Positions 1 to 64,000 of a stretch of DNA of 64,000 bases are shown here, one piece after another. Location of the stretch: contig CP060758.1 of the NCBI GenBank assembly GCA_023205875.1, positions 744,001 through 808,000 of the forward strand, in the 5' to 3' direction. This stretch comes from Chloropicon primus (Eukaryota). The notes beneath the pieces are model-generated. The model had not been told where the DNA came from. It ran no database searches and saw only the letters and a list, made by a program, of their open reading frames with translations. Numbering within the stretch: position 1 is the stretch's first letter; each line of letters starts with the position of its first letter. The translations under genes and the position numbers were made by a program.

Positions 1-1
1 C

Positions 2-2878
2 GTCCTGCTCCCCTTGATGTACCAGGATGAGTTCAGCAGCCTCAACCTGAGTTGCCCCAAGGGAATCTTGCTGCACGGAGAGCCGGGAACGGGGAAGACC
101 ATGGTGGTGAGAGCTTTGGCCACGGAGTGCAACAAGTCAAGCCACATCAAGACGGTCTCCTTCTTCTCCCGCAAGGGGGCCGACCTGCTCGGGAAGTTTC
201 AGGGCGAGGCGGAGAGGAAGCTTCGATTGCTCTTTCAAGAGGCGCAGAAGGCTTCCCCCTCCATCATTTTTTTCGACGAGCTTGACGGGATCGCGCCGGC
301 TCGGGGGGGCAAGGTTTCGGATCAGATCCACACGAGCGTCGTGTCGACTCTCCTCAGTCTCATGGACGGCCTGGTGGACAGGGGGAAGGTCGTGGTCATA
401 GCAGCCACGAACAGGGCGGACGCCATCGACCCCGCGCTGAGGAGGCCGGGCAGGTTCGACCGGGAGATTTACTTCCCTCTCCCCGATGTGGAGCAGAGGC
501 TCAAAATTCTCGTGGCGTGCACGAGGAAGTGGGACGTGAGGCCAAGGGGCGCCGATCTGGAGAGAATGGCGGCGCTGACCGATGGCTTTGCCGGTGCTGA
601 CTTGCAAAGTCTGTGCACGAACGCTGCCTTGGCGAGGCTGAGGAGAGAGTTCCCATCAATTTTGGAAGGGGTCGAGAACAACAGGAAGATTCCAGACTTC
701 GAGTCAAGGCTGCAATCCATGGCCGTGGAGGAGAGGGACTTCATGTCCGCGTTCCAGAGCATCACAAAGGCCTGCTCTCATCGAACCGCGTCGGGAATGC
801 TGTCGTCCAGCAAACTCAAAGCAATTCCATGTTTCATCCTCGATGCCATCTGGAGACCTTTGTACGGCGCCGTCTGCACCTTCAACAGGGACATCAACCC
901 GGACGTCGTTCTGAACGCGAGGACGTCTTGGTCCTGCCCCCTGACAATCAAAAAGTACCTGGAAGAGGTTGGGGCCGTTTCCGACAGAATGATGGTAGGG
1001 GCAACCGAGGCAAAGATGATGTCCAAAGGAGGACAGTTGGCCCACGAATACGTGGCGGACACAAACATTCTTGTCTGTGGAGAGGTTTCCGCGAACGTGA
1101 TGGTTGCGGAGTCTGTGCTTTGCACCCTGTCTGGGTTTCACATCGCAAAGGTGTCTCTGCCCCAGGTCGTGCGTGAGGGTCACGAGAATGTCGCAGAGGG
1201 AATCATCAGCTTGACAAGGAAGGGGCTGAGCGCAGCAAAATCGGATCGCTTTGCCATCTATTGCCCAAACATCCATGATTGGCTGCATGCCGTCGAACCA
1301 GAGATGGAAGGGTTGGAGGAGCCCTTGGAGTGTACCCCGCCCCCTCAGGAGAATCTAGCTGTCTGGAACGCATTCATTCAAGCGTTGCACAACAAAGCGC
1401 CCAACTCCACGGTCGTGGTTATTGCGACATCAAAGGGCTCATCAGAGACCCTGCCGCCCAAGGTCCTGGGCTTCTTCCGAGATTCGAGTGGAAAAGGAAG
1501 GAGCAAGCGGATCGTAGAGACCGAAGCAATCAAGGGAAAGGGGGAATTCTTGTCCAAGTCCGCGTCAGAGTACCTGGTGTCTGTGACAAAGTTTCTGCTG
1601 AAATCCGCGGGAGACGCCCCGGAAGTCAGGAAGGAGATCCTTGAAAGCGCCAAGCCTGCAGAAAATTCGGGGGAGCAAGTGCACGCGGCCTCCGAAGGAA
1701 CAGAGAAGGAGCCACAGGATATGGATATCGCGAGAGACGTCGAGGGCCTGGAAAGCAAAGCCGCGGCTGGTGCTGAAGACGATCTTGCGGCTAGAGCAGA
1801 GGCAGATGGGACCTCCAAGGATGATGACGAGATCAGGGGAAACGAAGAGACTCCTCCCAGCTGTCTTTCCCCTGTAGAGAACAACGTCGAGGCGGTGGGT
1901 CCTGGGGACGGCGAGGTCGAGTTTTGCAAGGTTTCTTTGACTGGTGAGGCGAATGTTCAGTGCGACAAGTGCTCGGCCAGAATTCAAACAAAGTGCCTCG
2001 GGTACCTGCAAGGTGATTCCCGAACGTGGACTTGTGGGTTGTGCGTGAAGAAGCAGAAGTACCGACAAGAAGAACTGGATGAGATTCTTAGCCTTGAAGC
2101 GAAGACAATCAAGTGGATTGGGATGACCTTGTTGAAGGATCACAGGTGTGGGCTCACGCACACCAGAGGCGGGGAAGAAGATTCGAGCGACGACTCTGTG
2201 GTGTTCCTGGATATCGCAAACAACGCAAACAAGGGAAAGTACGAGCTTCTGGAGTATCTGCAGGCGGCCTCGAAATTGGCTCTTGACGAGATGTTGCAGC
2301 AACAGTCCTCCGTGGACAGTCTGGCCAAGCAGAAGGGCGTGGGAAACAAGTACTTCGTCTCGACGTCGGCGGCCTTTGCCACTGCAGACAAGATTGATTC
2401 CATTTGCTGGAACTTCAATCAATACATCGCGCAGAAGTTCCCTAAACTTGATGAAGGTGAGGAAGAGGAGGAGAAGGGCGGGGCGAAGGCCCCTGCCGAC
2501 GAGGGAGGCGAGAAGGAAAATGCAGGCGTTTCTAGGCCGACCAGGGAGGCTGCGGAGTCGGTGGACGGGACCCCCTTGCAGCCCCAAGTGTTTACTCACT
2601 CGGGTGGCGATGGCGACGAGGAGAGTGACGCAGGAACCAGAGCGCTGGTCGAGAGGGTGGCCAACCTGCTTGCGGGCCGCCTGTTCGAAGAAAGGCCGGG
2701 GCACTACGAGGAGCTTGTGGCCAAGATTCTGTGCCAAAGCTTTCGATCCATTGCAGGGTGCACTCGCGGACGACTGAGAGAGATGAACTCGTCGGCAGAG
2801 TGTGTTTTGGAAGGGGCAGAGGGCATCCTCTCCAATAGCATCGATCAGTGTTGCCTAGGAAAGCAGCCGACCTCCTGA
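2..2878 (+). CDS. ATAD2/Yta7-like AAA+ ATPase with degenerate PHD finger and bromodomain-like region (5' truncated by window edge)
   Basis: Walker A GEPGTGKT, FFSRKGADLLGKFQGEAERKLRLLF, Walker B IIFFDELDG, DQIHTSVVSTLLSLMDGL, PALRRPGRFDREIYF are typical of ATAD2. The frame is open to the window start (VLLPLMY). Confidence 0.9.
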   Translation, partial: VLLPLMYQDEFSSLNLSCPKGILLHGEPGTGKTMVVRALATECNKSSHIKTVSFFSRKGADLLGKFQGEAERKLRLLFQEAQKASPSIIFFDELDGIAPARGGKVSDQIHTSVVSTLLSLMDGLVDRGKVVVIAATNRADAIDPALRRPGRFDREIYFPLPDVEQRLKILVACTRKWDVRPRGADLERMAALTDGFAGADLQSLCTNAALARLRREFPSILEGVENNRKIPDFESRLQSMAVEERDFMSAFQSITKACSHRTASGMLSSSKLKAIPCFILDAIWRPLYGAVCTFNRDINPDVVLNARTSWSCPLTIKKYLEEVGAVSDRMMVGATEAKMMSKGGQLAHEYVADTNILVCGEVSANVMVAESVLCTLSGFHIAKVSLPQVVREGHENVAEGIISLTRKGLSAAKSDRFAIYCPNIHDWLHAVEPEMEGLEEPLECTPPPQENLAVWNAFIQALHNKAPNSTVVVIATSKGSSETLPPKVLGFFRDSSGKGRSKRIVETEAIKGKGEFLSKSASEYLVSVTKFLLKSAGDAPEVRKEILESAKPAENSGEQVHAASEGTEKEPQDMDIARDVEGLESKAAAGAEDDLAARAEADGTSKDDDEIRGNEETPPSCLSPVENNVEAVGPGDGEVEFCKVSLTGEANVQCDKCSARIQTKCLGYLQGDSRTWTCGLCVKKQKYRQEELDEILSLEAKTIKWIGMTLLKDHRCGLTHTRGGEEDSSDDSVVFLDIANNANKGKYELLEYLQAASKLALDEMLQQQSSVDSLAKQKGVGNKYFVSTSAAFATADKIDSICWNFNQYIAQKFPKLDEGEEEEEKGGAKAPADEGGEKENAGVSRPTREAAESVDGTPLQPQVFTHSGGDGDEESDAGTRALVERVANLLAGRLFEERPGHYEELVAKILCQSFRSIAGCTRGRLREMNSSAECVLEGAEGILSNSIDQCCLGKQPTS

Positions 2879-3013
2879 GTCGACTCGCCCGCCACTGTTG
2901 TTTGCTCGGTGGTTTAATAACGGTGTTGTCGTGTACCATTAGATACGAATACGGTCCAATTAAAATTATTTTCCTTTAGGTCTCCTTTAGGTCTGCGGTT
3001 TCCATGCCGTGCC

Positions 3014-3740
3014 CTACTTCGAACCGCCTTTGGCCGAAGCCCTCTGCATGACGTCCCAGTTGTAGACTCTCGCCATGGACACCTCAAGCGTGGTGATCGA
3101 GTCCCTCACGAAGTTGAGATCCTTCTCGTGATTCGCTATGTTTTGGTTCGCATTGATTTTGTTCTGCTCCAGCAAGCCCTTTGCCTCCTCCAGAGAATAT
3201 TCAACCATCACGTTAGCCCCGAGCCACAAGTACACGTTCTGCGTTCCCTTGTTGATCGTCGCCTTCGTGTAGACGTGGTCCGACAGCTCGAAGTCCACGG
3301 TGATCTGCTCGCTCGAGGACTCCTTCTCGACGAGAAGCATAACCATCTCGATGGCTTTCTCTATATGTGGCACCTTTCCGAGCATCCTCGCCCGGCTTTG
3401 CAGAAGTCTGCTCTCGAGGAGCTTGAACGTCTGGAACTTCTCCTGCAGCTGGCCGAGCACCTCGTCCGGCTTCTTATCCTGCTCCCGCGCACACAGAGCC
3501 AACAAGAGCAAAGAACTAACGCGTTAGTCGTCCGAGAGAGAGAGAGAGAGAGAGAACCAGATCTTGGACGAGAGTCCACAATAAACGAGAACGAGTGCGA
3601 GCCGAAGCGAGGAAAAGGGAGCCGCAAAATCGGACGAGAAAGCTTCCAACACGTCGTCCCACCTTCATGTACTTGTCCACATCGTCAATGAACTCCACCG
3701 GAGGGAGTTTCACCATGTTCTTCGCTTCCGACGACGCCAT
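3014..3740 (-). CDS. PFDN3: Prefoldin subunit 3 (VBP1); exons 3740-3663 and 3478-3014
   Basis: P-x-VEFIDDVD N-terminus and VYLWLGANVMVEYSLEEAK signature. GT..AG intron 3662-3479 with CTAAC branch point keeps the frame. Confidence 0.92.
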
Positions 3741-4037
3741 CCTTCTCTCTCTTCTCCCCAATTTGAAACCACAAAACCAAAATCGGCGCCTGAAGGAAAA
3801 AAAAAATATTTTCAGAGCGAGAAGCTGAGAGAGGAGAGAGGAGAGGATCCGCTTGCTTGCTTTGGCGTCCTCGCCGTGGATGGAGGGCCAATCACGGGAT
3901 GTGAATCCGGTTGAGAGGGTCTACTTGCGCAGGTAACTTCCTTCAGCAGAGCCAGGCCGTTCGATTGATTGATTGATTGGTTGGTTGATTGGTTGGTTTG
4001 GTCCTCCTCCGTCCTACCTACCTCAATAATAGTTGTG

Positions 4038-4475
4038 ATGGCTGAGGAGAGAATGGGAGACGTGGACGCGAGGGAGGTTCTGGAGAAGGTCGTGCAGTAT
4101 CGAAAGTTCCTGCACGAGAGGCTCGTTCCAGATCTGAACGACGCGGTGGAGCAGCGGTCCAAGCTGGAGGAGGAGATAGAGGACTGGAAGGGGTTGGAGG
4201 CGAGCATCTCGACCCCGACCGGGGAGGAGACAGCTCTGGTGGACTTGGGGGCGGGGGTGTTCGCGGAAGGCAGGGTGCACGATCCTCGGACGATGTACGT
4301 CTCGATAGGGTTGGGGTTCTTCGTCCAGTGCAGCGCAGAGGAGGGTCTGGGCATGGCGAGGGAGAGGGTCCAGATTCTGCAGGAGCGCAAGCTGAAGGCG
4401 GAGGACTCCATCACCTCGATTCAGGGCTCCATCAGCCTCGTCACTCAGGGCATAGAGGAGCTCAAGAGGCTCTGA
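4038..4475 (+). CDS. UXT: UXT-like prefoldin alpha subunit
   Basis: YRKFLHERLVPDL, LVDLGAGVFAEGRV, MYVSIGLGFFVQ: alpha-prefoldin beta-hairpins typical of UXT. First ATG at 4038. Confidence 0.8.
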   Translation: MAEERMGDVDAREVLEKVVQYRKFLHERLVPDLNDAVEQRSKLEEEIEDWKGLEASISTPTGEETALVDLGAGVFAEGRVHDPRTMYVSIGLGFFVQCSAEEGLGMARERVQILQERKLKAEDSITSIQGSISLVTQGIEELKRL

Positions 4476-4546
4476 GCACACACGCAGTGCTGCCCTGCCA
4501 ACGCTAATCTTATATCCAAAAGTTTGTAAACATACACGCTCCGCCT

Positions 4547-6106
4547 TCAGTACGGAAAGCAAGTAAGTCTTAGTCCGAGCCACGCCAAGTAACCCGCGAG
4601 GCAGAGCCAACCAAAAGATCTGGTCAGCCGCATCCTGAAAATGCACAGGAAGAGAACGTACAGAACGAGGATCGCGATGTCGATGATTCCATCCAAGGCA
4701 AAGCCTTCCGCCTGCACGGGCACCGGCCTGAAGCCGTTCGCCGAGCACCGGATGCCCTGGACGAGTCCGAACGCCACCAGGGCGTCGAACGTGTTTGATC
4801 CAAAGGCCTGACATATTGCGGTATCCACCTTGCCAGAGCGGCTCGCCATCACAGCCGCGAGGAGGTTGGGAAACGAGGTGCCGGCGGCGTCGAGGGTGAG
4901 CCCGACAACCTCCGGAGGTATGCCCAGAGACTTGCCAAACCTAGTGCTCATCATTCCCAGTAGCCAAGACACCGCCGCGAGCCAGCAGGTCGCCAGCAGA
5001 ACGGTCAGGAAGACGAGACCGCCCTCGTCCCAGACCGGGATGGTGAAGTGGACGATCGCGTTGAACGGAAAATTCAACACGTACAAGAGCTTGTCCAAGA
5101 AGTTTGCTCCTCTCCCGGAAGGCCAGGCCAGCAGGTGGTGCGCGCGGTACTCCTCCTCCTCTTCGCTGAGCTGAATCTCCTCGGCAATTTTCAGGGCGTC
5201 CGTTGCCAGCTTCTCGTGCGCGTTGCCCTCGTCCCTCGCCAGCTCCACCAGTCTGAAGTCCACCGCAATCTCGTTGGGCTCGTCCGGGTGGAGGGCCAGG
5301 TGGACGAGTTCCTTCTTCGAGAGGTTGGGGTGGCTGGACGCCGAGGAGGCCAGCCGAGCTGACACCTCCGGAGCAAACGAAGTAAGCAGGGGCGTGCTCG
5401 CCTCGGGCGGCGGCCCGTGACTCAGGTCCCTCACCACCGCCTCTTGGAGGGACAGGCTCCTCTTCAAGTGCGCCTTGACCTCCTCTGGGATGCCGTGCTC
5501 CATCTCTCGTACCGTTTTCTCGAAGTCCAGCACCCCGCGCTCGTCCCGGAAGATCCTCACTTCGCGCCTCCTCCTGGCCTTGGGCAGCCCCCCGTCCCGG
5601 CACTGGCACCAGGAGCCTCCGTAGCAGACGCCAACGTACGCGAGGTACAGCAAGAACATAGCCAGCGCCTCGGGCCAACTGATCACCTGGTCCCTGGTCA
5701 CCCACACAACAGTTAGGACCGACAGTGCGTAAGCATACACGTCGCGCTGAAGGAAGGTCCACGACAGTCTCAGCTGTCGTGACCTCAGTTTGGAGCGGGC
5801 CGCGAGAGCGCTAAACGCTGTGATGAGCAACACGTTGAAGTTCCAGCTTCCGGCAACGACGCCGACCCCGACCTCCGAGCGCTGCACCACTCCAGTCACC
5901 ATCGCGGTGAAGAGCTCGGGAGCGTTCAGCGCGGCGCCCAAGATCGTCGCCCCCGCGACGTCGTCCGGCACCTTGTACCTGTTGCAGAGCACACGCACCG
6001 CGGGGACGAGGCGCAGGTCGACGACGAAGTAGAAACTGTATAGGCAAAGGCAAACCCCAACACCCGTCAGCACGGCCTCCCCCGCCTCGACCTCTTCCAC
6101 TTCCAT
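4547..6106 (-). CDS. NCKX-type cation/Ca2+ exchanger (CaCA superfamily)
   Basis: Alpha-1 repeat DDVAGATILGAALNAPELF, alpha-2 repeat GLTLDAAGTSFPN...GSNTFD, two TM clusters around a large cytosolic loop. Confidence 0.88.
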   Translation of the reverse strand: MEVEEVEAGEAVLTGVGVCLCLYSFYFVVDLRLVPAVRVLCNRYKVPDDVAGATILGAALNAPELFTAMVTGVVQRSEVGVGVVAGSWNFNVLLITAFSALAARSKLRSRQLRLSWTFLQRDVYAYALSVLTVVWVTRDQVISWPEALAMFLLYLAYVGVCYGGSWCQCRDGGLPKARRRREVRIFRDERGVLDFEKTVREMEHGIPEEVKAHLKRSLSLQEAVVRDLSHGPPPEASTPLLTSFAPEVSARLASSASSHPNLSKKELVHLALHPDEPNEIAVDFRLVELARDEGNAHEKLATDALKIAEEIQLSEEEEEYRAHHLLAWPSGRGANFLDKLLYVLNFPFNAIVHFTIPVWDEGGLVFLTVLLATCWLAAVSWLLGMMSTRFGKSLGIPPEVVGLTLDAAGTSFPNLLAAVMASRSGKVDTAICQAFGSNTFDALVAFGLVQGIRCSANGFRPVPVQAEGFALDGIIDIAILVLYVLFLCIFRMRLTRSFGWLCLAGYLAWLGLRLTCFPY

Positions 6107-6487
6107 CCCCTCACCCTCCCACTCTTCACCGCGCCTCAACCTCTTCGTTCGATCGAATCGATGCCAAACGTAACGGCCGAGTTCTCGGGCCCCCCTCCGC
6201 TTTCCCTCCAGCTGCTCTAAAATGGTTCGTTTTTAGACGTCACTTTTTTGACGTCACTTTTTCCCGCGCGTTCGGCTCGAAGAGACAGAGCGATCGCGAT
6301 CGCGTCGAGAGTGGTTGGGTTGACGAGGGCGACGCGACGCGGCGACAGGGGGACGGGGCGAGGACACCGGTGGGGGAGGAGGTTGGGATCCACGACACGC
6401 CACGTTTCGTGGTGTTTCGAAAGAGTCCTTGCGCGAAAGGAGCGGCGAGGATTGGAGTAAGTTGCTTGACAGAGAGGGAGGGCGGTG

Positions 6488-8713
6488 ATGGAAGACCTGG
6501 AGGACGTCTTGCCCGCGGGGGAGGCGGAGATGGTCGCGAGGGGGATGAGCCAGGGCGACGTGCTGGTTGCGACTGGCCAGAATAAAGCTCTGAAGAGGTT
6601 GAAGAGAAGGGGGGTTCCTCTTCCTCCTGCTGAAGGGAAGGAGAACGAGGACGTGGGTGGTTCGAAGGAGGAGGAAGCCTTGGCGGTCTCGAAAATGTCT
6701 TTGGACGGCGCCGAGGAGGGGGGGGAGAAGGAGGTCGAGGACGAGGAGCCAGCGGAGGAGAAGGGGGCGAGCGTCAAGCCTGGCGTATCGGGGGGGGGCG
6801 ACATGGTGGACCTGATGGCCGACTGGGAGGAGGGCCTCGCCGACCTCGAGGACGAGGAGGAGCCGGAGGAGCTGGTCGAGTTCTTGCGGCTGGAAAGGGG
6901 AGTGGAGGACTCCAAGGCAGCGTCCCTGTCCGGCAGCGGTGAGCAGGCCAAAAGCGAGGGAAGGGGGGGTGAGGAAGCCCAGTCGGACGTTTCGAGCCCC
7001 TCCGGTGAGGAGGCCAAGGACGACGGTCCCGAGGAGGACGACGACGCAGAGATCGCTTTCGATACGGAGCACGATGCCAACGCCCAGAGGGACATGATTG
7101 CCGACGCCGAGAGGGAAAGGATCGGCAAGGGGTTCAACCCGGACATCAAGCCCATGTCGTCTATTCTGGAAAAGATCAACCTGAGAGTGCAGCAGGCCGC
7201 GATGGCCAAGCCCGCGGCCGCGGAGCCGACCGAGGAAGCGGAGGAGGGGCTCAAGTTCAGCGATTTTGCGGACAAGATTATGAACATCAAGCCCACGGAC
7301 AGCACCGGCGACGTGATCAACGTCGAGGAGCCAGCGAAAGAGGAGGACGAGGAGGAGGAGGGCGGCAAGGGGACCGATGAGGGGCCCGAGGCATCGGCGG
7401 GCGCTGAGGAGGACGAGGCGGAAGACGCTGAGGAGATGGAGAGCGAGGACGCGGACCAGGGGGGGGAGGAGAAGAAGAGGAAGACCAACGAAATTCGCTT
7501 GGCAGCGAAAGAACCAGAACCAGAACCTGAACCTGAGCCCGAGGAGGACGAGCTCCAGTCCGAAGAGGAGGAGGAGGAGGAGGAGGAGTCCGAGACCGAG
7601 GAGTCCGAGACCGAGGTGGAAGAGGAGGAGGAGCAGGCGAACGGGTTCACCTGGGAGGAGGACGAGCCCCTGCCGGATGAGCTGGAAGCTGAGCTGGAGG
7701 GGGAAAAGGCCAAGGAGAAGGCAGCTGGAGGCGAAGGCGAAGGCACGGCGTTGAAGAAGAAGCTGCCCAAGGTCAACAGAGGGTTCGTGGAGGACGAGGC
7801 CGAGCTCAGTGACGACGAGGGCCACCTCCACGAGGACGAGAATGGGGAGGAAATGGATGACGAGGACGATGATGGGAAAGACTTGGAGGACCTGATCGAC
7901 AACAGGAAGATTCGCGAGAGCGATGACAGGGTAAGGAAGCGGACGAAGCTCCACCAGAACTGGATCAACGAGAAGGAGGACGAGGACCTGGAGGAGTTAG
8001 TTCACGCCGTTGAGACTGGGTTCCGGAAGAAGAGGAAGGGGCTCGCCGGCGAGGAGGACGAGGGAAACGACAGGGATGCCAGAAGGAGGAGAGCCGACCT
8101 TGCTGATTTGGGAGGCGACGATCAGGATCTCGAGAGGATCTTCGATGCAAAGATGATTGAAGAGAACGACATGTCGGATGGAGAGGTGGAGATGATCGAG
8201 GCGGCGTACAAGCGCAGGAACCAGAGGCTTGCGGAAAAGAAGCAAAGGGAGAAGGAGAAGGAAAAGGCGTCCGAGTCGGTTCAGAACAACCTCATATCTC
8301 ACGAGGCCCTCGCGTCCATTATTCCAAGGGATGCAGCCGTGGAGATGCCTGCGGCGGCAGACGTGAAGGCGAAGAGAATGTTCATCCCTCGGGACGCTGC
8401 CGTGGGAAGGGTAGAGGAGGAGGAAGAATCTGCGGTCGTATCGAAAACCTCTTTCCTGAGCAGTACCCTTCAGTACAGTAAACGGACGTTGGTTTCGAGT
8501 CGCAAATCTTTCGTGTTCGGCCAGAAGAAGACTGAAGTTGCTGGGGAGGGAAAGAGCGTTGCCACGGAGAAAACCCAGATGCCCAAGAAGGTGGACAGTC
8601 TCCTAAGGTCCAGCTCGCTCGTGAAGCTTCTGAACACCAAGTCGAAGAAGAATCAAGGGAGCGCTCTTGGGACTCAAACTGCCCTTGACTTGTCGAGGAT
8701 CATCAACATGTGA
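6488..8713 (+). CDS. Claspin/Mrc1-like acidic replication-checkpoint protein
   Basis: Very acidic disordered protein with MRC1-like motif RGFVEDEAELSDDE...DLEDLIDN...LHQNW...GFRKKR. Confidence 0.65.
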   Translation: MEDLEDVLPAGEAEMVARGMSQGDVLVATGQNKALKRLKRRGVPLPPAEGKENEDVGGSKEEEALAVSKMSLDGAEEGGEKEVEDEEPAEEKGASVKPGVSGGGDMVDLMADWEEGLADLEDEEEPEELVEFLRLERGVEDSKAASLSGSGEQAKSEGRGGEEAQSDVSSPSGEEAKDDGPEEDDDAEIAFDTEHDANAQRDMIADAERERIGKGFNPDIKPMSSILEKINLRVQQAAMAKPAAAEPTEEAEEGLKFSDFADKIMNIKPTDSTGDVINVEEPAKEEDEEEEGGKGTDEGPEASAGAEEDEAEDAEEMESEDADQGGEEKKRKTNEIRLAAKEPEPEPEPEPEEDELQSEEEEEEEEESETEESETEVEEEEEQANGFTWEEDEPLPDELEAELEGEKAKEKAAGGEGEGTALKKKLPKVNRGFVEDEAELSDDEGHLHEDENGEEMDDEDDDGKDLEDLIDNRKIRESDDRVRKRTKLHQNWINEKEDEDLEELVHAVETGFRKKRKGLAGEEDEGNDRDARRRRADLADLGGDDQDLERIFDAKMIEENDMSDGEVEMIEAAYKRRNQRLAEKKQREKEKEKASESVQNNLISHEALASIIPRDAAVEMPAAADVKAKRMFIPRDAAVGRVEEEEESAVVSKTSFLSSTLQYSKRTLVSSRKSFVFGQKKTEVAGEGKSVATEKTQMPKKVDSLLRSSSLVKLLNTKSKKNQGSALGTQTALDLSRIINM

Positions 8714-8779
8714 AGCCTCTCGCGAACCAGCACGCACGGGTATAACCTATATAACCGTTCTCGGTTTATTTCTATGTGT

Positions 8780-8790
8780 TGTAATTTACA
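8780..8790. terminator. Back-to-back TGTAA polyadenylation signals (TGTAA-T-TTACA) between convergent genes
   Basis: TGTAA at 8780-8784 (+) and 8790-8786 (-). TGTAA is the chlorophyte poly(A) signal and also occurs after other stop codons (4525, 17296(-), 19907(-), 22560(-), 29050, 44127). Confidence 0.6.
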
Positions 8791-8823
8791 GCTAGGTACT
8801 CTATCGTCCTCGTCATCTTCAGC

Positions 8824-9528
8824 TCAAAGCAAAATCGTCAAGAGCTCCAACTCCAGATAGAGCTTCGAGTGCGGTGGAATCAGCCCTTGGACGCCCTTGG
8901 AGCCGTAAGCAAGTGAAGCTGGTATCACACAGTTTGCTTTTTCACCCACACACAACTAGAGGAGCCGGGGGGGGGGGAGGGGAAGCAAGTTTGGGTTTTG
9001 GTTAGTAAGCAGCACACAAAGTCTGCTGCCGGGCTAAACACTTACCTGTTTCACGGCCTCTTCCCAGCCCGGGACGACAGCTCCTGCTCCGAGCTTAAAC
9101 GTGAAAGGCTTCTGCCTCGCGTAAGTGCTGTCGAACACCCTCCCGTTCTCCAGCTGCAAACAAAGGCGACAACGAACAGCCACGGTCAGTACGTTGCAAG
9201 AGAGAAACCAAATGCAAGGGCGAAATCAATGCCACGACTTGCTGGCGAGACTTACCCTGCAAGTATAGTGCACCCTAACCGTCTGCCCCGTCTTTGGGTA
9301 GACATTATCCGTCCCCAGTGATTGCACCACAACTTCAACTTGTTCCTAAACCAAGTCATCCGTACACAATATGATGCGACAACAACAACAACAACAACAA
9401 GCCAAAGTGTCAATTCGTTTATCCGGGTTTAGGCACACCAATCTGGGGCAACCTGTTATGACGTATCGTATCATTCTCGAGGCCAAAAGTTCAACCTTTG
9501 TCACCTCTGTCCTTGGTTCACCTACCAT
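8824..9528 (-). CDS. FKBP12: FKBP12-type peptidyl-prolyl isomerase, 110 aa; exons 9528-9526, 9345-9256, 9153-9046, 8955-8824
   Basis: Spliced product M-EQVEVVVQSLGTDNVYPKTGQTVRVHYTCR-LENGRVFDSTYARQKPFTFKLGAGAVVPGWEEAVKQ-LCVGEKANCVIPASLAYGSKGVQGLIPPHSKLYLELELL. Three phase-0 GT-AG introns. Absent from the ORF track. Confidence 0.9.
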
Positions 9529-9902
9529 GGCAGCACCTCTCTCGTCCTTTGCCTCTCGCCTTGTTGTCCAATCCTTCTCAGGCTTGGGGGTTTGACCCTC
9601 GTCATTACATTCGCATGAAATGTTTTTGAACCCGAGAGAGAGGTGGGGGAGGAAGGCATTGAGGCATTGAGAGGGTCGAACGAAGGAGGCAGGGCGACAG
9701 GGGGCTCCAAAGGCGTCACCTTTGGCTTGCGTCCCAACTCGTGGAAGTCGGTCCAGAGGTTGTTGTCTTTCGGAAAGGAAAGAGGGAGAGAGCTCGAGGG
9801 AGGAAGGCCAAACCAAGGTTGTTGGAGAAGGTCGAGCACCACCAAAGGGAGCTTGACCGAAGGGCAAGGGAGAAGAAGGTGCACTGCAAGGGCACTGCCA
9901 AG

Positions 9903-10322
9903 ATGGCGGAGAGCGTCCGTTGGGACAACTGGGAGCTTATCCAGGACGCGGTACAGAGCACGGGGGATGACCTCCTCCTCGTGGTGGTGTGTTTCGCACA
10001 AAAGTGGTCCCCAACGTCTTTGGACACTGCGGTGAAGGTGGAGAACATCAGGAAGAGTGGCGAGGCCGACAGGAACGGGGCGCAGGCCTTCATCATCAAC
10101 GCAGACGAGGAGAGGGGGAGGTGCTGGGAGTTTGGAATCAAGACCACTCCGGCTTTTGTATTCTACTGGAAAGGCAAACAGCTGTCTGTCCAAAGGCTTC
10201 TGCACGACAACGACGTGAAGCTCACGGGGTCCTTCTCGGAGCAGACTCTTCTCAAAGTCATCAAAGCCGCACGGGAAAGCAGCTTGAGGGGAGTTAAGCA
10301 TTTCACGGCACCTGTATCATGA
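9903..10322 (+). CDS. Thioredoxin-fold protein lacking CxxC
   Basis: LLVVVCFAQKWSPTS...FIINADEE...EFGIKTTPAFVFYWKGK follows the thioredoxin pattern including cis-Pro. ATG at 9903. Confidence 0.6.
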   Translation: MAESVRWDNWELIQDAVQSTGDDLLLVVVCFAQKWSPTSLDTAVKVENIRKSGEADRNGAQAFIINADEERGRCWEFGIKTTPAFVFYWKGKQLSVQRLLHDNDVKLTGSFSEQTLLKVIKAARESSLRGVKHFTAPVS

Positions 10323-10471
10323 AACAAAACACGCTCAAGGAGAGAGAAATACAACTTGTACTACTACCTACTACGTTATTTGAACAAAGTAATCGACAAA
10401 AGCACACTCAAAACCGCCGAGGCGATGATCAGACCCTACCCCCCCAAACACACGCACGCACAACAACGCCT

Positions 10472-12622
10472 TCACGTCAGCTGGGGCAGTGGCCTATCAA
10501 ACCTGGTTTTTCCCGGCCCATCACGAGGGTTGCGAAGTTGAGCAAGAGACGCGTCCTTTGCAATTTTGATGCCGTACTTTGTGGCAGCGCTCTCGAGGTC
10601 CATGCCCCCCTCACCAAAGTACTTGTTCTGTATGATGCTCAGAGTCTTCAAGGAGAGGTTTTTGCCCCCGTGCTTTAGTATGCAATCGGCCAAGGCAGAG
10701 CAAGAAGCATCAGTGCACTTGGTCGAATCCAGGTGCAGCTCCTCTATCTTTGAAGCGGGCAGGAGCGTGGCGACCGCGGCCACGCCCTCGTCAAAGAGAG
10801 GGTTCCACGAGACGTTCAGGGACTTGAGGTTGTTGCTCGCGTTCGTCTCGATCGCTCTCGCGAGGAAGGTGAGTCCCATGACGCCCACGTCGTTGTAAGA
10901 GATATCAAGCTTCTCGAGCGCCTTGTTCGAGGACATCATGTCCGCAATCACTTGGGCGCCCTTGTCCTGGATTCCGTTCTCTGCAAGGCTCAACTCCTTG
11001 AGGGACTTGTTTTCCTTGAGGAAGCCCATGAGGAAGGTGAGGGCGCTGTGGCTCATGAAGTTCGCCCTGAGGTTTATGACCCTGACCTTGTGCTTCCTCG
11101 AGCTCCGTATGAGAGAAATGACTGCCCGTATCCCCTCGATCGACCTGGTCCCGATGTTGTTCGAGCTAAGGTCGAGGGAGTATATCGGTATCTCCCTCGA
11201 GTTCTCGATCGAGTTCAGCAGGACTTGAACGGTGTCCGGATCGATGTCGTTCCCGCTCACGTCGAGGTGCTTCAGATTCTTGCAGTGGTGCAAAACATCG
11301 GACAGATTCTTGATGCCCACGTGGCCGAGGTTGCAGAAAGGAAGGGACAGGTACACGAGGTGCTGCAGCCTCGGGTACTTTTGCGTGTTCAGCGGTCCCT
11401 CGAGCCGGAGGTAGTCCGATATCCTCGCCCTTTCCCCATCGGAGAGGTGCGTCAGGTCCTCCTTCCCCGTCTTGGAGGCGTGCTGCTTGGTCTGATAAGG
11501 AGTTTTCATCGGCTTCCTCGTCTTGTGCATCATGTGCACGACACCCTGGGCCGTGTGCGAGCCACCCCGGTACTGGCCCTTCCTATTCCCCTTCCCGGTG
11601 CCCTTGCCCTTGTGGTTCGTCAGGTCCATCCCGAACGTGTTCTCGAAGGTGTCCTGCTTCTCAGCGTCCCCACGAGCGTTGTCGATCTTGATCTGGCTGA
11701 TCCGCCTCCCCCTCTTTCTCGCGACGACGAGGGCAGGGAGAACGATTTTGGTGAGCTCCCTCTCGGGATTGTTCCTCACGATCTTCTTCTTCTTCTTGCG
11801 AGCGATGCCAGAGTTCCCAACCGCGGTGGTCTCGAGCTCCCTCATCGTGAGCTCGTCCCGTGTGGCTTTCTTGAACTCCTTGGTGACCTTGGCCAGAACG
11901 ACCTCGGGCGTCCACTCCTGTATCTTCACCTTCTCGATCTCCACGTTGATCCTTCTCTTGATGTTGTTGTCGATCATCTCCGTGATCTTCTCCTTCCTCC
12001 TCTTCATCTCGTGGAAGTAGATTTCCCCTCCCCTCTCCAGCTCCTCGAAGCTCTTCTTTATAATCTTCCTCCTCTCGTCCTGGTACTTGGCCACGAGCTT
12101 CTTCCGGAGCTTGGACTCTTGCTCCCGGAGCCACTCCTTGGCGCGCTCCCTGACCTCGCGCTGCAGCTGGCGCTTCTCCACCAGGGTCTTGTTCCTGCCC
12201 TTGTAACCCCCGATGCCCGATAGCTTGTCCAGCTTTGAATCAATCTGCTTCAGCGCTTTCTCGAGCTGGTCCTTGAGAGGAGAGCCCGACTGGGACGAGA
12301 GCAGAACCTGGTTGGCAAAGAATTGGAAAGTCTCCGATTGCTCCAACTTCTTCTTCTCCCTCTCTGATTTGTCCTCCACCCCGGAGCCCTGAAGCACGAG
12401 CTGGTCGTTGTTGGGCACCTGAGGGAACCCAATCGGCACTCCAGGTCCGCTCAGGCTTCCCCTCCCCCTCACCAAGGACACTCGCTTCGACTTGACGCCG
12501 TTCATCCCTAGGCTTGGGCTTGTCCTCGTCCTTGACGAGCTCCTTTTTGACCTTGTGGCCGAGGCACAACACCTCCTTCGGTTATCTCCCAATCCCAACC
12601 CCTCTTCAGACACCTCCATCAT
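10472..12622 (-). CDS. RNI-like leucine-rich-repeat protein with N-terminal coiled coil
   Basis: Repeated LxxLxLxxNxI units (LKHLDVSGNDI, LKELSLAENGI, LEKLDISYNDVG, LKSLNVSWNPL). Confidence 0.8.
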   Translation of the reverse strand: MMEVSEEGLGLGDNRRRCCASATRSKRSSSRTRTSPSLGMNGVKSKRVSLVRGRGSLSGPGVPIGFPQVPNNDQLVLQGSGVEDKSEREKKKLEQSETFQFFANQVLLSSQSGSPLKDQLEKALKQIDSKLDKLSGIGGYKGRNKTLVEKRQLQREVRERAKEWLREQESKLRKKLVAKYQDERRKIIKKSFEELERGGEIYFHEMKRRKEKITEMIDNNIKRRINVEIEKVKIQEWTPEVVLAKVTKEFKKATRDELTMRELETTAVGNSGIARKKKKKIVRNNPERELTKIVLPALVVARKRGRRISQIKIDNARGDAEKQDTFENTFGMDLTNHKGKGTGKGNRKGQYRGGSHTAQGVVHMMHKTRKPMKTPYQTKQHASKTGKEDLTHLSDGERARISDYLRLEGPLNTQKYPRLQHLVYLSLPFCNLGHVGIKNLSDVLHHCKNLKHLDVSGNDIDPDTVQVLLNSIENSREIPIYSLDLSSNNIGTRSIEGIRAVISLIRSSRKHKVRVINLRANFMSHSALTFLMGFLKENKSLKELSLAENGIQDKGAQVIADMMSSNKALEKLDISYNDVGVMGLTFLARAIETNASNNLKSLNVSWNPLFDEGVAAVATLLPASKIEELHLDSTKCTDASCSALADCILKHGGKNLSLKTLSIIQNKYFGEGGMDLESAATKYGIKIAKDASLAQLRNPRDGPGKTRFDRPLPQLT

Positions 12623-12884
12623 CTCCTCGGTTGACCCTTTCCCGGGAAAAAAAAAAAAAAAAAAAGTTTTGCTTAATCAAAGGACGCGAAGAGAGAGACA
12701 GAGAGAGAGAGAGAGAGACCAGACCACCAGAGAAAGAGAGAGAGGCCAGGGGAGAGAGCAGCTTCTCTGTTTCTAATTGTTATCCTTATTTGGAAGCCAA
12801 GACAGGAAAAAGTTTCCTTTCCATGAGGAGGCCCAAGGTTTTGGGAAAAAAATCGATCGTAATCTAATTTTAGAAAACGGGGGG

Positions 12885-14051
12885 ATGCCATCGCCATCGC
12901 CATCGCCATCGCCATCGCCATCGTCGCCATCGCCATCGTCGTCATGCGTGGACCTGGACCTGGTGGGGGGCGGGAAGAGCGTGTGGACTGATATGGGAGC
13001 ATCGTCCTCTTCTCCACTTTGGTTCGACTTCTCCCTTGAAGGAGTTGGGGGACGGGGGAGGATGCCAGGAGCCGAGGGAGTCTCTGCTGGTCCGAGACTC
13101 GAGGGGTGCATCCTGGGCGATGGGCCTGGGCTGGAGAAGGTCGAGCGGGGCAGGTCCGAGGACGGCGCGTCGACCTCGCGGTCACGAAGCTGGTCCTCGT
13201 CGCCGTGTCCAGCGGAGGCTCCTCCGCCCTTCAAAGCGTTGTCTTACAAGAGCAGGAAGCTCGGTGGTTTAGGCGTGGTGCTCACGGGGGGCGTCGACGT
13301 CGACTTCGCGGAGCCACGGGTCGCTGACCAGGGCACTGCCAGTGAGATTCGCTTGGAGCCTCCGGGCACGACGCTGTGCCGGGACTTCTCGGTCAAGTGC
13401 CGAGCGAAGTGCAAGTGCGGCCCGCTGGACCTCCAGCCCAAGCTGCCGACGGTCGTGCCCCTCGAGACGACGAGGAGACTCAAGAGGGGCTGGTGGTTTC
13501 CCAAAGCCACTCTGGGCACGAGTCGGGGCTCTTCGACTGCATTCGTCAAGGACAAGTGCACGATCGGGATCGATTTCTGCGACGGGCGGTGCGCAGTGGA
13601 CCTCAAATCCGCGCAGGCGATGCAGGGAAGCTCGGGGGACACCTTGTCCATGCAAACGAAGGGCAAGATCGTCGCTCCGCCGGCGAATTTGAAGGCTTTC
13701 AGTCATAAGCTCGCGTTCAAGTCGAGCCGAGGCCCCTCCCTCTCGGTTGCATGGCAGATGAAGAAGAACTGGGACAAGGTCTCGGTCCCTCTGGAGGCCG
13801 AAGCCGGAGGCGTCAAGCTTACGTGGGAAGCTCCAAACCGCAAAATGAGTATAGAGGCAAAGAAGGGCCTTCTTTTGCCGAGGGCGCTCGAGGAGCTGCG
13901 GTACAAGATTGACCAGAGCGGCAACGAGCTCAGAGCGAAGCCGAGGCTCCTGCCGGAGCTGGAGCTCACGCTCACTTGGAAGCGGAGCAAACCACGCGCC
14001 TTGAAGTCTCTGCTGTTCTCGTACGAGCAGAGCGGCGTGCCTGTTTCGTGA
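12885..14051 (+). CDS. Hypothetical protein with N-terminal (PS)n tract and beta-strand-rich C-terminal half
   Basis: Long open frame with host-like codon usage. ATG at 12885 followed by CCATCG repeats. No family recognised. Confidence 0.55.
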   Translation: MPSPSPSPSPSPSSPSPSSSCVDLDLVGGGKSVWTDMGASSSSPLWFDFSLEGVGGRGRMPGAEGVSAGPRLEGCILGDGPGLEKVERGRSEDGASTSRSRSWSSSPCPAEAPPPFKALSYKSRKLGGLGVVLTGGVDVDFAEPRVADQGTASEIRLEPPGTTLCRDFSVKCRAKCKCGPLDLQPKLPTVVPLETTRRLKRGWWFPKATLGTSRGSSTAFVKDKCTIGIDFCDGRCAVDLKSAQAMQGSSGDTLSMQTKGKIVAPPANLKAFSHKLAFKSSRGPSLSVAWQMKKNWDKVSVPLEAEAGGVKLTWEAPNRKMSIEAKKGLLLPRALEELRYKIDQSGNELRAKPRLLPELELTLTWKRSKPRALKSLLFSYEQSGVPVS

Positions 14052-14144
14052 ATAAAAGCCACGAGATCACGTTTACGTACATGTATGGAAACACGTTTAT
14101 TGTACACTTAGCGCAGCAAAGTCAACGCTTGCGGGGCTCCCAAG

Positions 14145-14399
14145 TCAAGACATCGAGATCTCCTGCATGAAGTGTCCCAACCTCTCGACGTACTGAGGTG
14201 AAAAGTCGAGATTCTGATGGTCGTATCCCTCGACCCACAGGGGGGACACGCTGTTCCCGCACAAAGAGTGCAGCAAGGTGGCGTTGCTGATGTGAATAAC
14301 CTCGTCCGCAGTTCCATGCATGATAAGCGTGGGCGCCTTGATCTTCTGCACAAACTCCAAGTTCGGATAGATGTCCAGCCCTGCAGTTCCACACACGCA

Positions 14400-14435
<36 letters not shown>

Positions 14436-15207
14436 CGGCGAGGTGAGTGAAAAGGCCAGTTTGGGGCGAGAGCTCGCGATCCACTCTCGGAGGACTTACA
14501 CACAGGCCACTTCTCTATCGTGGGCTTGAGCACTCTCATGCCGGAAGCGAGGGGGCTGTGGAGGATGACCCCCCCGAGCTCCTCAACCTTGGAGGCGAGC
14601 TCGCACGTGGGACCGGAGCCGACGCTCTGACCGTACAGAATGATGTCCTTGGGGTTCACTTTTCGGTCGTCCACCAGGTAGCTCCAGCACGCCCTGATGT
14701 CTGCAAAGGTGTTCCTGATCGACGGAGAACCCGTGCTTCGACCGTATCCACTGTAGTCTGCAGGAGCAAAGACAGGGTCGAGCGTTTTCGATACGGGGTG
14801 GTCAGACCGCTGAGCGCGCAAGGGGGGGAGCCCACTTCACTCCGTTCGAACTCACCGTAGCCAAGGACGTTCACGCCCAGAGTCTCGGACAAGTGGACGT
14901 ACACCGACTGCATAATCCCAAGATCGACTGCGTTGCCGTGCGAGTGAAGGAGGGTCTTCTTCGCCCCCACTCCGTTCCCCGTGTCGTACGGCACGTATAT
15001 CGCCACGATCTTCTCCCCTCCCCCTCCTCCCCTCCTTCGCTCCGTGTCCAACTTCATAACCTTGCATCGGCTGAGGTCCCTCGTGAATCCACCCGAAAGG
15101 GTATACTTTCCGCCTTCGGAGGACGTTATCGTGTATGTCGGTGGCTTGGGAGGGAAGTAAGCGAGCATTCCCGCCACCCTGTCGATCAGGGCTGCCCACA
15201 GACCCAT
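14145..15207 (-). CDS. ABHD17: ABHD17-like alpha/beta hydrolase (depalmitoylase); exons 15207-14856, 14757-14500, 14380-14145
   Basis: LAYFPP, LLHSHGNAVDLG, GYDYSGYGRSTG (across splice), LYGQSVGSGP nucleophile elbow, HGTADEVI, EGYDHQN. Confidence 0.9.
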
Positions 15208-15609
15208 CCTTCCACCACCCTTCCTTGACCTTCCACCCTCGCACGCCAAAGCACCACAAGCACCCAGCCAAGCATCTGATGATTTGCTCGAGAGGATATC
15301 CTCCGCGGAGGGAACAACGATGGATCGTCGTATTGAGTCGTCGCTCGCATTGAGGGTTGGAGTTGGAGTTGGGAAGCACTTTCTACTTCTTGTACGACGC
15401 TGAAGCGATGCGTCCGAGGGAGGAAGAGAATAACGAGGAGGGGGAGGAAGAAGAAGTGTGGAAGGGAGAGAAAGAGAGAGAGGCAAAGAGAAATTGTGCA
15501 ATCCTTCATCGAGAAGAGAATAACACGCCTGGACTGGACCTCGGACTTCGTCCAAGATGATTTCAACACAAAGGAGTTGCCTTGATGATATCAATAACAG
15601 AAGGAGGCT

Positions 15610-17105
15610 TTACGCTCTGTTTTTCTTGTAGATCCAGCTGGCGATCATGAAGAGGAAGATGCTTGGAACCATGAGACCGATGCCAATGCCCAACTTCTGT
15701 CCCTTGGACATGCCAAAGTCGCCGGTTCCCTCCGTGACCCTCATGTAGCCGAGCCAAGCGTCCCTGCTGTACCTCACCGTGGTCGTCAAGTCCACGTTGC
15801 CGTACACTGGGACCCCGGTCTTGTACTTGCCAGTCTGGAAGCTTCCGGAGGACTTGTCGTAAAAGCACCCGTAGGAGGAGGCGGCGTTCGGCACGACGGG
15901 CAAGCTAGAATCGAGCACCAGAGACTCGAGCGGCGCCGTGGTGTGATGCTCCATCTTGACCTTGATGCAGAGCTCTTGAAGGTTCTCGTAGTAGGTGCAC
16001 GTCTCTGCGTAGAAGGTGCCGCCGTAATTGTTCACGCACCTCCTCTTGCAGTCTCTGTAAGCCTTGTCCTGATCATCCTTTGTCTTCCAACGGCACTGGT
16101 AGGTCAGCATGTTGGCAAACTTTTGGTTGAACGCGGTCGTGTACCTGTTGTTGGAGAACACCCTCGCGATCACGTTGCACTGGTCGGGCTGAATATTCTT
16201 GAAGCCCAAGGTGGTTCTCCACTTGTACTGCGGGCTCAGTGGGTCGGCTCCGTCCTTGATCGCCTTCTTGTCCGTGAACGTATCGGTGGCGACCTGGCTC
16301 AGCGGCATGCTGAAGTTCGTGGCTCCTGGGAAACGAGAACAAAGGTTGGCTCGCGCGTCGTCAGTGCCTCCGCGCATAGCTTTCAAGGGAAGCACCTGGA
16401 CGCAGGCAAAAAGGAGACCTCACTTACCGCCTGGATAGTTGTTGCAAATGACCTGAGCTTCAACCTTTACTGAAGGTGCCTCGTCATACTTCTTCGTCCT
16501 CACAAAGTCCTTCCACGTCAGAACGTAGTCATTGTACGCGTTGATCCTGTCGGTTCTCGTGTCTGCACTCGACTTGGCGAGGAACACTGCGCCAATGATA
16601 CCAAGGATGAGGCCTCCGGCGAGGGCAAGGATCAAGAAACATCCGGCGCAAGACACATGAGAACCTCCGTCTCCGTACCTCGCGCGACGGCTCCAGCGGG
16701 GCCTCCAGCGAGAGGACCGTCCACCTGTTGGAGCGAGCACAAGCAGACCGGGAGGGCGTGGGAGTCAGCTCTCGGTTCGGCGGCAAAGACGCAATCTTTG
16801 TCGACGGAAAAGAGACAGAACTTACCTCTGTTGTGGTGGTGGTGGTGGTGGTGCTGTTGGTCGCCCCCCCCGTAGTGGTTGCCGCCCCACTGAGTGCCTT
16901 GCTTCGTCGGAGCTGCCTGGTAATCACTTCCGGAGTTCATGTTCGGGTACTGGGGGTTGCCTTGAGGGTAACTGGGCTGGCCGTACCCGGTGGGCTGGCC
17001 GTACCCGGTGGGCTGCTCTCCGTACCCTGTGGGCTGGCCGTACCCAGTGGGCTGGCCGTAGCCGGTCGGTTGTTGCTGCGGGAACTGCGGAGCGCTTGGA
17101 TCCAT
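15610..17105 (-). CDS. Two-TM membrane protein with N-terminal (PTGYGQ)n repeats and Cys-rich luminal loop; exons 17105-16826, 16724-16428, 16325-15610
   Basis: Three ORF pieces joined in frame by GTAAG..CAG introns with CTGAC branch points. TM1 [24 protein letters not shown]2 [22 protein letters not shown]. Confidence 0.7.
16972..17070 (-). repeat. ~18-bp coding tandem repeat (QPTGYG)x4-5
   Basis: Repeated GGGCTGGCCGTACCC units on the + strand. Confidence 0.8.
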
Positions 17106-17300
17106 CTTCGAACTCTCCCGAGATAGAAGCAAGTCGCGAACTTGGCTTCACCTGCACGACGACGCCACGATGGTCACCTTTGGCCAACTCAATTCGGAAT
17201 TCGGGGGAGACCGAAATCCAGAAACGGGCGAAAACGGACAGGGGGCATCGATATTTTTGGGTGTGTTCCGTTTAGAACGTTGTTGGTAAGATTACAAAGA

Positions 17301-19802
17301 TTAGAAGGAGAGCATCCCTGCCTTGGCAGAAGTGTGGTGGAAAGTGAGGTGACCTGGGAAGGCCCTCTCTTCCGACTCCTCGAGAATGGTGTGTATCTCC
17401 GACAAGGGAACGTCCCTGTCCTCCAGGAGAGCTGAAGCGAGGACCCGGATAGAATTCCTGTGGACCTTGATGAAGTCGGCCGCCTCCTCGCTGGCCTTTG
17501 AGATCAACGCGGCGAGCTGCTTCTCCCTTTCTCCCGCCCCCTTGCTCCACGCGGTCTCCCCACCCATTTGGGTGTTCAGGAGAGAGGCGCCAAGCTCACA
17601 GGCCTTGGCAAGGTCAGTGGAGGAGAGCTGGGAGCAGCTCCCTTCCCCGAACCACCCCTCCTCCACCGCCTTTCCCACGCAAAGGGGGAGGAGAGAGTTG
17701 CTAAACAGGGAGAAATCGTCGCCTCCTTCTGCGGTCTTCCCCCCCTCGGGGACCCCCCTCTCCAGGTAGAGGAGCCTCCACCAGCCCAGCTCCTCGTCTG
17801 TCTCGTCCAAGTCCTCGAACACCAAGCCCGTGACCTCCTTCTTCCTCAGGGCCAAGCTCACAAACTTGAGGGTCGACCCGCCTGGCGTGAGCGCGCTGGC
17901 GATGGCCCTGGCGGCGTGAAACATGGCGAGCCTCTCCTTGGGCATGCTGGGCTCCAGGCCGCCCTGCTTCAGCCCGATGGACTGCTGCTCCAGCAGCTCG
18001 AGGATCATGTCCATGTCCGCGATCTTCTTCCCCCGCCTCACCGCAAGAATCGTCGCCTCGTTCAACAGGTTCTCGAGTCCGGCGCCGGAGAATCCGGGGG
18101 TGATCCTCGCCGTTTCCAGCAGGAGGGCGTCCTCGTCGTCGTGCTCCGGGTGGCCCTTCCTCGGGATGAGCGGCCTGTTCCTGGCATGCACCTCCAGAAT
18201 CTTGAAGCGGTTTTGCTTCGAGGGCGTGTCAATGAAGAACTTGCGGTCGAACCGGCCCGGCCTGAGGAGGGCCTCGTCCAGATCAGTGGCCATGTTGGTC
18301 GCACCAATTACCAGCACCCTCTCCGTGGGCCGGAAGCCGTCCATCTCGATCAGGAGTTGGAGAAGCCCCTGCTCCCTCTCCTGGACTCCAGGGTCGTCCG
18401 AGAAGGCTGACCTCTTCTTACCCAGGGCGTCTATCTCGTCTATGAATATGATGGCAGGGGAGCTGGCCCTCGCCGTGTTGAAGATGTGCTTCACCCTCTC
18501 CGCTGCGATTCCCTCGTACATCTCCACGAACTCGGCCCCGTTGCAGGCAAAGAACGGCACGTTGAACTCGCCCGCCAGCGCCTTGGCCAGCATGGTCTTG
18601 CCAGTCCCCGGGGGGCCGTAGAAGAGCATCCCTCTGGGTGGCTTCACGCCCGCTTTCGTGAAAGAGATGTCGCTCACCAGCATCTCCATGACTTGGGAGA
18701 TGGCTGATTTGATCTTGTCGACCCCCGCCACGTCAGCAAAGTCGACCCCAGTACTCTTCACTTCCCCCCCCTTTCCTTTCACGTTGAATGCCTTGGCCAG
18801 CGATTTGCGAAAGTAGTCCTTCTGCTTCCTCATCTCCTCCTCCTTCCTCTTTTTGTTTCGGTACCAGAGCGTAAGCAGGAACTGGACGACGAGGAGGGTC
18901 CCAAATGGCTTGGAAATGCTGAACACTCTCCCGGTCGTCATCCAGTAGTAGTCCGGCTGGTGGACCACGATCTCCAGGTAGCACTGGTCCGTCACGAGCC
19001 TGTTCTCCTTTGCGATTTTGCCGTCCTCGCCCCTCTTTGGCAGGTTCTCCTTGCAGAGCTCGAGGAACTTGTTGTCCCGCCACAAGTCCCCGGGAAGCGG
19101 GCAGTAGAACCTGTCCTTCTCCATGGACCACTCTGGGGCCTCGCCACAGTAGATCATCTCCGGCTCGCGCTCGGAGACCCCCTCGATGGCCTCCTGGTAC
19201 GAGAAGTCGTTCGCGCAGTTCGGCACGGGCACCTCCACTATGGCGTCCCTCCCCTCGTTCAAGACGGTCAGGCGCTTCACCCGCCTCTGGGCGAGAAGCT
19301 CCAGTAGCCGGGCGTACGATATCGTCGCGTCTCCCACCGGCGGTATGCTGTCCTGAGGATAGAGCTTGTCCTTCACGCGCAGCCAGCGTATCCCGCTCGG
19401 CGTTTTCTTCCACTGCTCCACCTGCTCCTTCACCTGCTCGAACTCCTTTCGACTCCGTACCCATATCCCGTTCGTCCTCTTTACTTTCGCGGCAGGGTCG
19501 ACCTCGCCCTCGAAGTCCTCCTCCACTCCGTAGCTCGCGGCCTCGTCCGCGGAGCTCTTCTTCCCCCTGCTCGACCGCGTCTGGGAAGGCGAGGGAGACG
19601 AGTAGCCCACGTCCTTGAGACCATAATCTCCCTCCAGATCTGCGTCGAAGAGGTCCTCGTCCTCCTCCCAAGCCGGCCGCCTCAATTCGCGGCAGCGCCG
19701 CGACTCCCCCTGAGTCCCCCTCCTCCTCCGCGGCCCCCCCTGGACCCTCCTCCGCCTGCTCAGAGACCCAGTGCTTCGCGCTCCGCACACTCTCGCCGCC
19801 AT
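17301..19802 (-). CDS. Plastid FtsH-like AAA ATPase, protease-inactive (FtsHi type)
   Basis: Transit-peptide-like N-terminus, DFADVAG, GPPGTGKT, IFIDEID, ALLRPGRFDR. The HExxH zinc motif position reads FHAARA. Confidence 0.85.
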   Translation of the reverse strand: MAARVCGARSTGSLSRRRRVQGGPRRRRGTQGESRRCRELRRPAWEEDEDLFDADLEGDYGLKDVGYSSPSPSQTRSSRGKKSSADEAASYGVEEDFEGEVDPAAKVKRTNGIWVRSRKEFEQVKEQVEQWKKTPSGIRWLRVKDKLYPQDSIPPVGDATISYARLLELLAQRRVKRLTVLNEGRDAIVEVPVPNCANDFSYQEAIEGVSEREPEMIYCGEAPEWSMEKDRFYCPLPGDLWRDNKFLELCKENLPKRGEDGKIAKENRLVTDQCYLEIVVHQPDYYWMTTGRVFSISKPFGTLLVVQFLLTLWYRNKKRKEEEMRKQKDYFRKSLAKAFNVKGKGGEVKSTGVDFADVAGVDKIKSAISQVMEMLVSDISFTKAGVKPPRGMLFYGPPGTGKTMLAKALAGEFNVPFFACNGAEFVEMYEGIAAERVKHIFNTARASSPAIIFIDEIDALGKKRSAFSDDPGVQEREQGLLQLLIEMDGFRPTERVLVIGATNMATDLDEALLRPGRFDRKFFIDTPSKQNRFKILEVHARNRPLIPRKGHPEHDDEDALLLETARITPGFSGAGLENLLNEATILAVRRGKKIADMDMILELLEQQSIGLKQGGLEPSMPKERLAMFHAARAIASALTPGGSTLKFVSLALRKKEVTGLVFEDLDETDEELGWWRLLYLERGVPEGGKTAEGGDDFSLFSNSLLPLCVGKAVEEGWFGEGSCSQLSSTDLAKACELGASLLNTQMGGETAWSKGAGEREKQLAALISKASEEAADFIKVHRNSIRVLASALLEDRDVPLSEIHTILEESEERAFPGHLTFHHTSAKAGMLSF

Positions 19803-19960
19803 GACTTGCGTTTAGGATAAGGACCGCTTTTTTCCTCGGGGAAGGGAAGCGAGCCTAGGAGCCTAGGAGTAGTTGATGATGGAAAGTGGTCAATGATTGA
19901 TTTTACAAGGAGCTACACAATGGTGGGATTGGATTAGGCCGTTTTTAGTGCTGGTCATGG

Positions 19961-22408
19961 TCACAAGCCTTGGGGGAAGTTCTTCACCTCGACCATCTCT
20001 GAAACCTGGCCGCCGTTGCACGCGTACGTGATCTTTAGTCTCATCATGATGGCCTTTTGGCCCTCGAGGGAGTTCACCACGCGCATGATTTGCTGGACGG
20101 CCCCCGAGCCGAGGGGACCGAGCTGATTGCCCGTGGCTGGCTCCATCTTGAGCTGCAGGTACTTTGGAACGGCCGCCTGGAGCACGAAATCAGTGACAGG
20201 AGCCGGAGAGGAGTTCTGGTACGCTGCCGTGATGATCACCTGATTCGACTCCTTCGCGAACGAGAATTGGATGCTGACCCCATTCTTGTCGTACACCACG
20301 GCCGGCGGGAAGGTCGGAGAGGGGGGAGGACTGGCGCCGGACCCGCCGCCCAAGAGATCCGACAGCGGATCGCTGGCTTGCCCCGCGCCAGCGGGCACGG
20401 GCCCGCCCCCACCCAGCATGTCCATCAAGTCGGCCCCGCCCTGCTGCCCCGAAGGCGCGCTGGTGGGCGAGACGGCGGCCTCGCCGAGCAGATCCGTGAG
20501 GGCGTCCACGGGGGACGGAGCGGCGTCTCCTCCGCCCAGGTCCAGGCCGAGAATGTCGTCCCCAAGGAGGTCCCCTCCCGCCGGAGCGGGGTTGGCTGGA
20601 GCATCCCCCTGGGATGCCTCCTCGCCGTCCCCGCTGAGCAGGGAGGGCATGGTCTCCAGCAGCTGGGACCTGATCCTCCCGTGCTTGAAGAGCCTGTCGA
20701 ACTCGCATGCTCTCTGCTGCAACTCCAGAAGGGAAGACTTTTTGTACTTGGAGATCGTGCCCTGAATCCTCGCCTCGTTGGAAGAGAACCTCTCGCTAAG
20801 TTTCACGAGGGAAGTGAGCGAGTACTCCATGACTTCATCTGACTGGGACCCTTGCTTCATGACTTGCTCGACCAGCGAGATGACCTCCGATTCTGTGACT
20901 TTCAGAGGAATCTCGTCCGCGAGCTGGCCCTCCCCGGACAAGAGCTTCCCGCCGAACTCCCCCACGCACCAGAGCGCCACGGTGAGCAAGTTTGTGGAGC
21001 TCTGGTCCAAGTTGTCGAACAAGGCCCTGTAGAGCTTCCTCACCGCGTAGCCCTGGATGCTCTCCGTCGAGCTGATCATGACCAGAAACGACCTTGCGGA
21101 CCGATCCTGCATGTAGGCCCCTCCCTTCTCCAGCAACTCCACCATGGTGTCGACGTGCCACTGCGGACTTTGAGCGAACCCCTCCACAAGCTCGCAGATC
21201 TTCTCCACAAGCTTGGGCTTGAAGGCGACCTCGCTGTCCTCCATGAACTGCAGGAGGACCTCCATGAAGACCTCGACGTTGTTCTCGTTCACCAAGGCGC
21301 AGGCGAGCTCAAGAGCCCTCATTCTGATAGAAATATCAGCGTCCTGGACGCACTGCACAATCACGTTCTTGTGCCTCTGCACCGCCTTTGGGTCAATTGT
21401 CACCACCTTGATGAGTGTGTCAAGCGCGACGTACTTCATGTTGTTGTCCCTGTGCCCCAAAAACTTGCCCAGAATGTTTACCGCAAGCACTTTGAGGCCC
21501 CCGGTGCTCTCTATTTCTATGATCGTCTTCGCACACTCGTACAGAACGGCGCAGCCCGCGTTCTTCGAGGCGTCCGTGTTGGACGCAACCTGAGCCAGGA
21601 CATCGCTCATCACGTCGCTGATCTCAGGGGAGCCCTTGCCCAGCAGCCTGAGGAGGTGGAGGATCTGCACCTGCAAGAAGGGGTCGGGCACGCCCCGGAC
21701 GTTGTGGTCCGCGCTCCCTGAACCAGAGGTGGTCAAGTGCTTGAGCATCTTGATGAGGTTGTGGACCTTGGCCCTGAACCACCCAACAGCTTCCACCGGA
21801 TCAAGCTTGCAGAGCTCGAGCGCGAGGGTCACCGCGCCGAGGAGGACGCCGTGAGATCGCTCGTCAAGAAGGGCGAGTGCCTCGTCCTTGAAGTCCAAGA
21901 GAAGCTCCGGGGCTTTCTGCACGAGGCGAACCGCGCAAATCGCAGACTTCTTCTTGAGGTAGATCATTGACGACTTCATCAGCTTCTTGACGTCGACCAC
22001 GAGGTCCCTCGCCATCTCGGCCGAGCATATGTTCCCCAGAGCGCACAGAGCGAGCCCCATCGTGTATTGGTTCTTCCCCTTCAAGTCCTGCTGGATCGAG
22101 TTCGTGACAAGCATAAGTATCTCCTGCTTCTCGTCGAGGAGGGCCATGAGGCCCAGGTACCCGATCCTCTTCTCGGCGAAGCTCGGCCTCGCTATAAGCT
22201 TGAGGCACTCCATCTGTCCAAAGTGCGTGGGATACCCTAACATGTGCAGGTACATTAACTTCGCTATGTTCCTGTGCCTGTTCGCCACATCCTCCTTCTT
22301 GAAAGAGTCCCGCAAGTGCGCGGACTCCTTAGCGACCACGGCCCTCTCCTCCGCCGCGGTCTTGCACTCGCGCACCCTCCTTATGAGGTCCCTGAGCGGA
22401 GTAGTCAT
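19961..22408 (-). CDS. AP1G1: AP-1 complex gamma subunit (gamma-adaptin)
   Basis: LRDLIRRVRECKTAAEER, MLGYPTHFGQMECLKLI, DLL-rich hinge, C-terminal ear FVLQAAVPKYLQL. Confidence 0.96.
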   Translation of the reverse strand: MTTPLRDLIRRVRECKTAAEERAVVAKESAHLRDSFKKEDVANRHRNIAKLMYLHMLGYPTHFGQMECLKLIARPSFAEKRIGYLGLMALLDEKQEILMLVTNSIQQDLKGKNQYTMGLALCALGNICSAEMARDLVVDVKKLMKSSMIYLKKKSAICAVRLVQKAPELLLDFKDEALALLDERSHGVLLGAVTLALELCKLDPVEAVGWFRAKVHNLIKMLKHLTTSGSGSADHNVRGVPDPFLQVQILHLLRLLGKGSPEISDVMSDVLAQVASNTDASKNAGCAVLYECAKTIIEIESTGGLKVLAVNILGKFLGHRDNNMKYVALDTLIKVVTIDPKAVQRHKNVIVQCVQDADISIRMRALELACALVNENNVEVFMEVLLQFMEDSEVAFKPKLVEKICELVEGFAQSPQWHVDTMVELLEKGGAYMQDRSARSFLVMISSTESIQGYAVRKLYRALFDNLDQSSTNLLTVALWCVGEFGGKLLSGEGQLADEIPLKVTESEVISLVEQVMKQGSQSDEVMEYSLTSLVKLSERFSSNEARIQGTISKYKKSSLLELQQRACEFDRLFKHGRIRSQLLETMPSLLSGDGEEASQGDAPANPAPAGGDLLGDDILGLDLGGGDAAPSPVDALTDLLGEAAVSPTSAPSGQQGGADLMDMLGGGGPVPAGAGQASDPLSDLLGGGSGASPPPSPTFPPAVVYDKNGVSIQFSFAKESNQVIITAAYQNSSPAPVTDFVLQAAVPKYLQLKMEPATGNQLGPLGSGAVQQIMRVVNSLEGQKAIMMRLKITYACNGGQVSEMVEVKNFPQGL

Positions 22409-22593
22409 CGTTCCCGCCCTCTGCCTCGCGCGTCACTCTCCAAATCCGTTACTCGGGCGCAAGCAAGTGAAGGTGGAGAATGGGAGATGGAGGAACGAGG
22501 AAACCATGCCGCCGTCATGGTAGCCTTGGTTGCGATGGTGGAAAGATGGAAAAAGTTACAGTTACTTGATGTTAAAATACACGGCCTTGGCCC

Positions 22594-24918
22594 TCAAGTG
22601 GCTCGGGCATAGTGGAGCTTCGCGTACGTTCTCTGCAAGACCCTCTCCTTCTCTTTCTCGGCGTCCAGCTCCATCTTCAGCTTGGCAAGCCTCTGAGGGG
22701 CAGCCACCTTCTCGTTCTCGCTCAGGGCACGGTAAGAGTGAAGCTGGTGCTGCACTTGCTGGTGCCTCTGCCTGGCCTTGCCGAGCCTGGCGAGGAGTTC
22801 CTTGTGCTTGGCCTCAAGACCACCGTGCAGTATGCCAATCTTCTTCTCGAGCTTGCTGGCGACGTGAGACTGCTTCTCCAGCTCCGATTTCAAGCTGGAA
22901 AAGTTGAGCTTCAGGTAAGCGACGTCGCTCATGTTGGCCTCCTCCTCCCTCGCGTGCAGGATCTCCATGGCCCTGGCGTGACTCTCCGCCAAGTCCTCGC
23001 CTCCACCGTGGCGCTCCGAGATCAACTTCTGGTTCTCTTCCTCAATCATGCCCCTGGCTTGGAGGAGCTCGCTCTCTTCAAAAGCCTCCAGATCCGGCGG
23101 CAGCGCTCCCTTTGCCTTGCGCGACTTGGTCGACACGGGGTACATCTTGTTGTCACGGTCTATCAGCAGCTGCAGCTCATCCGCCACGAGGGCCTCGGCC
23201 CTCCTCTGCTCGACGTCCGAGGCAGACGCCAAGTCCCCCAAGCTCTTCCGAACGTCGCTGGCCGTGGGCCTTGGCAGGTTCCTCTGGATCACCTGAGAGC
23301 GCAGCCTGAGCTCCCTCTGCCTGTGCTCCTCCTCCTTTGCTTTCTTCTTCGCGATCACATCGGCCATGTCCTCGATCATGCCGTCGTCCTCGTCGCCCTC
23401 GTCGTCGCTGAACGTGGGCACGTCCGGTATGACGACCTGGTACTCGTTCTTGGGCTGTGGCAGGCTGCTCAGCCCCAGCTTCACGCTCTGCCTCTGCAGA
23501 TCCAACGCCCTCCTCGCCTCGAGCTCCGTCTCAAAGTCCATCATCTCGGGCGCCGCCTTGTTGATTCGAAGCCCGTCCCTGAGGGGCGTGCCCATGACCA
23601 TGGGGGTGCTCCCCATCGAGGGGTGGCCCTGGGAGTGCAAGGGGGTCGCGAGGGGGTTCGGGGTGGCCATGGCCTTTGGCTCGGGCAGGGAGCTCCTGAA
23701 GGCGGACCTGTCTATGCTCGTGCCCTCCCCTCCCATGAGGGTGCTCTGCTGCTGCTGCATCTTTGCCAGCTGCTGCGCTTCCTGCAGGATCACGTTGGCA
23801 CCCGAGGACGTCACTGCCCTTGGGGTTCTCACCGGGGTAGCCATCGGGTTTGGGGTCGCCGCGTAGTCCGCCAGAAGCATCTTGGTCGCCCTTCCCCCCG
23901 CTCCCTCCTCGACGCTGGCGTCCAGGGCCTCCTCCTTCTCGTTCATTCTCGAGATCTCCGTCAGCTCAGCATCTGAGAGCTGCGGGGCCGGGAGGACCAT
24001 CTTCCCCCGCCGCACCGATGGGCCGGAGGTCCCTTGCATCTGCTGTTGCACCGCGAGGGGCATGTTCTTGCGCTCCAGCATCTGCTGCTTGGCCCTGTCC
24101 TGCTTGATCAGCGCAGCTTCCACGTCTTTCCTCTTCTTCCCCTCGAGCTCTTCCACGCTCACCGGCTTGAACTTCTGCTCCTTCATCGCCTTCCTCTCCC
24201 TGCCCCTCTCCTCGCTCGTGTCGTAAAACCCGGGTGGAGGCTTGTGCTCGAACGCTATCTCCGCGTTGTAGTCTATCTCTCCCTTCTTTAGCAACTTCTT
24301 CTTCCACTTGCCCGAGTCGATTCCAGCGGCCTTCAGCTCCCTCCTCTTCTGAAGAGTTGCCAGCCGCCGCGCCTCCTCGAGCTGCTTCTCCCTCGCCTTC
24401 CTCTTGGCCTTCTTTCCCTTGGTGTTGGCCAAGCGGGCTCTCGCCTCGTTCAGCATCTCCTTCTCGTCCTCGTCCATGTCCACAGGGTCCGGGCGGGCGG
24501 GACGGCTCTCCAGGTTCGGGTCAACCTCCCCGGGTCGGTTCTTGCGCGCTCCCGGGGCCCCCCCGCCCGATCCTCCGCTCCCACTCGCCCCCCCGTTCGC
24601 CGCCTGGTCCAGGAGCTGCTCGTACCTCTCCAGACATTGCGTCGACGTCCTCCCGACTATTGGCGCTATCGTTCGCCACTGCGTTGGCATGAGCTTCGCC
24701 AAGTGCAGGAGCTTCTCGTCCTCCTCCCGCGTCCAGTCCGTCTTCTTGATCGAAGGGTCCAGCCACTCGTGCCACCTCGCCTTGCACTGCTTGGCGCTCT
24801 TTCGAACCAAAAAGGAAGACACTCGCGCCCACTGGTGCTTGCCATATTTCATGACCGCAGCCTTGAGTATCTCATCCTCCGTGTTCTTCCACACGCCACC
24901 CTTTATCATGATCCTCAT
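22594..24918 (-). CDS. CDC5: CDC5/Cef1 Myb-domain splicing factor
   Basis: MRIMIKGGVWKNTEDEILKAAVMKYG and tandem Myb repeats; RPDPVDMDEDEKEML. Confidence 0.97.
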   Translation of the reverse strand: MRIMIKGGVWKNTEDEILKAAVMKYGKHQWARVSSFLVRKSAKQCKARWHEWLDPSIKKTDWTREEDEKLLHLAKLMPTQWRTIAPIVGRTSTQCLERYEQLLDQAANGGASGSGGSGGGAPGARKNRPGEVDPNLESRPARPDPVDMDEDEKEMLNEARARLANTKGKKAKRKAREKQLEEARRLATLQKRRELKAAGIDSGKWKKKLLKKGEIDYNAEIAFEHKPPPGFYDTSEERGRERKAMKEQKFKPVSVEELEGKKRKDVEAALIKQDRAKQQMLERKNMPLAVQQQMQGTSGPSVRRGKMVLPAPQLSDAELTEISRMNEKEEALDASVEEGAGGRATKMLLADYAATPNPMATPVRTPRAVTSSGANVILQEAQQLAKMQQQQSTLMGGEGTSIDRSAFRSSLPEPKAMATPNPLATPLHSQGHPSMGSTPMVMGTPLRDGLRINKAAPEMMDFETELEARRALDLQRQSVKLGLSSLPQPKNEYQVVIPDVPTFSDDEGDEDDGMIEDMADVIAKKKAKEEEHRQRELRLRSQVIQRNLPRPTASDVRKSLGDLASASDVEQRRAEALVADELQLLIDRDNKMYPVSTKSRKAKGALPPDLEAFEESELLQARGMIEEENQKLISERHGGGEDLAESHARAMEILHAREEEANMSDVAYLKLNFSSLKSELEKQSHVASKLEKKIGILHGGLEAKHKELLARLGKARQRHQQVQHQLHSYRALSENEKVAAPQRLAKLKMELDAEKEKERVLQRTYAKLHYARAT

Positions 24919-25233
24919 GGTGCCTCACTCCCCTCCTCACGAGCTCGCAAGCCCGCGCCCCTCCCTCCTCTCTTCTCTTCTCTCTCTCCGCGACCACCGG
25001 CGCCTCCTTCTCCCGCCTTCAGTGATCGATCGATCGAGGAGAGGATGGTGTCGGGGAGGGGGAGCGCAGGGAGGGGAGGGAGGGAGTAGGGGAGGAAGGG
25101 GTGAGCGGAAGGACCTGTCCGTCCTCTCTCTCTTGTTCGTTTCTTGCTCTTTCGAAAGAGTCCTCGCTTGAGAGAGACAACGGAGTGGTGGGGGAGTTGA
25201 GGAAGGAGAGAGGGAGAGAGGGAGAGAGGGAGG

Positions 25234-28200
25234 ATGGCGTTCAACCAGCCGAGCGGGGGGTTCGGGTTCGGGGCTGGAGGAGGAGGAGGAGGGTTTGGAT
25301 TCGGTGGAGGGACAGGAGGAAACACGCAGAACGGGAGGAACGGGCCTGGAGCGTCGGGGGCGTTTAGTTTTGGCTCCAGTGGCGGTGGTGGTGGAGGGAG
25401 GGGGGGTGGGTTTGGGAGCTCGGGAGGCTTCGGGAGCTCGCCTAGGGGCGGTGGAGGCTTCGGCGGGCAGAGAGGCGGATCCGGATACAAAGCGAGGGGG
25501 AGGGGGAGGGGGGGAGGCAGCACCCACCAGGTTGGGACGAGGGGAGGGAGAACTTCAACGCCGAGTTCCAACGGGTTCGGCTTTGGATCTCCGCCAAAGT
25601 CCCCGTCTTCTCCGCCCGCCGCTCAGTTCGGTTTCGGTTCTGGTGCTTCGCCCCAGGGCTTTCAATCCTTCCCTTCCAACTCGAACGCCGGGGCCCAGAA
25701 CCAGAGTCCCAGCGGTTTCCAGTCCAACACTCGTCCCTTTGGAACGAGCTATCAGTGGCACCGGCAGCAGCCGGAGAGCCCGGCCGGGGGGGCTGATCAG
25801 CCCTCCACTTCTTTCACTTTCAACCAGTCGGGCAATGAGGGGGGGAGTAGCAGCAAGGGCTTTGGTGGCTTCGGGGGCAAAGCAGAGTTCGGCACGAAGA
25901 AACCGGCCAAGGCCTTTGGGAGTAGCTCCGCCGGATTCGGCTCGAAGAAGAAGCAGGGAGAAGCCGCGGACTCTAGGACCGCCTTTGGGGGTGGTGGGAG
26001 CACGTCGGGCGGGTTTGGATTCGGGAAGAACGCTAGTGCTGGCGGTACGAAAGCAAAACAAACGAAAGGTTTAGGGCAACCTAAACAGCAGACCGCTTTG
26101 GCTGGCTCAGGCGCGGTGAAATCAAGCGCAATGGGGGCATCCACGCCGAAGAAGGAGAAACGGAGCTTCACTTGGGTGCGGAAAGCAGATAACGACGCTC
26201 CTGCTTCTTCTGCTGTGGGTGGAAAAGTAGGGAAGGGGGCTGGGAAACTGAGTGAGATGGAGCGCTTGAAGAGGGAAGCGATCAGCAGGATGCCCAAATT
26301 CTCGGGCGGAGGAGGGGGCGGAGCAGGTACGGCCAAGCCAAAGGCAAAACCCATTCCAAAAAAATCGCAGAAGAACAAAATGGAGAGTGAAATGGAGAGA
26401 TTAAAGAGAGAAGCCATTGGCAACATGCCTACCTTCGCGGGTGGAGGAGGCTCCAAGGCCCCAGCAAGCACCACGAGAGCTCCAAAGCCACCCAGGTCTT
26501 TCCCAAAATCATCCCAGAGCGCAGCACCAACCTCGTTTAGTGCAGAGGAGCAGAGCGGCCGCGAGAAGCGTGTGGGAGGGGGCGAGGAGGGGCACGATCT
26601 GATTGTTGGCACCTGTGAGCTGATGTGCCCTCTTGCAGAATTGGAAAGGCGTTTCAGAACCAACGATTTTGACGAGCTTGAACAGCCGAGCCATGATTAT
26701 CCCGGAATGTCCGTGGAAGACTTGTGCGTGAAGAGGTTTGCGAGGACAATTACGGAGGACGACCGCCAGCCGGATCGGCTCCGCACGCGCGCCGCTCTCG
26801 GGAAGACAATGAAGCACTTGCTTGGTCTCATGGACAGCAAGAGGACAACCTTTGAGAAGGTGCATCGATTTCTGTGGGACAGGTACAGGGCCATCAGGAC
26901 TGACATGTCGATTCAGCACATCAAGGATCGCTTTGCTGTGGGGTGCTTTGAGGAAATGATTCGTTTTCATATTATTGCGGAGCACGAGCTGTGCGAGGAG
27001 ACTGCGACCGTCACCAACCCCCACGGATTCAACTCTCACTTGAACGTGGAGCAGATGTACAAGTGCCTCACCTCCTTGTTCGCACTTTATGACGACTTGG
27101 CGAAATCGGGAAGTCCTTGCGAGAACGAGCCAGAGTTCCGGGCGTACTACATTCTGCTGACAATGGACACCCACGGCAAGTACAGGAGAGACAAGTCCGC
27201 CCATTCGTTTGCGTTGTCGAAAATGAGACCTGAGATTCTGCATTCGAACTTCGTGCAGTTTGCTGTGCAGCTGAATTCCCTGTACCACGAGGGAAACTTT
27301 GTCAAGTTCTTCAAAGTCGTGAGCAAGAGCCCGTTCATCGTGTCTTGCATCTTGCACGCGTACTTCAACCCTGTGAGAGCAAGAGCAGTGAAGCTGTTTA
27401 CTCTTGGCATGTATGGAAGGAAAACCGCCTTGTCAGTCAGCTTTGTACACAAGATCCTCCTGATGGACAGCGTTGAAGACGCAGCAGCCTTGCTGCAAAG
27501 TTTTGGCCTGGCAGTGCAGCAGATTGCAAATGACGTCGTCGTTGCGGTTGGAGAGAAGAATTTTCAGGATGTGGAAGATATATCCAGGAGGCGATCGGCT
27601 TTCATATCTTCGCTGAAAGGTTCGACGCTGTACTCACAGCTGTGCGTTACTCCTGCAGAGATCACGCCGGACCTCTTGCCAAAGGGCGCATCGGATCTGC
27701 CGACTCAGCCCGCGAAGAGGATGTCACCTTTGAGGCCGCGCCAGCCCGAGGTGAAGCCCGTGCAGGCGGTCAAAGCCCCGGTGAGTTTTGGCAAACCCGA
27801 GCCAGCGCCTGTGTCAATGTTGCCACCCGCACCTTTGACTGCACCCACCTTCCCCACCTTTCCTTTGGCCGACGCTCCGAGCGACATTGGTCAGAAGAGG
27901 AGGAGGCAGCAGAGCATCTCACCAAAGGGGAGAGGTGCCGGGGAGGAGGCTGCGGCAGATGTGGGTCAGCAGCAGGACGCTGAGGCACCTTCCTGGGCAA
28001 GAATCAGCTCGGGCAAAGTCTCAAAGAAGATGATGAAAAGCATGGAGCCAGAGGCGCCATCTCCTGTTGGGGCTGCCAAGCACAGCGTCGAGGCAGCGGA
28101 GTGGACGTGGACCAACGCGGAGAAAGAGAAAGAGAAGAAGAAAGAGAAGGAAGCAGCTGCTGCGGAAAGGAAGGCAGAGGAAAAGAGGCTTGAGATGTTG

Positions 28201-29025
28201 GAGAGGCAGAAGCAAGCGGAACTCGCGAGGCAGATGCAGAGGGAGGAGAGGGAGAGGGAAGAGCGGCAACGAGCCTTGAGAGAGGAGGAGAGGGAGAGAG
28301 AGAGGCAGAGGGCGCTTCGGGAGAGGGAGCAGCGGCAGAGGAGGGTCAAAGCGATCGAGCAGAGGCTGAAGGAGCTTTTTGTGGACGTCGTGTACATGAG
28401 ATTGCTGGTGTTGCGCACAGCCAGGCTGTGGAGGGCCAAGGCCGCGACTCTTGTGTCTAGGCGAAGGGAGGCACGAAAGAAGTGCAGCCTTTCCACCTCT
28501 TTGCTCACCAGGAAGCTGACCATGCTGAATGTCAGCCCAAACCGGGATAACTTCTTGCCAAGTGCCGCGCCTGCTTACCAAGCAAGCGCGCTCGCTTCTC
28601 GGGAGAAGGCCCCGAGCGAAATCTCATGTGGGGATGAAAATGCTTACGCGACCCCCGAGGTGCTTTCCGGGAGCAGAGGGGAGATCGTTCCGGCCGAGGA
28701 GTTGCTCGACGAGCTCACAGCAGCCCTGAGATCCGCGAGAGACATGGCTCCACACATGGCGAGCTTGGACCTGGACGGCGTCGTGAAACGAATTCTGGAC
28801 GAGTGGATCGAGAGGGTCCAGTGCTCTGAAAGGGAAGGCCTTGCGGGAGCTGAAGCAATGGTAGGCGCGTTGCGGGAGCTGAAGAACGCTGCGCTGGCGG
28901 GGGATCCCCTCGCTGTCTACGAGAACTTCTCCGCCATGCTGCGGCAGTCGGAGGTTTTGACCAGGCCCGTCTACCTGTGCGAGAGGAAGAGGAAGAACAA
29001 GTTCGAGTTGCTGGGCTTGCTTTGA
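25234..29025 (+). CDS. SAC3: SAC3/GANP (TREX-2) mRNA export factor with N-terminal FG repeats
   Basis: IVGTCELMCP, FLWDRYRAIRTDMSIQ, EEMIRFHI, ENEPEFRAYYIL (SAC3_GANP domain). FG/FGFG-rich N-terminus. Confidence 0.9.
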   Translation: MAFNQPSGGFGFGAGGGGGGFGFGGGTGGNTQNGRNGPGASGAFSFGSSGGGGGGRGGGFGSSGGFGSSPRGGGGFGGQRGGSGYKARGRGRGGGSTHQVGTRGGRTSTPSSNGFGFGSPPKSPSSPPAAQFGFGSGASPQGFQSFPSNSNAGAQNQSPSGFQSNTRPFGTSYQWHRQQPESPAGGADQPSTSFTFNQSGNEGGSSSKGFGGFGGKAEFGTKKPAKAFGSSSAGFGSKKKQGEAADSRTAFGGGGSTSGGFGFGKNASAGGTKAKQTKGLGQPKQQTALAGSGAVKSSAMGASTPKKEKRSFTWVRKADNDAPASSAVGGKVGKGAGKLSEMERLKREAISRMPKFSGGGGGGAGTAKPKAKPIPKKSQKNKMESEMERLKREAIGNMPTFAGGGGSKAPASTTRAPKPPRSFPKSSQSAAPTSFSAEEQSGREKRVGGGEEGHDLIVGTCELMCPLAELERRFRTNDFDELEQPSHDYPGMSVEDLCVKRFARTITEDDRQPDRLRTRAALGKTMKHLLGLMDSKRTTFEKVHRFLWDRYRAIRTDMSIQHIKDRFAVGCFEEMIRFHIIAEHELCEETATVTNPHGFNSHLNVEQMYKCLTSLFALYDDLAKSGSPCENEPEFRAYYILLTMDTHGKYRRDKSAHSFALSKMRPEILHSNFVQFAVQLNSLYHEGNFVKFFKVVSKSPFIVSCILHAYFNPVRARAVKLFTLGMYGRKTALSVSFVHKILLMDSVEDAAALLQSFGLAVQQIANDVVVAVGEKNFQDVEDISRRRSAFISSLKGSTLYSQLCVTPAEITPDLLPKGASDLPTQPAKRMSPLRPRQPEVKPVQAVKAPVSFGKPEPAPVSMLPPAPLTAPTFPTFPLADAPSDIGQKRRRQQSISPKGRGAGEEAAADVGQQQDAEAPSWARISSGKVSKKMMKSMEPEAPSPVGAAKHSVEAAEWTWTNAEKEKEKKKEKEAAAAERKAEEKRLEMLERQKQAELARQMQREEREREERQRALREEERERERQRALREREQRQRRVKAIEQRLKELFVDVVYMRLLVLRTARLWRAKAATLVSRRREARKKCSLSTSLLTRKLTMLNVSPNRDNFLPSAAPAYQASALASREKAPSEISCGDENAYATPEVLSGSRGEIVPAEELLDELTAALRSARDMAPHMASLDLDGVVKRILDEWIERVQCSEREGLAGAEAMVGALRELKNAALAGDPLAVYENFSAMLRQSEVLTRPVYLCERKRKNKFELLGLL

Positions 29026-29322
29026 ACTCATTGTACACGTTATAACCCTTGTAATTTATGGAGAGCGCCGTTGGGTTGGTGGTCGCCGTTCCTCCGTTCC
29101 CTGGACGTGAAAATGTCCGTGGGTTCCTTGCCCCCGATCTCCATCAACGCGATCTCGATTGGGGAGAGGAGCGAAAAGTTTTTGAAACGCTTGGGAGAGG
29201 AGAGACGAGAGAGAGAGAGAATGGCGAGAGAATTGAGAGCGAGGACGAGAGGAACCTCTGGAAAGGAAGGGCGAGGGTGTTAGAGTCGCAGGTTCTAGCG
29301 GCGGAACACTTCCGTCGTCGTT

Positions 29323-30652
29323 ATGGGCGTCTGTCTGCCGTACCCGCTCTCCAACCAGATATGCATCTTCCTCATCATTGTGGCGTCGCCAATAGTGCTC
29401 TACGTGAGCGGCCTCCACGTCTGGACGCACGTTAGAAACTACAGGAACCCCGTGATTCAAAGGTGGGTGGCTCAACCGAGCAACTTCGTGCGCGCATTCG
29501 GCACTGGCCCGAAAGGAACTCTTCAACATGGCGCTGACTTCTCCTCTCTCTCTCTCTCCCTCTGTTGTGTGTCTGTGTGTGATTCTGTGTGCTCGGGCAT
29601 CGCTCAGGTACTGCATCCGGATATCCCTCATCGTTCCCGTCTACCTTGCCAATGCCCTGCTGTCCTTCGCCATCCCGCAGAAGGGACTTTGGGTTTTGGA
29701 ACTGGTGAAGGCGAGCTACGAGGCGTTCGCGCTGTATTCGTTCATGGCCCTGATGCTAGCTTTCGTGGGAGGGCCCGCCTCCCTCGTCGACCTGTGGGAG
29801 TCAGAGGACCAGTACCTGACAGGGGACTGGCTCACGGGGACTTGCCTCCATGGGACCATGAAGCTTGATGGTTTGTTCCTCAGGAGGCTGGTGCAGGGCG
29901 TCATCCAATTCGTCATCGTCAGGCTGCTGATCGTCATCACGGTGCCCATACTGATCGCGTGCGAGGTTTATATCGAGGGGAAAGCCAGGCTGGATAGGGG
30001 GTGGATTTACATCATGCTCCTGCACAACGTGTCTCTGTGGATCTGCCTTTACAGCCTGTGGCTCTTCTTTCTGAGCACGAGGCACTACTTGAGGCCCTTC
30101 TCACCCGCGCTAAAGTTCGGGCTCATCAAGTCCATCATATTCATCTCGTTCTGGCAGAAGATTGTGTTGGAGATCGCGATTGCCTCGAGCGTCCTGGAGA
30201 AGCCGGAGGGGTACACGAATAGGGAAATGATAGATTCGTGGAATTCTTTTCTCCTGATTTTGGAGTGCCTTCCGATTGCTGTCCTGAACTTTTACGCCTT
30301 TGGCTCGAGGACGGGCAGCTACGACACGGAGTGGGGCAGCTGGCGACTGCTGATGGAGCACGGCAACTTGAAGAAAGCCAATTCTTTCCCCATGAGCGGC
30401 AGGCAGTACGAGGAGGCCGAGGACGGCGAAGAGATTCGGCCCCCGCAGGCCGTGAAACCTTTGGCGGCCTTTCAGCACGCGGTGAACGCCGGGGACGTCG
30501 TTCAGCACGCCTGCTCGACCTTCTCCGACCATTACGGAAGGAAGAGGTACTTGGCGCTCGAACTGTCCCAGAGGGAGGCAGCTTCGCAGCAGAATACTCC
30601 CCTTCCTTCCTCCGAGAGAGGGGGAAAGAAAAATTTTGGAACGTTCACCTGA
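29323..30652 (+). CDS. TMEM184/OST-alpha (LAZ1-like) membrane protein; exons 29323-29462 and 29608-30652
   Basis: HVRNYRNPVIQR|YCIRISLIVPVY, YEAFALYSF, GVIQFVIVR, KFGLIKSIIFISFWQ. Intron 29463-29607 with CTGAC branch point. Confidence 0.88.
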
Positions 30653-30844
30653 CAGGGTAGGGAATCCTGATGGCAGCACTCGTCCACCATCCTTGTAGTA
30701 TAATCCTTAGCCCCTCCCCGAACCTCGCTCTTCGATTTGCCGTTAGCGCGAGTCAAACACAAAATCCTGCAACTTTCTCCAAAAATTACTTTTCGGGTTT
30801 GACAACTGACCCGCGGCAGCACCAAGGTGCTCGCTTCCGCAACC

Positions 30845-31976
30845 ATGTTTTTCATGCAGGATGAAGGGTGCGTACCGGGGCCTCCCTTTGGTCCCCCGAC
30901 ATTGTCCTCCCCGTTGCTTGACACCTCCCTCCCCGCAAGCAAGCTCCAACCTTTGACGACGTAAGATGGCCATGCAGGACCAAACTGACTCGTTTGTTGT
31001 TGCTCTTGTCTTTCGCCTTGGAGCAGGGAGGAAAGCCAGCAGAACCCTCTTGTCGACGGAGGTGGCGAAATCGAAGGAGGGCTGGATAACTTCTTGTGGG
31101 GCGGAACTCTCGAGAAAGTGGACGACGACCCTTATGTCTCGGAAACTGTGAGTGCCTCGCATTCTCCTCCTGGTAGAAGTGTGTGAGGGCCAGTTACTGA
31201 CAATGCTTCTGCTTCTGCTTCTGCTTCTTGGTTTCCAGGGAGAGCCCGAGTACGGGCCGGGAGGCGAGGACCTGGAGAGGATCATCCACACAAAGTCCGA
31301 GCTCGGACCACTCATGAAGAAACAAGTTCCTAAAGGTCAGGTCATGCGGTGCATTGTAAAACGTGAGAAAGGAATGCTCGGTTTGTCCGAGGACATCGTT
31401 CTTTGCGTTCAGGAGCCGTCCAAGTGGGAGAGCGACAAGAAGCACCACCGAGTGCTGCTGGCTCAGAAGAAGCAAAAGAGTTCGACGCTCAACATTCACA
31501 TCAACTTCCCAGAGATTATGGGAAGGCAGCTTCTGGCGAAAATCAGGAGCCTGGACAAGAACGAGTACACCTTGTACGACGACGGCAAGAAGGCAGGGAA
31601 GAAAGGAGGTCAGGAGCGGAAAGAGCTCGGCCATTGCAAGGTAACAACATCAGGGGCAACCAAGCCGATCACGCTGGACTGCACTGTAAAGCTGTACGAG
31701 GACGTCCTTTCCACCACGTACGAGTTGCACACGGTCGAGCCCAAGTTCAACAAGGAGAAGAACAGCTACTACTTGCCTTTCGAGAGAGTGGGGGAGAGGG
31801 TGACGATGAACTCGAGGCACAACTTCCTCCTCAAGAAGACGGAAGACAGTTTCAAGAAGAAGAAGAAGCCCTTGCAGATAGGAAAGATAGACAAAGGCCT
31901 ATTCGCGCTCGACGTCCGTTTTCCTCTCAGTCCCTTGCACGCGTTCATGATCGTACTCTGCCACATGCAGGAGTAG
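30845..31976 (+). CDS. Tubby-like protein; probable exons 30845-30960, 31027-31147, 31239-31976
   Basis: RCIVKREK, VLLAQKK, PKFNKEKNSYYLPF..RVTMNSRHNFLL, LQIGKIDKGLFALDVRFPLSPLHAF (Tub domain). The 5' exons are inferred from in-frame GT-AG introns; the start is uncertain. Confidence 0.8.
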
Positions 31977-32108
31977 GAAATAGCAGAAACTCTCACACGC
32001 TTGCCAGCAGTATGAAAAGTTGGTCTTATAATCTGCTCAGTTTTGGTTCCACATGAAAATAACTGTTTTATTATTAATAGGTCGAAAAAACGATGTACGT
32101 CAAGTATC

Positions 32109-33938
32109 TCACTCCTTTTTGGGAGAGAAAAGGGTAGAGGTGTCGGACCTTCCCCAAGCGCTCTCTTTTGGGATCTCCGCCGGGGCCAACTTCTTCGCCT
32201 CCTTCGCTCCTTCCTTGGTCTCCGTCTTTTTCTCCTTGCCCTCGGTCGTCTTCTTGCCGTCGGACTTCGGCGCCGTCGCCTTGGCAGCCTTCTCAGCAGG
32301 GGCGGCGGCCTCGACTTCCTTGCCAGTGAGCTTGAGGTCCTTCAAGGCACGCTTGATGATGGTGGAGGCCCTCTGCACATCGGAGACGCTCGCCGAGGCA
32401 AAGTTCATGCTCGGATCGGACTGCGCCTTCTCCACGGTCTGCCTATGGAAGTCTTGCAGTTTGGCCACGTTCTCATGGAATTCTTTCATGGCTCCGGGGG
32501 CGACGTCAAGCGTCTTCACCTGCAGCTGCGAGGTGTACTTTTCGATCCTCGTCGCAATTCCCACGATTGTCTCGCAAATGTCCGTGCTGTCATTCAAAGC
32601 GTTTGTTGCCATCGTTGACAGTTTCTTGACGAAGCTCTCGTTGTCCGAGTTCGTGTCATTGGCGAACTCGGCGATCTGCTGCACGTAAAACTCGAACCTC
32701 GAGTGGAGCTCCTTCTGTTGTATCGTCTTGCAAGCCGCAAGGGAGATGAGGGTGCTCACGTATCGGGCCAAGAGGTCGGCCTGCTCCTTGGTTGCCTTTG
32801 CCCTCTTTCCTCCCGAATTGAGGACGTTCTTCAAACCAGCGAATTCGCTGTCCAGCTTGCTCGCAGATTCCATCGCCCTGTCGAAGAAAGAGAGGAGGTG
32901 CTTCTTCTCGGCACTCTGCTTGGACCGGTGCTTCTCCATGATGGATCCCCGCTTCGCTTTCAGCTCAGCGATCTTCTGCTCGAGCTGGCTGATCTCCGAG
33001 TCGATCTTCAAGATCTCCGGAGGAAGCTCGTAGCCAGAAGAATCGCCGCTTCGAAGCAAAGCGCCCTGCTCGTCCAAGCACGAGTCCTTGAACTTTTTGA
33101 TGATGGAACTGAGCCTGTCCGAAGGGTCTTCCTTGACTCCTCCAAGGGACTTGACAAGCTCCTTGCCGACTAACTTGTTCCAGTCCAGGGTAACCCTAGC
33201 CTTCTCCAGGAGCTTGGGCCCGCTCTGGACTTGCTTCGCCTTGCTCAAGCGCTCGAACTTGTCCTTGACGTTCTTGCGGTGCTCCTCGGACTTGGAACCT
33301 TCCTGGCTGGCGTCGATCGTAGTGAGAACGCTGACGATCTCGACGAGGAACTGCCTCGACTTTGAAGCGAGGCTGGCATTCGCCCCGAGGCCCTTCACGT
33401 CCGAAGAGACTGAGAGGACGGCCTCGGCGGCCCGCAGACCATACTCACCCGACTTCTGGGCGTCTGATATCGAGGACGCGAGCTGCTTCTTCAAGTCGCC
33501 CGCCAGCTCCTGGTTCTTGTCGTCCAGCAAGTTCTTCACGAGCAGCACGGCGTCCCTATTACTCGATCCCTGGGACTTGGCGCTCGAGGAGGCTCCCTGA
33601 TCCACGGTGGCGTTGGCTTGCTGCACCACGACGGAAGTCTCCGTCTTGCTTTGCCCGTTCTCCCTCCTCCTCTGTACGGGAGTAAAGGCCCCGCTCTTCT
33701 TCCCGTTTGTCCTCTCGTTCCCGGTTCCAAGGTTGACCACCTTCGTCGTCGTGGACTCCTTCTTCGCAGACCCAGTTTCGCCTTTCGCTTTCCCCTTTCC
33801 CTTGCTCTCTTGAACCTCCTTTTCCCTCTCCGCAGCCTTGGCCTTCCTATTCCTCCTCTTCTTCGCACTTTTACTGAGTTGGTGCCCCTCCGCCGTCCCC
33901 CCGTTCAAAGACAACAGGTCGTAACTGTTTAGACTCAT
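32109..33938 (-). CDS. Hypothetical basic/coiled-coil protein
   Basis: 609-aa frame from ATG 33938 (MSLNSYDLL), with K-rich N-terminus and helical body. No family recognised. Confidence 0.7.
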   Translation of the reverse strand: MSLNSYDLLSLNGGTAEGHQLSKSAKKRRNRKAKAAEREKEVQESKGKGKAKGETGSAKKESTTTKVVNLGTGNERTNGKKSGAFTPVQRRRENGQSKTETSVVVQQANATVDQGASSSAKSQGSSNRDAVLLVKNLLDDKNQELAGDLKKQLASSISDAQKSGEYGLRAAEAVLSVSSDVKGLGANASLASKSRQFLVEIVSVLTTIDASQEGSKSEEHRKNVKDKFERLSKAKQVQSGPKLLEKARVTLDWNKLVGKELVKSLGGVKEDPSDRLSSIIKKFKDSCLDEQGALLRSGDSSGYELPPEILKIDSEISQLEQKIAELKAKRGSIMEKHRSKQSAEKKHLLSFFDRAMESASKLDSEFAGLKNVLNSGGKRAKATKEQADLLARYVSTLISLAACKTIQQKELHSRFEFYVQQIAEFANDTNSDNESFVKKLSTMATNALNDSTDICETIVGIATRIEKYTSQLQVKTLDVAPGAMKEFHENVAKLQDFHRQTVEKAQSDPSMNFASASVSDVQRASTIIKRALKDLKLTGKEVEAAAPAEKAAKATAPKSDGKKTTEGKEKKTETKEGAKEAKKLAPAEIPKESAWGRSDTSTLFSPKKE

Positions 33939-34194
33939 CTTTCCTCGTCGGTCTCTCTTCCTACCCTCGCGCTCACTCGCACACTCTCTCGCTCCCTTCA
34001 CCTCTTCGCACACTTCGCACCCTTCGGCCGCGTCCGAGCCTCCACTCTGCCGTCTCCCTCCCAGATTTTCGATTGTCTCTTTTTATCTTTCAGGACACCC
34101 ACCCACCTGGAGACGACAAGGAGCAAGACAACCAACCTTGAGAGGTGGAGATGAGATGAAGTGAAGTGAAGTTAAGCGTATGAGATTAATTGCC

Positions 34195-34227
<33 letters not shown>

Positions 34228-34415
34228 TCTCTCTCGTTCTCGTTCTCGTTCTCGTTCTGGCTTTCTCTTTGGTGAGGTTAATCATCTCCCAAAGTTTGGA
34301 ACTCCCAAACGAAAGAGAGTTTGAAAAAACGGGGATGTGACAGACGGACCAGGAGGCGCCTCGACTGGTACAAGGAAGGAAAGACGGAAGCTTGGCAACT
34401 CCCTTGGCTCGGACG

Positions 34416-35262
34416 ATGGGTTTTTTATCGAAGCTGGCCGCCCTCTTTGGTCCAGGGAAGAAGAAGGTGAAGATATTGGTCGTGGGCTTGGACAACAGTG
34501 GCAAGTCGACTATCATACAAAAGTGAGTCTCCAAACCTTTCTCTCTCTCTCTCTCTCTGCCTCACCCCTCTCCTCGAAGGCCGGCTGCGTCGACCTGGCT
34601 TTGTGTCGCGGGCTTGATCTCTGACTTGTGTGCTCCTCAGGCTGAAACCAAACGCAGAGAAGAAGACAGCCGTGCCAACTGTTGGATTCAATATGGAGGA
34701 GTTCGAGAAAGGCAGCTTGTGCTTCAACGTGTTTGACATGTCAGGGGCGAACAGGTACCGCAGCCTGTGGGAGAAGTACTACAACGACGCCGAGGCTATC
34801 GTATTCGTGGTGGATACCGCGGACAAGTTCAGGATGTGTGTGGTCAAGGTAAGAATGGCAGAGCTGGGAATGTCGCTCAACCGAGGAGGCCTTGCTGACA
34901 AAACTGTTTCCCTCCCCCTCAAGGACGAGCTGGAGAGGATGCTGTCCCACGCCGCGCTCGAAAAAGTTCCCATCCTCTTTTTCGCGAACAAAAAAGACGT
35001 CATCAACGTAAGTCACCTACTGCTACCACATTAAAAATACCCAAACAGCTCCATGTTATCTTTGTTACGGTTCGAGGGACAGAAAAGACTGACGCCTTGC
35101 GTGCTTCTCTCCCCCCAGGCCATGACCCCCGTCGAGTGCGCAAAGTATCTCGAACTAGAATCGATCCAAACGCGTGCGTGGCAGATCATACACAGCAACG
35201 GGCTCACTGGGGAGGGCCTCAGCACCGGCATCGACTGGCTTGCCCAAACGCTTCAGAAATGA
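34416..35262 (+). CDS. ARL6: ARF-like GTPase 6 (BBS3); exons 34416-34522, 34641-34848, 34924-35007, 35119-35262
   Basis: MG start, VGLDNSGKST, PTVGF, FDMSG (ARL6-typical, not WDxGG), RYRSLWEKYY, RMCVVKDEL, PILFFANKKD, SNGLTGEGL. Confidence 0.9.
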
Positions 35263-35371
35263 ATGTTCTCTGAACCGCGGGATGTCAAAGACGAGGTGGG
35301 AGCAAGGGCTCCGTGTGGCACCTCTTCTCGGCCGCAAGGTTGATATGGAAATGCTTTCCCTCCTTCGCTTG

Positions 35372-36993
35372 TCATATCCAAGAGGTCCTGTACTTTATCC
35401 ACTCGCCAAAGTGATACGCTGGAATGGAGGACAGCATGAAACACAAGGACAGCAAGGTGACGAGCGGCTTCTCGTAGAAGGAGATGGACATCATGACCAG
35501 GCTCGCCACGAAGACTACCAGGGCACAGCCCGAGGTCAGAATCCGCTTCCTCGTCCAGATCTGCGAGTGGAGCGTCCATTGAAACTTCAGGTAGGCGCAA
35601 GCAATCATGGCGTAGAAATACCAAGAGCTCTGACCAAAAAGTGCGAGAAGGTCGTCGAAGCTGGGCCCCTGAAACAGCAGGCAAATCACCGGCCAAATTC
35701 CCTTCCGTTGTTGTAGAAATAAAAAAAAACAAGATTTTTGTATGGATATTTGTGTCAATAGATAGAACTCACAGTCAAACTCGCCCCCCAAAACAGAAAG
35801 AGACGAAGACGAAAAAAACTCACCTGCATCAACGCCGCAGCGTAGGGCGAGCTCGTGCGCTTGCCCAGCTTCGCCATAAACGATGGCATCTGCCTGTTCC
35901 TTGCCGTGGCGAAGAGCCATCGACTCCCCGTGGCGATCCCCCCGTTCAGACAAGCGAGAGTGGACAAGGCAACAAACACCGTGAACACGCTCTCGTACTT
36001 CCTTCCCATGGTTATGGACACGACCTGCGCGGCGACCCCCGTTCTCTCGCTCAGCTTGTCCTTGTCCAGGACACAGAAATAGCTCACTACAAGTGCACCG
36101 TAGGCCACCAGGATGGTCAGCATCCCATAGAACAGCCCGCCCCTCATGTTCTTCCTCGGGTTGACCACCTCCTCGCTCAGGCAAACCACCGAGTTGAAGC
36201 CGTTCACGCTCCACAGGAGGGACGTCACGATGGAGTAAACTTGCTGAACGCTGTTTTGACTCCAGTTCGGCTTGACGTTCGCTTTGATCACGGCATCGTT
36301 CTGGATGGCGTACCTCACGCTGATCAAGAACACGAAGGCCACCATCGCCCCCTTCATCACGGCGAAGGCCTTCTGAATCCGACTCACGACCTTGATGCTG
36401 AAGCAATTCAGCCAAACGAGGGCGAGAATTCCCGCAATGGCGGTCGCCTTTATCTTCACGCTGTAGATGGACTGCCCCTCCTGAGGCATGCAAGGCTCGT
36501 TCTCGTGGTGTCTGAGATCTGGAAATAGTTTACAGGAGATGTGCGTCGAGAACGTGAGAGCCTGCATGCAGGTGGTGCACGCCTGGAGGAAGATGTACAT
36601 CATCCACGCGTAGGTGAATCCCGGCATGTTTCCAAAGGCGACCCTGATGTACTCGTAGTCCCCCCCAGCCGAGGGGAGGAAGGTGGAGAGCTCTATGTAC
36701 ACGGCAACGCAGCAGCAGGTGACCAGCCCCGCGGTAGCGAAGAGGGCGAGCGCAGAAACCAGCGAACCGACTTGCAGGATGCTGTGGTTGATGAATATGG
36801 CGTTCAGCAGGACGGTTACCGTCATCGCGTACACGTCCCAGAAGCCGAGGCTGCTCCTCAGCTTCCGCGGCGAGGGCGGCTCGTTTGGCTCCAGGAGCTC
36901 GCTGCCAAAGGGGTCGCCGGGCGACCCCTTCGGAGTCCTGGACAGGAGCCACGTGCTCTCCGAGGGGTACAACTCTCCGCTCTCACTCGCCAT
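35372..36993 (-). CDS. APC-family L-type amino acid transporter; exons 36993-35824 and 35701-35372
   Basis: LRSSLGFWD, YIELSTFLPSAGGDYEYIRVAFG, SEEVVNPRKN, SRWLFATAR, SPYAAALMQ|GIWPV. About 12 TM segments. N-terminal ESTWLL dileucine motif. Confidence 0.88.
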
Positions 36994-37957
36994 GTCCTCT
37001 GTTGGCCTCACAACAACTTGCAACGACCGGGCCGCTCCTCTTCAGGTCTCAGGTCCCGCTCCCCTTGGCCGGAGTCGCCATGGCCGTGCGTGACTTGTGC
37101 GCTCACGGGCTTCTCACCTCGGTGTCGGTGGTGGTGGTGGTGTGCACAATGCTAGGGGAGCTGCTCGAGTCCCTCGGAGAAAGCCACGACAGGCGCAGCA
37201 GCGCTCGACCAAGACGTCCAATCCAGACAAAGTGCTGGCTCCAAGTCCAGCGAGGACCAAAGCAATCCCAGAGAGTGCGTCCGCTCTAGAGCCCAATGGA
37301 CGCCTTCTCTCCAGAACTCCCCGATGCCAACCCCACCTGAGCGACGAAAACACACAGACACACACAAGCCGCCACAGAAGAGCACCAGCTTGGCCTTCAA
37401 GGGCCAAGTCCGGTCAAGGCAGAATCTCTCCAAGGGTCTAGGGACCTAATCCAGTGGCCCAATCTTAACCTCCTCCTTGTGGTCTCGTCCTTTCTGCCAC
37501 CTCACAGGCAGGGACTGGAACTGGAACTGGACCACTGCCTTTGGCTTTGGATGTCTTGTCTTTGGGATGAAGGGACGGAGGACGACGCATGCGTGTAATG
37601 TTATTACACTCATTGCGGGCGACCTTGGGCTACATTTCCAAGAGGGAAAATCTACACCGAGGGGAGAGCGGGAAAAGAGCGAGGACGACGAGGGGCGACG
37701 AGCGGTGCGAAGAGGAAAACGAGGAAGAGGAAGAGGGAAGAGGAAGAGTTGAGAGTTGTGTGTCCGACTGTGGGACTGGAGAGGGTCACGAGGGGGTGGA
37801 AGGGAGGAGAACTCCTTGGACGGGACGGGGAGAGTCCGGGCGAGGTCTCACGAAGGAGGAGACCTGTTGTTGTTGTCCTCGAATTTTGGGGGAAGAAGAA
37901 TTTGGAACAGGGGGCTCTCGACGGCGTTGAGGGGTTTGGCGCGCAGGCGTGGACGCC

Positions 37958-38647
37958 ATGGCGAGAACGAAGAGAGGTATAGAGCAGACGGTAAGTTCTA
38001 CGGGAGTGGTCGTCGCTTCCCTCCGCCCCAGGAGGGCTCGCCGCACGTCCATTGACTCCCTGTGGTCGACTTGGTTGACCCGAAATGTTCCTCGTCGTTT
38101 CTGACCCTTTCGACGTTCCCCCTGGTCTCGTCCCGTCGCGGAATGCGCGCAGGGAGGGCAGAGCTCGGGTCCGAGCACGTCCGAGCGCCAGCCGAGGAAG
38201 AGAAGGTACAGGCCCGGAACCAAAGCGCTCAAGGAGATCCGGCACTTTCAAAAGACGACGGACCTGCTGCTGCGCAAGCTGCCTTTTGCCCGACTCGTTA
38301 GAGAAATCGGAAACACCGTGTCCGTGGAGCCGTACCGCTGGACTGCGGAGGCCCTGCTGGCCCTGCAGGAGGCCTCGGAAGCTTTTATGGTCGGACTCTT
38401 CGAGGACTGCAACTTGTGCGCAATCCACGCCAAGAGGGTCACGATAAGTAAGTCCAGCCCCCTCCCTCCCTCGCCTCTCGGCCGATCACACACACACACG
38501 CACGCGCGCGCGCCCATTTTGTGCACCCTTTTCCTGACTCGTGTTCTTTCTCCCCACACCCCACTCTTGCCAACCTGTGCAGTGCCGAAGGACATGCAAC
38601 TGGCCCGCAGGATAAGGGGCCCGGTCTACGGAATAGCATCGTACTAG
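37958..38647 (+). CDS. CENH3: Centromeric histone H3 variant; exons 37958-37990, 38153-38447, 38583-38647
   Basis: MARTKR start, divergent short tail, [32 protein letters not shown] (longer loop 1, F>W), [20 protein letters not shown]. Confidence 0.9.
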
Positions 38648-38866
38648 CCGTGTGCGCGTTGTTCTCGGGACAGACGATGGCCGTCGCCTCGACTCTTGCT
38701 TTTCGACAATTGGACAGGCGGGAGGAGTTGGGCGACTGTAATTGTATAAGAAAAATGTGTATAAAACCTAAATAAAGACATTTACCAAGGAGGTCCGGTC
38801 TGCAAAAAACTTGATGGGTGGCCTTGCGCCCCGTCATCCCTCGACGCCCCGTCCAGACCAATGCCT

Positions 38867-39856
38867 TCACTTCCACTTCTTGGATACGTACTCTTGGTAA
38901 GGGCCGGGCTTCTCCTTTGGGATCGTGTCCTTGAGCACCACGTGCTTCGAGCGGGGCTTCGCTTGGAACTCGTCGCGGAACTTCCCCTCGCGGTCCAGCA
39001 TTTGCTCCTCCACAGCCACCATCTGGATCTCCCTCTCCTGCAGCTCGTCCTGCAAGTCGCCCTTCTTGCCGCCAAACTGCCAAGTGTCGAAGGCCTCCCT
39101 CTCCGGGAAGACCCTCTTGGCCGGCTTCGTGGCCGCCTCGGCTTGGGTTCCCGCCGCCGGGGTGGAAGCCATGCCGGTGACAGTCTGGCTCCCAGCAGCC
39201 GCCGCGTCTCCCTCGTTCTCCAGGGCCTCGAAGTCTTCGTCGTCGAAGTCCTCCTTCACGGGCTTGGAGTCCGCCTGAACCTCCTGGTTCGTTGCCCTAC
39301 TGTACACGTTGGAGACGCCCGTGAAGAACTTGGGCCAGACCACGAGAAACACGACGCCAAGGAAAAGGTAGATGGCTATCTTGACCGCCATGTTGAAGAC
39401 CTCGCCCCACCCCCCGTCATTGCCGCCGCCTCCCCCTCCGCCCCCGCCTCCCTGGTCGCCAGACCCGTTTCCACCGCCGTCTCCGCTACCGTCGTCCAGC
39501 TTGGCGAAAATGCTCTCCTTGCCCTGAAAGGCCTGCTCCAGAGCCTTCTTCGCCAGCTCCTTCTTCTGGTCCGTCCGCGGGACCGCTCGAGGCTCGTCCG
39601 CGGCGAAGAGTCCCGTCAAAGGGAGCACGCCCGGCGACTCCACGCCGCCCGGAACGGAGTCTACAAAGCGGTTGAACAGCAGGTGGACCTTGTGCTTGGA
39701 AGGAGAGCTTTGCCTCGGTCTCGGCGCCTGCCTCTTCCTCAGACCCAGGCCGAGTCCGCGGCAGGAGACGGAGCACGACGCCGTCCCACTCCTCCCCTCC
39801 CTGCACACGCTCCTTCGTCCAACCCCGACTGTCGACCGACCCAAAGAAGCCTCCAT
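38867..39856 (-). CDS. Hypothetical Gly-rich single-TM protein, probably plastid-targeted
   Basis: S/R/C-rich transit-like N-terminus, KKALEQAFQGK followed by poly-Gly and a TM segment (IAIYLFLGVVFLVVW). Confidence 0.65.
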   Translation of the reverse strand: MEASLGRSTVGVGRRSVCREGRSGTASCSVSCRGLGLGLRKRQAPRPRQSSPSKHKVHLLFNRFVDSVPGGVESPGVLPLTGLFAADEPRAVPRTDQKKELAKKALEQAFQGKESIFAKLDDGSGDGGGNGSGDQGGGGGGGGGGNDGGWGEVFNMAVKIAIYLFLGVVFLVVWPKFFTGVSNVYSRATNQEVQADSKPVKEDFDDEDFEALENEGDAAAAGSQTVTGMASTPAAGTQAEAATKPAKRVFPEREAFDTWQFGGKKGDLQDELQEREIQMVAVEEQMLDREGKFRDEFQAKPRSKHVVLKDTIPKEKPGPYQEYVSKKWK

Positions 39857-40111
39857 CGCTACGGGGCTGCCTTCTCCTCTTCCCAACCACGAACGCCCTC
39901 GTCCTCGACACCACGAACGTCCTCGTCCTCCCTCTCTCTCTTCCGATCGATCCGATCCCACCCTATCCACTTCCACTTCTCCTTCCCGTCAGGTGTCAAA
40001 ATAATACACTGTTGTGGCGTCCATGGCAAAATAACGGGCGAGCTCGAGAGGGGCGACCGACGACGAGAATCGACGCGCCCAGTCTCGTTTGGCGGCACAC
40101 GGGACGCCAAG

Positions 40112-41425
40112 ATGAGAGGTAGGTCTCTCACAGTTGTGCGTTGGCTGCGGAAAGATCTGATCGCGATCCCTATGCGTGCCTTCCCGGTCGGTCTCCTCCT
40201 TCCCTTGGCTTTCTGGGTGGTGTTCACGGCGATGCATTTCAGCCCCCCGCCGTTGGCGGGGTTGTCCCCCCCCTGGGCCGGTTCCAGGTTGGGTGCGCCG
40301 GTCGCCCTCTGCACGAACGAGTCCACGTGCCCGCGAAGCGGGACGACATGCTTCCAGGGCGTCTGCGTCGAATGGATGCGGCGGGGTGGTGACGACCAGG
40401 GCAGCGAGGGAACCCCAGCCCCCCGTGAAGGGGGCGACTGTGTGCCGTCGTGTTTCGAGGAGGTCCAATTGTACGAGTCGCACCACTACAAGCGGAGCGT
40501 GACGATGGTTGAGGGCTACGGCTCGGTGGCAGGGGGGTGCACGGTGATGTACGACGTGGCGGGTGCGACGAAGGGCGGTGTGTCAAAGGAGGACTACGAG
40601 GCCCGGACGATGGGGAACATGAAGCGGAGAGAGTCGACGGGGGGGAAACGGTGGGGGGCATGGTGTGAGGCACCCAATGCGCTGCATCCATCCTCCGCAG
40701 CACGCCCGCCACGAATCCCCAAACTCATTCACCAAACCTGGAAATCGCACGCGGAGCCGACGTGGTCCAAGGCCTCTTCGTGGATATCACTGAATCCAGA
40801 TTGGCAATACCGTCTGTGGGACGACGACGAAGCCGCCGAATTGGTACGGACGAACTTTCCGCGCGTGTGGGGTGTGTGGGATCGCCTTCGTCCGGTGGAA
40901 CGTGCGGACGTCTTTCGGTATGCGGTTGTGTACGTCCACGGTGGTGTGTACGCGGACTTGGACGTTGAGTGCATCCGTCCAATCGACACCTGGCCAGGGA
41001 TTTCAAGCAGTGACGGCCTTGTCGGCATCGAGGGAATCATGCAAGATGAGGAAGAGATGCGACGCGTCAAGTTTGTTGCTTTGACGCAGTACTGCCAGTG
41101 GACGTTCGCCTTTGCCCAAGGCCACCCCGTGTTGCGCCGCGCCTTGGACACGGTCGTGCAACGCGTCGAGGACGGAGAGCAGGACACCTTAAAGAAGACT
41201 GGCCCAGGTGCCTTCTCCACCGCCCTCGCCACCATCGAACCGGGCGTCAAGGTCCTGGATGGAAACGCGTTTGCAACCGGTGGATATGGCAATTCGCTCA
41301 CCTCGACGAACGCCACTTTGATCAGGCATTACTTCAGGGGGTCCTGGAAACTCTGGTGGAGGAAAGAACCCGTACACGGTGTGCCCGTTACGGAGCAAGA
41401 AGATGAATCGATTCCTATGTCTTAA
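40112..41425 (+). CDS. GT32 (OCH1/SUR1-like, DxD) glycosyltransferase, type II membrane protein
   Basis: IPKLIHQTWK, LNPDWQYRLWDD, RADVFRYAVVYVHGGVYADLDVEC, QWTF, HPVL, TGPGAFS, HYFRGSW. N-terminal TM and Cys-rich stem. Confidence 0.9.
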   Translation: MRGRSLTVVRWLRKDLIAIPMRAFPVGLLLPLAFWVVFTAMHFSPPPLAGLSPPWAGSRLGAPVALCTNESTCPRSGTTCFQGVCVEWMRRGGDDQGSEGTPAPREGGDCVPSCFEEVQLYESHHYKRSVTMVEGYGSVAGGCTVMYDVAGATKGGVSKEDYEARTMGNMKRRESTGGKRWGAWCEAPNALHPSSAARPPRIPKLIHQTWKSHAEPTWSKASSWISLNPDWQYRLWDDDEAAELVRTNFPRVWGVWDRLRPVERADVFRYAVVYVHGGVYADLDVECIRPIDTWPGISSSDGLVGIEGIMQDEEEMRRVKFVALTQYCQWTFAFAQGHPVLRRALDTVVQRVEDGEQDTLKKTGPGAFSTALATIEPGVKVLDGNAFATGGYGNSLTSTNATLIRHYFRGSWKLWWRKEPVHGVPVTEQEDESIPMS

Positions 41426-41780
41426 GTTATAGGTGACCTATATAAGTTACAAGTCTCAATGTAACTTCTTGCGATGATACCTTTGAGAGCCAGAGAAGGA
41501 AGAGAGCCAGAGAAGGGAGAGAGAAATTCCCTGGTCCCTCTCTCTCCGTTCCCACATCGATCAATCCCTCAATCGATCGCACGACGCGCACCCTGCTGAG
41601 GTGACTCTCCCTTCCCATCCATGAGAATTGACGATCACAGACGGAGAGGGAGGCAGAGAGGGGGGAAGGCCGTGCAGGGCAAAGGGGTGTGCTTGCTTGG
41701 GGTGCGCGGGACGACGCTTTGGGGTGGCTGCGAGGCAGTTGGCTCGGTGAGAAGATTCAGGGAGAAGAAGGTGGAGTGCA

Positions 41781-44105
41781 ATGTCGTGGCTAAGCAGCCT
41801 GCAGGATGGGCTTAAGAATGCTGAGGCCCTCCTGAACAGCGTGGATGCCAAGGCGAAGGAGGTCGCGGTGGTGCAGTCCAACCCGGGGGCGGGAGACAGG
41901 AAGCTACAAGAGGGTTTGAGGGAGGGTCAAGCGGCGAGGTCGCAGGTCTCCCCGCCGTCCCCGCCCCCCCAGCAGAGCAGTGGCCGCGCAGGCCATCATG
42001 CGGAGCGGAAGACGTTTCAGTCGGCAAGCGACGCGCAAGCCAGGGCGAGTTTTGCCTCGCCGAGGCCCTCGCACACGAAGAGGGCGAACGGGGCGACCCC
42101 GAGGAGCGGTGCAGGGGCGAGGCCAGTGAGGGTTGCGACGCCGTCCAAGGGGGCGGAAGCCGTGGAGGAGAAGTCTTTCAGCGACCTGACTGCGATGCTG
42201 AGCACCTCTGAGGAGGAGACCAAGTCGACCCCAAGGGTGGATCCGAGGCTCATGGCTTTGCCGCAGCCCCCCGTGGCCGCGGCCTCCCCCCGGACGAAAC
42301 CCAAGCACGAAGGTGGGGCAGCCGGGACGGGTGCGAAGCCTCCTCCACCGCCAGAGAGCGCGTTCCCGTCTCCTCCGGTGGAGTCAAAGCAAGTTGAGCT
42401 CCCAAAGCAAGTCCGCGATCCTCCGCAAGGAGTCGGGAAAGAGCAAGGCGGTGCCAGCCTGGGGCAAGAAAAGTCAAAGTCTGAATCCCTGCCTCCCGTG
42501 CCATCAAACGCGAGTGCGGATGCAAGCAATGATAATGCGGACAGAGCTTCAGCGTCAGTGGTAGTTGAAGGAGCCAAGGTGGCAGAGGAGCCTGCCGCTG
42601 CCGCTGCAGTGGAGGAGAAAGTTTCCTCAGCGGACGAGTCGGGAGCAAGGAAAGTTGTTGGAGGGAGCCAAGAGCAAGAAATCCAGGCGGAAAAGGAAGG
42701 AGGTTCCGGTAGTCTGCCCCCGCCCCCCAGCAGTCCAACTCCGGCCCTCGCATCCGTATCAGACGCCAGGGCACAGATGCGCAAGAAGTTGGAAGGAGAG
42801 ATCAAGGAAGCTGAGAGCCTCGCCATGACCAGCAAGGCTCCAAGCACCTCTGGAGCCCCCAAGGCCTCCGGCAAGGAAGCGAGGTTGAGCGCAATGTGCG
42901 AGAGACTCTCGAGCCGCTTGCAGCAGTACAAGGTAGAAAACGAGCAACTCGAGGAGATGCTGAAAGAGGCAGAAAGAGGCAAGGAGAACGTGGAGAAGGC
43001 TGTGGGGGAGATGAGGGAGCACAAGCAAGCGCTTGCATCAAAGGAGAGAGAGATTTCTGAGCTGAAGGCGAAGCTAAGGGACGCGGCAGAAGCCAGGGAG
43101 AGTGACCAGGTTGAGATACAATCCCTGAGAGGAGAGCACGACGATCTGGCGAAGAAAATGAGTAACAGCGAAATGAGGGTCCTTTCCGCCGCGCGAGAAG
43201 AGTTGAATGTGGTGGAACTCCGTCTAGAAACGGAGAGGAAGGCGCACAAGGCCACGAAAGAGACAGCTTTGAAGCGCGAACAGGACTTGGAGGCACACGT
43301 CTCGGAGAACACGGCAGCTCTTGCAACGATGCAGCGGAGGCTGGATGAAAGGTCAGAGAGGGTAGCTCACTTGGAGCAGGCAAATGCTTCGCTGGAGCAA
43401 AATTACTCTGAGCTCTCAAGGGAGATCTCCGACAAGGAGCGCAGGGAGAAACATCTGGTGGCGAGCAAGGAAGACAAGGAGCAGAAGCTGCAGAGCTCGC
43501 AGCAAACGCTTCTGAAAGTTGAGAAGGAGGCGGAGGACCTCAGGAAAGAGACCAGCACCGCAAAGGCGAGGGTTGCCGAACTCGAAGCAGAGATCGAGAA
43601 AATGAACAGTGAAAGAAAGCTTGGCAGTGAAGAGGAGAGCAGCTCGAAGGAAAAACTCAACGAGATGACAGATTTACTGTATCAGAAGCAAGAGCAGCTG
43701 GAAAAGCTGGCAAGCGACAAGGCGGCGATCCAAATGTCACTGGAGAAGGAATTGAATGGGCTGAAGCAGGAGCTTCAGCAGACCAAATCCATCAACTCAA
43801 ACATCACAAGGCGGGGTCAGGCCTTTGATATCGAAGACGTGGTGCCCATCGAGAGCATGAAGATGTACGACCGCTTGGCAAAGAACCGAAGAGTTGGGAA
43901 CTACCTCAAGAAGGGGGCACAGGCTCTGGACTTCTCAACAAGCACCGTGGTGGGCCTTCTCAAGCAGCAACCCATAGTGAGAATCGGGCTTTTCGCGTAC
44001 ATCATGCTGATCCATTTCTACCTCTATTGGGTGATGTACCGCTTGTCGTCGAAGGCGGTGCCCATGACAGATCCTGGGGAAATGATTCGAAGCCAGGAGG
44101 GCTGA
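41781..44105 (+). CDS. Golgin-84/GOLGA5-like Golgi coiled-coil protein
   Basis: MSWL...AEALLNSVD N-terminal motif, long coiled coil, LYQKQEQLEKL, C-terminal TM PIVRIGLFAYIMLIHFY. Confidence 0.85.
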   Translation: MSWLSSLQDGLKNAEALLNSVDAKAKEVAVVQSNPGAGDRKLQEGLREGQAARSQVSPPSPPPQQSSGRAGHHAERKTFQSASDAQARASFASPRPSHTKRANGATPRSGAGARPVRVATPSKGAEAVEEKSFSDLTAMLSTSEEETKSTPRVDPRLMALPQPPVAAASPRTKPKHEGGAAGTGAKPPPPPESAFPSPPVESKQVELPKQVRDPPQGVGKEQGGASLGQEKSKSESLPPVPSNASADASNDNADRASASVVVEGAKVAEEPAAAAAVEEKVSSADESGARKVVGGSQEQEIQAEKEGGSGSLPPPPSSPTPALASVSDARAQMRKKLEGEIKEAESLAMTSKAPSTSGAPKASGKEARLSAMCERLSSRLQQYKVENEQLEEMLKEAERGKENVEKAVGEMREHKQALASKEREISELKAKLRDAAEARESDQVEIQSLRGEHDDLAKKMSNSEMRVLSAAREELNVVELRLETERKAHKATKETALKREQDLEAHVSENTAALATMQRRLDERSERVAHLEQANASLEQNYSELSREISDKERREKHLVASKEDKEQKLQSSQQTLLKVEKEAEDLRKETSTAKARVAELEAEIEKMNSERKLGSEEESSSKEKLNEMTDLLYQKQEQLEKLASDKAAIQMSLEKELNGLKQELQQTKSINSNITRRGQAFDIEDVVPIESMKMYDRLAKNRRVGNYLKKGAQALDFSTSTVVGLLKQQPIVRIGLFAYIMLIHFYLYWVMYRLSSKAVPMTDPGEMIRSQEG

Positions 44106-44174
44106 AAAGGTGGTTATTTTGTGATTTGTAATATAATACACAGCCTTTTTCTTCTCTCTCTCTCACAATGTTTC

Positions 44175-46886
44175 CTATTCGCCACCGTTCGATTTGGCAG
44201 CTTCGGCTTCCTTCTCTAACTGAGCGTTCAGAGCAACATAGTCTATCGAGCCTCCTCCCCTTCTCCTGCGCTTTGGAGATGACGGGCCTTCGAGACCAGC
44301 TTCCTCGCGGTTCTCGTTGGTGGCTGGGTTGTCATCGAGGTCCTGCCTCTCCGCAAGAAGCTTCTGGAGCTCCTCTTGCTGTTTCCTCAATTTCTCCTGC
44401 TCAATTCTGATCTCCCTGTCTCTCTCCTTAATCTGTTCCGCTTCACTCCACTCCTTGAAGATTGCTCCGCCAAGAGCTCTGACATGGGCTGCCACACTTC
44501 TCGCAAACGGAGACACCGTCCTGCCCTGAATCCTGTACCCGCCTTCCAGAATGCTAACAATCCTGCCTTCGCTGTGCTTGTTTGCAATCTTGACGAGCTC
44601 CTCAGTGACCCACTCGTAGTCGCACTCGAGCAAGCCGATGTATCCAGAGTTCATGTCATCCTTGGCATGGGCATCAAAACCAGCGCTGATCAAGATCAAG
44701 TCTGGCTCGTGGCTCGCAACAGCGGGGAGAATCTTGTCCCTCCACGCCTTCTTCCACAACTGCCTCTCTGACTTTGGACCCTTGATTCCAACATTGATAA
44801 TTCGAGGGCCATCCAAAAATGGTCTCGATCCGCCCACGTAAGGGAAATCATCCATCTCCTGAGCTCCAGTGTCGTCCGTGGCCCCTGTTCCTGGGTAAAA
44901 GTGGTTGCCGTAGCCTTGGCAGCTTGCAAACAGGATGGCATCCTTGTCATTCATGTCAACCCAGGGCTTGAATTTATGAGATCTCACGAAGCCTTCAAAC
45001 TTGTAAGTGCCAGAGCCATCATTGCCACCGATCAGCATTCTTTGCTTCAGCACCGTAGGAGTCACGCTGCTAACGCATGCTTCCGTGCCGTTACCATGGT
45101 GGACATCGAAGTCCACGAGCGCCACCTTCTTGATCTTCTTCCTGTAGATGTTCATCGCGTACGCCGCCGCTACGGCGAGATTGTTCAGCAAACAAAATCC
45201 ATGAGAATGCGACCCCCCCATGGCGGGGATGGTTGGATCCGTGCTCCCCCCAGAAACAGCTCCTGTTGGACCCGCGTGGTGCCCCGGAGGGCGGACGGCG
45301 CAAAACACTTTGCTGACTCCAGAACCCTTGCTGGAATCTTCCATCAATTTGTCGACGGCCATAATTGATGCGCCGGCAGCAACAAAGGCCGCGTCAAATG
45401 TGAACCGCGATATTTGGGTGTCGCCGTCGAGGGATCCGATGCCATCCACGTCGTTCCCGTCCTCGCTCAAGCCCTCGCAGACATCCTTCACGTGCTTTAT
45501 GTAGTGCCACTCGTGCACTCTCAGAACATCGGACATTTTCGCTTTGGGGGGGTTGTGCTCCCAGAGATAAGCGCCGTTGGCAGTGAATTCTGACGAGGTC
45601 AATATACCGCCATGTTCCCGGCTCGTGAGCACCTTCAAGCGATGGGGATTCTCTGGCGGGGCTTGGCTGAAGTAGCCCCTGGACAGCGTTGCCGGGCGGC
45701 AAGTGAAGTGGTTCTCGCAAACTTCGCTTCTGATGATGAGCGTTTTGTTCTTTTGCATCGCTTCCGATCGATTTCCCTCCAGGCTCGCGGCTTCCGCGTC
45801 CACATCAAAGCCGCTCGAGCCTTTTGCTCTGAACTCTGAGATCTTCTCCTTCAGATCCCCATGTCCATAAGCACCCGCGTCAACCAGTGGGGTGTTGCCC
45901 ACGATGTCCTTGCACTTGGTGCTGTTGCCAGAAGCATCCGCGGACAACAACCTGAAGGCAATCTGTGCGTGCCCCTGCCTCAGGGCGAAGTGAAGCGGGA
46001 CGCATTTTTTGTAGTTCTTGGTCGTGCACAGGAGCTCCGAGAGCTGCACTGCAGCCTCCCCTTCGCCCCCGCTCAACTTTACAGTATTGGCTGTGCTCAA
46101 CAGCAGGTCGACCATGTCCGCGTGGCCCCTCAGGGAGGCGTAGTGCAGCGCCGTGTTCCCGAGCTTATCCCTCACCAACAAGTAGTCCCGGAGAGCCGAG
46201 GAATCGACTTCCCCGGTCGCCTCGTCCGCAAAGCCCGAGAAGAGAATTTTGGCTATATCGCCAAGCCCGAGGTCTGCCGCGATATGAAGGGGCGTCCTCC
46301 TAAAGTCGTCCGCAATCAACACGGTCTCCAGGCCCCCGCAGTGCCGCATGATCGCCTTCGCGGCCTCTGGGGCGAAGAGCCTCAGGTGGTCGAGGCAGCC
46401 CACACTGACCGCGACGTGGATTAGGGGGGAGCCCTCGCAGCCCACGCCAGTGTCCGCGCCCTCCTGGAGGAGGAGGTTCAGGCACTCCAAGGAGCCGTTG
46501 AGGAGGGAGACGTGCAAGGGCGTGCAACCAGAGTCATCAAAGGCGTCCATCAGATTATCGGCCTCGTCGCTATTCTCGTCGTCATCGTCCTCCTCCCCTC
46601 CGAAATCCCCATCGTCCGAGTCATCGTCGTCGTCGTCGTCCTCAATCTTGTCCTTCATCTCCTCGTCAGCGGGGCCGCTGCCGTTCTCTCCGCCATCTCC
46701 GGCACCGACCTCCTCCCTCTGCCCCTCTCCCCCCTTGGCAGCTGCGGCCTCCTCCTCCTTGTTCAGGCCAAGCAGGTCCTTCAGGAGTTCCACATCGTCT
46801 CCCTCGCAAGCGTCGTGGACGGCATAACGCCCGCGGACGCGAGCTGGGTGGACGAAAACACCTTCCAGGGCATCCAAAGCGTCCAT
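44175..46886 (-). CDS. Ankyrin-repeat class II histone deacetylase
   Basis: Ankyrin repeats (GCTPLH, RRTPLHIAA, GNTALHYAS, VPLHFAL), then intact HDAC motifs RPPGHHA, GFCLLNN, DFDVHHGNGT, SAGFDA, LEGGY. Confidence 0.92.
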   Translation of the reverse strand: MDALDALEGVFVHPARVRGRYAVHDACEGDDVELLKDLLGLNKEEEAAAAKGGEGQREEVGAGDGGENGSGPADEEMKDKIEDDDDDDDSDDGDFGGEEDDDDENSDEADNLMDAFDDSGCTPLHVSLLNGSLECLNLLLQEGADTGVGCEGSPLIHVAVSVGCLDHLRLFAPEAAKAIMRHCGGLETVLIADDFRRTPLHIAADLGLGDIAKILFSGFADEATGEVDSSALRDYLLVRDKLGNTALHYASLRGHADMVDLLLSTANTVKLSGGEGEAAVQLSELLCTTKNYKKCVPLHFALRQGHAQIAFRLLSADASGNSTKCKDIVGNTPLVDAGAYGHGDLKEKISEFRAKGSSGFDVDAEAASLEGNRSEAMQKNKTLIIRSEVCENHFTCRPATLSRGYFSQAPPENPHRLKVLTSREHGGILTSSEFTANGAYLWEHNPPKAKMSDVLRVHEWHYIKHVKDVCEGLSEDGNDVDGIGSLDGDTQISRFTFDAAFVAAGASIMAVDKLMEDSSKGSGVSKVFCAVRPPGHHAGPTGAVSGGSTDPTIPAMGGSHSHGFCLLNNLAVAAAYAMNIYRKKIKKVALVDFDVHHGNGTEACVSSVTPTVLKQRMLIGGNDGSGTYKFEGFVRSHKFKPWVDMNDKDAILFASCQGYGNHFYPGTGATDDTGAQEMDDFPYVGGSRPFLDGPRIINVGIKGPKSERQLWKKAWRDKILPAVASHEPDLILISAGFDAHAKDDMNSGYIGLLECDYEWVTEELVKIANKHSEGRIVSILEGGYRIQGRTVSPFARSVAAHVRALGGAIFKEWSEAEQIKERDREIRIEQEKLRKQQEELQKLLAERQDLDDNPATNENREEAGLEGPSSPKRRRRGGGSIDYVALNAQLEKEAEAAKSNGGE

Positions 46887-47408
46887 CGTCTAAAGGACAA
46901 ACACCCCGATACTCCTCGCTCCCTCGTTCGTACCTACTACAAGGTCTCGTTCTCTCTCCCTTGTGTCCTAGCCGCCGGCCCACTCCTCTCTTGCAAAAAT
47001 CAGCCAGAGAGCGATGAAGTCGAGTGAGTGAGATGGGGGGATGGGAGGCCAGGGATGTCAGGGACAGGGGCACCGTGTGACCTCTCCCTCTCCCTCTTCT
47101 TCCTCTTTCTTCACTCGCTTGCTTGGTGGGAGGAGGGCCAAAGGAGGTGGGATGGATGATGGTGGCGCGTCCTCGAGGAGCGTCCTCTGGAAGGTTTTTC
47201 CAAAAGGAGGAGCGAGGGACCTTGACCAAGGGACGAGGTAATCTCTCTCTCTCTCTCTCTCTTTCTTTCCTATGATGATCAAAGCCCGCACAATATATGG
47301 TGGATTCTAAGAGTCTATTTCAAGCAAAGCTTCCGGATGATGATGCCGGAAGGGCTTTGCAGGGTGTGATATTGGAACAGGTAAAACAGAGAAGGAAGTG
47401 GAGACTCC

Positions 47409-48029
47409 TCAGAGCCTCTTCAAGCTCCTCTTCTTGTCCTTGTTCCTCTTATCTTTCAGCGGAGATTTCATTCCAGCGAGCTGCTTCTTCCCGGTCGGCA
47501 TCTGGTTCGCGACGTCCACCGAAAGAGGCACGGCCTTGGAGGCCGCGTGGATGCTCGTCATGAGCTTCGCCCTCCTCGCGTACTCCTCGTAATCCTCGAG
47601 GAGGAGCTTGGACGCCTCGTCGTTCAGCGCGGACTCCGGGAAAGGTTCGATGAGAAGGCACCTAATGACCATGAGGATGTGCCTTATGCCGTGGCCGGGG
47701 TTCCAGTCTTGCTTCAGGGTGTTGACGCAGATGTCGCCGCCCTTGGAGACGTTCGGGTGAAAAATGTTTGTGATAAAGTACCCCTTCGGCGGGACCTGGG
47801 GGTAGTCCGCCCCCAAAACCAGCTTCAGCTTGAACTTTCCGTTCTCAAAAGGCGTTCCGGTGGGCCCCTCGATTTCGGCCTGGATGTCCGATATGTTCGA
47901 CTCGTTGATCGATATTTTGATCCCGTCCGCTGGCGACTTCTTCATGTCCTTGAGCTCCTTCATCACCGTCGCCAACACAGCGGGGGGTGGAGCGCAGCAG
48001 CTGCTCCCCATGTCACTCCTGTCACCCAT
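47409..48029 (-). CDS. UBE2S: Ubiquitin-conjugating enzyme E2 S (UBC22)
   Basis: IFHPNVSKGGDICVNTLKQDW, IRCLLIEPFPESALN, basic C-terminus DKKRSLKRL diagnostic of UBE2S. Confidence 0.93.
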   Translation of the reverse strand: MGDRSDMGSSCCAPPPAVLATVMKELKDMKKSPADGIKISINESNISDIQAEIEGPTGTPFENGKFKLKLVLGADYPQVPPKGYFITNIFHPNVSKGGDICVNTLKQDWNPGHGIRHILMVIRCLLIEPFPESALNDEASKLLLEDYEEYARRAKLMTSIHAASKAVPLSVDVANQMPTGKKQLAGMKSPLKDKRNKDKKRSLKRL

Positions 48030-48658
48030 GACTTCTCTCTCTCTTACGCAACCGTCTCTCGGAATCCTCCGCCCGTCACGAGCCTCAACAAGCCCCGAGC
48101 TTTGCCTTCCCTCAAGCAACCAAAACCTGGCGAACAAGCCACGAAACCAAGCAAGCACGCGTCAGCACAGGACTTCACGTCCGTCCGTCGAAGGGAGAGC
48201 TCGCGTGCTCGCGAGAGCGAATTCCCTCGCGCCTCCCCTCGCCCAAGCCTCGCGTCCTCGGCTGTCTCACCTTGTCGTCCGTCGCGCTCCTCCTCGACCT
48301 GAACCAAGCAAGGAGAAGAAAAAAAACTCTCGCGTTCAGACCCTGCGCCATCCCAAGGGAAGAGTACCACCAAACAAAGGAGGAGGAGGAGGAGAAGAAG
48401 CCAAAGCCAAAGCCAAAGCCAAAGCCAAAGCACCGAACGTACAAGGGAATCCGCGACGAGGAACCTTCTCCCAGTGTCGTCCAAGCCTCAGTCCTTGCCA
48501 TGTCCGTGTCCCAGTTGCCTTACCTCGCCTCGCCTCGCCTCGTGTGTGTGTGTGTGTGTGTGTGTGCTCGGCTGTTTGGCTTCCGTTCCCCTTTGTCTGT
48601 TTTTTCTTTTTGAACGAGGAGCGCGAACGAAGAAACCCCCCAAGATGGATTTACCACT

Positions 48659-49030
48659 CAATCGCCCCTCGGACCGTTGGAGGAAGGAGAAATGAAATTT
48701 CCAGATAAGGCTGGGCTTTGAGACTCTTGGGCGTGAGGAGGGAGGTCTGGTTCTGGTCCGATGGAAGGGAGAATGGCGGGGCTGGCTTTCGTCGATGTGT
48801 GTGTGTGTGGTGGATGAGGCGCAAGGTCTGAGTCTTCCACGGTTTGCCACGCCAATCGTCCCTCGGACCGTTGGAGGAAGGAGAAATGAAATTTCCAGAT
48901 AAGGCTGGGCTTTGAGCTTGGGCATGAGGAGGAGGGAGGTCCGGTCCGATACATGGGATGGGGGGGAGGGAGGGTGGTTTCGTCGATGTGTGGTGCTGGG
49001 TGAGGCACAAGGCTCGAGTCTTTCCCGTGG
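48659..49030. repeat. Tandem ~194-bp duplicated non-coding element with 57-bp identical core
   Basis: CCCTCGGACC...GGCTTTGAG is identical at 48666-48722 and 48860-48916. Further shared blocks GGTCCGAT, TTTCGTCGATGTGTG, TGAGGCxCAAGG, GAGTCTT. Confidence 0.85.
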
Positions 49031-49219
49031 GAAAAATGGTGTTCCGAATTTCTGAATGAGACGAGTTTTAGAGAGAGAGAGAGAGAGAGAGAGATCAGTC
49101 CCGGTCTTGCAAGGTATGAAAAAGGACGAAGCTGGCAATACAACCACCACGAGTAAGTTCCCCCCTTCCCTCCCTCCCTCCCTCCCTCCCTCCGTGGCCA
49201 TTGCTCTCGCCACATCCTC

Positions 49220-50345
49220 TCAAGAAGAAGAGAGCTTCTTCGCCACGTTGGCGATCCACTTTTGCTGCTTGGTCGAGAAGGCCTTTGCGGCGTTCGCCCC
49301 AGCAATCAACACGCCGTTCTCCCCCGCCCTCGAGACGACGACGCTCTCGATACCCTTGGCCACAAAGCAGAGGTCCTTGTAGAGGCCGTATCGATCGATG
49401 GCGAACCGGTTCTCCAAGCAGACCGTCCCTTCCCCCGCCAGCTTTTGGAGAACGGCAAAGCCGCCGGTCATCTCGAAGCTCGTGCACAGGACTCTGTCCA
49501 TCGGGTAGTTTTCGGTCACCGGGATGCCCGTCGGTAGGCCGGGAATCTTGAAGGACCCCCTCGCCAGCATCACTTTCCCGTCCTCCGCGTAAAGCACGAA
49601 CGCCGAGTTCGTGTTCTTCAGCAACGCAAAGGAAACCCAAGCGAGCTCCTTCATGGTGTCCTCGCCCCGATCCTGGCACAAGTAAAAGAGCTCCTTGGTG
49701 TTGCCCACCTGGTTCCGTTTCGCAGCCCTGTCAGTCTCAGTCTCCGACACCCACACCCCCACACACACACAAACAAACACACACAAACACGCGTTTCGAC
49801 ACCAGGTGAGGTCTCATCTCAACTCATCTCAACTCATCTCATCCCACGAGTCGTTCCCCGTTCTTCCTCGTTCCCTCGAGAGACGCCGCACTTACCGTCC
49901 TCTCCGCCTGACTCAGGATGCTGGAGTTGTTGAAGCTTATCGCGCTGTTCAGCGTCGGCAGCGCTATGCAAGTCGCTCCAAGGATCAGGGCCACCACTTC
50001 GCTGCGAACCTGAGCCCCGTCAACGTAGCCAGCGGTAAAGTGGTTGAGGGCGAGAAGGAAGCACGTGAACGTGCCAAGAATTCTCGGCACTTGCTCGTCC
50101 GGTATGCCTGGTATGCCCAAAGTAAACTGAAAGACAGAGATATCGATGTCCGCGTCGTCATCAGTGGCATCCACTCTCACCGTCGCAGAGCCTTTGCGTC
50201 GAAACCACACCGGAGTCCGACGGCTTGGGGAAGAGCCCCGCCTGGAGAAGCCCGATCCATGCCGCCGGCCATCGTCGGAACCCACCCGGAGGAGTGACCC
50301 GCTCCTCGCGCCACTCGTGCTCGCACTCGTCGCACACCCTCTCAT
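49220..50345 (-). CDS. CCB2: Cytochrome b6f heme ci assembly factor CCB2; exons 50345-49896 and 49708-49220
   Basis: Transit-like N-terminus, DISVFQFTLGIPG...PRILG...LLALNHF...QVRSEVVALIL, ELAWVSFALLKNTN, AFSTKQQKWI. In-frame phase-0 intron. Confidence 0.8.
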
Positions 50346-50503
50346 CCACTCGTGCTCTCCCTTCACGATTTTGTCTGTCCCTCCTCCAGATGAGATCAAC
50401 TTCTGCTTCCGGTCAGGGAGAGGAGGTGTGGTTCTAATGATTCGGTTTCATCTGATTGAACAAGTTTTAATCTGCAGCCTATGAATGGTGTGGGAATGGT
50501 TGC

Positions 50504-52133
50504 TCAAGTGCATCTTGCGGAGAGAGTATCGAGCTCGGAGTTCAGCTCCAACACCTGTTGCGTCAGCTGGGTGGCAAAAGACTTGAGCCTGTCCAAGCTG
50601 CTCTTCATGCTGGACTTCTCCTCCTCGAGCTGCTCCTTCTGGCATTCGAGCACGATGGACTTCCTCGTGGCTTCATCAAGCTCCGCCCTGAGCTTTCGGA
50701 TGAGATCGTCCTTCTTTGCATCCTTGGCTTTTCTCCTCTTCGCCTCCTCGTCCGCCTCCTCGGAGGTCACAAGCTCTGTCTCCTCGGTCTTGTCCGCGAC
50801 AACGTCGGCCCAAGACTTCCTTCTCTCTTCAACGTCCTCCTCGCACTCCTTCTTGGTTGCTTGGATCGGGGAATCCAAATCCAAGGCTTTGGGTTGCTCC
50901 TTCTCTTCGGTGATGGTCCTTGTGCTCACAAAGCTCATCGTCTTGCGTCTCCTGGTCCTGGCGCTAATCTTCTTGTCCCCCTTTGCTTTCTTGGCCTTCT
51001 TTGACTTGGTCATCTTCAAGGCCTCTTCGAGCTTGGACTGCAGGTTGTCCAACGTCTCCTCCCCCTCCTCCTCGTCTTGCACCGCCCCTTCTCCGTTCGA
51101 GGTCACCTCAGCGAGCCTCTCGTAGTAGGACTTGCCGCACCAGCTCTCCGCCAGCCTTTCCTTTAGCGTTTGCCTGCCAGCCTTTTCCGTCGTTCCAGGC
51201 GTCTCGGGCAAGAGGTTGTTGGCCAGGCTATTTAGCTCCTTCGACATCTTGAGGATCTCCGCGTGCGAAGGGGTCTTCGCGCCTCCGTTCTTCCCGCAAG
51301 AGTCGACCACGGTTTGCCTCGGAGGCGTAGCGACCAAGTCGCCCTCCCCGCTCCTCGCTTCCGGGTCCTCGCTCGGCTCCACTTCCCTGCTGCTGGCCTT
51401 CGCCGCCCGGTTTTTCAGCGCGGGAGGGGGAGTTCCCGTGACCCAGTCTCCGAAGCACACCGTCTTCCTTCGATTTCTTTTCTTACGCGTCGAGTCGCAC
51501 GCGAGCTTCACCTTCTTCTCCACCTCGTCGTCGCTCTCCAGAATAGGGAAGCTCGTGTCGGGTTCAGCGCTGTGTGGCGGGGTGAAGTTCGAAGCATCGG
51601 CTCCCTCCGCAGCGTCCTGGGCTTTCTTCACGCTCCTCGCGCTCCTCTTGACCCCCGCAGACTTCGAGGCGGCCGGCTTATCAACACCGCAGCCACCCCC
51701 CGGCTGCCTTCTCGACGCATTTCGAGTGGACTCGGTCGTCGGCTTCTTCTTCGCGACCTGAAAAGGTTTGCACACCGTCTTTGGGCCGCTCAGGTCGAGC
51801 ATATTCGCTCTCTTCGGTTTCGGTGGCTGAAAGCACGCGAGGTCCGCGGCCAAACCGAACGAGGAGTCCGGCTCCGACTCGCTGCCCTTGCCCTTCTTCG
51901 ATCTCCCGTTTCCCGCTTGCGACCTGCGAGAGCCGAGGACGTTTTAGCACAGCGCAAAACAAACCGGCCCAAGACCATTCCCTGGCCACTCGAGCCTCTC
52001 TCTCCCTCTCCCTCTTCTCTCTCTCTCTCTCTCTAACTTACCTCGTCGGCGTGGACGCTGTCAGGTTGACGATGTCACTGAGCACGCCAACGCCCGAGTA
52101 GGACGACAGCCTCCTATTCGTACGATCCATCAT
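50504..52133 (-). CDS. Hypothetical disordered/coiled-coil protein with cell-cycle-type short motifs; exons 52133-52042 and 51923-50504
   Basis: GTAAGT..CAG intron 52041-51924 joins MMDRTNRRLSS...LSDIVN in frame to the 449-aa ORF. C-terminal coiled coil. Confidence 0.65.
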
Positions 52134-53208
52134 CTCAACTCCGCCGTACGATTCCTTTCACGCGTAAAGAACACTTCTCTCGCCCCCTTTGGCCCCTCGT
52201 GCTCCACCCTGCAACCCCACCAAACGATGAAAACCTCTGTTTCAGTTCCTCGTCGTGACCTCAACGTCATTCCTTCGAAGCGAAAGAGGGTCAAAAAGAA
52301 ACAGGAAGGAGACCGGGTGCGCCCCTTGACCTCCTCGCGCTTCTGGCCCCCTCCTCGCCCCCCTCGTCTCAAACTCACCTCTCTCTTCGCCCTAGCGCTG
52401 CGCTCTCCTCGTTTCTGTCAGGGGAACGATTCGTAAGAAGCCGTTGGCTCTTGAGAATTTACACCGAAAAAAAGCCCTGTGAGGATCACCCTGTGAGGAG
52501 GGGCTTCCTCTGGGCGATCCATCATCGTGACGAGGGCCAGGGTCCTCCTGCTTCCCTTCCTCCTGATGGCTTGTCCTTGGGTGTCGTTCGATCCTCTCTT
52601 TCCTTTCGTCCCCCTCCCCTCCCTCTCTCTCCAAGTCCAAGTCCCTCTGATGCACTCCAAGGTCCGCTTTAATGCTTTAAGCAAACCTCGTCAGGGGAAA
52701 GGAGTGTACCCACGAGGAGTGTCCTCCTCTCCTCTCGGGCCGATAAGAAGCCATTGCCTTTCCTCCTCCTCCTCCTCCTCCTCCTCCTCCATGTCCTCCT
52801 CCTCCAAGGTGCAGACCGACCGATTGGGATTCTGGGACAACAGAGGAGCGGGCGAAAGCCAAGACACAGGAGGCCGGGATAGCAGGAGCTGCCTGGCGGG
52901 TATAAGACACGAAAACCCTCGATAGAGGCTCTCCGGTTGGCTTGGGGTGGAGCCTGGTATTCGTTTACGGGCGTGGAAAGCGAAAAACAGGCTGGAAGCG
53001 ATAAGTCGACGGGACGCCTCCAGGGAAAAAAAGACGAAAACTTTTTTGTGGTTTGGGGGCCTTTGCCATTGCCGGCTGAAGAGTGGGGTGGATCGTGCCA
53101 GTGCGAGGACGACGGCAAGCACGACGCGTGGCGCGCCAGGGGGGCAATAGAAGCGTTCTTGGCTACAAGGACACTCGATAGAATTATATATCTACATTGC
53201 GAGGAGGG

Positions 53209-54879
53209 ATGGCGAGGGGGTTTGGCGCGTGCTTGGCCTCGAGCACGACGGACCCTCTCCTGGTTAGGCTGCTGGAACAGGCAGATAAGCTTTCGGAGCC
53301 GGACGAGCGTAGTAGGAGCGGGGCTTCCTCAACCGCAAATGCCTTGCGGAGGTTGCGCAGGAAGAAGTGGAGCTCTCAGTTCACGAGCTTGACCGACGTT
53401 GCAGGTTGGATGGCTGCAAGTCCATGGTACAAGTGGAAACAGAAAGGCCGCATCCCAGTCAAGCTCTTCCTGCACTTGAGCATCGCAATACTTTCGCTCT
53501 TCCAAGTCGTGTTCCTATCGACGAACATGGGAAGAGTCATCAGAAACACGAGGTCCTTCGTGGACGACATCTTGGTTCCCACTTCGTCTCCAGTGTACAA
53601 CCTCACGGGGCTGGTCGGGGCGCTGAACACGACGATGTGCGACATCTGCGCGTACGAAAGGGACTCGCTCCTTGTTTTCGAGCTCACGCACCCCTTTCAG
53701 CTCACGGTGGAGAGGCTCATGGACGGCGGGCAGATTTTCAACACCAGCAGGCCCTCCTTCAGCATGGACACAACGTCAGAGACGATCCCCGTGTATTGCT
53801 CGGACTGCCCCAACTCCCTAGCTCACACGGACCTCGACTTAAGGGAAAAGACCAAGGAAGAGAAGCAGGAGTTGAGACACTCCCTGTCAGGGGTCGGGAT
53901 TCAGTTCAACATACAGCAGCTGACTTACATGGAAGGGGGGCGGTATTGCCTGAACTGGGACATCTCTTTGTATTACGCCATATCGATGCGACTCGGGACG
54001 CTGAGCATGCCAAAGATAGAGACGGACGCGCACGGCTGTGGCCATTGGCCGACAGACCCCATTAACATCCCGTTGGTGTGGGTGAACGTGTGGCTGCTCA
54101 TCTTCTCCTGCTTCTCTTTCGTCCTGGTTTTGCGCCAATTCGGAAGGCACTACCAGCTCTACTCGGCGTTGACGAAAGAGGTCAAGCTGATGGAAATGGG
54201 AGCAGCCTACCAAGACATTGGGATCGATCACGAGAAGCAGAGCTTCTTGGAGACGTGGTCGAAGCTCAAGAGCTTTAGGAAAACAAAGTTTTTCAGTCTG
54301 TGGAATCTGTTCACCATCGCGACGAACATCATGCAAGTCATAGGGTCCCTCATTCTCCTGCTGAATCACGGGAGGTACGGCAACGTGTTGATCAACACCA
54401 TGATTGGCCTCGCGGCCTCGGGCGCCCTGCTGAACATGGTGAGGTACTTCAGGTTCTTCCCGAAGAGCTACCTGCTCATCTTGACCCTGCGGTACGCTCT
54501 TCCAAAATCCCTGCGCTTCATCTTCTGCGCCACAGTTATCTACCTTGCGTACGCGGTGCTTGGAATGACGCTTTTTGGTGAGCGCAGCCCAGCCTTCTCG
54601 AACCTTGGGCAGTCCGTCCAAACTCTATTTTCTATTGTGAATGGCGACCACATCACCGAGTACTTTGAAGCGATGCGCAAGGCGTCCAACTCGTTTGTGT
54701 CGCGGGTCTACGTGTTCTCCTTCATCTTCCTTTGCATGTGGGTGGCGTTAAACATTTTGCTTGGTGTTGTGATCGAGGGGTACAACCAAGCGGTGGAGAG
54801 GGTCCAAGCCATTACGGAATCCAAGAAAGATTCTGAGAACCACGAGGAGAGGGAGAGCAGCATCTTCAACGCAGTCTGA
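53209..54879 (+). CDS. Mucolipin/TRPML cation channel
   Basis: SPWYKWKQKGRIPVKLFLH, large extracytosolic loop, LWNLFTI, LRFIFCATVIYLAY, TLFSIVNGD pore, SRVYVFSFIFL. Confidence 0.9.
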   Translation: MARGFGACLASSTTDPLLVRLLEQADKLSEPDERSRSGASSTANALRRLRRKKWSSQFTSLTDVAGWMAASPWYKWKQKGRIPVKLFLHLSIAILSLFQVVFLSTNMGRVIRNTRSFVDDILVPTSSPVYNLTGLVGALNTTMCDICAYERDSLLVFELTHPFQLTVERLMDGGQIFNTSRPSFSMDTTSETIPVYCSDCPNSLAHTDLDLREKTKEEKQELRHSLSGVGIQFNIQQLTYMEGGRYCLNWDISLYYAISMRLGTLSMPKIETDAHGCGHWPTDPINIPLVWVNVWLLIFSCFSFVLVLRQFGRHYQLYSALTKEVKLMEMGAAYQDIGIDHEKQSFLETWSKLKSFRKTKFFSLWNLFTIATNIMQVIGSLILLLNHGRYGNVLINTMIGLAASGALLNMVRYFRFFPKSYLLILTLRYALPKSLRFIFCATVIYLAYAVLGMTLFGERSPAFSNLGQSVQTLFSIVNGDHITEYFEAMRKASNSFVSRVYVFSFIFLCMWVALNILLGVVIEGYNQAVERVQAITESKKDSENHEERESSIFNAV

Positions 54880-54902
54880 TTCTAAAATAAGTACTTAAAA
54901 GC

Positions 54903-56468
54903 TCATCGCCGAGGTTCCCGAGAGGGCGAAGCGTTCTCGGGCAGCTGAAGCCGGGAGAGAAACAGGGCTTTCATCCGCTTGACTTCCTCTTGGTACGCCT
55001 CCCGGGCGTGCTTTAGATCTTCCTGGTCCATGTTCTGCGGCGGGACCTGTGAAGCGTAGTGTAATTTAAGGTTGCTGGAGTCGGCTTTCGGGCCGCCTTC
55101 CATTCTAACGCCCCCCCGAGGCTCCTGATCGAAATCAGAGGTGCTCTCGTCCCTGCCAAGGCCTTCCGCAGGTCCACCGCCCCGGTAATGCTCGAAGTAC
55201 TCCTCCGTCAGCGAAGACTTGAGTTCTGCCAAGGAAGACTTCACCTCGGCTATGACTGGCTTGGAAAGAAAGTTGTGCAAGTTCACCACCGGAGAAGCCT
55301 GGCTCTGGCCGTAGTCGCTGTCCTCACCAAGCGCAGCTCTGCTCGTGGAGGGTGCCGCCTGCACCCGGGGGCTCTCTTCCTGGATGTGAGACAGGATTGC
55401 GCTGTTCGCGGCTTCTGCCTGCTCCAGCGCCCCTTTCAGGTGCCTCACCTGGTTCCTCAGGTCAGAGACCTCAAAGCTTTTGTTTTGCCCATCAAAGTGG
55501 CTCGCGGCACTTGCTGAACGCAGGCTTTGGTCCGCTTGGAACGTCTGCAGGGATTCCATCGAGTCCATCACGTCCAAGGGCGCGTGGTTCCCAGCGAAAG
55601 AGAGCCGCGCAGTCCCCTCTGCGTGGTGCCTCCTGGCCTTCTCCTTCCTGAGCTCGAGCTTGAGGGTCTGAATCTTGTGCACGAGCTTGGAGTTCAGCTC
55701 GGTCGACTTGGCCAGCGAGGCCTGCAGCTTCCTGCACTGCGCGTACATGTCCTGGGACCTGAGCTGCTTGTTCTTCACCTCGAGGGCCTTGCACTGCCTC
55801 TCCGCTCGCTTCACCTTCTCCTGGCACGCGCTCAGTTTGCTCTTGAGGACGTCAACCTCAGTCTTGGCCATCTCCGCCTTGATGTGCAGCTTCGCCTCCT
55901 TCTTCATGACGGACAGCAGGCGGTTCTGGACCGACTTGATGGCATCCTTGGAGGAGTAACCGCCGCCATCGTACGGGCTCTTCTGGGTCGAGCTCCGCAA
56001 GCTGAACTCGCTCTCGGACTCTGACACCGCGTCCGACACGTGCTCCGCGAGGCTCTCCTCGCCCGCGACGTCCCCAAGATCGTCCTCCAGGTCGCTCGCG
56101 TGGTCGTAGACCTTCGTCTCGTACCAGACGCTCGACTCTTGGGCGAAGCTCGGCGTGAAGGAGTTCTCCGCCTCGACTGGAGGCAGGGGCAGGTCCTCGT
56201 TCGGGTAGTGGTCTCGCGCCTGCGGGCGCTTGGGGTCCTTTTCGGACGCCCTCCCTCCCGCACGGGCCGCCTTCTCTGCCGCGATCCTCCTGACCTCCTC
56301 CTCCGCCTTGCCCCTCTGTCCGAACGAGGCCTCCTCGATGCTTCGGACGGAATTGTCCACCTCCAACTCCGCGTGCTGGAGGAGCTCCTGGATGATGTTG
56401 TCGATCGAAGCCACGGTGATGTCGCTGTCCGCCGCGCTGGGAGCCCGCGCCATCGAAGGCGCCGCCAT
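54903..56468 (-). CDS. Hypothetical coiled-coil protein
   Basis: 521-aa ATG-initiated ORF with host-like codons and heptad-rich central region. Confidence 0.7.
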   Translation of the reverse strand: MAAPSMARAPSAADSDITVASIDNIIQELLQHAELEVDNSVRSIEEASFGQRGKAEEEVRRIAAEKAARAGGRASEKDPKRPQARDHYPNEDLPLPPVEAENSFTPSFAQESSVWYETKVYDHASDLEDDLGDVAGEESLAEHVSDAVSESESEFSLRSSTQKSPYDGGGYSSKDAIKSVQNRLLSVMKKEAKLHIKAEMAKTEVDVLKSKLSACQEKVKRAERQCKALEVKNKQLRSQDMYAQCRKLQASLAKSTELNSKLVHKIQTLKLELRKEKARRHHAEGTARLSFAGNHAPLDVMDSMESLQTFQADQSLRSASAASHFDGQNKSFEVSDLRNQVRHLKGALEQAEAANSAILSHIQEESPRVQAAPSTSRAALGEDSDYGQSQASPVVNLHNFLSKPVIAEVKSSLAELKSSLTEEYFEHYRGGGPAEGLGRDESTSDFDQEPRGGVRMEGGPKADSSNLKLHYASQVPPQNMDQEDLKHAREAYQEEVKRMKALFLSRLQLPENASPSREPRR

Positions 56469-57334
56469 GTCCCCAACAAGCTAGCTCTCTTCGGGTCGCT
56501 CTCACCACCTCGTCATCCTTCCGTGGTGACACCACACCACACAAACAACACTGACACTGTCCTGTCCAAGGCGGACCGAACCAAAGTGCCGCAGTCGCTG
56601 GCTCCCAACCAAGTGCAGGACGCAGAGAGCGGCGGGGACTCCAGAGAATGAACGAATGAATGAACGAATGAATGAATGAATGGACCCCCACCACCGCCTG
56701 GCCTTCGTCTTGCTCGCCACCTTGGGCCCAAGGCAAAGCCAAAGCCAAAGGTCAGGTCCTCCGCTATTACGATCTCCAGGTTTGATTTTAAACATTGGAG
56801 TGTAAATTATTCAAGGATACTTTTACACTCATGTAGGATACTTTTCCCAGGCTGTGTGCCTCCGCTCAAAGCAAGCGCCGAACTCCAATCAAAAGGGAGG
56901 GAAACCGAGAGGGGCGTCGATGGATTCCCCTTCTTGCGGTCCTCCTCCCCGAGGTCTCTCCTCTCTCCCTCTCTCCCTCTCTCCCTCGTCTCCACAAAAG
57001 TCAAGTCCAAGAGGCGCTTGTTATCCAAGCTGAGCTGGAAGCTGGTCTGTAGCAGATTTGCTGGATTTATCGTCCCCCTCGACGAAGAGGAGCAGAGCGA
57101 GCTTTGCCGACGGGAGGACGGGCGAGAGAGGTACGGGCGACGGAGGAGGGCACTGGTATTCGAAAATTCTTCGCCTCGCGAGCTTTCGAACGAGTGCTTC
57201 CTCGAGGATTTTGGCGCTTGCTGTGAGGGACGGGACGGGACTGAACAGAAATAATCTTCTTTGCGTGCTTGTTGGTGCTGGGTTGCAGTGAAGTGGAGGG
57301 CGAGCGCGAGCGCGAGAGATTCTAGTCCGTCGTC

Positions 57335-58356
57335 ATGGACGGGGGGTTCGGGTACGGGTACGGGTACAAGACGGTGGGGCACGCCGACAGGGGGGAGCGC
57401 ACGAAGTTGCGCGTGCACCCTCACGCCCACGACGGGGTGTATGGGAGTGTGGGGAGCTTCGCCCCTCCCGCGGAGGGTGGCTCGGCGGGATCGCCCTTCT
57501 GCTACCCTCGCAGCGGGGGCTGGAGCGATCAGGTGACGACTCTGGTGCCCCCTCCGCCACCGCCGGGACCGGCCGCGAGGTCCCCTGCCGCTGGCACAAG
57601 GTAATAAAATCCCTCTTCTTCTCCTCTTGCGGAGCTCACTCGTGAGCAGCAGCGCGCAAGTCTGGAGAGTAAGCGATTTTGCTGACGATCGGTTCGATCT
57701 GCGTCGTGCTCCTCGGCTGGGAACGAAAGGTTCCCGTTCTACGAGGTCGGGCGACAGGAGCTGTACAAGACCGGGCTGGAGGTGCGGGAGCAGCCTCCTC
57801 AGCTCTCGCCCCAGTCCGTCTTCGATTTGAGTGCGGCGATACAGCAGCGCGTTCCCATCACGCCGCCACCTCCATCACCGCCGCAGGCTCGAAAGCCCGC
57901 CGAGAAGACGAGGCAAAAGCTTCACTTGCTGCCAAGAACGAAGCCCATGTGTGGCGACTCCGCGCCACAGCAAGGTAAGGGAAAACACGCGGTTGTCGTC
58001 GGTTTACCGGAAAGGGGAACTCCGCCCCCCCCCAACACACACACACACCCGGGGACGTGGCACTGACACCACTTTGCTGCCCCGCCTTTGCTCCCGCCGA
58101 AAACGAAGATAATCCTAGGCGAGCCAACCTTTTCGGCGGGGCCCGCCCCCGAGAGGAGGTGCTGAGGGAGAGACAGAAGACCGGAAGGCCCCAAGGTTCC
58201 TCGCTTGCCCCCAAAGGGTGGAAACAGGTGAATACGAGCCACAAGCTCCAGCCCTACAACAAGCTTCCAAAGAGAAGCAGCCTCAAGACATCTCAGGAAA
58301 CCAAACTGGCTCCAGAGTACACCGTCGTCAGCAACCCCTTCGGCAAGCTGGCCTGA
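57335..58356 (+). CDS. Protein with eIF4B-like motifs; exons 57335-57600, 57730-57974, 58109-58356
   Basis: Two in-frame GT-AG introns with CTGAC branch points join three ORFs. RQKLHLLPRT and NLFGGARPREEVL match eIF4B repeat motifs. Confidence 0.6.
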
Positions 58357-58654
58357 GCCCAACCAGAACAAATCAAAACCAAAACCCGCACGAAGTGGAG
58401 CTGGGGCCAAGGAGCCACCACCCACCCATTCTGATCATGCTTGATCGGCCTACGCTTTCTTTTGTTTCCTCTTTTTGTTTGTAATGCACAACAAACCAGT
58501 TTCTCTCTCTCTCTCTCTCTCTCTCTCCTCTCTGCAGAAGAGAGATCTCTCAGCTTGCTTCAGCTTCAGCTGAGCCTGGCCGCGCTCCTCCCAAGCAAGA
58601 CGCAGCAGACCAGCAGAGGCGAAGGTCGGGCGACCAGTAGTTTGTCAGGCGGCC

Positions 58655-59536
58655 ATGGCGACCGACGGGGAGGACGCCTTCGCGGCGTTCATGGGCGAAG
58701 TCAACGAGCTGAGCGAGAAGGCGGACAGGAAGGGGGAGACCGCGGAAGAAGCTGAAGCTGCGCCGGCTCCTCCTGCGCAGAAGAAGAGCCCCCCGCCTCC
58801 ACGACCACCACCAGCCAAGGCGAGTGCGCGCACCCCAATGGCCACAGTGGCGAGCGCGCCGAAGCCCGCCACGAAGCGTGAGGGGGGCTCTGCGCCGTAC
58901 TACGTGCAGCCCGGCGTGGGATCTCACCAATCCAGCGGGGCCAAGTCCATCATGGAGAGAGACTATGAGAAGTTGCAGGAGGCTGCGAGGTACAAGTCAG
59001 GCTTGCAGGGGCAGGGCGGCGGGGCAGGAGCGGAGTCCGGGATGGGGAGGACAAGAGAGGAGCTCGTGATGCACCGCACGTCGCCCCAGGGCGGGTGCAT
59101 CTACAGGAAGGACAGGGCGGAGCCGTCTCAGAAGGTGTTCGTACGAGAGATCGGAGGGGAGAAGTGGGTGGACCCGACTCTCGGGGAGTGGCCGGAGAAC
59201 GACTTCAGGCTCTTCGCGGGCGACTTGGGCCCTGAAGTGACGGACGACTTGCTGGCCCAGACCTTCTCCAGGTACAAGTCCTTCAACAAGGCCAAGGTGG
59301 TTAAGGAGAAGAGGACGCAGAAGAGCAGAGGGTTTGGGTTCGTCAGCTTTGCTGATGGCGCGGATTTCGCCAAGGCCCTGCGGGAGATGAACGGCAAGTA
59401 CATCGGGAACAGGCCTTGCAAGCTCAAGAAGTCGGATTGGAAGCAGAGGGGCACCAACCATTCCAAGAGCTTGGCGGCAGGAAGGGGAATACAAAAGAAG
59501 TTCAGGAAAAACAGCAAAAAGCACCTGAACTTTTGA
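58655..59536 (+). CDS. RBM42: RNA-binding protein 42 (RRM)
   Basis: GEKWVDPTLGEWPENDFRLFAGDLGPEVTDD, KSRGFGFVSF, REMNGKYIGNRPCKLKKSDW. Confidence 0.93.
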   Translation: MATDGEDAFAAFMGEVNELSEKADRKGETAEEAEAAPAPPAQKKSPPPPRPPPAKASARTPMATVASAPKPATKREGGSAPYYVQPGVGSHQSSGAKSIMERDYEKLQEAARYKSGLQGQGGGAGAESGMGRTREELVMHRTSPQGGCIYRKDRAEPSQKVFVREIGGEKWVDPTLGEWPENDFRLFAGDLGPEVTDDLLAQTFSRYKSFNKAKVVKEKRTQKSRGFGFVSFADGADFAKALREMNGKYIGNRPCKLKKSDWKQRGTNHSKSLAAGRGIQKKFRKNSKKHLNF

Positions 59537-59653
59537 GATCTCTGGGTGCGCGTCTTCCGGTTCGAGACAAGGGCATGACAGCGTCACACGGTACAACATG
59601 GTACACATAATATATACTAATAAGCTACATTATTCAGCGGGTTGGACAGTCTG

Positions 59654-60760
59654 TCAACAGCTTTGGCCCGGTGATCTGCCGCTCAGCAGGTAGAGCGTCT
59701 TTCTCGTTTCGGGCACCGGAATGCACCGAATTCCACGGATCGCACACCTCTTCCCTTGGTACATCAACCTCTGCATCCTTTCGATGGACCTCAACCTCGG
59801 CCTTTTCCTGCTGCTCGGAGCCATGGAGTGAACCAACTCGAGAAGGAGGTCTTGCACCAGCTCGACGGGGTGACGCCTCAGGGCCTCCACGTTCACATAC
59901 AAGTCTCCCGCCGCTGCTGCCTCGGCGTCCGCCGGCCTCACAGCATCCCGACGCATCGAGCTCAGCCGCTCCGAGTGCAGGGGGCACACGGAATTAGCAA
60001 GCAGGGAGTGCACGGTGGCAACGTTCCTGCAAAGGCCGTCGTCTTCTCTGGCCTCGAGGGCGGTCCCAAAGTGGTCCCTTATCGCGTTTCTCGTGTACCC
60101 CAGGTTCACGTTCGAAGGATCCTCGACGTATTCGAGGCCATTGTCCGCGCAATACCCGAGAACCTCGCCCTTGGTCACCCCAAGGAGAGGCCGAACAAGG
60201 TAAACTTCCCCAGAGGAGCCTGGTAATCTACCCTCTCCGGGCTCGAGGGCCTCGACCCTAATCCCGTCCCGGGAGAGGGACAAGGTCGACGCTTCTGGAA
60301 TCCCTCTCAGACCTTGAATGCCGCTCGCCCTCATCGCCCTCATGAGGAACGTCTCGAGCTGGTCGCTCCTCGTGTGCCCCAGCAGGATGGCCTTCGCTCC
60401 AAACTCCAGTCCCACCTCAAGCAGGGTGCGGAGCCTTCCCTCTCTCGCGACTTCCTGCTTGCTCGACTCGAGTGCAACGGACCGCACCACGGGCGACAGG
60501 CCGAGGTCCCTCGCCCTCTCGCTCACAACCAAGGCCTCCTCCCCGCTCCCTCGCCGAAGGTTGTGGTTCACAACGATGCACTGACCACGAAAGCTTCGCC
60601 CTGGGAACCGGGTCTCCAGCCATTTCTGGTACACGTGCGCAAGCGCTGTGCTGTCTGGGCCCCCCGAGAGCGCCACCGCGAAGGCTTTCCCCGCCTGGAC
60701 GCCCCCCAGCCTCCTGGACCACGCATCGAGGGCAGGCCAGGTCCGCTCCGCGAGTCCCAT
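59654..60760 (-). CDS. tilS: tRNA(Ile)-lysidine synthase (organellar); start uncertain
   Basis: PP-loop AVALSGGPDSTAL, VNHNLR, AREGR, LLGHTRSDQLETFLMR, RPLL, EDPSN..YTRNAIR. Confidence 0.85.
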   Translation of the reverse strand: MGLAERTWPALDAWSRRLGGVQAGKAFAVALSGGPDSTALAHVYQKWLETRFPGRSFRGQCIVVNHNLRRGSGEEALVVSERARDLGLSPVVRSVALESSKQEVAREGRLRTLLEVGLEFGAKAILLGHTRSDQLETFLMRAMRASGIQGLRGIPEASTLSLSRDGIRVEALEPGEGRLPGSSGEVYLVRPLLGVTKGEVLGYCADNGLEYVEDPSNVNLGYTRNAIRDHFGTALEAREDDGLCRNVATVHSLLANSVCPLHSERLSSMRRDAVRPADAEAAAAGDLYVNVEALRRHPVELVQDLLLELVHSMAPSSRKRPRLRSIERMQRLMYQGKRCAIRGIRCIPVPETRKTLYLLSGRSPGQSC

Positions 60761-61167
60761 GGCAGGAGCTCCTTTGGTGCCCTCTATTGCACTCCACCCG
60801 GAACAGGAACAAGTCTCTTCCACACGGACTTCTTGCGCATCTTCCTCAGTCCTCCTCTAAACCAAGCCAGGACCGTCGACGCCACCTCGTCCGGCTCGTT
60901 GCTGTAGTCCTCAACCCCGCTGTCGATCACCCAAGGGATGTTCCCGGCTTGCCGTTGATCGCTCCTGGCGCTGCTGGCCTTCTGAGGAAGAATTGGGGGA
61001 GAGGGAGGGAGAGGAGTTGGTGGGTGTTCACTTTGTCAATTGTAAGGATTGTACTAAATGATAGAAGGATCTCAAGGGGACTTGCTTCCTTGACGAAGAC
61101 CTTGCGCAGGAGGTCTTCCTTCGCTCTTGTCATCCCACTAGCAGTGTTTTCTGAATCATTCGGTTTC

Positions 61168-61815
61168 CTAGCTCGGGAGCTGGAGTTTCTTGCTCTGCTT
61201 CCAGGCCTGGACGTAGTAGTAGAAGAAGTCCAGGTAGAGCCCTGTCTGAATCAAGCCCGAGATCCAAACGAGCCACGCCGAGTAGCCTGGCTCCGTCGCG
61301 AATCGGTAAACCCAGTTTAAAATATAGAAAGCCCTGTACAACCCAAGCAGGAAAACGTAGTTTCCCGTCAGGTTGTCCACGTTCTTCGTCCTCTGCAGGA
61401 GCACGAGCTGAGGCAGGATCGCCACGGCCTCGAGGTAAATGGAGAACGTCCACAAGATCTCGAAGAGGTTGTACCTCGCGTTGATGAGCAGGGAAAGCAC
61501 GGCGCACGGAGCGACAAGGAACAGGTACCTGAAAGTGTCGTGGTCCCTGTCGTACGTCAGCTTCACATTCCGGTGGCGCCGCATGTACCACACGATCATG
61601 CTAGTCGTTCCTATGTACACCACCTTGAACACCGAGTTGTACAAGGAGTGGAAGTTCCAGAACAGGTCCAGATACCGCGTGATGAAGACTGCCAGGTAAA
61701 GCTCTTGCGTCTTGAGGGATATGCCCGCACAAGACTTGGTCGCATGGATCTTCAGCAGCAGCACGAGGATCGAAAGGAGGTGGAGGATATCCCCCGCGAA
61801 TCTAAACAAGTTCAT
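61168..61815 (-). CDS. ERD2: ER lumen protein-retaining (KDEL/HDEL) receptor
   Basis: MNLFRFAGD, SCAGISLKTQELY, WTFSIYLEAVAILPQL, LGLYRAFYILNW, DFFYYY...KLQLP. Confidence 0.96.
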   Translation of the reverse strand: MNLFRFAGDILHLLSILVLLLKIHATKSCAGISLKTQELYLAVFITRYLDLFWNFHSLYNSVFKVVYIGTTSMIVWYMRRHRNVKLTYDRDHDTFRYLFLVAPCAVLSLLINARYNLFEILWTFSIYLEAVAILPQLVLLQRTKNVDNLTGNYVFLLGLYRAFYILNWVYRFATEPGYSAWLVWISGLIQTGLYLDFFYYYVQAWKQSKKLQLPS

Positions 61816-62218
61816 GACGACGCTTGTCCTTTGTGTCAAGGACACGGAAATAAAAACCCTCTCTCCCAAGCCCTTGTCACGCGACTCGGCGCAGCGAGGT
61901 CAAACCCACACCACGACGCAGAACCCCCTCCAAAGACAGTCAACACACTCAAGACACGCAGAGGCAGACAGAGGCACACGGAGCACGCGCGCGCGTGTGT
62001 TGGTGTGCGTGTGTCCAACCGCAAGACCAGACCTCCCACCGAGGAGATCTGCCCGTCCTTGCGTTGATAAATTAACCCCAAACGAAGCGTGAGACGAAGC
62101 CTTCGCTTCTCACTTGACCTCACAAAATCAAGTTGAACCCTAATGCACCACCTTTTCGGCCTCACACTTCCCTTGGCTCCTCAACACGGAACGCAAACAA
62201 GAGAACAAGTAAAGACAA

Positions 62219-62260
<42 letters not shown>

Positions 62261-62335
62261 TAGGTTTTTTCTATATGGAAATTTCCTTGCTTGGCTTTGG
62301 ATAAAGCGAATAAGTTTGTGGCTCTCAGCGTTTGG

Positions 62336-62672
62336 TCCTGCTGCTGGTGGTGTTCTCGGGATTACTGTCGAGGGGCACCGTGTTCTTCCGAGACTACTGA
62401 AGGAAGGGTTTGTCCTCCTCCTCCTGCTGCTGCTGGTGCTGCTGGTGGTGTTCTCGGGATTGCTGTCGAGGGGCACCGTGTTCTTCCGAGACTACTGAAG
62501 GAAGGGTTTGTCCTCCTCCTCCTGCTGCTGGTGGTGCTGCTGGTGGTGTTCTCGGGATTGCTGTCGAGGAGCACCGTGTTCTTCCGAGACTACTGAAGGA
62601 AGGGTTTGTCCTCCTCCTCCTCCTACTGCTGGTGGTGGTGGTGGTGGTGTTCTCGGGATTGCTGTCGAGGGG
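62336..62672. repeat. ~98-bp minisatellite, ~3.4 copies, between divergent ERD2 and selenoprotein genes
   Basis: GTTCTCGGGATT recurs at 62352, 62450, 62548 and 62649 (periods 98, 98, 101). Units are nearly identical apart from a CCT/GCT/GGT triplet tract. Confidence 0.92.
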
Positions 62673-62706
62673 ATTTCCCGGGAAGAGGAGGGACTTTGTT
62701 GGAGTT

Positions 62707-63492
62707 ATGATGGCTTCCGCGACGCGGGGGTGTCCTCGGATGATGGCCGTGGGGAGGGCGGGGAGGATTGGGAGGAGAGGGATGGGGGCCCGCAGCGACG
62801 TCGCGAGGGGGCCTCGCCCTCGCCTCCCTCCGTCTGCCTCGTCGTCGTCGTCCCCGGGGAGGAGGGGCCTCGCCTGCTTCGCGGGCGCGAGGGGTTCTAC
62901 GAGCGCGGAAGCCAAGTCCAAGCTCTTCCTTGCCCTCGAGCCCTGCGACGTGTACCGCACGACGGGCGAGAAGGTGAAGCTGACAAGTCTGTGGACCCCG
63001 GACGAGCGAGTGATGGTGGCCTTCGGGAGGCACTTCGGATGACCTTTGTGCTGGGAGCTTGCGGTGCAGCTCAGGAGAGACGTTAAGCCTCGCTTGGACG
63101 AATCCGGCATCAAGCTCCTGATGGTCTCCATCGGATCCGCGGCGTCGGCGTCGGAGTTCGCGAAGGGGACCGAGTTTCCTGCCGAGAACTTGTTCGCAGA
63201 CGAAACGAACAACTGTTATGACGCCCTCTCTTTCTACTCTGGGCTGATGCGAACGTTTTTTGACAAGTCCTCCTTGAAGTCCATGCAGAAGAGGTTCTCC
63301 TCCGATGGCGCCGAGGACTTGAAGGGCGTCATGAAGGACTACAAGATGCTTCCGCCCAAGCAGAACACCCAAACGCTCATCCAGGGAGGGGTGATCTGCT
63401 TTGATGGAACCAGCGACGTCTTCTTTCATAGGGACGAGGGCACTGGGGCGCATGCCGACTTTGACAAGGCGATCGCAGCCCTCGGAGCCTGA
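62707..63492 (+). CDS. SELU: SelU/AhpC-TSA (peroxiredoxin-like 2) selenoprotein with in-frame UGA = Sec at 63040-63042
   Basis: ORFs 62410-63042 and 63046-63492 share one frame. The read-through product has VKLTSLW...VAFGRHFG-U-PLCWE...KLLMVSIG...LFAD...YDAL...QGGVICF. SECIS-like hairpin in the 3' UTR. Confidence 0.88.
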
Positions 63493-63539
63493 GGCCCGGG
63501 TCGGGTCGTCCTCCTCGCCCGTGATGGGTTCCCCTTTCA

Positions 63540-63590
63540 TCTCATGATGCTGCTGGCTGAAACGAGTTTGCCAGCGGTTGAAACCGCATG
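63540..63590 (+). promoter_or_regulatory. Eukaryotic SECIS element
   Basis: ATGA(T) 63544-63548; stem GCTGCTGGC 63549-63557 pairs with GCCAGCGGT 63570-63578; apical AAA 63560-63562; closing TGAA 63579-63582. Confidence 0.8.
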
Positions 63591-64000
63591 TTTTGTGAAG
63601 CAAGGAGAATTATGGCTATCAAGACTGTGGATGAAGTGCACCCCTTTCGACGAGGCTTGGACGACAACCAACCCAAAGCAAAACTTTTGATTTATATATA
63701 TGTACACACACACACACACACACACACAATTGCGCATCTCGGGGTCCCCTCGTCCCCTCGTCCCCTCGTCCCTCCAGACCTTCCTTCTCCCTCTCGAAAC
63801 CCCGAAAGGAAGATCTGGATAAGGAACAGAGCTCTTTGTCTCTCTGCTGATCTGTGGCCTCCATCGGAAGCGTCTTCCAGCCACTGAGGCGGGTTGGCGC
63901 GCGAGGGGCAGCCGCGTTGGACGACGCCGGACCACCTCCCTCCGTTCTCTTTGAAGTATGCGAACAAGCTTGCTCAGTGGGCGAGGGGCACGACGACGAC

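What the first reader, a model, noticed from the sequence alone, without database searches (positions are those of the whole stretch)
62707..63492. Hidden selenoprotein: UGA recoded in a U-x-x-C redox motif of a probably plastid-targeted SelU/AhpC-TSA-like protein
Seen: the ORF track splits one frame at TGA 63040-63042. Coding-like sequence continues on both sides, and the TGA falls where AhpC/TSA-like (PRXL2/SelU) proteins carry the first Cys of RH-x-G-C-x-x-C, giving RHFG-U-PLC. The N-terminus (MMASATRGCPRMMAVGRAGR...SSSS) is R/S/A-rich like a transit peptide. Known: green algae encode selenoproteins, and SelU occurs as Sec or Cys forms. Inference: a 261-aa selenoenzyme probably imported into the plastid, which automated annotation would truncate or split.
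Basis: partly seen in the sequence, partly recalled or inferred. Interest (0 to 1): 0.9.

Follow-up and report, generated by a model that had tools for sequence, protein, structure and literature searches.

The report
Misannotated algal selenoprotein, likely chloroplast
This is a real but ordinary hidden gene of a tiny green alga: its internal UGA "stop" very likely encodes selenocysteine in a redox enzyme that is probably sent to the chloroplast, the public gene model wrongly splices the active site away, and close relatives were already listed as selenoproteins in other algae in 2007.

Summary
Observation confirmed. One frame (62707-63492, +) has a single internal TGA at 63040-42, giving RHFG-U-PLC in an AhpC-TSA/PRXL2 thioredoxin fold. 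DNA runs of two studies and an RNA-type run read the TGA unchanged and unspliced. A paralog and metatranscriptome relatives keep it while flanking bases change. Homologs have Cys at that column (64 of 79 spanning rows) or stop exactly there. A SECIS-type hairpin (AUGA/AA/GA) starts 51 nt after the stop. The public Chloropicon primus model of this gene (QDZ21410.1) removes the whole active site with a 96-nt "intron". That species' annotation lists PSTK, SecS, SPS, eEFSec and SBP2. The family is known: the Chlamydomonas "SelU" (42 of 58 residues identical around U) and the Ostreococcus and Thalassiosira "Trx-fold protein" selenoproteins of Lobanov 2007, related to plant chloroplast AAED1. Plastid targeting is likely but untested, and Sec-type chloroplast GPXs were already predicted in Chlamydomonas. 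Verdict: correct, ordinary, a useful annotation fix. New details are only the Chloropicon member and its likely second Sec paralog.

The parts
62707..63492 (+). Intronless coding sequence, 261 aa with Sec at codon 112 (start could also be M2, M12, M13 or M26)
62707..62913 (+). N-terminal extension of about 69 aa, rich in R/S/A/G and nearly free of acidic residues; predicted organelle (likely plastid) transit peptide
   Evidence: composition; similar extensions in homologs; no targeting predictor run
63040..63042 (+). In-frame TGA read as selenocysteine, first position of U-P-L-C (resolving Cys115 at 63049-63051)
62914..63489 (+). PRXL2/AhpC-TSA_2 thioredoxin-fold domain; U sits at the start of the helix after the first core strand
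   Evidence: pLDDT 96.7; best match human PGFS/PRXL2B
63534..63590 (+). SECIS-type hairpin: AUGAU core at 63544-48, 9-bp helix II (63549-57 with 63570-78), AA(A) at 63560-62, UGAA core at 63579-82
   Evidence: covered by an RNA-type contig 63382-63637
62974..63069 (+). 96-nt stretch that the public gene model treats as an intron; it holds the active site and is not spliced in the RNA-type run

Best explanation
The stretch is one intronless gene whose in-frame UGA is very likely recoded to selenocysteine by the SECIS-type hairpin in its 3' UTR, giving a 261-aa thioredoxin-fold (PRXL2/SelU-like) redox enzyme that is probably imported into the chloroplast. Shown: the continuous frame, the TGA in DNA and RNA-type contigs, its conservation, the hairpin and the fold. 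Inferred: cytosolic Sec insertion through SBP2/eEFSec; cleavage of a transit peptide of about 60 residues; the Sec112 selenolate attacks a hydroperoxide or disulfide, Cys115 resolves it to a selenenylsulfide, and a plastid thioredoxin-type reductant regenerates it. The most likely job is peroxide reduction, by analogy to human PGFS/PRXL2B. The substrate is not known.
For: Reads: DNA contigs X1 (62658-63686) and X5 (62900-63121, another study) and RNA-type contigs X4 (62658-63400, 63382-63637) show 0 differences and no joint over the TGA. A paralog is interrupted at 63056 in DNA run X1 but continuous in X4 and X6, which argues that X4 is spliced RNA (inference). Paralog and metatranscriptome contigs differ at 63039, 63045 and 63046 but not at 63040-42. 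Homologs: of 208 rows, 79 span the column (64 C, 9 D of another subfamily, 3 W, 2 G, 1 R), 6 end exactly before it, 91 start downstream (48 within 9 residues) and 32 could not be classed; rows include cluster mates, so they are not independent. R108, G111 and C115 are invariant and column 112 is Cys in 36 of 37 full-length rows. SECIS. Sec machinery is annotated in C. primus: PSTK, eEFSec, SBP2, SEPSECS, SPS. Published Sec forms of close relatives. Fold. Plastid: plant homologs are named 'AAED1, chloroplastic'; the homologs displayed mostly carry basic, acid-poor extensions (23 shown, chosen by hand); the diatom relative has a signal-like start ending in SSAFAP (the ASAFAP plastid motif is recalled).
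Against: The Rfam SECIS score is below the family threshold (19.2 vs 35) and the fold z-scores are modest (-0.14 to -2.14 over 4 windows). No SECIS could be examined in relatives: none of their laid contigs reached the hairpin. One close relative, P0208, has Cys at this column while 4 members of its cluster stop there, so Cys alleles or assembly artefacts exist. tRNA-Sec was not checked (no genome held; none in the window). Only contigs were laid, and they hide rare splice forms. The start codon is uncertain (public model starts at M26), and R-rich algal extensions can also target mitochondria (own knowledge). The Ostreococcus relatives lack the second Cys (U-F-F-A), so the resolving step is not universal.
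Confidence: 0.9

Rival explanations
1. The public model is right: a 96-nt GT-AG intron (62974-63069) removes the TGA and gives a 204-aa protein without the redox motif.
For: QDZ21410.1/UPR00624.1 match the frame letter for letter apart from this 32-aa gap. The genome was annotated with RNA-seq-trained BRAKER.
Against: The RNA-type contig X4 is continuous over the stretch with 0 differences. The excised part holds the invariant R, G and C residues and the core strand and helix of the fold. The paralog's public model skips its own U column by a different excision. 52 frame-keeping GT..AG excisions are possible here by chance.
Confidence: 0.03
2. The TGA is a true stop or an assembly error, so the gene is a pseudogene or a Cys gene.
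For: Most spanning homologs have Cys. P0208 has Cys.
Against: The TGA is read in runs of three studies and is kept in the paralog and in relatives. The frame downstream is intact with coding-type codon usage. A SECIS-type hairpin is present.
Confidence: 0.02
3. It is a selenoprotein, but targeted to mitochondria, to both organelles, or left in the cytosol (start at M26). This rival concerns the location only.
For: The extension is unusually R/G-rich (20% R, 17% G). There are five possible start codons. No predictor or localisation data were available; the main text of the Chlamydomonas chloroplast atlas preprint does not mention the relative.
Against: Named homologs come from plastid-bearing lineages, and the plant ones are named chloroplastic. 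The diatom and ochrophyte relatives have signal-peptide-like starts.
Confidence: 0.25

Closest known systems
Chlamydomonas reinhardtii 'SelU' (Lobanov et al. 2007, PMC2375036, additional file 2; gene name SELU1 in PMC7230881)
   Same: 42 of 58 residues identical over 87-144 (counted by eye); R-x-F-G-U-x-x-C-W-E-L-A motif with Sec at the same position; N-terminal extension
   Different: RHFG instead of RSFG; the window's gene is an intronless, lineage-specific duplicate
'Thioredoxin-fold protein' selenoproteins of Ostreococcus tauri, O. lucimarinus and Thalassiosira pseudonana (same file)
   Same: RSFG-U motif, QGG and GAHA motifs, N-terminal extensions
   Different: The Ostreococcus forms lack the resolving Cys; ours keeps U-x-x-C
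Land-plant 'thioredoxin-like protein AAED1, chloroplastic' (RHFG-C-x-x-C)
   Same: Same fold and motif frame; transit peptide
   Different: Cys instead of Sec; they fall outside the algal RSFG clade in the midpoint-drawn tree (100/99)
Human PGFS/PRXL2B (SelU3; PDB 9US9, 9USA) and the animal SelU1-3/PRXL2A-C family
   Same: Best sequence and structure match; R-x-F-G-C-x-x-C active site; peroxide-reducing chemistry proposed from docking (PMC12938796, section 3.3)
   Different: 22% identity; Cys form; no transit peptide. Animal SelU1 and the algal true SelU carry RRPG-U
Sec-type GPX1/GPX2 of Chlamydomonas (PMC3095285)
   Same: Selenoproteins described as chloroplast-targeted by prediction
   Different: Different family

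Membership tests
Eukaryotic selenoprotein gene | In-frame UGA present in genome and transcript, not spliced out | tested here: met
   (contigs only; that X4 is RNA is inferred from the spliced paralog)
Eukaryotic selenoprotein gene | UGA aligns with Cys or Sec of homologs, with conservation on both sides | tested here: met
Eukaryotic selenoprotein gene | SECIS element in the 3' UTR (AUGA/AA/GA, helix II) | tested here: met
   Pattern met, 6 of 5000 shuffles; Rfam hit is below the gathering score
Eukaryotic selenoprotein gene | Sec machinery proteins in the genome | tested here: met
   From the published annotation of C. primus, not from my own search: PSTK, eEFSec, SBP2, SEPSECS, SPS
Eukaryotic selenoprotein gene | tRNA-Sec gene | not testable with these tools
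   No genome held; none in the window
Eukaryotic selenoprotein gene | Selenium incorporated into the protein | not testable with these tools
   Needs 75Se labelling or mass spectrometry
SelU/PRXL2 family (PF13911) | AhpC-TSA_2 domain and thioredoxin fold with (U/C)xxC at the start of the helix | tested here: met
SelU1 subtype (RRPG-U-x-x-C) | RRPG before U/C | tested here: not met
   The window has RHFG; compare the SelU rows
Algal RSFG-U 'SelU/Trx-fold' clade | Falls in the algal RSFG clade and closely matches the Chlamydomonas Sec form | tested here: met
   Tree support 100/99 (the published sequences were not in the tree); 42 of 58 identity
Plastid-imported protein | Cleavable chloroplast transit peptide and chloroplast location | tested here: inconclusive
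   Composition and homolog evidence only

The most novel reading that the evidence does not exclude
The algal RSFG-U clade is a dedicated chloroplast selenoenzyme that reduces lipid hydroperoxides or endoperoxides, which land plants kept only as Cys-type AAED1 relatives. Chloropicophyceae duplicated it into two Sec enzymes, and the window's intronless copy, with its changed C-terminal loop (YKMLPP for WKPW-x-PP), took a new substrate. It would be an easy handle for the first biochemical test of selenium use inside a chloroplast.
Probability: 0.2. Interest if true: 0.5.

Novelty: new member of a known kind. Interest (0 to 1): 0.22.

Why it matters
It corrects a public gene model that deletes the active site, and shows that the selenoproteome of this picoalgal class is mis-annotated (two paralogs broken in C. 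primus, one truncated in C. roscoffensis). I found no paper describing Chloropicon selenoproteins in two searches or in the main text of the genome paper. The biology is not new: the family is a known algal selenoprotein, and chloroplast-targeted selenoproteins were already predicted. What stays open, as far as my searches reach, is a direct demonstration of the location and substrate of this family.

Tried and rejected
No whole genome is held, so the Sec machinery came from a paper's supplement. The metagenome locus scan used Cys-coded patterns and returned only 3 distant Cys (TGC) loci, L001-L003, so SECIS conservation in relatives stayed untested. The second read-laying added one contig over the TGA (X5); X9, X12 and X13 did not cover it, and none reached the SECIS core. 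Small-share runs are no evidence of habitat. The protein atlas gave no result. The paper that defined SelU (Castellano 2004) is not held; the supplement of PMC7539508 could not be read and may list further algal orthologs; bioRxiv supplements of the chloroplast atlas are closed and may hold a localisation. I could not confirm that Cre06.g278096, the best Chlamydomonas hit of both paralogs, is SELU1. I found no support for a recalled apicoplast selenoprotein in the one review checked, so it is not used. Rejected: AhpC_a and AhpC_b of Jiang 2020 as the family (their motifs and prokaryote-only homologs differ); the REV1 label given to this gene in the genome supplement; the second pattern hit at 9615-9671 (4 Watson-Crick pairs; no gene tied to it at a glance); long opposite-strand ORFs over the gene as shadows of a GC-rich coding frame (not tested further).

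Full report
Observation. The frame 62707-63492 on the + strand gives 261 residues with one internal TGA, codon 112 at 63040-63042, in the context RHFG-U-PLC. Standard ORF calling splits it into 111 and 123 aa. Codon usage, trained on four neighbouring ORFs, is coding-like in this frame both before and after the TGA and drops in the 3' UTR. Pfam AhpC-TSA covers residues 84-177 across the U (25.5 bits, cut-off 26) and AhpC-TSA_2 covers 121-244 (59.5 bits, cut-off 27). The first 60 residues are rich in R, G, A and S/T and hold 2% acidic residues.

Is the TGA real and unspliced? DNA run X1, which may be the source of the window, has one contig over 62658-63686 with no difference. Run X4 (another study, RNA by guess) has contigs over 62658-63400 and 63382-63637, also without difference or joint. 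DNA run X5 (a third study) covers 62900-63121 unchanged. A paralog matches only from 63056 in X1, with unrelated intron-like letters before it, but runs through 63033-63102 in X4 and X6. I infer that X4 and X6 are spliced RNA, so the window's gene is seen unspliced in RNA. The paralog and three metatranscriptome contigs of X11 differ at 63039, 63045 and 63046, but no difference is listed at 63040-42 (34 pieces and 15 loose ends were not shown). Only contigs were laid, so a rare spliced form is not excluded.

Homologs. I aligned the 209 proteins stored at that point. Of 208 other rows, 79 span the U column: 64 Cys, 9 Asp (a separate subfamily), 3 Trp, 2 Gly, 1 Arg. Six end exactly before it (…RSFG or …RHFG), 91 begin downstream (48 within residues 113-121) and 32 could not be classed. 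Rows include cluster mates and are not independent. A seventh protein ending at RSFG, from the paralog's cluster, appeared later. This is the pattern expected when gene callers meet a conserved UGA. Against it, P0208 has Cys where 4 of its cluster mates stop. In 37 full-length rows R108, G111 and C115 are invariant and column 112 is Cys in 36.

SECIS. Rfam SECIS_1 matches 63534-63590 over the full model, but at 19.2 bits against a gathering score of 35. The hairpin has AUGAU, a 9-bp helix, AAA and UGAA. My pattern scan found 2 hits on both strands of the window; this one is the better (9 of 9 pairs, -15.2 kcal/mol). Six of 5000 dinucleotide shuffles of the 300 nt after the stop gave any hit, and none reached -12. 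It lies in the part covered by X4. Overall fold z-scores are modest, and I could not examine SECIS in relatives.

Annotation and machinery. The public Chloropicon primus protein QDZ21410.1/UPR00624.1 ('hypothetical') is identical to this frame from M26 on, apart from a 32-aa gap. The gap equals a 96-nt GT..AG excision at 62974-63069 that removes the whole active site; 52 such frame-keeping excisions are possible. The paralog QDZ19913.1 is mis-modelled at the same motif, and a C. roscoffensis relative is annotated as a 123-aa piece behind the UGA column. The supplements of the C. primus genome paper (PMC6731263; main text searched, supplements searched by term, one file cut) list PSTK, eEFSec, SBP2, SEPSECS and selenophosphate synthetase. 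tRNA-Sec was not checked.

Fold and placement. AlphaFold2 on a 58-row alignment gave pLDDT 96.7, with U at the start of the long helix after the first core strand (U modelled as C). The best structural matches are human PGFS/PRXL2B (E 9e-9, 22% identity), then BCP/PrxQ- and ResA-type thioredoxin folds; phmmer agrees. A tree of 56 hand-picked rows, midpoint-drawn, places the gene in a clade of 10 close relatives (100/100), next to the paralog-type rows (13 rows, 100/99), inside an algal RSFG clade (100/99) that is separate from plant AAED1 RHFG clades.

Mechanism. Shown: a continuous gene, a conserved in-frame UGA at the catalytic position, a SECIS-type hairpin, a thioredoxin fold. Inferred from established knowledge of eukaryotic Sec insertion and of CxxC enzymes: SBP2 and eEFSec recode the UGA in the cytosol; the preprotein is probably imported into the chloroplast; Sec112 attacks a peroxide or disulfide, Cys115 resolves it, and a thioredoxin-type system re-reduces it. 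Peroxide reduction is my best guess, by analogy to PGFS, where docking places the substrate peroxide at the first Cys (PMC12938796, abstract and section 3.3 read). Confidence: Sec recoding about 0.93, plastid location about 0.7, peroxide substrate about 0.5.

What is known. Additional file 2 of Lobanov et al. 2007 (PMC2375036; passages, one section, and parts 3-4 of that file read) shows a C. reinhardtii 'SelU' with Sec in RSFG-U-FFC, identical to this protein at 42 of 58 positions around U (counted by eye). It also shows 'Trx-fold protein' selenoproteins of O. tauri, O. lucimarinus and T. pseudonana with RSFG-U, aligned to Arabidopsis and rice RHFG-C proteins. Jiang et al. 2020 (PMC7539508, passages) call SELENOU one of the four most widespread algal selenoproteins. 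Pitsch et al. 2010 (PMC3095285, passages; author name recalled) describe two Sec-type GPXs of Chlamydomonas as chloroplast-targeted. Passages of PMC3473315 and PMC3316567 define SelU1-3. Three earlier notes of this scan report similar diatom genes; I did not check them.

Verdict. It is a new member of a known algal selenoprotein family, with a broken public model and a likely Sec paralog. The plastid location is plausible, untested and has precedent. Interest 0.22.

Noticed in passing
runs X1/X4/X6 laid on window 63033-63102; proteins P0010, P0238, P0239: A second, paralogous gene in the same organism (RSFG motif, intron just behind the motif) also appears to carry TGA at this column; its public model QDZ19913.1 skips the motif.
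   Followed up: partly
window 62333-62672: Three tandem copies of a 98-nt unit (93-96% alike) end just upstream of the start codon; the contigs break there. Possibly 5' UTR or promoter repeats.
   Followed up: no
PMC2375036 additional file 2: The Chlamydomonas 'SelU' (RSFG-U) looks closer to that paper's 'Trx-fold protein' group than to the RRPG-U SelU of Ostreococcus and Thalassiosira, so one clade seems to carry two names. The Ostreococcus forms lack the resolving Cys.
   Followed up: partly
L001 510-1007, L002 77-574, L003 1501-1998: Distant Cys (TGC) homologs with the same RHFGCPLC motif, 33-36% identical; a similar protein (P0061) falls with the plant-type RHFG clade.
   Followed up: partly
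window 61168-61815 (-), 59654-60760 (-), 58655-59536 (+): Neighbours are ordinary single-ORF genes: ER lumen receptor (PF00810), PP-loop ATPase (PF01171) and an RRM protein (PF00076).
   Followed up: no
window 9615-9671 (+): Weak second SECIS-pattern hit (8 of 9 paired, only 4 Watson-Crick); probably chance.
   Followed up: partly
proteins P0089, P0123, P0132, P0141 and others: A related subfamily has Asp and Ser at the two redox positions (D-x-x-S), so it is probably not a thiol redox enzyme.
   Followed up: no

Follow-up and report, generated by a model that had tools for sequence, protein, structure and literature searches.

A hairpin at positions 63544-63582 of the 64,000-nt stretch of Chloropicon primus DNA analyzed here (the window) is very probably a genuine type I eukaryotic SECIS element, and the gene to which it belongs is likely of the SELENOU selenoprotein type. 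The first-pass annotation had read the site as a SECIS, and this reading is supported in that the hairpin obeys the published rules for such elements and is located, in sense orientation, behind a gene having TGA at a redox site where cysteine is conserved. Taken alone, the predicted hairpin is suggestive of a SECIS. The reading becomes strong because the hairpin, its position and the independent evidence from the Sec/Cys site combine. In the mechanism that we favor, the hairpin would direct selenocysteine (Sec) insertion at the in-frame TGA (63040-63042) of a gene encoding an AAED1/PRXL2-like protein.

Sequence, predicted fold and chance expectation of the hairpin

The whole type I element, as delimited by the Rfam match and the fold, occupies 63536-63599 on the + strand and consists of a stem, an internal loop, a kink-turn core, a second stem and a loop carrying AAA. 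Upon re-reading of the sequence, the letters originally assigned to it were found in place at 63544-63582 (+ strand): ATGAT (63544-63548), the helix II 5' arm GCTGCTGGC (63549-63557), the apical segment TGAAACGAGTTT between the arms (63558-63569), the helix II 3' arm GCCAGCGGT (63570-63578) and TGAA (63579-63582). By sequence and consensus ATGAT is an unpaired A followed by the UGAU of the non-Watson-Crick quartet, whereas TGAA gives the 3' core UGAA (KGAW) and with it the tandem sheared G·A pairs. The eukaryotic SECIS core consensus is UGAN/KGAW (PMC3753652, excerpt), and the core found here has this form, with tandem GA/AG and an A in front, where either A or G is allowed. The nine-pair helix II claimed at the outset, with its two G-U pairs (G63549·U63578 and U63551·G63576), formed at pair probabilities of 0.78-1.0. 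A U·U and a G·U pair may lengthen the helix to 63559 (G63559·U63568 has a probability of 0.32). When the core UGAU, the nine pairs, the U·U and the G·U are counted together, 15 positions precede the AAA, which is the usual spacing of 14-15 bp between core and AAA (PMC2761289, excerpt), and the helix is not "slightly short" in this sense, as had been thought. The AAA (63560-63562) was unpaired in every fold and aligned to the AAA of the Rfam model. It sits in a plain loop that lacks a third helix (type I), and the apical loop is of 8-12 nt, its size being set by which of the top pairs form.

The spacing rule of SECISearch allows 10-13 nt between NTGA and AA and 15-39 nt between AA and GA (PMC2375036, excerpt); the hairpin has 12 and 18 nt, respectively. 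SECISearch further limits the energies to at most -3.7 kcal/mol for the upper stem-loop and at most -12.6 kcal/mol for the whole, and with ViennaRNA in place of the original program we obtained -15.2 kcal/mol and -20.2 kcal/mol, respectively, the latter being the minimum-energy fold of 63530-63600 and not the kink-turn fold. The AUGA begins 51 nt past the stop TGA (63490-63492), in keeping with the distance of about 50 nt given in the first-pass annotation, and 501 nt past the in-frame TGA.

Helix I had been called weak and proved so. The predicted 5' arm (63536-63540, + strand) pairs with 63595-63599 (5 bp) in the minimum-energy fold, whereas the Rfam alignment has a shorter pairing with 63586-63590; both registers are weak, and which of them applies is uncertain. 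The minimum-energy fold also engages part of the core, CAUG (63543-63546), in pairs with 63587-63590, which may be a competing structure. Fold z-scores were -2.0 for 51 nt (9 of 200 shuffles equal) and -2.1 for 71 nt (7 of 200), and longer pieces folded like their shuffles, with z-scores of -0.8 at 91 nt (44 of 200) and -0.1 at 148 nt (87 of 200). The main role of helix I is to close the internal loop, and it contributes little to SECIS strength (PMC2761289, excerpt), and therefore its weakness here is not fatal to the SECIS reading.

The bare letter pattern ATGA..AA..GA is common, with 71 matches in the 64-kb window versus 44.5 expected. Two descriptors that we applied were both designed after the element had been seen, and their counts should be read with that in mind. 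The strict descriptor, which includes the helix, matched only the 63544 site on both strands of the window, where shuffled windows (n = 100) gave an expectation of 0.02-0.16 per window. Upon shuffling of the 200 nt behind the stop, 7, 8 and 9 pairs were reached under the strict descriptor by 13, 3 and 0 of 20000 sequences. The looser descriptor, based on published spacings, found three sites in the window versus 4.4 expected from 30 shuffled windows. The 63544 site was the most stable of the three, a stability expected 0.23 times per shuffled window. When the 200 nt after the stop were shuffled 5000 times, 78 shuffles gave any loose match and three matched the stability of the site. The loose SECIS-like folds at 6590 and 26252 were rejected, as they lie within open reading frames of 741 and 1263 residues.

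The covariance-model search suggested in the first-pass annotation gave a divided answer. Rfam RF00031 (SECIS_1) aligned over its full length (model positions 1-64) at 63534-63590 and was the top of four Rfam matches within the 211 nt around the site, but its score of 19.2 bits is below the gathering threshold of 35 bits, and the site was absent from the 16 matches of a whole-window Rfam scan at E <= 10. The E value of the SECIS_1 match is 0.22 over 4227 families, which by arithmetic is about 5e-5 if one family is considered. Lineage-specific algal SECIS elements can score lower on consensus models (PMC3753652, excerpt). Rfam matches near the site to snoZ278, PVT1_6, Atu_C10 and CC2171 were rejected, all being far under their own thresholds.

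Several other features of the window were recorded. An intronless gene for a KDEL (ER lumen protein-retaining) receptor (61168-61815, - strand; PF00810), in a region covered by X2 record 8 (61034-62217), is divergent from the selenoprotein gene. Its 3' region (61087-61133, - strand) holds the ATGA..AA..GA letters and an 8-bp hairpin; as a SECIS this site was rejected, as no helix rises from the core and it fails both descriptors. A 98-bp tandem repeat of 3.4 copies with 95% matches (62339-62672) adjoins the selenoprotein gene upstream of its ATG, and other X1-X4 contigs have matches to short pieces within it (62410-62450). An open reading frame having an SGGPDS motif (59630-60856, - strand) presumably encodes a protein like tRNA(Ile)-lysidine synthase (TilS). 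A pair of nearly identical segments spaced by about 194 nt (48692-48739 and 48886-48933) lies beside a long hairpin-like stretch with weak matches to miRNA families (49056-49194), and another such stretch is at 24952-25233. No tRNA gene was found in the 64-kb window.

The in-frame TGA and the protein family

The coding sequence occupies 62710-63492 on the + strand (a further in-frame ATG is at 62707) and specifies 260 residues when TGA is read as Sec. It contains a single internal TGA, the frame being intact on either side. This predicted Sec codon opens a UxxC motif (63040-63051, + strand) in the context RHFG-U-PLC. The protein matched AhpC-TSA_2 (PF13911) with an E value of 5e-16 (59.5 bits versus a cut-off of 27), and it matched the PRXL2B structure 9us9 (prostamide/prostaglandin F synthase) with an E value of 1e-7 and the CxxC of that protein in register with the UxxC. 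Hence both an AhpC-TSA_2 domain and a (U/C)xxC motif, the marks of the SELENOU/PRXL2 (AAED1) family, are present. The nearest named relatives are land-plant proteins called "thioredoxin-like protein AAED1, chloroplastic" (36-40% identity). In a tree of 26 rows made from hand-picked matches, the protein grouped with a C. primus paralog, QDZ19913.1 (support 95/92), and the C. primus pair formed a clade apart from plant AAED1, yet inside a common group. Judged by sequence, the AAED1/PRXL2-like protein is likely a SELENOU-type selenoprotein, a subfamily label set against plant AAED1 and PRXL2B. The first 66 residues (62710-62907, + strand) include a single acidic residue, 13 Arg, 10 Ser and 11 Ala, a composition by which this N-terminal extension would resemble a plastid transit peptide.

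The public C. primus protein QDZ21410.1 is identical to the 260-residue protein except that it lacks exactly 32 residues around the TGA. These residues are encoded by a supposed intron of 96 nt (62974-63069, + strand), which has GT..AG ends, preserves the frame when removed and holds both the TGA and the active-site motif. Were this gene model right, splicing would remove the TGA, no Sec would be inserted and the hairpin would be a chance look-alike, loose SECIS-like folds being expected about four times per window. We consider this very improbable. X1 record 4, an identical contig, spans 62658-63400 with no gap across the supposed intron (X1 is RNA by guess only, and RNA libraries may hold DNA), and X3 record 19, from an RNA library and a relative, covers 62911-63134 unspliced. 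The 3' end of the stretch is crossed by five other contigs (X5 records 7-8 and X6 records 11-13), and among the X1, X3, X5 and X6 contigs no joint was listed at either end. Moreover, the stretch encodes the RHFGCxxC motif, which in its Cys form is conserved as far as land plants, and its GC3 of 0.78 is coding-like (0.85 and 0.79 in the flanks, 0.58 past the stop). The public models of the paralog QDZ19913.1 (P0194) and of a Tetrabaena protein also skip this redox motif, each at different boundaries, which is what a gene-finder habit around UGA would give. We conclude that 62974-63069 is very likely not an intron, and these findings suggest that the public model wrongly excises the active site of the enzyme. 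As its gene model skips the motif, the paralog is likely a second selenoprotein of the family, and correction of the two public C. primus models that lack the redox motif is supported.

At the codon itself the contigs speak to differing degrees. X3 record 19 had 34 differences over 62911-63134, including 63039, 63045 and 63046, and none was listed at 63040-63042; the counted changes of A and G were all displayed, one T>G was not, and T63040 is not fully covered. Listed differences lie at least 31 letters from the contig end in at least one run. The contigs that match the paralog (X1 record 6 and X2 record 12) align to window positions 63033-63102 and have the TGA only 8-10 letters into the alignment, below that range, and the X5 and X6 contigs that start at 63015 are likewise uninformative on 63040-63042.

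The homolog survey took the best 150 of 599 representative homologs (50%-identity clusters). The site was covered in 79 of these and was Cys in 62, Asp in eight, Trp in three, a gap in three, and Ser, Gly and Ile in one each; 49 other models start past the site and 22 match elsewhere. The commonest start (10 of the 150 models) was the residue right after the site, and thus many lineages bear the mark of a stop codon there. The 13 closest matches (P0002-P0014) have no residue at the Sec site, in an alignment of 24 of the 29 matches. The eight homologs having Asp (e.g., P0293 and P0304) show it in place of the first Cys. The Trp of P0281, P0299 and P0310 may come from gene callers that translated TGA under a different code.

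These data bear on a second alternative, that the TGA is a nonsense change in a dying gene or specifies Cys or Trp by some other route, the hairpin being a relic or having no role. The Rfam score below threshold, the Cys of one catalogue protein (P0193) and the Trp found in 3 of the 79 homologs are in its favor. However, the frame is intact on both sides of the TGA, gene models break at the same residue over many 50%-identity clusters and the hairpin is kept in a relative (see below). Moreover, the catalogue proteins that read through the site carry G, G, R and C, residues whose codons can be reached from TGA by one base change. We infer that these residues are miscalled reads selected by the protein-level assembly method, although the Cys could be real. 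This alternative is as improbable as splicing, and Sec-based recoding at 63040-63042 is likely from the sequences compared.

A metagenome scan of 147 candidate stretches yielded three loci, all coding for distant Cys forms (33-36% identity). The 179, 600 and 600 nt behind these genes contained no SECIS-like fold and no Rfam SECIS match, and the three loci thus serve as negative controls. Within the coding regions of two of them, sR23 was matched at 27.1 bits versus a threshold of 45 (L001 881-933 and L002 448-500, both - strand), probably by chance.

Transcript contigs, the terminal stop and the hairpin in a relative

The first-pass annotation required that the hairpin lie within the 3' UTR, and three contigs that unite it with the coding region bear this out, the true 3' end being invisible to contigs. 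X1 record 7 is identical to the window over 63382-63637, and X5 record 7 and X6 record 11 run from 63015 to 63621 through the hairpin and show 37 and 36 differences over about 606 nt, X5 record 7 extending a further 133 letters. X5 and X6 are metatranscriptomes of one study, and the relative that they represent is about 94% identical. TGTAA is the chlorophyte poly(A) signal; it was absent from the + strand past 63000 in the window.

Within the element, the changes listed for the relative are T63540C, T63567C, loss of 63568 and T63578C; none was listed in the core or the AAA. T63578C converts the G·U at the base of helix II to G-C. With T63567C and the deletion of 63568, a C would come to face G63559. 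In the 5-bp helix I, T63540C would replace U·G63595 by C-G, but it would break the U-A63588 pair of the Rfam register. Hence each of the three substitutions could replace a predicted G·U by G-C, which is consistent with conservation, if thinly: the comparison consists of one relative from one study and of one-sided changes among the listed differences, and G63595 is too near the aligned end for any change there to be listed. A further 44 difference rows beyond those listed are probably low-share coding positions. Of the 18 transitions that could occur in helix II, 11 would by our own count leave the pairing intact.

The terminal stop (63490-63492, + strand), TGA in C. primus, is TAA in X5 record 7 and X6 record 11 (63491 G>A). 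Contigs of two more distant relatives (X3 record 3, X6 record 12 and X5 record 10) have an in-frame TAG at this position within their loose ends; they continue 103-123 nt past the last aligned base, and the 3' region is unalignable at 80%. As the relatives carry TAA or TAG there, the terminal TGA is an ordinary stop. It is least probable of all that the working SECIS of this selenoprotein gene lies further downstream, or that the hairpin recodes the terminal UGA as well, so that a form extended at the C-terminus and having a second Sec is made: the window holds just 508 nt behind the stop, the stop UGA is 51 nt from the AUGA (the low end of the 51-111 nt given below) and the frame is open for 65 codons past the stop, but neither descriptor found a second candidate in 63493-64000, relatives have TAA or TAG in place of the UGA, and the extension is non-coding in composition (score -0.09, GC3 0.58).

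Proposed mechanism and comparison with known selenoproteins

In the reading that we prefer, a SECIS serving the TGA at 63040-63042, the AUGA/GA core would fold as a kink-turn and bind SBP2, as in other eukaryotes, and SBP2 would recruit eEFSec, with its Sec-tRNA, to the UGA that lies 501 nt upstream. The tandem G·A kink-turn, SBP2 binding and eEFSec recruitment are described in PMC6627142, PMC2761289 and PMC3753652 (excerpts). The minimum UGA-SECIS distance for human DIO1 is 51-111 nt (PMC3753652, excerpt), and the Sec codon of the C. primus gene is well beyond this. The terminal UGA, 41-51 nt from the element, would be at or under the minimum working distance and would terminate translation. 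The product would be a thioredoxin-fold thiol/selenol oxidoreductase having a UxxC site, and may, with less assurance, enter the plastid.

Among algal selenoproteins SELENOU is one of the most widespread, and more than half of 36 algal genomes encode it with Sec (PMC7539508, excerpt). SelU was found in both Ostreococcus species (PMC2375036, excerpt) and in Picochlorum (PMC11092101, excerpt), and the vertebrate SelU1-3 proteins are covered in PMC3316567 (excerpt). In the literature searched, which covered few subscription papers, we found no Chloropicon selenoprotein, and the available portions of PMC7678280 and PMC6627142 do not mention the genus. The locus seems to be unreported there, the kind of element being well known. 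SelU1-3 correspond to the PRXL2A-C genes. The Arabidopsis AAED1 protein is presumably At2g37240. Plastid proteomes include At2g37240, whose function is unclear (PMC10400147 and PMC8195503, excerpts). In the text available to our search, no paper held both "selenoprotein" and "transit peptide" for a plastid-targeted algal selenoprotein.

We tentatively raise the possibility that the C. primus gene may represent a class of plastid-targeted selenoenzyme, the Sec counterpart of the land-plant chloroplast AAED1, which would be made in the cytosol and imported and would have two Chloropicon paralogs hidden by false introns. Chloropicon may also differ from Ostreococcus, with its GUGA type II elements, in using compact SECIS elements of type I with AUGA. 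A plastid-targeted AAED1 selenoenzyme class was missing from the selenoproteome papers searched, as far as their available portions go. If the N-terminus is indeed a transit peptide, the algal and plant proteins would offer a straightforward comparison of Sec with Cys in a chloroplast redox protein of unclear function in plants. More broadly, the locus is a lead to the selenoproteome, as yet undescribed, of an open-ocean picoalga, and the hairpin, which the Rfam model scores below threshold, could seed a Chloropicon-specific SECIS model.

Among known elements, the hairpin is most readily compared with the eukaryotic type I SECIS (RF00031; human GPX1, DIO1 and SELENON), which has the same AUGA..AAA..GA arrangement and UGAN/KGAW core. 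It shares with the human type I elements the 12 nt from ATGA to AA, the AAA in a plain loop and a sense-strand location downstream of the stop, but differs in its short apical loop, nine unbroken standard pairs, weak helix I and lopsided internal loop. Ostreococcus is, like Chloropicon, a marine pico-sized green alga, and SelU is among its selenoproteins (PMC2375036, excerpt). However, in nearly all Ostreococcus SECIS elements a G precedes the core and the mini-stem is long (type II), whereas the Chloropicon hairpin has A before the core and no mini-stem, a form that is rare in Ostreococcus (PMC2375036, excerpt). The protein resembles SELENOU/PRXL2 (FAM213, AAED1) in its PF13911 domain, in the alignment of UxxC with CxxC and in its Sec/Cys pattern, land plants having the Cys form, but departs from that family at large in being closest, among named proteins, to plant AAED1 and in having an N-terminus like a transit peptide.
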